Assembly (NCBI GenBank): GCA_965219535.1
Contig: CBDCNV010000001.1
Coordinates: forward strand, 630,001-662,000
Source of the DNA: Opitutales bacterium
GTDB taxonomy: Bacteria > Verrucomicrobiota > Verrucomicrobiia > Opitutales > PNEW01
Direction: 5' to 3'
DNA: 32,000 bases
Shown here piece by piece: positions 1-32,000 of this stretch; within the stretch, counting starts at the first letter, position 1, and each line of letters begins with the position of its first letter. The translations under genes and the position numbers were made by a program. Below the pieces are notes generated by a model that did not search any database, was not told where the DNA came from, and was given only the letters and a program-made list of their open reading frames with translations.

Positions 1-195
1 TCGTCCATCCTTGTCAAACATGAGCCCGTTGGCTTCGTTAGTGTCAGTGCGAAATACTGAGCAATCACCGCTGGCCGCATGATAGCGCATGATGCGATGT
101 TCCGGACAATGAGAAAATAATACCGCTTCACCATCCCAAGCGGGTCCTTCCGTGAAGCTGAAAGGTCCTGCAACAAGTTCGAATTCCCAACTCAT
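1..195 (-). CDS. SMP-30/gluconolactonase/LRE-like protein, N-terminal 65 codons only (gene runs off the left edge)
   Basis: Not in the ORF track. Reverse-strand ATG at 195-193 reads MSWEFELVAGPFSFTEGPAWDGEAVLFSHCPEHRIMRYHAASGDCSVFRTDTNEANGLMFDKDGR with no stop to base 1. The TEGPAWD...RIMRY...GLMFDKDGR pattern is typical of this beta-propeller family. Confidence 0.55.
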   Translation of the reverse strand, partial: MSWEFELVAGPFSFTEGPAWDGEAVLFSHCPEHRIMRYHAASGDCSVFRTDTNEANGLMFDKDGR

Positions 196-331
196 GATTT
201 TTAAATAAGAGCCATGATTACTATTATAAAAATTAAATGACTAACGAATACAGTTTAGAATGGATTTAATATAAAGTGAAATTATCTTTTAAAAAATATG
301 AAATTATTTATTTTACTCCTATTAATATTAA

Positions 332-1657
332 TTGGAGACCATGGTATCAGATATAGCGAAACAAAAAAAAGCAACCGTACATACCCTGGGTTGTCGCCTT
401 AACCAATCGGAGTCGCAGATTATTCGTGAAAAGCTGGAAGAGGCGGGTTATCGTTATGTATCTTTTGGTGATAGGGCGGACCTGGCAGTTATTAATACTT
501 GTACCGTAACTCGCGAGGCGGATGCAAAATGCCGACAGGCGATCCGCCAATTTATACGTGCGAATCCGCGCGCTTTTACCGCGGTTGTGGGTTGCTATTC
601 ACAGATGGGTGCCAAGGCCATCGCGGAGATAGACGGCGTCGATCTCATCATCGGAAACCAGGATAAATTGAGCGTACTCGATTATGTCGGTCATGGTAAA
701 AATGAGCGACCGCTTATTGTTCGAGACCGCATCGATAGAGACGATTTCTCTATTCACTTTGTGGGGGATCAGCCATTTGAGAAAAGAGCCAATCTTAAAA
801 TTCAGGACGGGTGCAATTTTATGTGTTCTTTCTGTATTATTCCCTTCGCGCGAGGACGGGCGCGGTCCCGAGGCTATAACAATCTTATGTGTGAGGCCCA
901 AAGCCTGGTCGATCGCGGGGTGCGTGAAATTATTCTCACCGGTGTTAATATCGGAACTTACAATAATCATGACTGTGATATCTTATCGATCGTTGATCAT
1001 CTTAATGCTATCGCGGGTCTCTCGCGTATGCGCATCAGCAGTATCGAACCAACGACGATACCGGTGGCACTTTTAGAGCGTATGGCTGACCCCGAACACG
1101 CCCTTTTGCCCTATTTGCATATTCCACTGCAATCCGGATCGGATAAAATACTCCAGCTCATGCGTCGTAAGTACACTGTTTCTGATTTTGTTAAATTTAT
1201 AAATAATGCCACAAAAAGAGTCCCCGGTCTCTGTATCGGGACGGATATACTTACAGGATTTCCCGGTGAGGGAGAAAAGGAGTTTGATGAAACTTGCCGA
1301 ATCTTTCTCGATAACCCCTTTGCTTATTGTCATGTTTTTACCTACTCGGAGAGAGAGGGAACACCGGCGGTGCGCCAACCGGAGATTGTGCCTGTGTCTG
1401 AACGCAATCGTCGCGGCGCTTATTTACGGCGGCTCAGCGCGAAAAGGCGTTATAATTATTATGAGTCATACCTGGGAAAAACGGTGGAGGTTCTTTTCGA
1501 AGATCGACGTCAGGGCGTTTGGCCAGGTTATACCGGTAATTACATCCGGGTCGTAAGCGAATCGTCCCAGGACTTAACCAATCGGCTGGCCCGTGTGCGC
1601 CTGGAAAAAATAAGCGCTGATTTCGTCGAGGGATCAATTGTCGAAGTGCTAAATTAA
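332..1657 (+). CDS. mtaB: Radical-SAM methylthiotransferase, MiaB-like (MtaB type)
   Basis: N-terminal TLGCRLNQSES methylthiotransferase domain, radical-SAM CNFMCSFCIIP cluster motif, C-terminal TRAM-like segment. The track start is TTG at 332; ATG at 341 is an alternative. Confidence 0.8.
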   Translation: METMVSDIAKQKKATVHTLGCRLNQSESQIIREKLEEAGYRYVSFGDRADLAVINTCTVTREADAKCRQAIRQFIRANPRAFTAVVGCYSQMGAKAIAEIDGVDLIIGNQDKLSVLDYVGHGKNERPLIVRDRIDRDDFSIHFVGDQPFEKRANLKIQDGCNFMCSFCIIPFARGRARSRGYNNLMCEAQSLVDRGVREIILTGVNIGTYNNHDCDILSIVDHLNAIAGLSRMRISSIEPTTIPVALLERMADPEHALLPYLHIPLQSGSDKILQLMRRKYTVSDFVKFINNATKRVPGLCIGTDILTGFPGEGEKEFDETCRIFLDNPFAYCHVFTYSEREGTPAVRQPEIVPVSERNRRGAYLRRLSAKRRYNYYESYLGKTVEVLFEDRRQGVWPGYTGNYIRVVSESSQDLTNRLARVRLEKISADFVEGSIVEVLN

Positions 1658-1661
1658 AAGA

Positions 1662-2342
1662 ATGAAAAAACTTCTGCTCTGGGACATAGATGGGACATTG
1701 CTTAATTCTGGTGGCGCCGGCAGACGGGCCATGGAGAGTGCGATTAATAGGACATTTTCCATCGATGTTTCGCTTGAGACTATTGAATTTAACGGGCGCA
1801 CCGATCAGAATATTCTCAGCCAGTTTTTTAATAAATTTAAATTTGCGGACAGTGAAGAGAGTAGGCTGGAACTGTGTGATTTATATTATGAGCAATTATT
1901 AATTGAAATCCCACAGGGCGAGGGGATGATCCTTCCCGGTGTCATAGAAGTTGTAGAAACCGTACATAGGAGGGATGATTTGAATCAAGGACTGCTCACA
2001 GGTAACTTTGAGCGTGGAGCTCAGGTAAAACTGGAGCATTTTAATCTCTGGCATTATTTTGAATTTGGCGCCTTTGGTGAAGAGAGCGAAGATCGGAATG
2101 AATTGGGGCCAAGAGCTTTGGAGCGCGCAAAGGTTTCCAGCGGCTATAACTATTCTCCAGAACAGGTCTATGTCATCGGTGACACTGCACACGATATCGC
2201 GTGCGGCAAAGCATTAGGCGCGAATACAATTGGCGTGGCAACGGGTTGGACTAAGGCTGACGATCTCGCGGTCCATAATCCGACCGCTCTATTTACGGAT
2301 TTATCTGGGGTTGAGGAATTTTTCCAGATCCTCGATAATTAA
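1662..2342 (+). CDS. HAD-superfamily hydrolase (phosphoglycolate-phosphatase-like)
   Basis: LLLWDIDGTLLNS motif I, LLTGN motif II, YVIGDTAHDI motif IV. Sits 4 nt after the mtaB-like stop. Confidence 0.75.
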   Translation: MKKLLLWDIDGTLLNSGGAGRRAMESAINRTFSIDVSLETIEFNGRTDQNILSQFFNKFKFADSEESRLELCDLYYEQLLIEIPQGEGMILPGVIEVVETVHRRDDLNQGLLTGNFERGAQVKLEHFNLWHYFEFGAFGEESEDRNELGPRALERAKVSSGYNYSPEQVYVIGDTAHDIACGKALGANTIGVATGWTKADDLAVHNPTALFTDLSGVEEFFQILDN

Positions 2343-2494
2343 TCGTCAACTTTTTCATCCGGTGTCTCCTGTTCGAATCCATGAAGGTGTTCGGTTTCAC
2401 CGGGGATGCTCAATACCTTGTATATGCACCACGTGAAGAGGGTGACGACAGTGCCAACTGAGATTATCAGGATAATCCAACCTCCAATTGTCAT
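2339..2494 (-). CDS. 51-aa single-TM protein, probable NSS-transporter small subunit (MetS-like)
   Basis: Below the ORF-track size cut-off. ATG at 2494-2492 overlaps the transporter stop (ATGA). Reads [51 protein letters not shown]. One hydrophobic helix followed by an acidic tail. Confidence 0.6.
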
Positions 2495-4239
2495 TTTACT
2501 CCCTCCATTTCATCATTATCATCGATACTGTAACGGCGCACGCGCGAGACGATAATCGCGAAAAATATGGCAACGAAAAGAATAATAGCTATACTAAGCC
2601 ACGCTACGACGGATTTTTCTTCACCGAATAGATCGGTCACGTAAGTGGGGACACTGCTTTGACCGGTCGCGAAATCGAGACCGATTATATTTACAAGAAC
2701 CCAGAGGACAAAAATGGTAAGGAGAAATAGGGGGCAGATGTATTTCATGATCACTTTAAAAAAAGCAGGTATATGAAAAATAGCGCCCTGATGAGCCTCG
2801 GAAAAACCTTTTTCCAATCCCATCGACCAGCCAAAGATGATGATTTGGATCGTCGCGAGGATAAATATGAGAAAAGTGCCGACCCAAAAATCCAGGGTAT
2901 CGAGAGCCTTCACGTCTTTACTAAAGTAAACGACGAATAAGCAACCCATTGCCGTGATCAGCCCGAGTAAGGCAACCGATTGTCGGCGCTTGATATTCAG
3001 TGTCTCCTCGAGGAATGCAATGCCGGGCTGAAGCATGGAAATCGAACTGGTCACCGCGGCGAGGAACAACAAAAAGAAAAAGAGAAAACCAAAGACCGTC
3101 CCCAATGGCATTTCAGAAAAAACCATCGGGAGGATATTAAAGCCCAGGCCAAAAGTAGATTGACCTGCTACCCCGGCAACACCGAGAAAGGCAAACCCCG
3201 CGGGCACAGTTATCAGTCCACCCAGGCCCACTTCGCAAAATTCATTGGCGCTCGTCGCCGCAAGGCCGCTCAGAACAAGGTCATCTTTCTTCGAAAGATA
3301 ACTGGCATAGGTCATGATGATGCCAAAGCCAACAGAGAGTGAAAAGAAAATCTGTCCTGCCGCGGCTAACCACACTTGCGGGTTGAGGAGCTGCTCGCCA
3401 ATCGTCCTAACGTATAAACGCTGATCGGGATTTTCGGCAACTTCAGCGCGCGCCTTATCGAGCGTGGTTTTGCCAACGAGTTCCCCTCTGTCCACCCAAG
3501 TTATTTCACCGGAATTGGAATCGATCGTTTTTTCCTGGAGAATAACCTTATTAGGGTTCCACATAAAACCGAGACCATTGCCGACGTTGTTTTCGGGTTG
3601 CTCGCTTACCGGTGCGCCAAGGGTTAAAACGCGGACGAGAATAATGAGCGCGATAATAAGCAGTGTGGGCATGGCATATTTGCAAAACAGTTCAATGCCT
3701 TTTGCGATTCCCCGGTAGATAAGAAAAAAGTTAAGAACAAAAACCAGAAGTAGATAGACACCGACGTTTTTAATGCCAAATCCAAAGGCATCACCGTCTG
3801 CTCCAATCCCGATAAAGTTGCCCCAGAATTCCCCTGCATCGCCAACGGCGTTAAAATCCATATTGCCGACGACAAAATTAACTGCGTAGCCTAAACACCA
3901 GGCCTCAATGTAAACATAATACATGTAGATTATGATTGGAATAATGACCCCGATAATCCCTAAATATTTAGCGGCTGGATGACGCCAGATTGCATTCAAA
4001 ATGCCGGGACAGGAATTAAACCCACGCTGCCCCCCGTATCTTCCCATAGTCCACTCTGCCCAACAGATAGGCAGGCCGATGATGAGAAAGGAAATAAAGT
4101 AAGCGAGCATGAAAGCGCCACCTCCGTTTTGTGCTGCTTGTCCGGGAAAACGAAGGAAATTACCCAATCCCACCGCGCTACCAGATACGGCAAGAATTAC
4201 GCCTATGCGTGAATTCCAGGAATCCTTTTGGTTGACCAT
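2491..4239 (-). CDS. Sodium-dependent transporter, neurotransmitter:sodium symporter (NSS/SNF) family
   Basis: N-terminal [25 protein letters not shown] signature. About 12 hydrophobic segments across 582 aa. Confidence 0.85.
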
Positions 4240-4425
4240 AATATCACGTATTTGAAGTTTCCTTGCTCAAAGAAGCCAGCAAAAAATTATGTCTCCCATC
4301 GCTCATACATAAATATTTATTTAAAGAGAGCATTAAAGATAAAGTTATGGTTGAATAAGATCTAAATAACTTATCGCTGTGTTTATCAGATTTCATTTTC
4401 AGGAAATTAATTAAGCATATAAATT

Positions 4426-5538
4426 GTGACTATTTTTGACCGTTATATATTCTCGGAGTGGGTGAAGACATTTTCACTTGCCATGGGTCTTACTCTCGGG
4501 TTGCTCCTGATGGAGGATATGTATGACGACCTTCCGGACTTGCTCGCCTATGGGGCAAATATCATGGATGTTGCCTGGTATTATCTGGTGTTGTTGCCCA
4601 GCTTTCTGCCCATTGTTTTACCGCTCGCGCTCCTGATCTCTGTGTTATTCAGCTTGGGGAACCTACACCGCAATAACGAAATAATTGCGATGCGTGCTTG
4701 CGGGCTGAGCCTCTATAAGTTGACACGTAGTTTGTGGACGATGGGGACAGTCTTTACCTTTCTCCTCTTTTACCTTAATGCCCAGCTTGTTCCCTGGTCC
4801 GTCGAACAATCGCGTAAAATCTGGGATAATTACGCTTTTGCGGAGCAGCTGACGCAAAAAGATGAAGAAAATGTCGGGTTAATATATAATCTTTCGTTCT
4901 ATAATCACAAAGAAAAGCGGCTTTGGTTCATGAACAGGTTCAGCGAATACAACTACCGTGGTTATGGGATAACGGTTTCTATCCTCGATGGAAATCGTCG
5001 TGAAATTACTCGGCTTCTGGCAAATGAGGGTTATTACGATGATTTAGATGGCCACTGGGTTTTTATTAAAGGGCGTGAAACCATCTTTGACCCCGAGCAG
5101 GGAGACCCGATTCACTCCCTTAGCTTTAAAAGAAAGATCCTGACTTATTTAACCGAAGAACCGGCGCTTATGAACTCATTGGAAAAACGACCTAAAGATT
5201 TATCTTTTTTTCAGTTAGGGAAGATACTGGATAAAATATCCGCCAAAGACGATCCGCGTGTCAATGGGTATGCGGTTCGCTATCACAGTATATTGGCCAA
5301 TCCCTTCAGTTGTCTTATTGTACTGGGCCTTGCGGTTCCTTATGCCGTCGCCGGAGTGCGGGTAAATCCCATGGTCGGAGTTTCAAAATCATTTGGTCTG
5401 TTTTTAGCTTATTACTTCATGTCCAGTTTCTGTACCCTATTAGGTGAGCGACAAATCATTGAACCTTTTCAAGCAGCCTGGCTACCCAATGTTTTTATGT
5501 TTTTTTTCGCACTTTTTCTCTATCGCAAAGCTATTTAA
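4426..5538 (+). CDS. LptF/LptG-family (YjgP/YjgQ) LPS export permease
   Basis: IFDRYIFSEW N-terminus, three N-terminal TM segments, a periplasmic beta-jellyroll-sized insert, and C-terminal TM segments. GTG start. Confidence 0.75.
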   Translation: MTIFDRYIFSEWVKTFSLAMGLTLGLLLMEDMYDDLPDLLAYGANIMDVAWYYLVLLPSFLPIVLPLALLISVLFSLGNLHRNNEIIAMRACGLSLYKLTRSLWTMGTVFTFLLFYLNAQLVPWSVEQSRKIWDNYAFAEQLTQKDEENVGLIYNLSFYNHKEKRLWFMNRFSEYNYRGYGITVSILDGNRREITRLLANEGYYDDLDGHWVFIKGRETIFDPEQGDPIHSLSFKRKILTYLTEEPALMNSLEKRPKDLSFFQLGKILDKISAKDDPRVNGYAVRYHSILANPFSCLIVLGLAVPYAVAGVRVNPMVGVSKSFGLFLAYYFMSSFCTLLGERQIIEPFQAAWLPNVFMFFFALFLYRKAI

Positions 5539-6213
5539 TTGCGTAGCTACATGTGCAGTTTTTATTCAAAAGAGGAGAGAAAAACATCAATAGCTTCATT
5601 GACTTTGGCGGTGATGTTGAAGGTGCCGGGCGCTATTGAAGTCAAGTCCCGCCTCGCTAAAAGTATCGGCGTTGAACAGGCGATTCTTGCCTACCGCCTG
5701 ATGGTCGAAACATTTCTCGCCCACCTTCCTGTGGGAAGCGTGAGAGAAATCTATTACACACCTGCACAGGCTGAAGGGAAAATAAAGAGCTGGCTCGGGG
5801 GTCAGTATACCTATTATTGCCAGGCAGAGGGTGATTTGGGAAATCGTCTCTCTACGGCGTGTGAAGAATCATTGGGGCGGGGTGCCGAAGCCGTAGTTTT
5901 AATGGGTGGTGACTGCCCCTACATCAACCAGTCTGTAATTGAGGAAGTGGCTGAAGGTCTGAATAGAAAGGATATTGTCATTGGACCAACCCTGGATGGC
6001 GGGTACTATTTAATTGCTTGTAAACAGCCTATACCCGACCTGTTTAAGAGTATTAACTGGAGTACTGATTCTGTATTTCTTGAAACCCGGGAACGGATAA
6101 AGACCTTGGGTTTAACCGTTTTTATTTTGAATCCGCTGGAAGACGTCGATGATTTAGCCAGCTGGCAACGAGCTGAAGTCTATATCAATGATGAGGTGGG
6201 CCCAGAGAATTGA
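5539..6213 (+). CDS. DUF2064 / TIGR04282-type glycosyltransferase-like protein
   Basis: Motifs VMLKVPGAIEVKSRL, GDLGNRL, GGDCPYI, GPTLDGGYYLIA, INWSTDSV. The true start is probably internal (ATG 5551 or 5614), because family members begin just before the K.P..G.VK.RL motif. Confidence 0.65.
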   Translation: MRSYMCSFYSKEERKTSIASLTLAVMLKVPGAIEVKSRLAKSIGVEQAILAYRLMVETFLAHLPVGSVREIYYTPAQAEGKIKSWLGGQYTYYCQAEGDLGNRLSTACEESLGRGAEAVVLMGGDCPYINQSVIEEVAEGLNRKDIVIGPTLDGGYYLIACKQPIPDLFKSINWSTDSVFLETRERIKTLGLTVFILNPLEDVDDLASWQRAEVYINDEVGPEN

Positions 6214-6256
6214 TATCAAGACTCCGTGTAGATTGAGCCCTATCTCTTAAATGTAT

Positions 6257-7057
6257 CTACAGATCATAAGTGGGAGAAAGGCTTTTTATAGGATCAATGA
6301 CACTGATCGAAAAATTTTTGATAAACCCTTTTTGAGGACTGAACATGTCGTTCAATAGAGCCTTACTGTTACAATCCTTACTTAAATGGGCGAGATGAAC
6401 ATCCTTCCATTTCGTTTCATCCATCTCATTTAAGAATGTATGGACGGTTTCGTTTGAGAGGTGTCCGTGCCGGCCTTTTATGCGTTGTTTAACCGACCAT
6501 GGTCGGTGCGTATCTTCATCGAGAAGGTGAATATCGTGATTGGCTTCAATGACAAGAAGATCGACTCCGCGCACGCGCTCGCGAACCAATTGTGGGATAT
6601 AACCCAAATCTAACACCCAACCGATACTTCGGGATGTTTCATACTCCGTACCCGGTATATTGTGGATGACGAAGCCCACCGGATCACAGGCATCGTGAGG
6701 AACGACAAACGTACTTATTTCGAGATCACGATACTGGAATGTAGTTCCCGTTTCGAATAATTTCCAATTAATACGTCGCTTTAGATTATCTTGTAAGAAT
6801 TTGGCCGTTGCATGATTGGCAAATATTTTCAATTGAGGGAGCCGAGAAAGGCCCCTGATGCCGGAGGCATGATCACCATGTTCGTGAGTGAGAAAAACAG
6901 CATCAATTGTATCAATAGATTCGCCGCATTCCTCAAGCATTTCTCCAAGGCGGCGCGCGGAAAAACCTGCATCAATGAGAACTTTACAATTATCGGTAAT
7001 GAGGAGAGCGGCATTACCAGAACTGCTGCTACCCAATATTTTGAAACGCATGGCCAT
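6257..7057 (-). CDS. MBL-fold metallo-hydrolase
   Basis: ILGSSSSGNA, LIDAGFS, THEHGDH (HxHxDH) and a C-terminal HLS motif. Confidence 0.8.
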   Translation of the reverse strand: MAMRFKILGSSSSGNAALLITDNCKVLIDAGFSARRLGEMLEECGESIDTIDAVFLTHEHGDHASGIRGLSRLPQLKIFANHATAKFLQDNLKRRINWKLFETGTTFQYRDLEISTFVVPHDACDPVGFVIHNIPGTEYETSRSIGWVLDLGYIPQLVRERVRGVDLLVIEANHDIHLLDEDTHRPWSVKQRIKGRHGHLSNETVHTFLNEMDETKWKDVHLAHLSKDCNSKALLNDMFSPQKGFIKNFSISVIDPIKSLSPTYDL

Positions 7058-7378
7058 GCAGTTTCATTATCTGAAATCAGGGCGTTGTAATTGCAAATTT
7101 ATTCTTACATTGCATCTCACATATTCTTATGCAATTGTGAGGAGTGTACTCTGGACGAAGTTATTCATGACTCGCACGCTCTCTACAATGACAAGAGAGA
7201 CTTAAATGGTGAGTGGCTTCAATTTCCTCACAGCTGGATATTAACCGTAGATTATCAACCTCTTACTTCCTAAAAAATAATTCTAATAGCCAAGGAGGCC
7301 GATAAAGGCATTATCTTAGGAATATTTTGACTTTTCATGACATCTTACCATTTTTAGAGGCTCAATTTTACTTTTACC

Positions 7379-8356
7379 ATGGATAACGAAAATAAAATCA
7401 CCAGCTCTCAACCTGCGGCAGATGAGAAGTCGATACAACGGGGCTTTAATAAAAATTATACGGTTACCGACGAGTATAGAAATTCACTGCCTGATTGCCA
7501 GAATGCAGCGAGTGACGAGATCCAGGGTGCTAATGTACCCATTTTACAAGTTGGTATTTCTAATTTTCGGTTACCGCTAAATTTCCTTACAAAGGAGAAT
7601 GAAACTGTCTCGCTTGAAACTTCCGTTACCGGCACCGTTTCACATGCGGCTGACACTAAGGGGATAAATATGTCCCGAATAATACGGACGTTTTATGACT
7701 TCAAGGAACGCATTTTTACCAAGGAATTACTGGAGGAGATATTATTGCGCTACAAAGAAGACCACGGCAGCAGTAGGGCGCACTTGAAATTGAGTTTCTC
7801 CTATCCGTTGCTTCAGAAAAGTCTGCGTAGCAATCTCGAAGGCTATCAGTATTATGCCGTCGTATTTGAAAGTATTCTCGATGATCTCGATCGCTGTCGA
7901 AAAATTATACACTTTGATTATGTTTATTCTTCTACTTGCCCTTGTTCTACCGAGCTGGCTGAACACGCTCGCGAAACACGTCAGACCTTTGCCATTCCCC
8001 ACAGTCAGCGGAGCAAAGCGCGTATAAGCGCGGAGATACGTCCCGGTTATCAAGTCAGCATTGAAGATCTGAATCTCCATTGTCTTAACGCCCTTCAGAC
8101 TGAATCTCAAGTTATGGTGAAGCGGGAAGATGAGCAGGCATTTGCAGAACTCAATGGATCCAATGTAAAATTTGTTGAAGACGCGGCGCGATTACTCTAT
8201 GAGCAGCTCGATGAGGATGAACGGATTGTAGATTTTCAGATCGCTTGCGCCCATCTCGAATCGCTTCACTCGCATGATGCCGTTTCAGTTATAAATAAAG
8301 GTGTAAACGGCGGATTTAAAAGTGAGATAGATGACTTCAAGAGTCTTATCTGCTAA
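7379..8356 (+). CDS. folE2: GTP cyclohydrolase I type 2 (FolE2/MptA family)
   Basis: LPDCQ...[42 protein letters not shown] and [10 protein letters not shown] motifs of the DUF198/FolE2 family. Confidence 0.8.
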
Positions 8357-8498
8357 TAAATCTGCATATTTTATACTAAGGATGTCGAGTTTAACCCCCG
8401 CTGTGAATGGGAGTAGGGTGGAATCAAGAACAACTGGACTGTCATCAGTAATTCGAAGTGAGGCGCCGTCGTTACAAATTGCTAAAATCTCAGCTGAA

Positions 8499-9530
8499 TT
8501 ATAAAAGTTCGAGCTGATCTTTACCCTGCTGCATCGGGACCCCGCTTACATCAAATCCTTTTTTTGTCAGGGTGCGACCTTGGGGTGTGCGTTGAAGGTA
8601 GCCTTCCTGTATGAGGTAGGGTTCATTGACTTCTTCCAGTGTATGCTCTTCCTCACCCACCGCTATAGCGATGGTGCTCAAACCCACCGGACCGCCCGAA
8701 TAATTTTCTGCCATCACTTGAAGAATGCGTTTGTCCATTTCATCGAGACCGCGGGCATCTATTTCAAGCAGCTCCAGCGCATCTTCTGCGACCTTACGAG
8801 TTATCTTTCCATCGGCACGCTGTTGCGCAAAGTCGCGAACGAAGTAAATTAGATTGTTGGCGATGCGAGGAGTGCCGCGTGCGCGTCCGGCGATTTCCTT
8901 AGCCCCTTCATTATTAATACTGATATTGAGCAATTTGCAGCTGCGTTTTACAATAGATACTAGATCTTTATGGTGGTAATATCCCAGGCGCGTTTGAAGG
9001 GTAAACCGACTTCTGAGAGGTGAGGTTAATAGACCTATTCGCGTGGTAGCTCCGACGAGTGTAAAACGCGGGAGGTTAAGTCTTACGCTGCGCGCATTCG
9101 GGCCCTGGTCGAGCATGATATCGATGCGGAAATCTTCCATTGCCGAGTAAAGATATTCTTCCACCGTCTTGGGAATTCGATGAATCTCGTCGATAAAGAG
9201 AATGTCGCCTTCCACGAGATTAGTAAGCATACCGGCGAGGTCACCCGGTTTTTCAATGACCGGTCCTGAAGTCGGTCGCAGATTCGATTCCATCGATTGA
9301 GAGAGGATGGAAGCAAGAGTCGTTTTTCCTAACCCGGGTGGCCCACTAAAAAGAATGTGATTGAGAACATCACCGCGCCCGCGCGCTGCGCCAACCATCA
9401 CTTGCAGCCGTTCAATGGACTTGGTCTGCCCGGTAAACTCATCGAAGCTAAGCGGCCGTAAAGCTGAATCTACCGTCTCATCCGGTTCGAGAGCAGTATT
9501 CAGATAGTTGGTTTTTTCCGGTTCGCTCAC
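8499..9530 (-). CDS. ruvB: Holliday junction branch-migration helicase RuvB
   Basis: [12 protein letters not shown], Walker [12 protein letters not shown], Walker B LFIDEIHR, a winged-helix C-terminus. GTG start. Confidence 0.95.
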
Positions 9531-9612
9531 AAAGTGACAATGGATCTATTATCTATGATAAACAAACCAAAAAAGGGAAGTTTGCTAAAAGAATTTAGTC
9601 CCTCCACTATTA

Positions 9613-10917
9613 TTAAACAGCTTCAGCTTGTAAATCTTTTGGCATCTCCTCAACTGACATACGAGCGATGTCTGCTCCCAGTGACTGGAGCTTTGCGTCT
9701 ATTTTATCATAACCCCGGTCGAGATGGTAAATACGCTGAATCCAGGTTTCACCTGAAGCGGCGAGTCCGGAGAGCAAAAGCGCGGCGCTGGCTCTCAGGT
9801 CTGAGGCCATAACGGGTGCACCGGAAAGCCCGGGTTTGCCCTGGATAATCGCACTTGGACCTTCGATCGCAATGTCGGCACCCATGCGCTGCAATTCCGG
9901 CACATGCATAAAGCGATTGGGGAAAACGCGTTCCGTGATAATACTGAGACCTGGCGTAACACTTAATAGCGCGCACATCTGCGCCTGTAAATCAGTGGGA
10001 AATCCGGGATGTGGTAAGGTAATGATATCCACGGGCCGCCTATTCTGAGTGTCGCCCGCTACGTTGATATCTCCGTTTTCGTTTACTGTCACTGGAATAT
10101 TAGATTCTTCCAGCTTGTCGAGCAAGGCACGCAGATGATTGGGTTCGGAGTCGGTGATCGTAATATCTCCTCCGGAAATCGCACCTGCCAAGATGAAGGT
10201 ACCCGTCTCAATACGATCGGCAATGACGTGATGTTCACAGCCATGCAGGCTTTCTACTCCAGTGATAGTCAGAGCATGTCCACCAATGCCCTCTATTTTT
10301 GCACCCATCGCCGTAAGCATGTGACAGAGATCCACAATCTCCGGTTCGCAAGCCGCGCTTTCAATTCTTGTCTTACCAGGAGCGAGGACAGCGGCCATAA
10401 GAATATTAGCAGTGCCCGTCGCGGTGGTACCGAAACGACCACCAAGGAAAATATCAGCGCCTGTCATGTGATTGCCGTCTACATGGATATATCCATTTTC
10501 GATCTTAATCTCACAGCCCAGTTTAGTAAGACCTTTCAAATGTAGATCGATGGGACGCGGGCCAATAATGCAGCCCCCGGGGAGTGAGACTTCAGCATGA
10601 CGCAGCCTGCCTACCAATGGGCCAAGTAAACAGATTGAAGCGCGCATTTTACGTACCAATTCATAAGGCGCTTTCGTGTTGATATGTTGAGCCCGAATCC
10701 GCCAGGTTTCTGGTTCTATTTGCTCTGCATTAGCCCCAAGGTATTGGAGGATTTCTCCCATAAAACGGACGTCACTTAAATTAGGTACTCGGTGAAGCGT
10801 GCACGGTTCCTCCGTCAGCAAGGTAGCTGCCATGATGGGTAAAGCAGCATTCTTCGCTCCGCTGACGCGCACTTTTCCTTTTAACGGAATACCTCCTTTT
10901 ATGCGAATTACTTCCAT
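9613..10917 (-). CDS. murA: UDP-N-acetylglucosamine 1-carboxyvinyltransferase MurA
   Basis: Full-length EPSP-synthase-fold sequence with VSGAKNAALPIMAA, LPGGCIIGPRPIDLH (active-site Cys loop) and HLDRGYDKID. Confidence 0.95.
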   Translation of the reverse strand: MEVIRIKGGIPLKGKVRVSGAKNAALPIMAATLLTEEPCTLHRVPNLSDVRFMGEILQYLGANAEQIEPETWRIRAQHINTKAPYELVRKMRASICLLGPLVGRLRHAEVSLPGGCIIGPRPIDLHLKGLTKLGCEIKIENGYIHVDGNHMTGADIFLGGRFGTTATGTANILMAAVLAPGKTRIESAACEPEIVDLCHMLTAMGAKIEGIGGHALTITGVESLHGCEHHVIADRIETGTFILAGAISGGDITITDSEPNHLRALLDKLEESNIPVTVNENGDINVAGDTQNRRPVDIITLPHPGFPTDLQAQMCALLSVTPGLSIITERVFPNRFMHVPELQRMGADIAIEGPSAIIQGKPGLSGAPVMASDLRASAALLLSGLAASGETWIQRIYHLDRGYDKIDAKLQSLGADIARMSVEEMPKDLQAEAV

Positions 10918-10926
10918 CGTTGAGCA

Positions 10927-11640
10927 TCATTCCTGGGAATCGCGCGGTCTATCATTTCCGGGGTTAGGCTGCCTCGACCGGGGTTTACCGCGCCTTCGAT
11001 TTCTCGATTGATTTAAATTCCGCGTTTCGCCATTGCCAGCGTTTGAGTTACTGCCTCTCACCTGATTGCGATTTCCCCTATTCCGACCGTCGCGGCGATT
11101 TTTGTTACTGCTTTGACTCTGATCACTATCCCGATTGCCCTGACGATTCCGGGTATCATTATTATTGTTCCCGCCTTGTCGGCGATTTCTACCTCCTGAA
11201 CGTCGATTCCGATAGTTTTTTCTATAGCGTCCTCTTCTCCCTTGCTGATCTCCAGATTTGCGCTGAGGGAAATCAGGAAGAAATAAATAACTAAACAAGA
11301 TTTTAATATATCCTAAAAGCGATCGTATTATGTTCTTACGCGGATACGGGGCAGATTTTTTATTTTCATAGCGCCGACTGGAGACATAGGGTTTGTAAGG
11401 TGTAGGTTTACTTTGTTTAACATCTACAATTCTTTGCCTTGGCTTATTCTCTTGTCTTTCGGATTTCTGATTTTCCCGCCGGCGTGGTGTGTATTCGATA
11501 ACTTCACCATCATGAGGTGCCATGGGTGATGAAGTCTGGCTTCCAGATTCAATGCTCCTTTGACCCGGACTTCCCTTTGAACTGTCGTTATCATTGTCTT
11601 CGCTTGAATTATCGTTAATTGGATTGAGAAATTCTGGCAT
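10927..11640 (-). CDS. Hypothetical low-complexity protein: acidic N-terminus, one hydrophobic segment, R/N/G/Q/S-rich basic C-terminal half
   Basis: 237-codon ORF ending 9 nt before the murA start on the same strand. No recognisable domain. The C-terminal half consists of RNR/GRNR/NRR-type repeats. Confidence 0.55.
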   Translation of the reverse strand: MPEFLNPINDNSSEDNDNDSSKGSPGQRSIESGSQTSSPMAPHDGEVIEYTPRRRENQKSERQENKPRQRIVDVKQSKPTPYKPYVSSRRYENKKSAPYPRKNIIRSLLGYIKILFSYLFLPDFPQRKSGDQQGRRGRYRKNYRNRRSGGRNRRQGGNNNNDTRNRQGNRDSDQSQSSNKNRRDGRNRGNRNQVRGSNSNAGNGETRNLNQSRNRRRGKPRSRQPNPGNDRPRDSQE

Positions 11641-11981
11641 AATATAAATGCAAAATATAATTAAATTTGCTTAAAATGTGATTCGTTTTAACCCTCGATT
11701 CTCGATGTTTTCTACCATCAAACCCATATCCGGGCCATTAACAGGATTCAGATGAACTGAATTTAATAGGCAAACCCGATTTTGATGGATTTTATTAGAA
11801 TTAGGTCTCCTAAAGAATGGTTCAGCATGGTGATTTTTTAATAAGTCTCAATCATTTTTTAATGGGAATCGATTTTATTGAGTCTATTTTATATGTATTA
11901 TTGTCACATCGTGTAATCCATTGCAGACAACTAAAAGAACTTGCGTTTGATAATCACCTAAATGATACATAACTTTAAGGT

Positions 11982-12353
11982 ATGGACAAATTAGACGAAA
12001 TCTTTGATTTGCAAGATTCCCTCAACCAGCGTATCGGAGTGGATACGACAAACCTCTCAGACGAAGATAAAACTAAGTGGATTCTGAATTATACGCGGGC
12101 TATGCAACAGGAATTAGCAGAACTCGTCGATTCTGTTCCCTGGAAATGGTGGGCGAAATATCAGAAGTTTGATGAACAGAATGCTAAAGTCGAAATAGTC
12201 GATCTTTTTCACTTTCTTACCTCTCTCGCCCTCGTGATGGGAATGACCCCTGATGATGTTCATTCTGCATACCTTAAAAAGAATGAAGTTAATATTAAGC
12301 GTCAGGATAGCGGTTATAGAGCTAAGGATTTAGACGACTCCAAGCATATCTAA
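11982..12353 (+). CDS. All-alpha NTP pyrophosphohydrolase, dimeric-dUTPase-like (MazG superfamily)
   Basis: FDLQDSLNQRI, ELAELVDSVPWKWW and EIVDLFHFL motifs resemble the dimeric dUTPase/dCTPase family. Confidence 0.6.
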   Translation: MDKLDEIFDLQDSLNQRIGVDTTNLSDEDKTKWILNYTRAMQQELAELVDSVPWKWWAKYQKFDEQNAKVEIVDLFHFLTSLALVMGMTPDDVHSAYLKKNEVNIKRQDSGYRAKDLDDSKHI

Positions 12354-12451
12354 TGCCCTCTGATTTTATCGATCTTCTTTATAACGCTTTTTAATTTTAA
12401 TTTACTGATTGATCAATCTAATATTTTAAGGAGGGTGTAAAGAAGACCGTA

Positions 12452-13639
12452 TTATTTTTTTATAAAGAGCGCGAGTGAGGCGGTATAGCCATGTAAATAA
12501 CTATTATCGCCAACAGGGCCTATCTCACCGTTACAGAAGAAACCATTCAGGGGCAAGGGTCCAAGATGTTTTTGCACAAGTCCGGCGTCATGATTTGGCT
12601 GTCCAAATAGTCCTTCACCACGACCGTTACACGAGCACAGGCAGGCACCATAGATCGTAGTGTCGGCTAATTTATTTTTCTCACTCAGTAACATTTCATC
12701 CATGTCTTCGGATGCGGCCTGGGCATCTCTCAATTGAAATTGTATCGTCTGTCCCACGCGTGGATAAGCGCCGATGGCAATAGAACCCTTTTTGGGGTCA
12801 CCTCCAATTAAATTGCGAATGAGGAAATCGCCTCTTCCGAAATCTTCCCTGTATTCATCAATAACCAAACCAGTAAAGAGGTTACGATTTGCACGCGCTT
12901 TTATTTCGTCGGGTAAATCGTTTAAAGTATCAACAAGCAGATCAAAAGCGGGCCGGTTTCCGATTTTATGAATAATATTTTCTTCTACTTGTGTGATCGT
13001 CCAAGTTTCACCTATTGGCGTGCAACCTTGGGATATGATACTTTTTAAAGCGATATCACCGCCAACGGATAATGCGACCACGCCTTCATCGAATATCGTC
13101 CCGTCAAGGTAAAGAAAAGTCTGGTGTTCACCCGGATTACCGCTGGCCAGCCCGCCAACAATCGGTTTTGGCGCAAATGCAGTATTCCAGGCATCAAGCC
13201 ACTTATCACTTCTCAAGTGAAAGGGATCAGCGAAAAGCAGCCACCCATTGTTTTCATTTTCGCTGCCACCTGTTAATTTCAAGAGGGAGTCATCTTCCTC
13301 CAGATTATTAACCTGATCCGCGTTGAGCGCAAAGGCACGCAGATCAGCTCCGGGCAGGTGAAAAAGGGAGAGGGCCATTCCACCCCGCTGTTCGATCTCC
13401 TCACCATTGATAATGATTCCATGACTGCTGCAGCCCATGAGTAGAGGAACACGGGCATGGACACGAATTATTTCCATGACTTTATGCGCGTGCTCGAACA
13501 AAGGAGGTGTTAGAAATATCAAACCCAACGACACCTTTTCATCGATTAATTGCTTGCGCAGCTCTTCGGCCCAGGATTCGAGTTTATTTTCTTTAAAGTC
13601 CTGGTCCCAAAGTGCGGATATAGCGTAAGATTGGGGCAT
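12452..13639 (-). CDS. FIST-domain (FIST_N + FIST_C) sensor-type protein
   Basis: Size and the C-terminal ...LNGFFCNGEIGPVG...SYLHGYTASLALF are characteristic of the FIST_C ending. Confidence 0.7.
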   Translation of the reverse strand: MPQSYAISALWDQDFKENKLESWAEELRKQLIDEKVSLGLIFLTPPLFEHAHKVMEIIRVHARVPLLMGCSSHGIIINGEEIEQRGGMALSLFHLPGADLRAFALNADQVNNLEEDDSLLKLTGGSENENNGWLLFADPFHLRSDKWLDAWNTAFAPKPIVGGLASGNPGEHQTFLYLDGTIFDEGVVALSVGGDIALKSIISQGCTPIGETWTITQVEENIIHKIGNRPAFDLLVDTLNDLPDEIKARANRNLFTGLVIDEYREDFGRGDFLIRNLIGGDPKKGSIAIGAYPRVGQTIQFQLRDAQAASEDMDEMLLSEKNKLADTTIYGACLCSCNGRGEGLFGQPNHDAGLVQKHLGPLPLNGFFCNGEIGPVGDNSYLHGYTASLALFIKK

Positions 13640-13788
13640 GTTGAATTAAGTTCTATAGTTTCATGACGCGTAATTATTGAGGCGAGAGAAAAAAACGATT
13701 TATAGCAAAACAATGTAATTAATTTCTGAATTTGCTTCACCCTGTTCACTACGATTATTAAATATTCCTAAAAGGGATCTTCGAAAAG

Positions 13789-14061
13789 ATGGCAGCGATA
13801 ACAGTAACGAAGACAAGCGGGGGTAAATATGAGGTCATTGTCGCGATGCAAACGACAACGACTCATTCAGTGACCCTGACCGACGACTATTACCGCGAAC
13901 TTTCTGGGGGACATGTCACCGAGGAAGAATTAATACAAAGGTCATTTGCTTTTCTATTGGAACGCGAGAGCAATACAATGATCCTGCGGCAATTCGATCT
14001 TCCACTGATCGGAAGTTATTTCCCGGAGTTCGAGGAAACGATCAAGCAGTCTTTTGCGTGA
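13789..14061 (+). CDS. Conserved hypothetical small protein (90 aa)
   Basis: Clean ORF diverging from the FIST gene. The ...SFAFLLERE...ILRQFDL..IG.YFPE pattern looks like a conserved family of unknown function. Confidence 0.5.
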   Translation: MAAITVTKTSGGKYEVIVAMQTTTTHSVTLTDDYYRELSGGHVTEEELIQRSFAFLLERESNTMILRQFDLPLIGSYFPEFEETIKQSFA

Positions 14062-14091
14062 TATAGATGATCGCGCTTACTGAAGAATATT

Positions 14092-15279
14092 CTAGCTTAA
14101 ATTCCGCCATTCCAGCATCAGAAATTTGAATGGCTTATCCCCAATAACTTTGTAGCTATGTTTTACAAAACGGGGAAAAAAAACGAGCTCACCCTGTCCC
14201 GCCTCTTTTTCCACTTCACCCATTTCGAATAGAGCTTTTCCTTCTAAAACATAAAATGCCTGTTCCATATCCGAATGCGCGTGGACTTCGGTGTGTCCAC
14301 CCGGTTCGTATTCGACAAGACCGATAATGGCGGCTTCCGAGTTGGCTTTTTCATCGAAATAATCCGGTATCTCAAGACAGTTAATATAGGTTGAAGAGCT
14401 GACCCCATGGTGGCCCTGCCCGGCCTTGGCCTCCTGCATTCTCGCTAAAGGTTTAATCTTTTCTGAAAAAATCAAACTTGATCGCCGGGCAAGCGTGAGA
14501 TCATTCATTTCAACCAAGCCTAAATCATATCCCCTACAGGGTTCAACATTCCAGACATTTACTCTCGTATTATCATCCACGTTAAACTTCTCATAACAGC
14601 GAAAGCCATATTGGAGAATACTGTTCTTCTTTTCCTGACCGCTAATAATAAAAAGTATTCCATCCGGGCTAAAAACTAAACCCCGAGGAGCTACCAGACG
14701 GTTTTCTATAATTTCTCCATTTAACTGCAGCGTATCATCACTTGGGATCAAACGGAGAATGCGGTTATTTTTTGTGTCGCTGATAAAGATTTCTTTCCAG
14801 TGACTGACTGCCGCAGCGAAGAGATGACTGCCTTTTATCGTGATGACTCTTTCGGTCGTGACTGTGTCTTCCGGATTCACTTTTGGGATTAGCCGGTCTA
14901 TGTGATCGCCGGCTATACCATATACCTTATTATCAATGACAAAAAAGTCTGAGTAATCAGAATTTGCGTCATTCCTGAATACCTCCTCAACCTGCTCAGT
15001 TACCAAGATACGCATCCCTTCGATTGCATTTTCCGGATCCCCTTTATATTGAATTAAACTATCATTTGTGGAGTCGAATAGAAGATGTCCGTTTTTTTGC
15101 CCTTGAGCAGTGTAGCCATTTAAAATATTTCCATTCGACATTTTTATCCTCGCCGTGGGAAAAAAATCGGGGAAGTCTCTATCTGTATATTTTCTTGTCT
15201 CGCGAGCCTGACCATCACGACCAATCTCATATTGTAATAGTTCATTTTCCCCACTCAGAAGAAACAGTTTATATTCCAT
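14092..15279 (-). CDS. Beta-propeller (NHL/SMP-30-like repeats) fused to a C-terminal cupin domain
   Basis: The track ORF runs to 15441, but that extension overlaps the divergent gene. ATG at 15279 (MEYKLFLLSG) is preferred. IFISDTKNNRILRLIP and PRGLVFSPDGILFI are propeller-blade-like. GGHTEVHAHSDMEQAFYVLEG...FFPRFVKHSY is a two-motif cupin. Confidence 0.6.
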   Translation of the reverse strand: MEYKLFLLSGENELLQYEIGRDGQARETRKYTDRDFPDFFPTARIKMSNGNILNGYTAQGQKNGHLLFDSTNDSLIQYKGDPENAIEGMRILVTEQVEEVFRNDANSDYSDFFVIDNKVYGIAGDHIDRLIPKVNPEDTVTTERVITIKGSHLFAAAVSHWKEIFISDTKNNRILRLIPSDDTLQLNGEIIENRLVAPRGLVFSPDGILFIISGQEKKNSILQYGFRCYEKFNVDDNTRVNVWNVEPCRGYDLGLVEMNDLTLARRSSLIFSEKIKPLARMQEAKAGQGHHGVSSSTYINCLEIPDYFDEKANSEAAIIGLVEYEPGGHTEVHAHSDMEQAFYVLEGKALFEMGEVEKEAGQGELVFFPRFVKHSYKVIGDKPFKFLMLEWRNLS

Positions 15280-15341
15280 GATAAGAATTCCTTTAATAAT
15301 TAAATATAGTTCCCAAGTGATTACCTGTTGGAATTTAAGAT

Positions 15342-16487
15342 ATGAAGATAGAAGAAATCCACAATAACGAAACCTTGCGAAGGCAACAATTTCCGGTTGC
15401 TGAAAAGGGAATATTTCTCGCAAATGCCTCGGTTTGCCCATTACCCATGTGCGTAGCCGAAGCGATGAGCGAATATGTAATTCGTGCGACCCAAGGTGAC
15501 CAGGAACTGCTATTTACGCCTGCCTTGTTTGGTGAAATCCGAAAACTTGCCGCTGAGCTACTGGTTTGCGATTCAGCGGATATCGCATTAATTGGACCTA
15601 CTTCAATCAGCTTATCTCTCGTCGCCAATGGGCTGCAGTTTAAAAACGGAGAGAATATCATCTACGCTCCTGACGATTACCCGTCAAACGCAGTTGTCTG
15701 GATGAACTTGGAGAAACGCGGAGTTGAAGCACGACCTGTCTTCCCTTCAGAGCCGGGGCGCATAACACTGGATGATATCAGTGCGTGCATTGATGATAAT
15801 ACACGCCTCGTGGCACTTTCTTCAGCTCACTTTATAAGTGGGTATCAAGTTGATATTGATACAATCGGTGCGTGGTTAAAGGAGCGTAATATCCTTTTCA
15901 GTATTGATGGCATTCAATCGCTGGGTGCGATAAGAACGCCGATCAGAAATGTGGACTTTTTTGCTGCGGACGCGCATAAATGGCTCCTTGGCCCCTGCGC
16001 GGCGGGCATCTTTTACGTAAGCCCGAAAGCGCGCGAAATACTCGAACCCAGCCTCCTTGGCTGGAGTAATGTTATTTGCCCGAATTACGTCACACCGGAA
16101 ACGATTAAATTTAAAAACGATGCGCGGCGATATGAAGCGGGCAGCGCAAATCTCGCTGGGTTAGCGGGGATGCATGCCGCGATTCAAATGTTATTAGACT
16201 ACGGGTTGGCTGAAATCGAAAAGACAATACTCAGCCATACACGCTATCTGAGGGAAACTTTGAATGACAAGGGCTACACCTTAGCGAGTTCAGATCCTAA
16301 TCGACTGTCCGGTATCACTTCCTGTCGCAAAGAGGATATCGATATGGCTGCATTGCACGAGAAACTGACCGAGGCAAATATAACGGTTTCATTGCGACAG
16401 ACGCGCGATAAAAAGTTCTGGTTGAGATTTTCACCTCACTTTTTCAATACACGTGATGAACTGGATAGCGTAATAAGTCTTCTTTGA
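15342..16487 (+). CDS. Class V aminotransferase / cysteine-desulfurase-like PLP enzyme
   Basis: FFAADAHKWLLGP (PLP-lysine motif), a fold-type I layout, 381 aa. Confidence 0.75.
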   Translation: MKIEEIHNNETLRRQQFPVAEKGIFLANASVCPLPMCVAEAMSEYVIRATQGDQELLFTPALFGEIRKLAAELLVCDSADIALIGPTSISLSLVANGLQFKNGENIIYAPDDYPSNAVVWMNLEKRGVEARPVFPSEPGRITLDDISACIDDNTRLVALSSAHFISGYQVDIDTIGAWLKERNILFSIDGIQSLGAIRTPIRNVDFFAADAHKWLLGPCAAGIFYVSPKAREILEPSLLGWSNVICPNYVTPETIKFKNDARRYEAGSANLAGLAGMHAAIQMLLDYGLAEIEKTILSHTRYLRETLNDKGYTLASSDPNRLSGITSCRKEDIDMAALHEKLTEANITVSLRQTRDKKFWLRFSPHFFNTRDELDSVISLL

Positions 16488-16502
16488 TCTTCTTCGTGGT
16501 AT

Positions 16503-18233
16503 CTATTTACTTGATAAATAAGACTTCACTTGCGCAAGCGATCGCGTGTTAAAAATATTGTCTGCGGTTAATCCTCCTTTTCGAGCGGATAAGACCCCCG
16601 CTCGGATATAATCCAAACTCTGCGCATTGTGGGCATCTGGATTTATGCTGCACAGCAATCCTTTCGCTGACGCATTCTTCCATAGTCTCCAATCCATATC
16701 CAGACGTAGGGGGCTGGCGTTCAACTCGATAATCTTTCCGTTGGCGATGGCCGCGTCGATCACTTTATGTTCGTCGACTTTATAGCCTTCACGTCGAAGC
16801 AAAAGGCGTCCGGTTAAGTGTCCGAGCATGGTTGTATAAGGTTGTTCTATTGCTTTAATGATTCGTTTAGTCTGCGCTTCTTCAGACAGGCTGAACGAGC
16901 TGTGTACGGATACGACGACATAATCCAGTTGAGAAAGGATAGAAGAATCAAGATCAAGGGTTCCATCGGCAAGAATATCGCATTCGATTCCCGTGAAAAC
17001 ATGGATTTTAAACTCTTTAGAGTCGTTCAGCTTATTTATTTCGATAATTTGTTTTTCGATACGCTCTTCATTTAACCCATTGGCTTGAAAACTGGCTTTG
17101 GAGTGATCGGCAATTCCGAGATACTCCCAGCCGAACGATTCTGCAGCGAGAGTCATCTCTTTAAGCGTATTACTGCCGTCGGAAGCTGTCGTATGATTAT
17201 GAAATACACCACGGATAGCCTCTTCCTCGATCAGGTGCGGGAGTTGACCTTTTTCCGCTTCCTCGATTTCATCTCGGCCCTCGCGTAATTCCGGAGGTAT
17301 ATAATTCAGATCCAGTTTTTCAAAGAGGTCTTTTTCACTTGGAATTTTTGTTATCGCTTTTTTTGTGCTGTCCTCTTCAGGTGTTAAACCCCACTCGCTC
17401 AAGCTGTAGCCAAGTCCCAGTGCGCGATGGCGCATTTTAATATTGTGCTCTTTAGATCCAGTGAAGTGGTGCAGGGTAAAGTAATAGTGATCAATGGGTA
17501 CGACACGCAGGTCTGCTTGCAATCCCGTATCAAACCGCACGCTGGATTTTGTATCTCCCTTAGCGGTGACTTCCGTTACGTTTTCACGCGATGTAAACCA
17601 GTCCATAACCGGAATAGGATTCTCTGCAGCAACAATGAAATCCAAATCGCCCACCGTTTCCATGCCCCGACGCAGACTTCCAGCACAATCAGCTATTTCT
17701 ACTTCTTTCAGTAAACGCAACCCTTCAATAATAGGGGCGGCAATCTTGTTCGCTCTCCACCAGAGGTGACGTTTACTGTATGCTTTACGGTTTTTGATTC
17801 CAACAAGGATTTTTTCCTCCGTTTTCTTCCCGAAACCATCCAGATTTTCCACATCGCCTGCGCGACAAGATTTTTCGAGTTTTTCAATGCTGTCGATCGC
17901 CAGCTCGCTGCGAAGGACTTTAATTTTTTTTGCCCCGAGGCCAGGGATATCCAACATTTCGACAAGACCGCTTGGCACTGAACTTTTCAAATCATCGTAG
18001 TACTTCAGCTCATTGGTATCGTATAATGTCTCAATCTTTTTTGACAATGCATCTCCGATTCCTTTGACCTTTTTAAGTCGACTCTCACCGATGACGGTTC
18101 CGAGTTCTTCATCCATGCTTTCCAGGGCGCGCGCACCGCTTTGATAAGCGCGTACTTTAAAAGGGTTTTCTCCATTCAATTCTAAGAGAACAGCAATCTC
18201 ATCCAGAATATCGGCAATTTCGTTTTTTTCCAT
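16503..18233 (-). CDS. polX: Family X DNA polymerase with C-terminal PHP (3'-5' exonuclease/phosphoesterase) domain
   Basis: NPFKVRAYQ helix-hairpin-helix start, GSLRRGMETVGDLDF catalytic aspartates, PHP motifs HNHTTASDG and ADHS. ATG at 18233 (MEKNEIADILDEIA) is preferred over the track start at 18371, which overlaps the upstream gene. Confidence 0.85.
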   Translation of the reverse strand: MEKNEIADILDEIAVLLELNGENPFKVRAYQSGARALESMDEELGTVIGESRLKKVKGIGDALSKKIETLYDTNELKYYDDLKSSVPSGLVEMLDIPGLGAKKIKVLRSELAIDSIEKLEKSCRAGDVENLDGFGKKTEEKILVGIKNRKAYSKRHLWWRANKIAAPIIEGLRLLKEVEIADCAGSLRRGMETVGDLDFIVAAENPIPVMDWFTSRENVTEVTAKGDTKSSVRFDTGLQADLRVVPIDHYYFTLHHFTGSKEHNIKMRHRALGLGYSLSEWGLTPEEDSTKKAITKIPSEKDLFEKLDLNYIPPELREGRDEIEEAEKGQLPHLIEEEAIRGVFHNHTTASDGSNTLKEMTLAAESFGWEYLGIADHSKASFQANGLNEERIEKQIIEINKLNDSKEFKIHVFTGIECDILADGTLDLDSSILSQLDYVVVSVHSSFSLSEEAQTKRIIKAIEQPYTTMLGHLTGRLLLRREGYKVDEHKVIDAAIANGKIIELNASPLRLDMDWRLWKNASAKGLLCSINPDAHNAQSLDYIRAGVLSARKGGLTADNIFNTRSLAQVKSYLSSK

Positions 18234-18243
18234 GGTTAGATTA

Positions 18244-18774
18244 TTACCAGACGGCTTCGTATTCTTCAGGAACGAGTGCCCAATCTTTTCCGTAGACGTG
18301 GATTTGTTTTTTAGTTCTACCTTCTTTATCAGTAAAATAATTACGATGATGTGCCCACGCAAGGACGCCACCTTTCAGATTGCGCGCATTTATTTTCCCC
18401 TCTCTAAGCTTTTTTGCATATAAACCACTACGGTATCCAATGGTAAAATAGGTAATTATGTTCGCATCGCCATATTTCCCCTTATTTTTTTCAAATTCTT
18501 CTTTTGGAATTGAAGTTGGAATAAATGACACGGCCCGTTCTTCAGGACTGCGCACGTCAACGATAACAAGATTCCGGTCATCCATTTTATTCTTTAGCTC
18601 TTCGACCGTGAAAGAGGGTACTTTGGGGAAATGGTTATTTTTATACTCATCAAACATTGCTTCAATTTTTTGCCACCGCGATTCTTGAGTAAGCATTTCA
18701 TTTTGCTTTTGACCGCAGGCCACAATGAAAAGAGCCGCCAAAAGAAGCATATAATTCTGACTAAATCTTATCAC
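18244..18774 (-). CDS. Rhodanese-domain lipoprotein
   Basis: Lipobox LFIVAC followed by a rhodanese-like LVIVDVRSPEE segment. The stop lies 10 nt upstream of the polX start. Confidence 0.65.
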   Translation of the reverse strand: MIRFSQNYMLLLAALFIVACGQKQNEMLTQESRWQKIEAMFDEYKNNHFPKVPSFTVEELKNKMDDRNLVIVDVRSPEERAVSFIPTSIPKEEFEKNKGKYGDANIITYFTIGYRSGLYAKKLREGKINARNLKGGVLAWAHHRNYFTDKEGRTKKQIHVYGKDWALVPEEYEAVW

Positions 18775-18894
18775 TTATTCCTCATATTTTCGTGTAAGGT
18801 GCTGACGAGGAGTAAAAGGTACCAAGATAATGAGGGGTTACCCTGGTATGGGGGAAAGAGATCGGCTACCTATAGGTTATATGTAAGTAAATTT

Positions 18895-19671
18895 CTAGGT
18901 TTTACTTAATTTATTATCAATTATCGAAGCCCCCGCTTTCAAAAAGGGTTCAGCGAAATATTGGGGATACTCACCGGGCTTATTTACCAATGGGGCGGGC
19001 GAATACTGAGCGAGATAAACACGCCGCGTCGTACCGGTTGTATTTGGCCCGCTGCGATGAAAAGTGAGCGAAGAAAAAACCGCGATACTGCCTGCCGGGG
19101 CATTTATAGGTTCGCCGGGATCATCACCAGAATAGCCGACACGGTCGTTGGTTTCTTCATCTTTAATATGTTCTGCCAGTTCTCGCTTGCCGTATCGACT
19201 GATGGGTAAGAGGTATGCCGTTCCGTTTTCTTCATTAACATCGTCTAGTGCACACCAACAGGTCAGGTGCTCGGGATGGTCACCAATGCGCGCCTGGACA
19301 TAAGCGGAATCCTGATGCCAGCTGAATTTCATACCCGTTTTACCGCTTTTAACCACGTATTGATCGTTATGAAAATAGGCGTTATCACCGATCGTTGCGC
19401 GGCAGATAGAAGCCATGAGATCACTAAAAATAAAGCTCCCTAATCGGGGGTGTGTGCGATAGGATTGTCCACAAAAATAGCGTTTCCCCCGATGGTTTAT
19501 TCCGAGCACATCGGTGCCTTTGAGGTCCATCTCTGCATCTATTTCATCGACTGCGGACTGGCATTCAGAGCGCAGCAACTGGAGATCAGCATCGGGGATT
19601 ATCGACTCCAATATAAAATAGCCGTCGACTTCATATTGCCTGATTTTTTCTTCCGGAATTTCGAAATCCAT
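18895..19671 (-). CDS. Phytanoyl-CoA dioxygenase (PhyH) family Fe(II)/2-oxoglutarate oxygenase
   Basis: YEVDGYFILE N-terminus, WHQDSAY (HxD iron ligands), FHRSGPNTT distal His/Arg region. Confidence 0.8.
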   Translation of the reverse strand: MDFEIPEEKIRQYEVDGYFILESIIPDADLQLLRSECQSAVDEIDAEMDLKGTDVLGINHRGKRYFCGQSYRTHPRLGSFIFSDLMASICRATIGDNAYFHNDQYVVKSGKTGMKFSWHQDSAYVQARIGDHPEHLTCWCALDDVNEENGTAYLLPISRYGKRELAEHIKDEETNDRVGYSGDDPGEPINAPAGSIAVFSSLTFHRSGPNTTGTTRRVYLAQYSPAPLVNKPGEYPQYFAEPFLKAGASIIDNKLSKT

Positions 19672-19901
19672 CTCTTATAATTCGTGAGTATTCGTAGAAT
19701 ACAGTGAGGGTCAAGGGCTATTCAGAGAGTAGGCCGATCGTTTTTCTATTTTTTTGCGTAAAGAATCAACTATAACTGGAGCCGCCGATAAAAACCTTTT
19801 AATAGACTCGCCTCTTTCCAAGGATCAGCGTTCTAATGATACCGGAAAAGGAGTTGTGAGACCTATTATAAAAGACTAAAAATCACAAAATAATTTCTTA
19901 A

Positions 19902-20675
19902 ATGATGAATGATGTTTTAAATATAGATTATTACAATTCCTTTGTTCAATGGTCGAGTCCAACTGATGACCATACCCCGCGGGTTGCACTTCATGCGGGA
20001 TGTAGAATTCGGGAAAAAGATGGGAAATTTAGACAGTATTATCTAGGCTATCCCTGTGCGGGTGAGCAAATGTATGTGGAAAAGAATATATTTCACCAGC
20101 CGACATTGGATGTTCACTTTGTTTACTCTGAGGATGGTCAATTAATGTTTGTTAAACACTTTGCCGATGCCCCTGGATTTTCGCGGTCAGCCAATCGTCT
20201 CGGTGAAACTGTGCCGACCCATGATGGGAAGGGTTCGACGATTACAGAAATGAATACGGGCATTAGAAATTTCACGCACGTTGTTGAGATGAATGATTAT
20301 CAAGATGTGCACGATGCAATGATGGGTAACCTCCCGATTCTCGGGAGAACCAGTTACACAACTTTAAAGGGTGATGAAGAGATCGATGTCGTATTAGAAT
20401 ATCCAGTAATGGTGATGAACGCCAGGCACAAGCACGATACCTGGCAGATTGATACCGGCCTGATTTTGGTTCCCGATTTTTCTATTAATTATAAGCTGGA
20501 AGTTGAGGTTTTTCGCCGCGCATACATCGTCTATAATAAATGGGATTATGCTGAACATGTTATGGAGTTGCCCGACAAGATTGGGGAAGCGGTTTTTCCC
20601 ATTGTCCAATTAACGGATCCTAAACCTTTAGCCCCGGTGGTCAGCAATCAGCTTTTTGTTGTTAAAACAATTTAA
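19902..20675 (+). CDS. Hypothetical protein (257 aa), no recognisable domain
   Basis: Clean ORF, first gene of a same-strand trio. No signal peptide or TM segment is visible. Confidence 0.5.
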   Translation: MMNDVLNIDYYNSFVQWSSPTDDHTPRVALHAGCRIREKDGKFRQYYLGYPCAGEQMYVEKNIFHQPTLDVHFVYSEDGQLMFVKHFADAPGFSRSANRLGETVPTHDGKGSTITEMNTGIRNFTHVVEMNDYQDVHDAMMGNLPILGRTSYTTLKGDEEIDVVLEYPVMVMNARHKHDTWQIDTGLILVPDFSINYKLEVEVFRRAYIVYNKWDYAEHVMELPDKIGEAVFPIVQLTDPKPLAPVVSNQLFVVKTI

Positions 20676-20712
20676 TTCATGTCGTCATAATCTAAACCTG
20701 GAAGGATGCGCG

Positions 20713-22065
20713 ATGAGCGATGCAGCAGAAAAAATATCAAAAAAAGAAAGTATAGTTTCAATCGAAGACAGTTATCGTGCTGGAAGCCCAAAATCGCGGG
20801 CTTATTTCGAACGGTGCTCAATGACAATGCCGGGTGGGGCAAAGGGTGCTTATTTTTATGCGCCCTATCCGCTTACAATGGAAAGAGGCGAGGGTTGTTA
20901 CCTCTTTGATTTAGACGGGAGACAGTTTGTCGATTTTGCTTGTCACCATACGGCGCAGATTCTCGGTCATAACCATCCCGCAGTAATCCAGGCAATAGAA
21001 AAGCAGATGAAGCAGGGTGTCGCACTCGGCGCCCATGCCGGGGTCGAGGCTGAAATTGCGGAGACCCTCTGCCATCGAGTGAAATCCTTGGAGAGAATAC
21101 GTTTTTGCAATTCCGGTACTGAAGCAACTTTACATGCAATTCGGCTCGCGCGTGGTTTTAGCGGCCGTCCTAAAATTGCAAAATTCGAAGGTGGTTATCA
21201 TGGGAGCCATGACGCCGTTGAAGTCAGTGTAGCCCCGCCTTTAGATAAAGCCGGTCCTGCGACTGCCCCGGTATCAGTACCCGGTGCGGGTGGCGCCTCA
21301 CCACACGCGACAGAGGAAGTTGTTATTCTGCCCTATCATGATGAAGATTCGGTGAAACGTCTGTTAAATGAAAATCGCGATGAGTTAGCCTGTGTAATTT
21401 TTGATCCCAATGCCGGGATCTTGACACTCAACAAGGATTTCGTGCAGTTCGTTCGTGAAATCACGAAGGAATTAGATATCCTGCTTATTTTTGATGAAAT
21501 CGTCGGCTTTCGCGTAAGTTGGGGAGGGTTGCAGGAAGTATACGAAATATCGCCGGACCTCACAACTTTTGGTAAATTGGTGGGAGGCGGTTTCCCGGTC
21601 GGGGCATTCGGAGGCCGTGCGGATATCATGAGCTTGCTGGACAATACCTTGGGCCCGACGGGTTTTTTCCAGAGCGGTACTTTCAGTGCGCATCCACTTG
21701 CGATGGTTGCTGGATTGGCCACCCTTGAACAATTGACCCCTGAAGCATTTAAAAACCTGAATGGGCTTGGCGATCGCTTATACACAGGGTTAAGAAATTT
21801 ATTCCGTGATCGGGGTGTAGACGCGCAGGTTGTTGGGCTTGGAACGGTATTCAGTATTTATTTTACCGATAGGGAAGCGGTAAACTATCGTAATAAGGCT
21901 ACCGCAGACGCAGAAATTGCACACTCTGTTTTCCTTTCATTATTACAAGAGGGATATATTCTCTCTCATAATTTATCGATGAACAGCCTATCGCTTGCCT
22001 TAAATGAAAGTCATGTCGACGGTTTAATCGAGGCCATGGGACGGGCATTGAATGAGGTATTTTAA
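20713..22065 (+). CDS. Class III aminotransferase, glutamate-1-semialdehyde 2,1-aminomutase-like
   Basis: NSGTEA, FDEIVGFRV and TTFGKLVGGGFPVGAFGGRADIM (PLP-lysine motif). ATG at 20713 is preceded by GGAAGGA and is preferred over the track start at 20656. Confidence 0.8.
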   Translation: MSDAAEKISKKESIVSIEDSYRAGSPKSRAYFERCSMTMPGGAKGAYFYAPYPLTMERGEGCYLFDLDGRQFVDFACHHTAQILGHNHPAVIQAIEKQMKQGVALGAHAGVEAEIAETLCHRVKSLERIRFCNSGTEATLHAIRLARGFSGRPKIAKFEGGYHGSHDAVEVSVAPPLDKAGPATAPVSVPGAGGASPHATEEVVILPYHDEDSVKRLLNENRDELACVIFDPNAGILTLNKDFVQFVREITKELDILLIFDEIVGFRVSWGGLQEVYEISPDLTTFGKLVGGGFPVGAFGGRADIMSLLDNTLGPTGFFQSGTFSAHPLAMVAGLATLEQLTPEAFKNLNGLGDRLYTGLRNLFRDRGVDAQVVGLGTVFSIYFTDREAVNYRNKATADAEIAHSVFLSLLQEGYILSHNLSMNSLSLALNESHVDGLIEAMGRALNEVF

Positions 22066-22136
22066 AAACCTGTTATATACTTTCGGGTAAGATAAAAATA
22101 TATTTTCATTAATATTCATTATAAAAAAAATCATTC

Positions 22137-23057
22137 ATGAAACTTGCTATCGCAACCTGTCAATTCCCGGTAGATAAAGACATAAAACGAAATACCCGCT
22201 ATGTGATGCAACAAATGCGTCAAGCCAAAGAGAAAGGAGCCGCTGTTGCGCACTTTTCGGAAATGTGTCATTCCGGCTATGCCGGTTCTGAATTCAATTC
22301 CTATGATAATTTTAATTGGGACCTACTGTACACCTGTGGTGAAAAAATCCTTAAACTTGCACGTGAATTGGAATTGTGGGTGATTCTAGGTTCAAGCCAT
22401 CGTCTGACAGGTAAGCATAAACCGCATAACAGTTTATATATTATCAATGATCGCGGAAAAATTATCGACCGCTACGATAAATTGTTCTGTGTCGGCGACA
22501 AGTCAGAGACTACTGACGATCTGGCACATTACACCTCGGGTAATCACTTCTCTGTTTTTACGATAAATGGAATTAAGTGTGGGGCTTTAATTTGTCACGA
22601 TTTTCGCTACCAGGAGCTCTATCGCGAGTATAAAAGAAAAGGGGTTGAGCTCATGTTTCACTCTTATCACGTGGGTAATATGGATGCCAAAAGATGGAAG
22701 ACGACACAAAATTATTTTGGTCCACGGGTGAGAAAGGTAAAAGGTTATACCTCCACTTCGGGTGTATTAACACCGCCCACGATGCAAACTTACGCCGCAA
22801 ATAATTTTATGTGGATCAGCAATAATAACACATCAGCGAGAGAGTCAGCCTTCCCCAGTTTTTTTGTCAGGGCGGATGGATTGATCACCGGAATGTTGCC
22901 TCGAAATAAAACGGGAGTTCTCATTTCAACCGTCGATACGAAAATGAAAATGTTTGATGCATCTGAACACTGGCGGGATAGAGTGATTAATAAAGGAATT
23001 CTACATAGTGGTAAAATAAGAAAGGATAAACGTTCGGACGATCGCAGGAGTTTTTAA
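22137..23057 (+). CDS. Carbon-nitrogen hydrolase (nitrilase superfamily) amidase
   Basis: E-K-C triad context: AHFSEM, YDKLF, ALICHDFRY. Has a basic C-terminal extension. Confidence 0.75.
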   Translation: MKLAIATCQFPVDKDIKRNTRYVMQQMRQAKEKGAAVAHFSEMCHSGYAGSEFNSYDNFNWDLLYTCGEKILKLARELELWVILGSSHRLTGKHKPHNSLYIINDRGKIIDRYDKLFCVGDKSETTDDLAHYTSGNHFSVFTINGIKCGALICHDFRYQELYREYKRKGVELMFHSYHVGNMDAKRWKTTQNYFGPRVRKVKGYTSTSGVLTPPTMQTYAANNFMWISNNNTSARESAFPSFFVRADGLITGMLPRNKTGVLISTVDTKMKMFDASEHWRDRVINKGILHSGKIRKDKRSDDRRSF

Positions 23058-23164
23058 TTCGCGTTATAGTCTTGTTAAAATAATTAATTCCAGGGTCACA
23101 TCCGGATGACATTTATCAAAAAGTATAATTGTCATTTGCGTAAAAATAGTTCATTAGGTTGAAT

Positions 23165-23677
23165 ATGCCAAAGGAGAGGAAATGCGTAGAGTGTGACAAG
23201 ACGGGGTCGATACATGTTTCAATTGTCTTGGGCGGTAAATTAACGACTGAAAGTTATTGCCGAGCACACGCCGAACAATGCGGTGTTATCCAATCATCAG
23301 GTTACGATTTACTCGGTCTGGGAAATATCGAAGAAGAAGTAGCGGTTCAACTTGAATTGAACGTTCTGCGTTGTGAAAGCTGCGGTTGCTCTCAACATGA
23401 TTTTGAAAAATCTGGTCGCTTAGGCTGCCCTCAATGCTATCTCACTTTTGGAACTTTACTTAATCCATTGTTGAATAAAATGCATGCGGGAAGTAGTCAC
23501 TTAGGAAAAATTCCAGAAAAAGCTATCGCGGAAAATCTTCTTCACAACCGTATCAAGCATCTTGAAACTCAACTCCAAGATGCAGTTACGAATGAACATT
23601 ATGAAGACGCGGCTCAATACCGTGATAAGATTAATGAATTTAAACAACTTGCCGCCCAGTCCGTGAAAAAGAATTAA
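23165..23677 (+). CDS. UvrB/UvrC-motif protein, McsA-like (zinc-ribbon CxxC pairs + UVR domain)
   Basis: CVEC...C......C and CESC...CPQC cysteine pairs, then a C-terminal HYEDAAQYRDKINEFK UVR motif. The track start is TTG at 23159; ATG at 23165 is preferred. Confidence 0.65.
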   Translation: MPKERKCVECDKTGSIHVSIVLGGKLTTESYCRAHAEQCGVIQSSGYDLLGLGNIEEEVAVQLELNVLRCESCGCSQHDFEKSGRLGCPQCYLTFGTLLNPLLNKMHAGSSHLGKIPEKAIAENLLHNRIKHLETQLQDAVTNEHYEDAAQYRDKINEFKQLAAQSVKKN

Positions 23678-23681
23678 TGCA

Positions 23682-23759
23682 CCTGACCTGTCCCCGTAAA
23701 ACTGAACCAGTTGCAAAGTTAGTCTGGGCCAAAAGAAAGGAGAGAGGAGACAGGTCAGG
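23682..23759. repeat. 78-bp foldback element whose loop carries an IS3-end-like sequence
   Basis: The 11-bp arm CCTGACCTGTC (23682-23692) and GACAGGTCAGG (23749-23759) are exact reverse complements. Loop segment 23695-23741 aligns at about 80 percent by eye with the subterminal left end of the adjacent IS (23826-23872), including AAAGTTAGTCTGGG. Confidence 0.6.
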
Positions 23760-23793
23760 AGGGTGAAAGAAGTAAATTCTAAAATTAGATAGT

Positions 23794-23813
23794 TTAAAAT
23801 ACGCTTGATAAAT
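23794..23813 (-). other. Detached native 3' end (LSSVF-stop) of the cytochrome-porin gene, separated from the gene by the IS insertion
   Basis: Joining 23813 to 25105 (removing the IS and one AAAT copy) makes the reverse-strand frame read ...GAC CTA TTC GTT ATT GAT TTA TCA AGC GTA TTT TAA, which is DLFVIDLSSVF*. Confidence 0.7.
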
Positions 23814-23880
23814 TGGTCGTGACCACGAAAACTGGTCCACTAGAAAAGTTAGTCTGGGACACCTAGAAAGGACTCAGACA

Positions 23881-25092
23881 ATGAAAGGCAAAAGATATAC
23901 AACCGAAGAGAAGATACGGATGCTGCGGCAGGCAGACAAAGGGAAAACGATCCTGGAAGTATGCCGCGAGAACAACATAAGCGAACAGACCTTCCACCGC
24001 TGGAAACGTGAACTTGGGATGATTGATGTCAACCAGGCCAAGCGGATGAAGGAACTCTTTGAAGGAGAACGCGCGGTTAAAGCGGATGCTGGCGGACAAG
24101 CTGCTGGGGATAGAGATTGTGCAGGAGACGCTCGAAAAAAAACTGTAAGCCCTGGGCACAAGCGGCAAGTGGCAGAGAGACTTGTGGCCCGGGGCCAGTG
24201 TTCGATACGTGGAGCGTGCCGATACTTTCACCTGCACCGCTCCACCTATGCGTATCGGGCGAAGTATCCTGATGCCTGGCTAACGAAACTGAAGGCGGCA
24301 GTAAGGCGGTTATCACGGCAATACGCGAGGTGGGGCTATCCGAAGATCACGAAGCTGTTGAAGGACGAAGGCTGGCAGGTGGGTAAACGGCTCGTGCAAG
24401 GTCTGCGACGTGAACTGGGCCTGGCGATTCCCCCACGCAAGCCAAGACGCCGGCGCAGGGGTGTCTCCACCGGGCTGCCGACGAAGGCCGAACATCCCGA
24501 CCATGTTTGGACCTGGGACTTTATCCACGATAAGACGGTCCGCGGTGGGAATCTCAAAATGCTCACCGTCCTTGACGAGTACACCCGCGAGTGCCGGGTG
24601 ATCCATGTCGATCGCCATATCAATGCGCAGAAGGTGCGCGGGGTCATGCAAAAACTGCTCGACCCTCATGGGCCGCCAAAATATATTCGCAGCGATAACG
24701 GTTCCGAGTTTATTGAAAAGGAATTGCGAACTTGGCTAACTGCGATGAAAATCAATACCCTCTATATCGAACCAGGAAGCCCTTGGCAGAACGGATACAT
24801 CGAATCGTTCCATGCCCGTTTTCGCGAGGAGTGTCTAAATCGTGAACAGCTGTGGACTTTGACCGAAGCCCGCGTGGTGATCGAAGATTGGCGCTGGCTT
24901 TACAATCATGTTCGACCCCACCGCAGCCTCGGCAATATTACTCCACAACGTTTCGCTCAAAACCTCAATACCGAAGGCTCGGGCTCCATTCGGGCTACGC
25001 CCTCATTGCGCCCAAGCCTTGACTTCCTCTACCAACTTAACTTCAACATTAACCTCTCCAGACTAACTCTCTCAGTGGACCAGTTTGTGTAA
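23881..25092 (+). CDS. IS3-family transposase as one uninterrupted 403-codon frame (HTH + scrambled linker + DDE/RNase-H OrfB)
   Basis: N-terminal HTH (RYTTEEKIRMLRQADKGKTILEVCRENNISEQTFHRWKRE). OrfB motifs WTWDFIH, LTVLDEYTRE, IRSDNGSEF, PGSPWQNGYIESFH, YNHVRPHRSLG. The expected leucine zipper (KENARLKRMLADKLLGIEIVQETLEKKL*) is only readable in the +1 frame at 24062-24148. Confidence 0.85.
   Translation: MKGKRYTTEEKIRMLRQADKGKTILEVCRENNISEQTFHRWKRELGMIDVNQAKRMKELFEGERAVKADAGGQAAGDRDCAGDARKKTVSPGHKRQVAERLVARGQCSIRGACRYFHLHRSTYAYRAKYPDAWLTKLKAAVRRLSRQYARWGYPKITKLLKDEGWQVGKRLVQGLRRELGLAIPPRKPRRRRRGVSTGLPTKAEHPDHVWTWDFIHDKTVRGGNLKMLTVLDEYTRECRVIHVDRHINAQKVRGVMQKLLDPHGPPKYIRSDNGSEFIEKELRTWLTAMKINTLYIEPGSPWQNGYIESFHARFREECLNREQLWTLTEARVVIEDWRWLYNHVRPHRSLGNITPQRFAQNLNTEGSGSIRATPSLRPSLDFLYQLNFNINLSRLTLSVDQFV
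24135..24195 (+). promoter_or_regulatory. Programmed -1 ribosomal frameshift signal of the IS (A8 slippery run + stem-loop)
   Basis: AAAAAAAA at 24135-24142 (A AAA AAA in the zipper frame) and an orfA-frame TAA at 24146-24148. An approximately 14-bp stem follows (24149-24162 pairing with 24181-24195, one bulged G) 6 nt after the run. Confidence 0.6.
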
Positions 25093-26245
25093 CCCGACCA
25101 AAATCAATAACGAATAGGTCGTTGTTATCCTGGGCGCGATATTGAATCTGTAAAAAAAATGAATATTTCTGATTTGGCCCGCTTATTGTAAAATAAGGAA
25201 TATAGGCGGCTTCGCTCCTGGAATTTGTTACCTTTTCAACTCGCATACCTACTCCAGGCCTGATTTTATCCCACCATCTTGGTACATACTCTACCTCAAG
25301 ACTGTAGCGCATACGCGCCTCGCTTGACTCTGTATCGTCACCCCCGATTCCGGCGGTCACATACCAATCACCTGTGTTATAGCTTCCTAGGGCTGTAGCA
25401 AGCCAGCGATCGTCATCGACGAATGCATGTCCCCCAATTAAACTCATTCCTGTTTTATAATATGTTTCCAGGAACACGCCTTTGGGGCTACCTTCAAATT
25501 CGAAACTTGCAGTATCTTTCGCTTCGTCATTCAACGGAATAGAAAATTCTCCTGGAAATGGCACCGTTAATCCAAGAAAGAGCCTTTCAGATGCCGTTTT
25601 CCCCTTCAGTGCTTGATATTGCAAAGCTATACTTGGAGAACGCCCTGTGGGAGAAAACGATCTAAGCCCTTGAATACGTGAATCTGCTGTTTGATCGCCC
25701 GGTAAAGAATTTTTAAATAGAGTCGGTTCGCTAGGAGAGAGTCTCAAAGAGACATCTACCTGATTAAGCGCGCGAAACTGTCCTACTTTAAACGCCCATT
25801 GATCATCGATAGTCCATTGTACGAACAAGTCTTCAAATCGACCACTTCGGCTTTTGTGGCTTCCATCTGAATTTAAGCTTTCACTCACTACACGTGATTC
25901 TACAAAATAGGATAGCGGGGTGTTTCCAATTTTTCCGCCACTGATTAGCTCGACCTTAGGAAGAAAGAAATCTTCTACATTATTCTCTATCTTATCTTCA
26001 TATCGGGTGGTAAGCCAAACTGCTAGTGGAATGGTTTTCTTTTCTCCTTTACCAACCAAATCTGGCGCCTTATAACCTCGCGCTCGAAAATTTTCTCCCG
26101 TAAGGTTTAACTTTGGGACGGATGAGTGGCATTTAATGCAACTATTTTGCGTCATTCGGGCAAATTGCGGTGTTGCATATGCTGAATGCAAAAAAAACAA
26201 CACCCCGATTATCCCAAGTAATCTAGTCAAATTCCGGTTTTTCAT
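25049..26245 (-). CDS. Fused monoheme cytochrome c / outer-membrane beta-barrel protein (Cyc2-like), 3' end replaced by IS-derived codons
   Basis: Signal peptide (cleavage after ...HSAYA), ATPQFARMTQNSCIKCHSSVPKL (CxxCH followed by P-x-L), then about 350 aa of alternating-polarity, Gly/aromatic-rich barrel-like sequence. The last 17 residues (FGRVTQTGPLRELVWRG) are encoded by the IS right end and the duplicated target. Confidence 0.6.
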   Translation of the reverse strand: MKNRNLTRLLGIIGVLFFLHSAYATPQFARMTQNSCIKCHSSVPKLNLTGENFRARGYKAPDLVGKGEKKTIPLAVWLTTRYEDKIENNVEDFFLPKVELISGGKIGNTPLSYFVESRVVSESLNSDGSHKSRSGRFEDLFVQWTIDDQWAFKVGQFRALNQVDVSLRLSPSEPTLFKNSLPGDQTADSRIQGLRSFSPTGRSPSIALQYQALKGKTASERLFLGLTVPFPGEFSIPLNDEAKDTASFEFEGSPKGVFLETYYKTGMSLIGGHAFVDDDRWLATALGSYNTGDWYVTAGIGGDDTESSEARMRYSLEVEYVPRWWDKIRPGVGMRVEKVTNSRSEAAYIPYFTISGPNQKYSFFLQIQYRAQDNNDLFVIDFGRVTQTGPLRELVWRG

Positions 26246-26382
26246 AGCTGGTTTAAGTTAGTATCTATCGAGTTAAGCGGTTTAATTAGGTTCTAGGGCC
26301 AGGCCAAAGTTTTCAGTAGACACAATACAAGGAATATTTTTGATATATCAAACAAAAAATCATGAATTATCAAAATTGTTGA

Positions 26383-26695
26383 TCTCGTTGCCTCCGGATG
26401 CATCCCGAGTGCCTAAACTGTGAGAAACTATGTACTCTGACCGAAGCGTGCTTGGTCATCGAGGACCGGCACTGGAAATACAACCATTTGCACCTTTACA
26501 GCTCTCTTGGTTATCTCATGCTCATCCAGTTTGCTCAGAATGAAATAACAACCAGCTAACAAAATGACTAAGATCTGGGCTCCAGTCGGCTACGCCCTCA
26601 CTTCGCCAAGATCTCTCCTATACATCAATCCTAAAACCATTAACACCCGGTAACTCTCTCACTTAAAAATTGGTACGAAAAACGGGGGCCGATCA
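26383..26695 (+). pseudogene. Relic of a second, diverged IS3-family element: the last ~58 transposase codons plus the right terminal IR
   Basis: 26383-26559 reads SRCLRMHPECLNCEKLCTLTEACLVIEDRHWKYNHLHLYSSLGYLMLIQFAQNEITTS*. Roughly half of these residues match ...SFHARFREECLNREQLWTLTEARVVIEDWRWLYNHVRPHRSLGNITPQRFAQN of the intact copy. The downstream DNA parallels the intact right end (GGCTACGCCCTCA, TAACTCTCTCA) and ends ...GATCA at 26695. A stop lies immediately upstream. Confidence 0.75.
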
Positions 26696-26871
26696 CGTAT
26701 TGTACTCACGGTGCCTGATAATGTGGGAACCAGGTCTTATTACTGCACCTTTCATACCCTTATGATGAAAGGGCTCATTGTCATAGAATAGGCTTAGATT
26801 TATTGTAATTGGACCGCGCGTCTATTGGATAGATAGGCTGCTGGCATATTGTAGGATAACTCTGCTGTGAG

Positions 26872-26890
26872 TAGAAAATTCAATTTTCTA
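26872..26890. promoter_or_regulatory. Perfect 19-bp (9-1-9) palindrome, candidate operator upstream of the TBDR-like gene
   Basis: TAGAAAATT C AATTTTCTA, 120 bp upstream of the 27010 start. It has the same 9-1-9 geometry as Fur-family boxes, but the sequence does not match the E. coli Fur consensus. Confidence 0.35.
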
Positions 26891-27009
26891 TGGTTAGAGA
26901 GTTCGTTAAAAGTTGATATTCAATGAAAGAATTATGAGAGGTATAACGCATTCTTATCGTTTTGGTTTTAATATTGCTAACTCAAATATGTAATTATAGC
27001 CTATAGTGC

Positions 27010-29421
27010 GTGCCATTTAAAAACAGTGTATTGGCAGCGCCAACCAGTCTTATTCTAGGATTTTCTTATCTTTTCTTTATAAATTCTCCTGGACTTGCCC
27101 AGACCAGTCTGAGTCCTGAGGAGACGGCTGAGTCAGTCAATATAGTTGTTTCCAAACCAGCGGTTGAAGAAAAAATATTGGTTAATTTTCCGGCCGTGAG
27201 TGGAGGTTTGGCTCCCAACCCACGTGACCGCCAACGCGTGCTGCAGAAGCAGAATCCAATGGCATCCGAATACCAATCAGTGGGAGGCGTTGGGGTGGTG
27301 TCATTTGCCAACGATGACGCTGAAGGGGTAAATTATCATGGCAAATTACCCTCTGGGGGAAAACTGGAGGGTCCAACCTCACGCATTAGAAGTGAAGCCT
27401 CTTATCACTATGGAGAACTGTCTGACTCTGGATTGTGGCAGGGTTACGTCTCTGTGGATCAGATATTCGGAAAAGACAACCGTTGGGCAATCTCGTTTTT
27501 ATTGGATACCCAGGCAGCGGAACTTGCCTTTGAGCGTATTTTTACGCGATGGGGGACTGTCGAATTAGAGGATGGAACCGAGCAGAATGTGATTGAAAGA
27601 CTGAATACTGGAATGCGTACCGTTCATTCACGACGCAAAAGCTTTAGAGGAGTAATTGAACGAGCATTGAGCGATAACCATACCCTCTATTTCAAAACTG
27701 CACTAAGACAAACCGAAGATAGTGACATTTCGCAACGGCTGGAAATGCGGTTTTCTGATGGTGAATACGAAGACATATCAGATTTATCTGCTTTTTCCCG
27801 CGGGGCGAGCGTGAAACGTGAAATGCGTGATGAACCTGAGCGCACGGATATCTACCGCTTCGAGGCCGGCGGCAAAATTGAAGCCGAAGACTGGGGCTTG
27901 GGGTATGGTATGTATTATTCAGACTACGAGCGCGGCCGCCCTGAACTTTTCAAGGTCGAATTTCGACGCGAGGGTGTGGATTTGTCTTACAATCGAGAAG
28001 ATATCCTCTTTCCTCAAGTTACTAATCATAGTGATATAGATATTTATGACCCGGACGAAATGCCCTTTCGCGAAATGTGCGATCGAAGTTCGCTTACAGT
28101 GGATGAAGATTATGCCGGAGATATTCATTTCCATAAACGGTTTAATTTCTCAAAAACGGAAATGGAAATCTTTGCCGGTAGTCTCTACCGGCAAAAAGAA
28201 CGAACAAGTCGAGACGAAAGGTTTATTTATGAAATTTATAATGGCACTTACCTCTTAAGCGATTCGGTAGTTACAGAAGAACCGGATTTGGTTGCCGAAG
28301 ACCACTATCGGTTGGGGAGGGGAGCAGACCCCTCTCTTTCTCGCACGTTTTTCGCGGATAACTTCGATAATTATGAATTGGATATTAGTCGTACCCATAT
28401 CGAAAGTGATCCCAATAATTTCAGGTCTTTCGAATCGGTACAGAGCTTTTATTTGATGCAGCGATTTAAGGCTCCAAAATGGTCTTTAAATGCCGGACTT
28501 CGCTTTGAGAAAACGCAAATTGAAACCGATGGCAATACGGTAATTACCGAAGAAGTGGACGATGAAGATGTCTACGTGGAAACGATTCCCGTCTCGAATG
28601 TGAATGAATATGATAATACCTATTTTGCGCTGGAATTTGTTTATTTACTGAACGAAAAGATTAATTTGAGAGCCGCTGCTTTCGAAACCCTGGCGCGGCC
28701 CAATTACTTTGATCTTGTTCCCTATCGGCAAATATTTAGCAGCAGTGAATTCATCCGAGAGGGCAATCCGAACTTGAAGTCAACGGAATATACAAATTTT
28801 ATCGTGACCGCAGATGTCAGAAACCCCTGGACCGGTAATTTTTCTGCGGCATGGTATTACAAGGATATCAAGAATTATTTCTTTCAAGGTGAATTTTTAG
28901 TTGAAGGAGGAACCCTCGATGGCTTCAAGTTCAGGCGGCCGGAAAATGGGGAAGAAGCTCAATTGTGGGGATTGGAATTCGGTTGGAACCGAAATGTTCC
29001 TTTATTTCCTCAGTCATTGGGTAGAGCGACGGCCACTGTTTTTTACATTTATTCTGATTCCCAGGCATTTACCGTTAAGCGACCGGGTGAAACTCTGCTT
29101 TTGCCGGAACGGGCAGCACATATGCTGGATGTTGCACTGCTCAATGAATTTGGAAAATTTAAGACTCGCCTCAGTTTAAGTTTTCAAAGCCGCTCGCTTG
29201 ATAATGTAGCTGAAACGATCAATGCCGATGAATATCTCGATCATGAGACCATTATAAATTTTTCAACGAAGTATCAGTTTCATCCCAATATGAAATTGTT
29301 CGCAGACTTTTTTAATATCACGAGTCAGGTGCAGAACAGTTTAGAAGGCGCTACTCTGCGCCCCTCTGATAGGGTTTTCAGTTCCTGGAGAGCACGTGTA
29401 GGTATAAATATTACCCTCTAA
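27010..29421 (+). CDS. TonB-dependent-receptor-like outer-membrane beta-barrel (803 aa), plug domain not recognisable
   Basis: Signal peptide ending ...SPGLAQ. TonB-box-like ESVNIVVS. Barrel motifs such as RPNYFDLVPY and REGNPNLKSTEYTNF. GTG start is uncertain. Confidence 0.6.
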   Translation: MPFKNSVLAAPTSLILGFSYLFFINSPGLAQTSLSPEETAESVNIVVSKPAVEEKILVNFPAVSGGLAPNPRDRQRVLQKQNPMASEYQSVGGVGVVSFANDDAEGVNYHGKLPSGGKLEGPTSRIRSEASYHYGELSDSGLWQGYVSVDQIFGKDNRWAISFLLDTQAAELAFERIFTRWGTVELEDGTEQNVIERLNTGMRTVHSRRKSFRGVIERALSDNHTLYFKTALRQTEDSDISQRLEMRFSDGEYEDISDLSAFSRGASVKREMRDEPERTDIYRFEAGGKIEAEDWGLGYGMYYSDYERGRPELFKVEFRREGVDLSYNREDILFPQVTNHSDIDIYDPDEMPFREMCDRSSLTVDEDYAGDIHFHKRFNFSKTEMEIFAGSLYRQKERTSRDERFIYEIYNGTYLLSDSVVTEEPDLVAEDHYRLGRGADPSLSRTFFADNFDNYELDISRTHIESDPNNFRSFESVQSFYLMQRFKAPKWSLNAGLRFEKTQIETDGNTVITEEVDDEDVYVETIPVSNVNEYDNTYFALEFVYLLNEKINLRAAAFETLARPNYFDLVPYRQIFSSSEFIREGNPNLKSTEYTNFIVTADVRNPWTGNFSAAWYYKDIKNYFFQGEFLVEGGTLDGFKFRRPENGEEAQLWGLEFGWNRNVPLFPQSLGRATATVFYIYSDSQAFTVKRPGETLLLPERAAHMLDVALLNEFGKFKTRLSLSFQSRSLDNVAETINADEYLDHETIINFSTKYQFHPNMKLFADFFNITSQVQNSLEGATLRPSDRVFSSWRARVGINITL

Positions 29422-29514
29422 AATATTTTTTGCCTTCAGCGATCGTTAAATCTCAGCTCCTAAATTAAATTTCCTTGAGTGAAAAACGATTAGAATTTCC
29501 CTTCATTAATTAAA

Positions 29515-29862
29515 ATGTCTAAGACAGTTATTGATGACCATGTAAGCGCTTTTAATGCGAGGGATCTTAGCGCATTCCTCGTCTGTTTCAGCGATGAGAT
29601 CGAAATATTTAAATTACCCGGTGGAGAGATAATAGCTCAAGGTCTGGACTCAATTCGTGTGGTCTACGCTAAAAAATTTAATGATTCATCCGATTTAAAT
29701 TGCGTCATATTAAATATTATGACCCAGGGCAAATATACTGTATTACATGAAAAGATTACCGGATACCCGGAATCTCCTGTTACCTATAATATTGCACTTT
29801 ACGAGGTGGAGAATGAACGCATTCGTCGCGTTTGGTTGATCGGTGAAAACGCGGCAGAGTAA
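29515..29862 (+). CDS. NTF2-like / SnoaL-type small protein
   Basis: 115 aa. The HVSAFNARDLSAFLVCFSDEIEIF opening is typical of SnoaL/steroid-isomerase-like cones. Confidence 0.55.
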   Translation: MSKTVIDDHVSAFNARDLSAFLVCFSDEIEIFKLPGGEIIAQGLDSIRVVYAKKFNDSSDLNCVILNIMTQGKYTVLHEKITGYPESPVTYNIALYEVENERIRRVWLIGENAAE

Positions 29863-29904
29863 AGCCGCTGATTAATAGTCATTGAATAACTAAGATTCTT
29901 GATC

Positions 29905-30417
29905 TTAATCCAAGCTATTAAGTGCCGCCAGGGCATCCTGTGCTTGAGTAACAGGTTGAGCTTCTAGATCACGCCAGACGATTATGCCACCCATTATGAG
30001 GAATGTCTGACGTTTCGCCTTACCATTATTACGCGGGACGCCAAAAGCCTCGATTACATTTCCTTCATAATCAGCAAGCAAGGTGAAAGGAAGCTGAAAC
30101 TTATCTTTAAATGCCTTTTGTTCTTCAGGTGTATCCGCGCTAACCCCTATAACTCTTATCCCTGCAGTCTGTAGCTTTTCGTAGGCGTCACGCAGGTTGC
30201 ACGATTGAGCGGTGCAACCTGGAGTATCTGCTTTGGGGTAAAAATATACGAGCGTGGGTCCTTCACTGTAAACTTCAGAAAGGTTAAGCGGATCGCCGGT
30301 CTCTGTTATTGTTGCAATCCCCGGTGCATTATCGCCAACGGCGAGTGGGCCTGCGTCTTCATTAGCGGATGACATCGGTAAGATTATAAATAGAAGAATT
30401 TTATGTAGAACAAGCAT
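29905..30417 (-). CDS. bcp: Secreted Bcp-type peroxiredoxin (AhpC/TSA family)
   Basis: N-terminal signal-like segment. LVYFYPKADTPGCTAQSC peroxidatic-cysteine motif. Confidence 0.8.
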   Translation of the reverse strand: MLVLHKILLFIILPMSSANEDAGPLAVGDNAPGIATITETGDPLNLSEVYSEGPTLVYFYPKADTPGCTAQSCNLRDAYEKLQTAGIRVIGVSADTPEEQKAFKDKFQLPFTLLADYEGNVIEAFGVPRNNGKAKRQTFLIMGGIIVWRDLEAQPVTQAQDALAALNSLD

Positions 30418-30427
30418 TAAAATATAA

Positions 30428-30841
30428 TCATTTACGCACTGTCCACAAAGGAGATTCCCTCGTAGTATCAGTCAATTTTTGGGTGGTTCGATCAAGTCGG
30501 CTGGCGAGCGTTTTAATTATCTTCATCCCAATACGTGGATTATTCTGAATGAATTCAGTCATGTCCCCTGCGTGAATATGGGTGATCTTGCTCGCCTTTT
30601 TTGCCTTAACGGTGCAAGTGCGTGCTTTTCCCAGAATATCACTCATTTCACCAAAGATTGTCCCTGGGTACATCAGTACGCTAAGTAGGATTTCATCTTT
30701 GATTACTTCCAGTGATCCAGATTGAAGAATATAAAAACCGCTGCCTTGCTCTCCTTGTTCAAGGATCGTCTGCCCGTGTGCGACTTCAATGTTTTCTTCA
30801 TCCATGACCTTTAACCTATTTTCTAATGTACTTATTGTCAT
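30428..30841 (-). CDS. Stand-alone cyclic-nucleotide-binding domain protein
   Basis: GQTILEQGEQGSGFYILQSGSLEV...GTIFGEMS...RTCTVKA is a CNB-domain pattern. There is no attached effector domain (137 aa). Confidence 0.7.
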   Translation of the reverse strand: MTISTLENRLKVMDEENIEVAHGQTILEQGEQGSGFYILQSGSLEVIKDEILLSVLMYPGTIFGEMSDILGKARTCTVKAKKASKITHIHAGDMTEFIQNNPRIGMKIIKTLASRLDRTTQKLTDTTRESPLWTVRK

Positions 30842-31041
30842 AGCTTTTGTGTAATGTATGTCGTTTATTAACAGCTGCCCAACTATAATAAAGACTATTC
30901 AATTTAGTTTAAACAATCAAGATCAATTGAAATGCCATGCTTTGCATCAAGTACAAAAATGGGCTGTTAAATATTAGTAAAATGAAATGAAGTGACTCGT
31001 TCTAAGATGAGCATCTGTGCACTTAAAAACTTACCAGCACA

Positions 31042-32000
31042 CTATATTTGCTTTAAAAACATGAAAAGTTCATGTGACAGTTTGGGGCCGATTCCATCTA
31101 CTTGCCGCAATAATTCAGGTGTTGCGTTTCTCAGTTTATTTATGTTTTTAAATTTTTTTAACAATGCTTTGCGGCGAACCGGTCCCAGTCCATAATAATC
31201 ATCGAGGATAGTTTCTTTCATTCTTCGACTCCGGATCTCAGCATTAAATGTATTAGCAAAACGATGCGCTTCGTTACGCAAACGCTGTAAGAGTCGAAGT
31301 GCGTCACTTTTAAGACTAAGATTTAGAGACGGATGATCGTCAGTAAAATAGACGGTTTCGCGTTTTTTTGCTAATCCAATGAGTGGTGGTGGCTCCAGTC
31401 CCTGACCTAGAAATGCGCGCAGAGCAGATCCGAGCTGGCCCTTACCTCCATCTATGACAATAAGATCAGGGAAAGCTTTATTTTCTTTATGGAGCCTTAA
31501 ATAGCGTCGAGTTACCACTTCTTCCATCGCCCGGTAATCGTCATTGCCGATAAAGCTTTTAATTTTGTAACGACGATACTGGTCAGTGTCAGGCTTACCG
31601 TTTTTGAATCGGACCATTGAAGCGACAACGAATGTACCGGAAATATGACTTATATCAAAGCATTCTATATGATGTGGTAATTTCGATAATTTGAGAGCTG
31701 ATTGTAATTCTTTGAGGACCGTATGAGATTCGGTTCTTTTTATCGCACCGTGAGCATGCGCAAACTTTCTGGTCTTAATAATTGTTTTTTCAAGTGCGGA
31801 GCAAATGTCCCGTAATTCCGCGGCTCTTTCGTAATCGCGATTAGAAGCTGCCGAGTTCATTTCATCTTTGAGATCATTCAGCCACTCTTTTGATTTACCG
31901 CTAAGAAATTCACAGGCCTCTTCTACTTTTCGTCGATATTCATCTTCAGTAACCTGGTTGGCATGCCCATAAATCTCTGACCGTACATCATCGTAAAGTT
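31042..32000 (-). CDS. uvrC: Excinuclease ABC subunit C (UvrC), C-terminal ~319 codons; gene continues past the right edge
   Basis: The frame stays open upstream of the track start (31860) to base 32000 (...LYDDVRSEIYGHANQVTEDEYRRKVEEACEFLSGKSKEWLNDLKDEMNSAA...). UVR motif YERAAELRD, endonuclease domain IECFDISH...IDGGKGQ, C-terminal (HhH)2 LRQVDGIGPKL. Confidence 0.9.
   Translation of the reverse strand, partial: LYDDVRSEIYGHANQVTEDEYRRKVEEACEFLSGKSKEWLNDLKDEMNSAASNRDYERAAELRDICSALEKTIIKTRKFAHAHGAIKRTESHTVLKELQSALKLSKLPHHIECFDISHISGTFVVASMVRFKNGKPDTDQYRRYKIKSFIGNDDYRAMEEVVTRRYLRLHKENKAFPDLIVIDGGKGQLGSALRAFLGQGLEPPPLIGLAKKRETVYFTDDHPSLNLSLKSDALRLLQRLRNEAHRFANTFNAEIRSRRMKETILDDYYGLGPVRRKALLKKFKNINKLRNATPELLRQVDGIGPKLSHELFMFLKQI

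Follow-up and report, generated by a model that had tools for sequence, protein, structure and literature searches.

The locus and the interrupted gene

What becomes of a fused cytochrome-porin when a mobile element enters its gene just ahead of the stop codon? The window, a stretch of 32,000 nucleotides from an Opitutales bacterium, carries such a case, with an IS3-family insertion sequence at the very end of a cyc2-like gene. The features are as follows.

23814 to 25100, plus strand: complete IS3-family insertion sequence, 1,287 bp, from its termini TGGTCG…CGACCA, transposase profile and domains
23814 to 23857, plus strand: left terminal inverted repeat, pairing with 25058 to 25100
25058 to 25100, minus strand: right terminal inverted repeat, which also provides the final 17 codons of the chimeric ORF with its stop
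25101 to 26245, minus strand: native part of the cyc2-like gene, codons 1 to 381, colinear with 386-aa orthologues
25049 to 26245, minus strand: present chimeric ORF, 398 aa
23794 to 23813, minus strand: detached 3′ cyc2 tail, (L)SSVF codons and stop, one duplication copy included, from in silico excision
23810 to 23813, no strand: left copy of the target-site duplication AAAT, aligning to the single ATTT in L001 and L046
25101 to 25104, no strand: right copy of AAAT, aligning to the same single ATTT

The insertion point lies 16 nt ahead of the cyc2 stop codon, following Asp381. In silico excision, defined as deletion of 23814–25104, yields a 386-aa minus-strand ORF ending DNNDLFVIDLSSVF before its stop, so the gene reads through to …IDLSSVF once the element and one repeat copy are removed, as an earlier note on this DNA had claimed. 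The same note held that five native residues are replaced by 17 IS-encoded ones, and the translation agrees, the 17 being read across the junction into the element. The family-conserved L-S-S-V-F becomes F-G-R-V-T followed by a 12-residue tail, and the native tail peptide LFVIDLSSVF has LFVIDFGRVTQTGPLRELVWRG as its counterpart. The chimeric ORF thus ends DFGRVTQTGPLRELVWRG, its IS-encoded part being FGRVTQTGPLRELVWRG. The native codons 1–381 contain no internal stops or frameshifts, and the detached tail is identical to that of the relative L001 and differs by one synonymous change from that of L046. A protein with the same 398-aa sequence (P0122) probably derives from the window's own source contig. 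The insertion is a real event, and the gene disruption is of an ordinary kind.

The inserted element

The terminal inverted repeats are imperfect, about 43 nt long, and both contain the core AAACTGGTCCACT-N5-AGTTAGTCTGG. The TGGTCG…CGACCA termini are the same in 27 other copies (17 from Opitutales MAGs and 10 from the same or sister assemblies), which makes the earlier placement of the ends at 23814 and 25100 exact. The transposase scores 249 bits against NF033516, the IS3-family model with a cut-off of 160, and contains the rve, rve_3, HTH_Tnp_1 and HTH_21 domains. An identical protein occurs at 10 further places. Three features define its reading frame.

23881 to 25092, plus strand: single 403-aa transposase ORF, with the orfA HTH fused directly to the orfB DDE domain
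24055 to 24061, plus strand: CTCTTTG variant site, CTC-GAG in sibling copies, from an alignment of 18 copies
24135 to 24142, plus strand: A8 run, the canonical −1 frameshift site of sibling copies, not needed in the window copy

Joining of orfA and orfB by programmed −1 frameshifting is typical of the IS3 family, though not obligatory. Sibling copies (L004, L013, L020 and others) have the canonical orfA/orfB layout, and the window copy retains both the A8 run and the orfA stop. One extra base at 24055–24061 puts the start of orfA in frame with orfB, with the zipper-coding segment read out of frame in the window copy and all near-identical copies. We considered whether this frame change is a sequencing error, an extra T beside a homopolymer, and rejected it because the CTCTTTG variant recurs, both in 10 of the 17 copies found in other genomes and in every one of the 10 from the same assembly.

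The element resembles the IS3 family in its rve (DDE) transposase with an N-terminal HTH, its TG…CA ends, its imperfect inverted repeats, each about 40 bp long, its length of about 1.3 kb, its 4-bp target duplication, within the 3–5 bp usual for the family, and the orfA/orfB organization of its siblings with an A-run −1 frameshift site. It differs in that the extra base joins the orfA HTH to orfB with no need for a frameshift. We take the 4-bp duplication to match the IS407 group of IS3 in ISfinder.

Target site, junctions and age of the insertion

Is the flanking AAAT repeat the footprint of a transposition? Two independent empty sites are available, one in L001/L002 at 95% nucleotide identity and the other in L046/L047 at 94–96%, and each holds one ATTT. 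The flanks on either side of the insertion in the window align to these very 4 bases. Because the uninterrupted orthologues have ATTT only once at this empty position, AAAT is a genuine target-site duplication, and the direct repeat described in the earlier note is not a coincidence. Perfect 4-bp duplications also flank other copies of the element: GCAG (L020), GTTT (L034) and CGTA (L043/L044).

A clean duplication is missing at many further copies, which means that recombination or repeat-assembly problems do occur in these genomes, and the contig name gives a coverage of just about 9x. These facts would fit junctions that are an assembly artefact, with a misplaced IS copy, or an AAAT repeat that arose by coincidence through recombination between copies. 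However, the junctions recur in independent long contigs from other samples, L003 (99.98% identity over 16,952 nt) and L048 (99.93% over 5,762 nt), so that three assemblies from different samples agree on them and they are genuine. Recombination is opposed by the contiguous empty site in two relatives, which both flanks fit; the flanks share the same 4 bp there, a mark of transposition and not of recombination. We therefore regard an artefactual or recombinational origin as highly improbable. A copy of an actively transposing IS3-family element most likely inserted by ordinary cut- or copy-and-paste transposition, duplicating the 4-bp AAAT.

The insertion is evolutionarily recent. The window element is 100% identical to four copies (L036, L037, L040 and L041) and has one mismatch to six others; copies at 100% or 99.92% identity occupy at least five other sites. 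Several of the near-identical copies interrupt genes, such as a TP_methylase gene (L039/L042). The insertion is missing in relatives at 94–96% identity and present in all three available assemblies at about 99.9% identity to the window, L003 and L048 among them. The word "recent" in the earlier note thus holds on an evolutionary scale: the event is younger than about 5% nucleotide divergence and is shared by all sampled genomes at about 99.9%. The exact 386-aa reconstructed protein was absent from a collection of 15 billion proteins, a look-up that one-residue variants would escape, and by this exact look-up no uninterrupted allele of the window strain was found.

Identity of the interrupted gene

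Which protein did the element interrupt? The key feature is a single heme-binding motif.

26126 to 26140, minus strand: CIKCH heme-binding motif, residues 36 to 40, within ATPQFARMT-QNS-CIKCH-SSV-PKL

Cyc2 has been defined by AXPXFAR[Q/K][T/Y], which precedes CXXCH by 5 residues, and by PXL, which follows it by 4 (PMC8406198). The sequence ATPQFARMT-QNS-CIKCH-SSV-PKL agrees with this definition with one deviation, Met at the [Q/K] position, where the close homologues P0003–P0005 have Q. The length of 386 aa exceeds the Cyc2 minimum of 365 aa. CIKCH is the sole CXXCH, and none of C36, C39 and H40 varies among 81 homologues. The signal peptide, judged by eye, is MKNRNLTRLLGIIGVLFFLHSAYA, ending ahead of TPQ….

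The AlphaFold model of the native protein (pLDDT 90.1, pTM 0.87) has about 16 long strands, the last spanning residues 377–385. Foldseek matched 16-stranded porins (OmpU, OmpF, Omp32 and OprB) with E-values down to 8e-11 and TM scores of 0.5–0.6. These results agree with the earlier assignment of the protein as a barrel, and the element cuts its last strand. Sequence-based searches gave less: Porin_O_P matched weakly at 17 bits, the NCBIfam search returned no match for the porin, and the family profile had no significant match among PDB sequences, the best hit (E 0.15) being the heme motif of a multiheme cytochrome.

By motif and model, the gene fits the published definition of a Cyc2 fused cytochrome-porin; heme binding and Fe(II) oxidation are predictions. 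It shares with Acidithiobacillus ferrooxidans Cyc2 and Mariprofundus Cyc2PV-1 (Keffer et al. 2021, PMC8406198) the signal peptide, the single CXXCH, AXPXFAR..T with 5 residues from FAR to CXXCH, PXL 4 residues after it, and a predicted 16-stranded porin. It is set beside the characterised Cyc2 proteins through the motif definition, from which it departs in having Met for Q/K. In contrast to those proteins, its host belongs to a heterotrophic-type Opitutales lineage that is not known to oxidise iron, and the genes next to it in relatives encode DtxR-type repressors and metal transporters rather than electron-transport functions.

The conserved C-terminal strand

The reconstructed ending is the native one. 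P0002, like five further 386-aa members of its 90% cluster, ends in DNNDLFVIDLSSVF, P0121 (386 aa) ends in …FIIDLSSVF, and uninterrupted orthologues at about 95% nucleotide identity share the reconstructed ending exactly, as expected from the claim that orthologues end near …IDLSSVF. Across the family, 118 of 119 homologues end in [LIV]-F/Y, and conservation extends over the last 9 positions, which follow the profile [FVL][VF][VIL]D[LV][SG]x[LIV]F.

Is this tail a β-signal? The final strand has such a role in outer-membrane protein assembly, with the consensus zeta-x-G-x-x-[aromatic/hydrophobic]-x-[aromatic/hydrophobic], and internal signals in other strands also contribute (PMC10945584). The cyc2 tail resembles the signal recognized by BAM in a last strand ending in Phe, in hydrophobic residues at −4, −6 and −8, and in its conservation throughout the family. 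It differs at the Gly position (−5), which is Asp in 108 of 118 homologues, and at −2, which is Ser in the window gene and A, T, L or M in the family, small or polar in many members. Thus, of the earlier description of the tail as a classical β-signal, the terminal Phe and the alternating hydrophobics stand, while the residues at −5 and −2 depart from it. The full consensus, that of E. coli, is not matched by the cyc2 tail, and recognition of the tail by verrucomicrobial BamA or BamD is presumed. Work attributed to Struyvé et al. in 1991 is said to have found that PhoE requires its C-terminal Phe. In the cyc2-like gene, the C-terminal aromatic on the final strand is Phe in the reconstruction and is lost from the present allele.

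Functional consequence of the insertion

How would the exchange of the last five residues affect the protein? The insertion splits the last predicted β-strand of the 16-stranded barrel after Asp381. The predicted new C-terminus has no terminal aromatic, places Arg at a position that should face lipid, and carries an extension. Because of these three changes, the chimeric protein would probably be poorly recognised and closed by the BAM machinery, and the gene is therefore likely null or hypomorphic. Loss of cyc2 function after the insertion is plausible from the sequence.

The insertion might instead be functionally near-neutral, if F-G-R-V-T completes the last strand, internal β-signals suffice for BAM, and Cyc2 assembles and works. 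In the AlphaFold model of the chimera, a strand at 377–387 is built from the IS-encoded end and disorder is confined to residues 388–398, but AlphaFold does not respond to changes of this kind. The family tolerates Phe at −4, Gly at −3 and Val at −1, whereas Arg at −2 never occurs and the terminal aromatic is retained in 118 of 119 homologues. Signals in other strands do aid assembly (PMC10945584). In E. coli, Mariprofundus Cyc2 was still made with heme when it bore a Strep tag at its C-terminus (PMC8406198), so an extension at this end does not on its own prove fatal. Outside the junction the ORF is undamaged, and the branch dN/dS is 0.34 for the window vs 0.16 and 0.66 for two relatives; with these small counts, it gives no clear relaxation of constraint as a signal of pseudogene decay. 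On the other side, an invariant residue has already changed in one insertion-carrying strain:

25585, minus strand: window-specific SNP giving G221R, where 81 homologues all have glycine

Taken together, we consider a near-neutral outcome unlikely. We think it probable that IS3 transposition into the end of cyc2 left a null or hypomorphic gene, as one step in an IS-driven erosion of the locus.

Erosion of the surrounding locus

Older IS remnants lie on both sides of the gene.

26400 to 26695, plus strand: right-hand remnant of an older IS, related to the present element and 74% identical to it over 81 nt
23683 to 23745, plus strand: solo inverted repeat resembling the end of a second IS type, located between the cyc2 tail and the gene with the UVR domain

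The 74% match is to the transposase-coding repeat 26407–26487. We considered the two relics as the ends of one old IS around cyc2 and rejected this, as they are separate features in L046; they are of different IS types and both predate the split from L046. The larger relic has its terminus at 26695, and there a 4,660-bp difference from L046 has its boundary. The block absent from the window lies beside the intact cyc2 in L046/L047 and encodes a DtxR-like repressor, OprB, a multicopper oxidase, ZIP and a 131-aa gene. From this comparison, the window lineage has lost the adjacent 4.66-kb metal-homeostasis block exactly at the relic IS end. The cyc2 insertion would be one step in the IS-driven erosion of this locus. 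The case resembles the IS-mediated inactivation and adjacent deletion seen during IS expansion, in its near-identical copies, interrupted genes and deletion ending at an IS terminus, and nothing in it is unusual in that setting.

Was the element the cause of the loss or a neutral passenger? Deletion of partner and regulator genes may already have made cyc2 dispensable or silenced before the insertion. The missing repressor and transporter block, with its break exactly at the relic terminus, is consistent with this, as is the absence from the window of a Phenol_MetA_deg-like gene found downstream in L001 and L050. However, L046 also lacks the downstream gene and yet has an intact cyc2. The 381 native codons are free of stops and frameshifts, and the promoter-proximal 107 bp, including the palindrome TTTGATATATCAAA, are conserved, which also speaks against earlier dispensability. 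We hold this order of events to be possible but less than probable, and retain the insertion as the likely inactivating step.

Implications

The insertion by itself is a routine IS knock-out. More generally, the C-terminal strand [VIL]D[LV][SG]x[LIV]F is strongly conserved in the Cyc2 family, apparently without mention in published Cyc2 descriptions, and could help metagenome surveys to separate damaged cyc2 calls from intact ones. Since FeGenie-type tools check the heme motif and length only, the 398-aa chimera would probably be counted as a functional marker of iron oxidation.

The locus provides a dated, stepwise case of IS-driven erosion of a metal-homeostasis cluster in Verrucomicrobiota. 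We tentatively suggest, as a rather speculative idea, that Cyc2-type cytochrome-porins in heterotrophic lineages such as the window's may be parts of DtxR/MntR-controlled modules for metal acquisition or homeostasis and not respiratory iron oxidases. Such modules would also include a multicopper oxidase, transporters of the ZIP or ZnuA type, and porins that are OprB or MetA-like. The module in the window would have been dismantled stepwise by IS elements, the repressor-transporter block first and the cyc2 β-signal afterwards. If this is true, the locus would be a natural allele series for testing the role of Cyc2 outside the iron oxidisers.

Insertion of an IS3-family element into cyc2

The features of the window that concern the insertion are listed below.

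23159-23677, convergent to cyc2: gene for a UVR-domain protein, the next gene
23683-23745: solo IS-end-like inverted repeat from a second IS type; it separates the cyc2 tail from the UVR-domain gene
23814-25100, plus strand: the IS
23881-25092: transposase ORF (403 aa), the one ORF of the IS
24135-24142: A8 run within the IS
25049-26245, minus strand: chimeric cyc2 ORF (398 aa)
26400-26695: relic of an older related IS

The earlier note described an IS3 insertion flanked by an AAAT repeat near the 3′ end of this gene, and the observation is confirmed, with all of its coordinates and sequences correct. The IS starts with TGGTCGTGACCACGAAAACTGGTCCAC and ends with GTGGACCAGTTTGTGTAACCCGACCA; these ends are imperfect inverted repeats with one indel, and both contain the core AAACTGGTCCACT-N5-AGTTAGTCTGG, of which none is expected by chance. 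AAAT lies on both sides (23810-23813 and 25101-25104), in agreement with the empty sites in two pairs of relatives about 95% identical to the window: GTTATTGATTTATCAAGCGTATTTTAA in L001/L002 (95% nucleotide identity), which encode P0002, and CATTATTGATTTATCAAGTGTATTTTAA in L046/L047, which encode P0121; of the latter pair, one source is the Opitutales MAG OY829953 and the other a second assembly. BLAST places both window 25104-25101 and window 23813-23810 on one and the same set of four bases in L046 (11142-11145), and AAAT is therefore a true target-site duplication. Deletion of 23814-25104 in silico converts the 398-aa ORF, which ends in …VIDFGRVTQTGPLRELVWRG, into a 386-aa ORF ending in …DNNDLFVIDLSSVF.

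With 249 bits, the transposase exceeds the cut-off (160) of the NCBIfam IS3 transposase model, and it contains the HTH_Tnp_1, HTH_21, rve and rve_3 domains. When the GTDB species-representative genomes were scanned by pattern for the inverted-repeat core, 32 stretches contained it, every one from an Opitutales, Opitutae or Coraliomargaritaceae MAG; 17 full-length copies have the TGGTCG start and (A/C)CCA end at positions exactly matching the window copy. Perfect 4-bp duplications flank the copies in L020 (GCAG), L034 (GTTT) and L043/L044 (CGTA). Many other copies have no flanking duplication, which suggests recombination between copies afterwards. The element is a new, unnamed IS3-family member that behaves as such elements do.

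Age and spread of the insertion

The exact 403-aa transposase occurs at ten more places in ENA long-read assemblies, four of them in ERZ25072670, an assembly in which one contig matches the window at 99.98% identity. The copies in L036, L037, L040 and L041 are 100% identical to the window IS, and the remaining ones are 99.92% identical, with one synonymous SNP. Since the IS differs from these copies by zero to one base, the element was active very recently. The duplication is perfect, and the detached coding tail (16 nt) matches L001 exactly and L046 save for one synonymous base. The insertion is missing in both ~95%-identical relatives, whereas each of the three assemblies with ≥99.9% identity (the window, L003 and L048) carries it, and it is thus younger than ~5% sequence divergence. 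In this evolutionary sense the event is recent, as proposed. An exact look-up did not find the reconstructed protein in the protein collection, and the 90% cluster held no uninterrupted allele of the window's strain; the insertion appears to be fixed in the sampled population.

Computed per branch, dN/dS (window, 0.34; L046, 0.16; L001, 0.66) gives no clear decay signal. Across 17 kb, the window and L003 differ by only three SNPs. One of them, window-specific (25585; T in the window, C in L003 and L048), replaces Gly221 of cyc2, invariant in 81 homologues, with Arg, and this G221R substitution may be a first sign of decay after the insertion.

Two forms of the element were observed. Canonical copies read CTC-GAG; their orfA ends in …LEKKL, and the A8 run serves them as a slippery site for −1 frameshifting. 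The window copy reads CTCTTTG, one base longer (24055-24061), as do L026 and L031 and each of the ten near-identical same-assembly copies; this form brings the start and HTH of orfA straight into the reading frame of orfB, so that one 403-aa protein results, which lacks the leucine-zipper segment. The recently multiplied form of the IS is the frameshift-free one. In the Opitutales MAG CBDANS01, most copies (including L004, L009, L012, L020, L028, L030, L033 and L034) carry the same 31-nt insertion within the SDNGSEF motif of the DDE domain (IS position ~894), which breaks orfB, yet these copies are numerous. Four copies (L017, L018, L019 and L029) have a 23-nt insertion directly after the A8 frameshift site. 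The near-identical copies L039/L042, L038/L045 and L037/L041 also interrupt or abut genes, among them a TP_methylase gene now in two pieces of 213 aa and 57 aa, which indicates that the expansion is ongoing in the population.

Identity of the interrupted gene

A search of 5.8 billion proteins returned 761 matches at E ≤ 0.001. None of the 120 matches listed had a precomputed Pfam domain, and on the cyc2 product Pfam gave Porin_O_P alone, sub-threshold at 17 bits. Cyc2 fused cytochrome-porins are defined by a signal peptide, a single CXXCH, AXPXFAR[Q/K][T/Y] five residues upstream of it, PXL four residues downstream, a 16-stranded porin and a length of ≥365 aa (Keffer et al. 2021, PMC8406198). 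The window protein (ATPQFARMT-QNS-CIKCH-SSV-PKL) falls within this definition, with Met at the [Q/K] position. In an 81-sequence alignment, the N-terminus A-x-P-Q-F-A-R-x3-L-S-C-x-x-C-H-x-x-P-P-K-L-N is kept, and C36, C39 and H40 are invariant. The AlphaFold model of the intact orthologue P0002 (mean pLDDT 90.1, pTM 0.87) has ~16 long strands, the final one at residues 377-385, and Foldseek against the PDB retrieves the 16-stranded porins OmpU, OmpT, Omp32, OmpF/C and OprB (E down to 8e-11, TM 0.5-0.6). Because of the Cyc2 motifs, the modelled barrel and the porin matches, the label “cytochrome-porin” is justified, with heme attachment and activity putative.

The lost C-terminal tail

Of the 119 homologues among the matches listed (the window's own product left out), 117 end in Phe and one in Tyr, and the single exception appears truncated or frameshifted; the comparison of orthologue C-termini thus upholds the terminal Phe. 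The family consensus of the last nine positions is [F/V/L][V/F][V/I/L]-D-[L/V]-[S/G]-x-[L/I/V]-F, and the IS cuts directly after the conserved Asp (−5). The chimeric tail has residues tolerated in the family at −4 (F), −3 (G) and −1 (V), while Arg at −2 is absent from the family at that position and Thr replaces the terminal Phe, followed by 12 extra residues. The suggested “classical beta-signal” holds in part: against the consensus zeta-x-G-x-x-[aromatic/hydrophobic]-x-[aromatic/hydrophobic] of the final strand (PMC10945584), the tail matches in its terminal aromatic residue and hydrophobic alternation and departs from it at the Gly position.

The conservation of the tail argues that it matters. 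In PhoE, the C-terminal Phe is reportedly required. From this PhoE work, the tail conservation and the part that the final strand plays in recognition by BAM (PMC10945584), we infer that the chimeric protein would be poorly assembled. The insertion could instead be near-neutral for cyc2 function: AlphaFold still draws strand 377-387 in the 398-aa product, with residues 388-398 disordered, which leaves the geometry permissible and says no more, and E. coli still made C-terminally tagged Cyc2PV-1 with heme (PMC8406198), so that added residues are not necessarily fatal in themselves. We consider near-neutrality unlikely, and the chimeric cyc2 is probably a null or a hypomorph. The next gene is convergent, and the insertion should thus have no polar effect. 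Since the chimeric ORF retains CXXCH and exceeds 365 aa, pipelines checking just these two properties, as FeGenie is described to do (PMC8406198), would probably score an intact cyc2.

Erosion of the locus

Gene order around cyc2 is the same in L046/L047 and the window, with UvrC, a cNMP-binding protein, AhpC, SnoaL and a TonB-dependent receptor on one flank and the UVR-domain protein, a CN-hydrolase and an aminotransferase on the other. In L046, the TonB receptor and cyc2 are separated by 4,660 bp (4893-9552) that are missing from the window; the genes there are for a 131-aa protein, a ZIP transporter, a two-domain multicopper oxidase, an OprB porin and a DtxR-type repressor. The break at 26695 is the exact terminus (TGATCG…) of the relic IS, which is found in both lineages; this is the footprint expected of an IS-mediated adjacent deletion, and suggests one. 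L046 has a full copy of the second IS type (11225-12499; ends TGACCTG…CAGGTCA, duplication TTTT) directly beside the solo repeat. It lies ~80 bp from the position of the window IS, and the two lineages were therefore hit independently. The site resembles an IS hot spot, and the elements may target inverted-repeat-like sequences. Homology between L001 and the window ends 7 nt past the cyc2 stop codon. A gene for a Phenol_MetA_deg-like outer-membrane porin directly follows cyc2 in L001 (1283-1626) and in the deltaproteobacterial L050 (7204-8073), a pairing lost in the window and L046.

Cyc2 homologues and metal homeostasis

A DtxR-type repressor occurs in three of the seven homologue neighbourhoods inspected (L046, L050 and L052), in L050 besides a ZnuA/ABC-3 transporter. 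One further neighbourhood (L055) has Czc, CsoR, MerT and CopZ genes, and the other three have no metal-related genes. The palindrome TTTGATATATCAAA (window ~26337-26354), ~95 nt upstream of the cyc2 start codon, is kept in the window, L046 and L001 and is a candidate operator.

The interpretation of the insertion in the earlier note is supported, and the event is an ordinary one for an IS3-family member. Of greater interest are three side findings: the IS form that needs no frameshift, the conservation of the Cyc2 C-terminus, and the occurrence of Cyc2 homologues near metal-homeostasis genes, which hints at a role of the family in metal homeostasis outside the known iron oxidisers.

Follow-up and report, generated by a model that had tools for sequence, protein, structure and literature searches.

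The window, a stretch of 32,000 nucleotides (32 kb) from an Opitutales bacterium, contains on its minus strand an open reading frame (ORF) at 25049-26245 that encodes a 398 amino acid long Cyc2-like protein, as reported in a first-pass annotation of this DNA. The protein is laid out as a signal peptide (26174-26245), followed by the sequence TPQFARMT-QNS-CIKCH-SSV-PKL and a predicted 16-strand β-barrel that begins at about position 26032 and continues downwards. The AxPxFAR...CxxCH...PxL block occupies positions 26108-26176, with CIKCH at 26126-26140, and residues 24-53 read ATPQFARMTQNSCIKCHSSVPKLNLTGENF, identical to the earlier reading. A signal peptide in front of the motif block had also been proposed, and inspection agrees with it: the basic n-region contains K2, R4 and R8, the core reads LLGIIGVLFFL and the cleavage site lies between AYA and T; AF2 models the region as a helix (residues 3-19). 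The mature protein likely starts with TPQFAR, however, and not with ATPQFAR as stated before. Only codons 1-381 and the start of codon 382 (25101..26245, minus strand) are native. The remainder of the ORF (25049..25100, minus strand) is derived from an IS; it supplies the last residues of FGRVTQTGPLRELVWRG and the stop codon, stands in for the native LSSVF and overlaps the 3' end of a transposase gene on the opposite strand. The native 3' end has been displaced to 23794..23813 on the minus strand (TTA TCA AGC GTA TTT TAA, corresponding to L S S V F and stop).

Between the two native parts lies an intact IS3-family element of 1287 bp on the plus strand (23814..25100; GC content 53.8%). It displays the characteristics of this family, with TG..CA ends, imperfect terminal inverted repeats (29 nt, 86% complementary), a short target-site duplication (AAAT, 4 bp, at 23810-23813 and 25101-25104) and a transposase with HTH and DDE (rve) domains. 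The transposase ORF (23881-25092, 403 amino acids) matches NF033516 at 249 bits, with a cut-off of 160, and contains the rve and HTH_Tnp_1 domains. The left copy of the duplication is part of the displaced 3' end of the Cyc2-like gene. In the sister genome L002, blastn revealed the empty insertion site, where both flanking alignments extend over positions 7142-7145 and thereby mark the duplicated target. The insertion is recent. As an observation on the element itself, a single uninterrupted ORF of 403 amino acids is atypical for an IS3-family transposase.

When the element is excised in silico, the Cyc2-like gene encodes 386 amino acids ending in DLSSVF, which bears out the reconstruction given in the first-pass annotation; intact orthologues of 386 amino acids share this ending (P0002, 91% identity; L002, 92%; L003, 90%). 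The gene was also correctly described as damaged by an IS, since the insertion at 23814-25100 swapped out its last five codons and removed the native LSSVF end. Outer-membrane barrels require a C-terminal Phe for assembly, and the replacement of the last five residues, including this Phe, would be expected to result in poor or no outer-membrane assembly. We infer from the lost Phe that the gene has lost its function, although some residual function is possible, as the chimeric C-terminus is still modelled as a strand by AF2. In these models, the pLDDT drops within the IS-derived tail to 76 and then to 41, and the native end of the intact orthologue reaches 93.

IS material flanks the Cyc2-like gene on both sides, as had been noted. 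Upstream, an older IS3-family relic (26398..26695) consists of a 3' fragment of a transposase gene, with 74% identity to positions 24829-24909, and a terminal inverted repeat (TGATCGG...) that ends at 26695. Downstream, a solo IS terminal inverted repeat is located at 23684..23731, and L002 carries a degenerate IS3-family element at exactly this place. The junction 26695/26696 is the site at which a 4,660-bp block of L002 is absent from the window, so that the missing block adjoins the old relic. Partner genes that are present in sister genomes and absent from the window, but that may, like a second and intact copy of the Cyc2-like gene, lie elsewhere on the 379-kb contig or in the genome, encode a DtxR/MntR-type regulator, an OprB porin, a two-domain multicopper oxidase, a ZIP-like permease and a type-1 blue-copper protein. 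The first-pass annotation had pointed out a TonB-dependent-receptor-like gene next to the Cyc2-like gene. This barrel gene is indeed present (27010..29421, plus strand) and divergent from the Cyc2-like gene, but judging from the comparison with L002 their adjacency is secondary and due to the 4.66-kb deletion relative to this genome. A functional link between the Cyc2-like gene and the TonB-dependent receptor was therefore dismissed. The locus survives in this genome as a decaying remnant and provides a clean case of stepwise IS erosion, with an old relic, a missing block beside it and a fresh insertion.

The assignment of the ORF to the fused monoheme cytochrome c-porins of the Cyc2 family was examined with the motif and architecture set of Keffer et al. 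2021 (PMC8406198), and all of its elements are present with a single Q/K-to-M deviation. In addition to the signal peptide, the protein contains exactly one CxxCH motif (CIKCH, residues 36-40). The preceding AXPXFAR[Q/K][T/Y] motif appears as ATPQFARMT, at a distance from CxxCH identical to that in Cyc2 of Zetaproteobacteria; the M takes the Q/K position, at which the clade has K, S, Q, E and other residues. The PXL motif follows as CH-SSV-PKL with P at +4, a spacing shared by 119/119 clade members that contain CxxCH and by all distant representatives in which PxL was found. The length exceeds the minimum of 365 amino acids both as reconstructed (386) and as encoded (398). Exactly one CxxCH followed by xxxPxL occurs in 119 of 120 homologues, and a C-terminal F is found in 118 of the 120.

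Profile comparisons point in the same direction. Searching with concatenated mass spectrometry (MS) peptides of Mariprofundus ferrooxydans PV-1 retrieved partial Mariprofundaceae homologues, and the alignment seeded with these peptides served as the Cluster 1 profile, the PV-1 protein itself being absent from the database. Against this zetaproteobacterial Cluster 1 Cyc2 profile, hhalign returned a probability of 97.7% (E 2.4e-12, 132 columns), a match confined to the cytochrome domain and the first strands. BLASTP with the cytochrome domain against Cluster 1 Cyc2 gave an E value of 6e-6, with pairwise similarity limited to 33 residues, and a sequence search of the PDB revealed no meaningful match. 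AF2 models of the 398 amino acid ORF and of the intact orthologue P0002 reached pLDDT values of 89.7 and 91.0, each with 16 strands. Foldseek returned 16-strand porins (E down to 3e-10, TM about 0.5), with OprO at rank 41, and the Pfam family Porin_O_P matched at 17 bits, below its cut-off of 20.9. OprO/OprP, OmpU, Omp32 and OmpF have the barrel fold in common with the Cyc2-like protein, but they share only 9-14% identity with it and are devoid of an N-terminal heme domain. Motifs, length, the predicted barrel and profile homology to zetaproteobacterial Cyc2 thus support the first-pass assignment of the ORF as a genuine member of the Cyc2 family.

Cluster 1 Cyc2 proteins, which occur in PV-1 and other Zetaproteobacteria, Gallionellaceae and Chlorobi, share with the Cyc2-like protein the signal peptide, a single N-terminal CxxCH between AxPxFAR and PxL and the fused 16-strand porin of about 400 amino acids. 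They differ in having four residues between CH and PxL, in contrast to three in the clade of the Cyc2-like protein, and the clade is found in hosts of heterotroph-type lineages with other gene neighbours. This clade is large and uncharacterized and extends across Verrucomicrobiota, Planctomycetota, Acidobacteriota, Gemmatimonadota and other phyla. It plausibly falls among the diverse, widespread and functionally uncertain Cyc2 homologues; distant homologues are frequent in sediments and in taxa for which iron oxidation is not known.

Neither a horizontal origin nor an unexpected host, both of which the first-pass annotation had suggested, is borne out. The GC content of the gene is 43.1% compared to 44.3% for the window, two further Opitutales genomes contain orthologues with 90-92% identity, and the flanks in L002, one of the two, are syntenic with the window at 95% nucleotide identity. 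A recent horizontal acquisition was rejected on the basis of GC content and synteny. Cyc2 homologues have already been surveyed in Planctomycetota, Acidobacteriota, Gemmatimonadota and many heterotrophic phyla, as reported in FeGenie-type studies (PMC9769843, PMC10367259, PMC10732223, PMC8446621). The 32-kb window contains no periplasmic cytochrome, cbb3/aa3 oxidase, rusticyanin or carbon-fixation gene and no other ORF with a CxxCH motif, in agreement with the earlier remark that nothing else in it suggests lithotrophy. Promoter and terminator scans returned sites no more numerous than expected by chance.

Gene neighbourhoods were compared at 80 species-level loci of relatives. A DtxR/MntR-family gene is located near the Cyc2-like gene at 27 of the 80 loci and at 23 of the 39 closest ones, within 300 bp in 14 cases. 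Eight of the 80 loci, from three phyla, contain a tight operon that encodes a multicopper oxidase (MCO), a ZIP-like permease, a blue-copper protein (cupredoxin) and, as its last gene, the Cyc2-like protein. A ZnuA/MntC-type binding protein together with an ABC ATPase is found at 7-11 of the 80 loci. The neighbouring cupredoxins contain a C..H...M type-1 copper motif and the MCOs contain HxH/HCH motifs, with some of the latter fused to an AhpC/TSA redoxin domain. Metal-related neighbours are absent at about half of the 80 loci, mostly in Acidobacteriota and Gemmatimonadota with 37-41% identity. No convincing palindrome that could serve as a DtxR/MntR operator was seen in the upstream regions, only a conserved AACCTAA half-site-like element. 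The adjacency to DtxR/MntR genes would fit uptake as well as detoxification, and Fe as well as Mn. As a whole, gene content in the relatives points to metal-regulated homeostasis or uptake over energy metabolism.

We therefore consider it fairly probable that the gene is a Cyc2 member in an IS-decayed locus and that its ancestral role was in metal homeostasis or acquisition, and not in lithotrophic energy conservation. A more specific proposal, to which we give somewhat less than an even chance, is that the clade provides the outer-membrane part of a DtxR/MntR-controlled, copper-dependent metal module, which comprises the two-domain multicopper oxidase, the ZIP-like permease, the blue-copper protein, the Cyc2-like protein and often MntABC-type importers. 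The ancestral Cyc2-like protein would then act as the outer-membrane entry and redox point of this metal-regulated module. Inside the barrel, Fe(II) or perhaps Mn(II) would encounter the heme, and the divalent metal would be taken in by ZIP or MntABC-type transporters; the metal handled, the direction of electron flow and the regulation of the module are all putative.

Oxidase-permease systems for iron uptake operate in yeast (Fet3-Ftr1) and in bacteria (EfeUOB), and Mn/Fe ABC importers are under MntR/DtxR control. By analogy, the co-location of a multicopper oxidase, a metal permease and a metal-dependent repressor in the relatives may follow a similar logic. In contrast to Fet3-Ftr1 and EfeUOB, however, the permease of the relatives is ZIP-like and does not belong to the Ftr1/EfeU type, and an outer-membrane cytochrome-porin is foreign to the known systems.

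The same genes could also serve detoxification, with the Cyc2-like protein, the blue-copper protein and the multicopper oxidase oxidizing incoming reduced Fe(II) or Mn(II) at the envelope and thereby keeping the cytoplasm clear. Such a system would be switched on under metal excess, but DtxR/MntR regulators are classical repressors of uptake genes when metal is plentiful, and the ZIP and MntC/ZnuA-type ABC systems encoded nearby bring metal into the cell. We thus regard detoxification as unlikely, although the MCO-cupredoxin-Cyc2 operon and the redoxin fusion of some MCOs are in line with it and such a role has already been proposed for Cyc2 (PMC8446621).

Still less probable is the scenario raised in the first-pass annotation, in which the gene encodes an Fe(II) oxidase at the outer membrane that works in a lithotrophic or extracellular electron transfer pathway, reached an unexpected lineage by horizontal transfer and was subsequently disrupted by an IS. 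Membership in the Cyc2 family is compatible with this explanation, since validated Cyc2 proteins oxidize Fe(II) (PMC8406198), and so is the blue-copper gene next to the Cyc2-like gene in relatives, which recalls the position of rusticyanin in the energy-conserving rus operon of Acidithiobacillus ferrooxidans (cyc2-cyc1-cup-coxBACD-rus; PMC10654088). In terms of gene context, both systems combine an outer-membrane cytochrome-porin with a type-1 blue-copper gene; the relatives, however, lack Cyc1 and the aa3 oxidase and instead contain the two-domain multicopper oxidase, the ZIP-like permease and the DtxR/MntR regulator, and the Cyc2-like copy in the window is without any of these partners. The conserved multicopper oxidase reduces O2 and is not a proton-pumping oxidase, and it is accompanied by metal importers and DtxR/MntR regulators. 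The gene content of the window, its host-like GC content and the orthologues in two other Opitutales genomes also argue against lithotrophy, and in the literature the function of Cyc2 homologues far from the validated ones, which include much of Clusters 2 and 3, is regarded as uncertain. Finally, an ordinary porin with a fortuitous CxxCH, no heme and no redox role would suit the general 16-strand porin fold and a cytochrome identity that is deduced here from a sequence motif, but it is very improbable and was discarded because CxxCH and the flanking AxPxFAR and PxL are strictly or almost strictly conserved in 119 of the 120 homologues, recur in those distant representatives that were examined from the top matches of an exhaustive search and agree with the heme-stained Cyc2 of PV-1 (peptide QTGAACLSCHFQTFPALNAFGR; PMC8406198).

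The gene in the window adds little on its own, being one damaged representative of a family that turns up almost everywhere in FeGenie-type surveys; of greater interest is the link to a metal-homeostasis neighbourhood. Microbial iron oxidation is commonly scored with cyc2 as the marker, and yet the genes that are conserved around it in this clade encode metal importers and metal-dependent repressors together with a multicopper oxidase and a blue-copper protein, and no respiratory components. If this association reflects function, the iron-oxidation potential deduced from cyc2 counts would be overestimated in Planctomycetota, Verrucomicrobiota, Acidobacteriota and Gemmatimonadota, and a new outer-membrane step in Fe/Mn acquisition or detoxification would be open to testing. 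Should the proposed metal module hold true, many cyc2 genes that are listed as iron-oxidation markers in heterotrophic phyla would contribute to metal acquisition or homeostasis and not to lithotrophy. Among the planctomycetal members of the clade, the homologue KW1-S15_31 (L026) is 54% identical, and its gene is truncated by the end of the contig.

The minus-strand ORF at 25049..26245 exists as described in the first-pass annotation and encodes 398 aa, starting with a predicted signal peptide of typical Sec type (K/R-rich start, hydrophobic core, AYA|T) that is followed by TPQFARMTQNSCIKCHSSVPKLNLTGENF. The N-terminal string quoted earlier matches in every letter, but its leading A, read as a mature residue, probably still belongs to the signal peptide as its final residue. 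Among all window ORFs, only this one contains a CxxCH motif. Cyc2 proteins are defined by a signal peptide, one CxxCH, a length of at least 365 aa, AXPXFAR[Q/K][T/Y] upstream and PXL just downstream of CxxCH, and a fused, OprO/OprP-like porin of 16 strands (Keffer et al. 2021; PMC8406198). All of these features are present here, the sole deviation being M in place of Q/K. C36, C39, H40, P44 and L46 are invariant in the alignments, and A24, P26, A29 and R30 show conservation of 90% or more. Of the candidates from a database search, 761 are relatives at E <= 0.001, every one unnamed or 'hypothetical'. When 1.84 billion cluster representatives were searched exhaustively with a HMMER profile, 3,540 passed E <= 0.001 and 61 of them also passed E <= 1e-30.

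AF2 models of the window ORF and of the intact orthologous protein P0002 (pLDDT 89.7 and 91.0, respectively; pTM 0.86) show a small helical N-terminal domain followed by 16 strands. Foldseek against the PDB retrieved the 16-strand porins OmpU, Omp32 and OmpF, with OprO at rank 41. The only Pfam match is a sub-threshold one to Porin_O_P, which fits the low sequence similarity but high structural similarity between Cyc2 and porins (PMC8406198). For a profile of the published Cluster 1, MS/MS peptides of Cyc2 from Mariprofundus ferrooxydans PV-1 (PMC8406198 Table S1) were used as bait to obtain Mariprofundaceae Cyc2 sequences. By hhalign, the profile of the window gene's clade matched these with 97.7% probability (E 2.4e-12) over 132 columns, which cover the cytochrome domain plus the initial strands of the barrel. 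Pairwise BLASTP gave an alignment in the heme region alone (33 residues, E 6e-6). Together with the motifs and the 16-strand model, this match sustains the original assignment to the Cyc2 family. The spacing between CH and PxL is four residues in Cluster 1, whereas it is three in the window gene's clade and also in the distant homologues in which PxL was found; the latter, exemplified by AIPAFARQTKMSCTACHTTYPRL, agree with the published Cyc2 consensus. Membership in Cluster 3 is plausible.

The most informative result is the gene neighbourhood in relatives, where the Cyc2-like gene shows conserved coupling to genes for divalent-metal importers and a metal-dependent regulator as well as for two copper proteins, a blue-copper protein and an O2-reducing multicopper oxidase (MCO). 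In the Opitutales locus L003, a two-domain MCO, a ZIP-like permease, a cupredoxin, the Cyc2-like gene (fourth) and an OprB porin follow each other on the same strand, with a DtxR/MntR-type regulator and an ArsP-type permease upstream of this run. In L002, which belongs to the closest genome publicly available (Opitutales MAG OY829953.1), these genes are all there in rearranged order. A DtxR/MntR-family gene occurs in 27 of the 80 species-level loci retrieved (23 of them among the 39 closest) and lies within 300 bp in 14. Because such genes are usually present in one or a few copies per genome, this co-occurrence appears to be far above chance. The tight MCO-ZIP-cupredoxin-Cyc2 operon is found in 8/80 loci from Opitutales, Planctomycetota and Gemmatimonadota (L003:3222-8911, L002:796-5533 and L008:1928-7137; also L009, L011, L026, L054 and L059) and usually comes with a DtxR/MntR regulator; its MCO, ZIP and cupredoxin genes are absent from the window. 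ZnuA/MntC-type binding proteins with ABC ATPases are encoded in 7-11 of the 80 loci, and a di-haem peroxidase-like protein in six of the 80. Neighbour identities were confirmed by Pfam and NCBIfam: the regulators score best against MntR models, yet below the cut-offs of those models, the cupredoxins carry the type-1 copper motif C..H...M, and the MCOs contain HxH/HCH copper motifs, with a Tat signal in the one sequence checked (L059). The ZIP-like permease of the operon has a long N-terminal extension.

In Planctomycetota, the operon MCO (L008:2439-4127; L009, L011, L026) has an AhpC/TSA (redoxin) domain fused at its C-terminal end, and in the window AhpC/TSA is encoded by a gene of its own (29905-30417), two genes past the TonB-dependent-receptor-like gene. 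In five loci from Gemmatimonadota, Acidobacteria and Ignavibacteriaceae (L034, L046, L068, L071 and L078), two genes come after the Cyc2-like gene: one for a di-haem oxidoreductase (PF06537) and one for an unannotated protein of ~400 aa that ends in ...SYF and looks like a further outer-membrane barrel.

We propose that, at the envelope, the ancestral module would have handled Fe(II) or possibly Mn(II). The porin heme would exchange electrons with the metal, and electrons may pass via the blue-copper protein to the MCO and on to O2, while the metal would be imported by ZIP or MntABC systems and the whole module be placed under DtxR/MntR control. Because the proposed chain contains no proton-pumping oxidase and is joined by a regulator and importers, these data argue for a role in metal acquisition or homeostasis rather than in lithotrophic growth. 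Detoxification, as already proposed for Cyc2 (PMC8446621), is a live alternative. The lithotrophic iron oxidation considered in the first-pass annotation is unsupported by this gene content and by a window devoid of lithotrophy genes, and it retains a small probability because the cupredoxin adjoining Cyc2 in relatives also recalls the rus operon (PMC10654088). Elsewhere in the 32-kb window there is no second cytochrome, and genes for a terminal oxidase, rusticyanin or carbon fixation are likewise absent, in line with the earlier remark that nothing else in the window suggests a lithotrophic iron oxidiser; the remaining genes are housekeeping genes (radical-SAM enzyme, LptF/G, MurA-region genes, aminotransferases, PolX, UvrC, SMC and others).

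In the window genome, the Cyc2-like gene was damaged by an IS3-family element inserted within its 3' end, in line with the IS damage suspected initially. The element (23814-25100; 1,287 bp, TG start, CA end) has imperfect terminal inverted repeats of 29 nt (86% complementary) and is bordered by the 4-bp direct repeat AAAT (23810-13 and 25101-04). Its lone 403-aa ORF scores 249 bits against the NCBIfam IS3 transposase model (cut-off 160) and contains HTH_Tnp_1, HTH_21 and rve domains; this transposase (23881-25092) unites HTH and DDE in one unbroken frame without an orfA/orfB frameshift. The GC content of the element is 53.8% versus 44.3% for the window, ~10 points above its host. The insertion looks recent, because the element is GC-rich, intact and flanked by a perfect duplication. 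Excising it with one AAAT copy yields ...NNDLFVIDLSSVF-stop and the same 386-aa product that had been reconstructed before, which is confirmed independently by the empty site of L002, where both window flanks abut and have exactly 4 bp in common (L002 7142-7145). Intact orthologues likewise have 386 aa and a DLSSVF end (identity: P0002 91%, L002 92%, L003 90%). The insertion replaced the C-terminus: the final five residues were lost and 17 IS-encoded ones gained. A C-terminal Phe is present in 118/120 homologues, and since this residue of outer-membrane proteins is part of the beta-signal recognised by the BAM machinery, assembly of the chimeric protein is probably impaired. The last native strand has a pLDDT of 93 in the P0002 model; the chimeric C-terminus in the window model has 76, then 41.

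The locus was eroded in steps, as indicated by the sequences on both sides of the gene. A 4,660-bp block of L002 (893-5552), encoding the regulator, OprB porin, oxidase, ZIP-like permease and cupredoxin, is missing from the window. An old IS3 relic (26398-26695), common to both genomes, has its terminal repeat right at the junction (26695/26696), the hallmark of a deletion adjacent to an IS. On the downstream side, L002 has another degenerate IS3 element (L002:7225-8536) at the place where the window has a solo IS terminal repeat (23684-23731). The Cyc2-like gene has been left without its partners and with a damaged C-terminus, and its adjacency to the divergent TonB-dependent-receptor-like gene (27010-29421, plus strand) is a by-product of the deletion. 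With the solo repeat, the relic and the fresh insertion, both gene ends form an IS hot spot. The receptor-like protein matches barrel domains only (PF00593, PF14905), its TIGR01782 match is below cut-off and starts at profile position 144, and no Plug domain was detected in it at E <= 0.1.

The window derives from a 379-kb metagenome contig, and the flanks of the gene share 94-95% DNA identity with the L002 MAG. The horizontal acquisition of the gene suggested previously is, as a recent event, unsupported because its GC content (43.1%) equals that of its surroundings, orthologues exist in two other Opitutales genomes, and the flanks are syntenic in one of these (L002). Nor is the view of an unexpected lineage supported: Cyc2 homologues have been repeatedly reported from Planctomycetota, Acidobacteriota, Gemmatimonadota and many other heterotroph-type phyla, where they were taken as iron-oxidation potential (PMC9769843, PMC10367259, PMC10732223), and reviews describe cyc2 as nearly ubiquitous, often in taxa without known iron oxidation (PMC8446621, PMC8406198). 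The window gene is therefore a damaged, newly described copy of an already known family. Targeted full-text searches found no publication that connects these Cyc2 homologues with DtxR/MntR regulators or with an MCO-ZIP-cupredoxin operon; this is no proof of novelty, and the link is the part worth pursuing.

Finally, ~80 bp immediately 5' of the start codon are kept in three Opitutales genomes (window 26246-26330, L002:5920-6000, L003:5920-6000), and the upstream genes beyond them differ. This stretch contains CTAGAACCTAA, its AACCTAA element is seen again in the Planctomycetota loci L004 and L005 (75% identical), and it could be a candidate promoter or operator.
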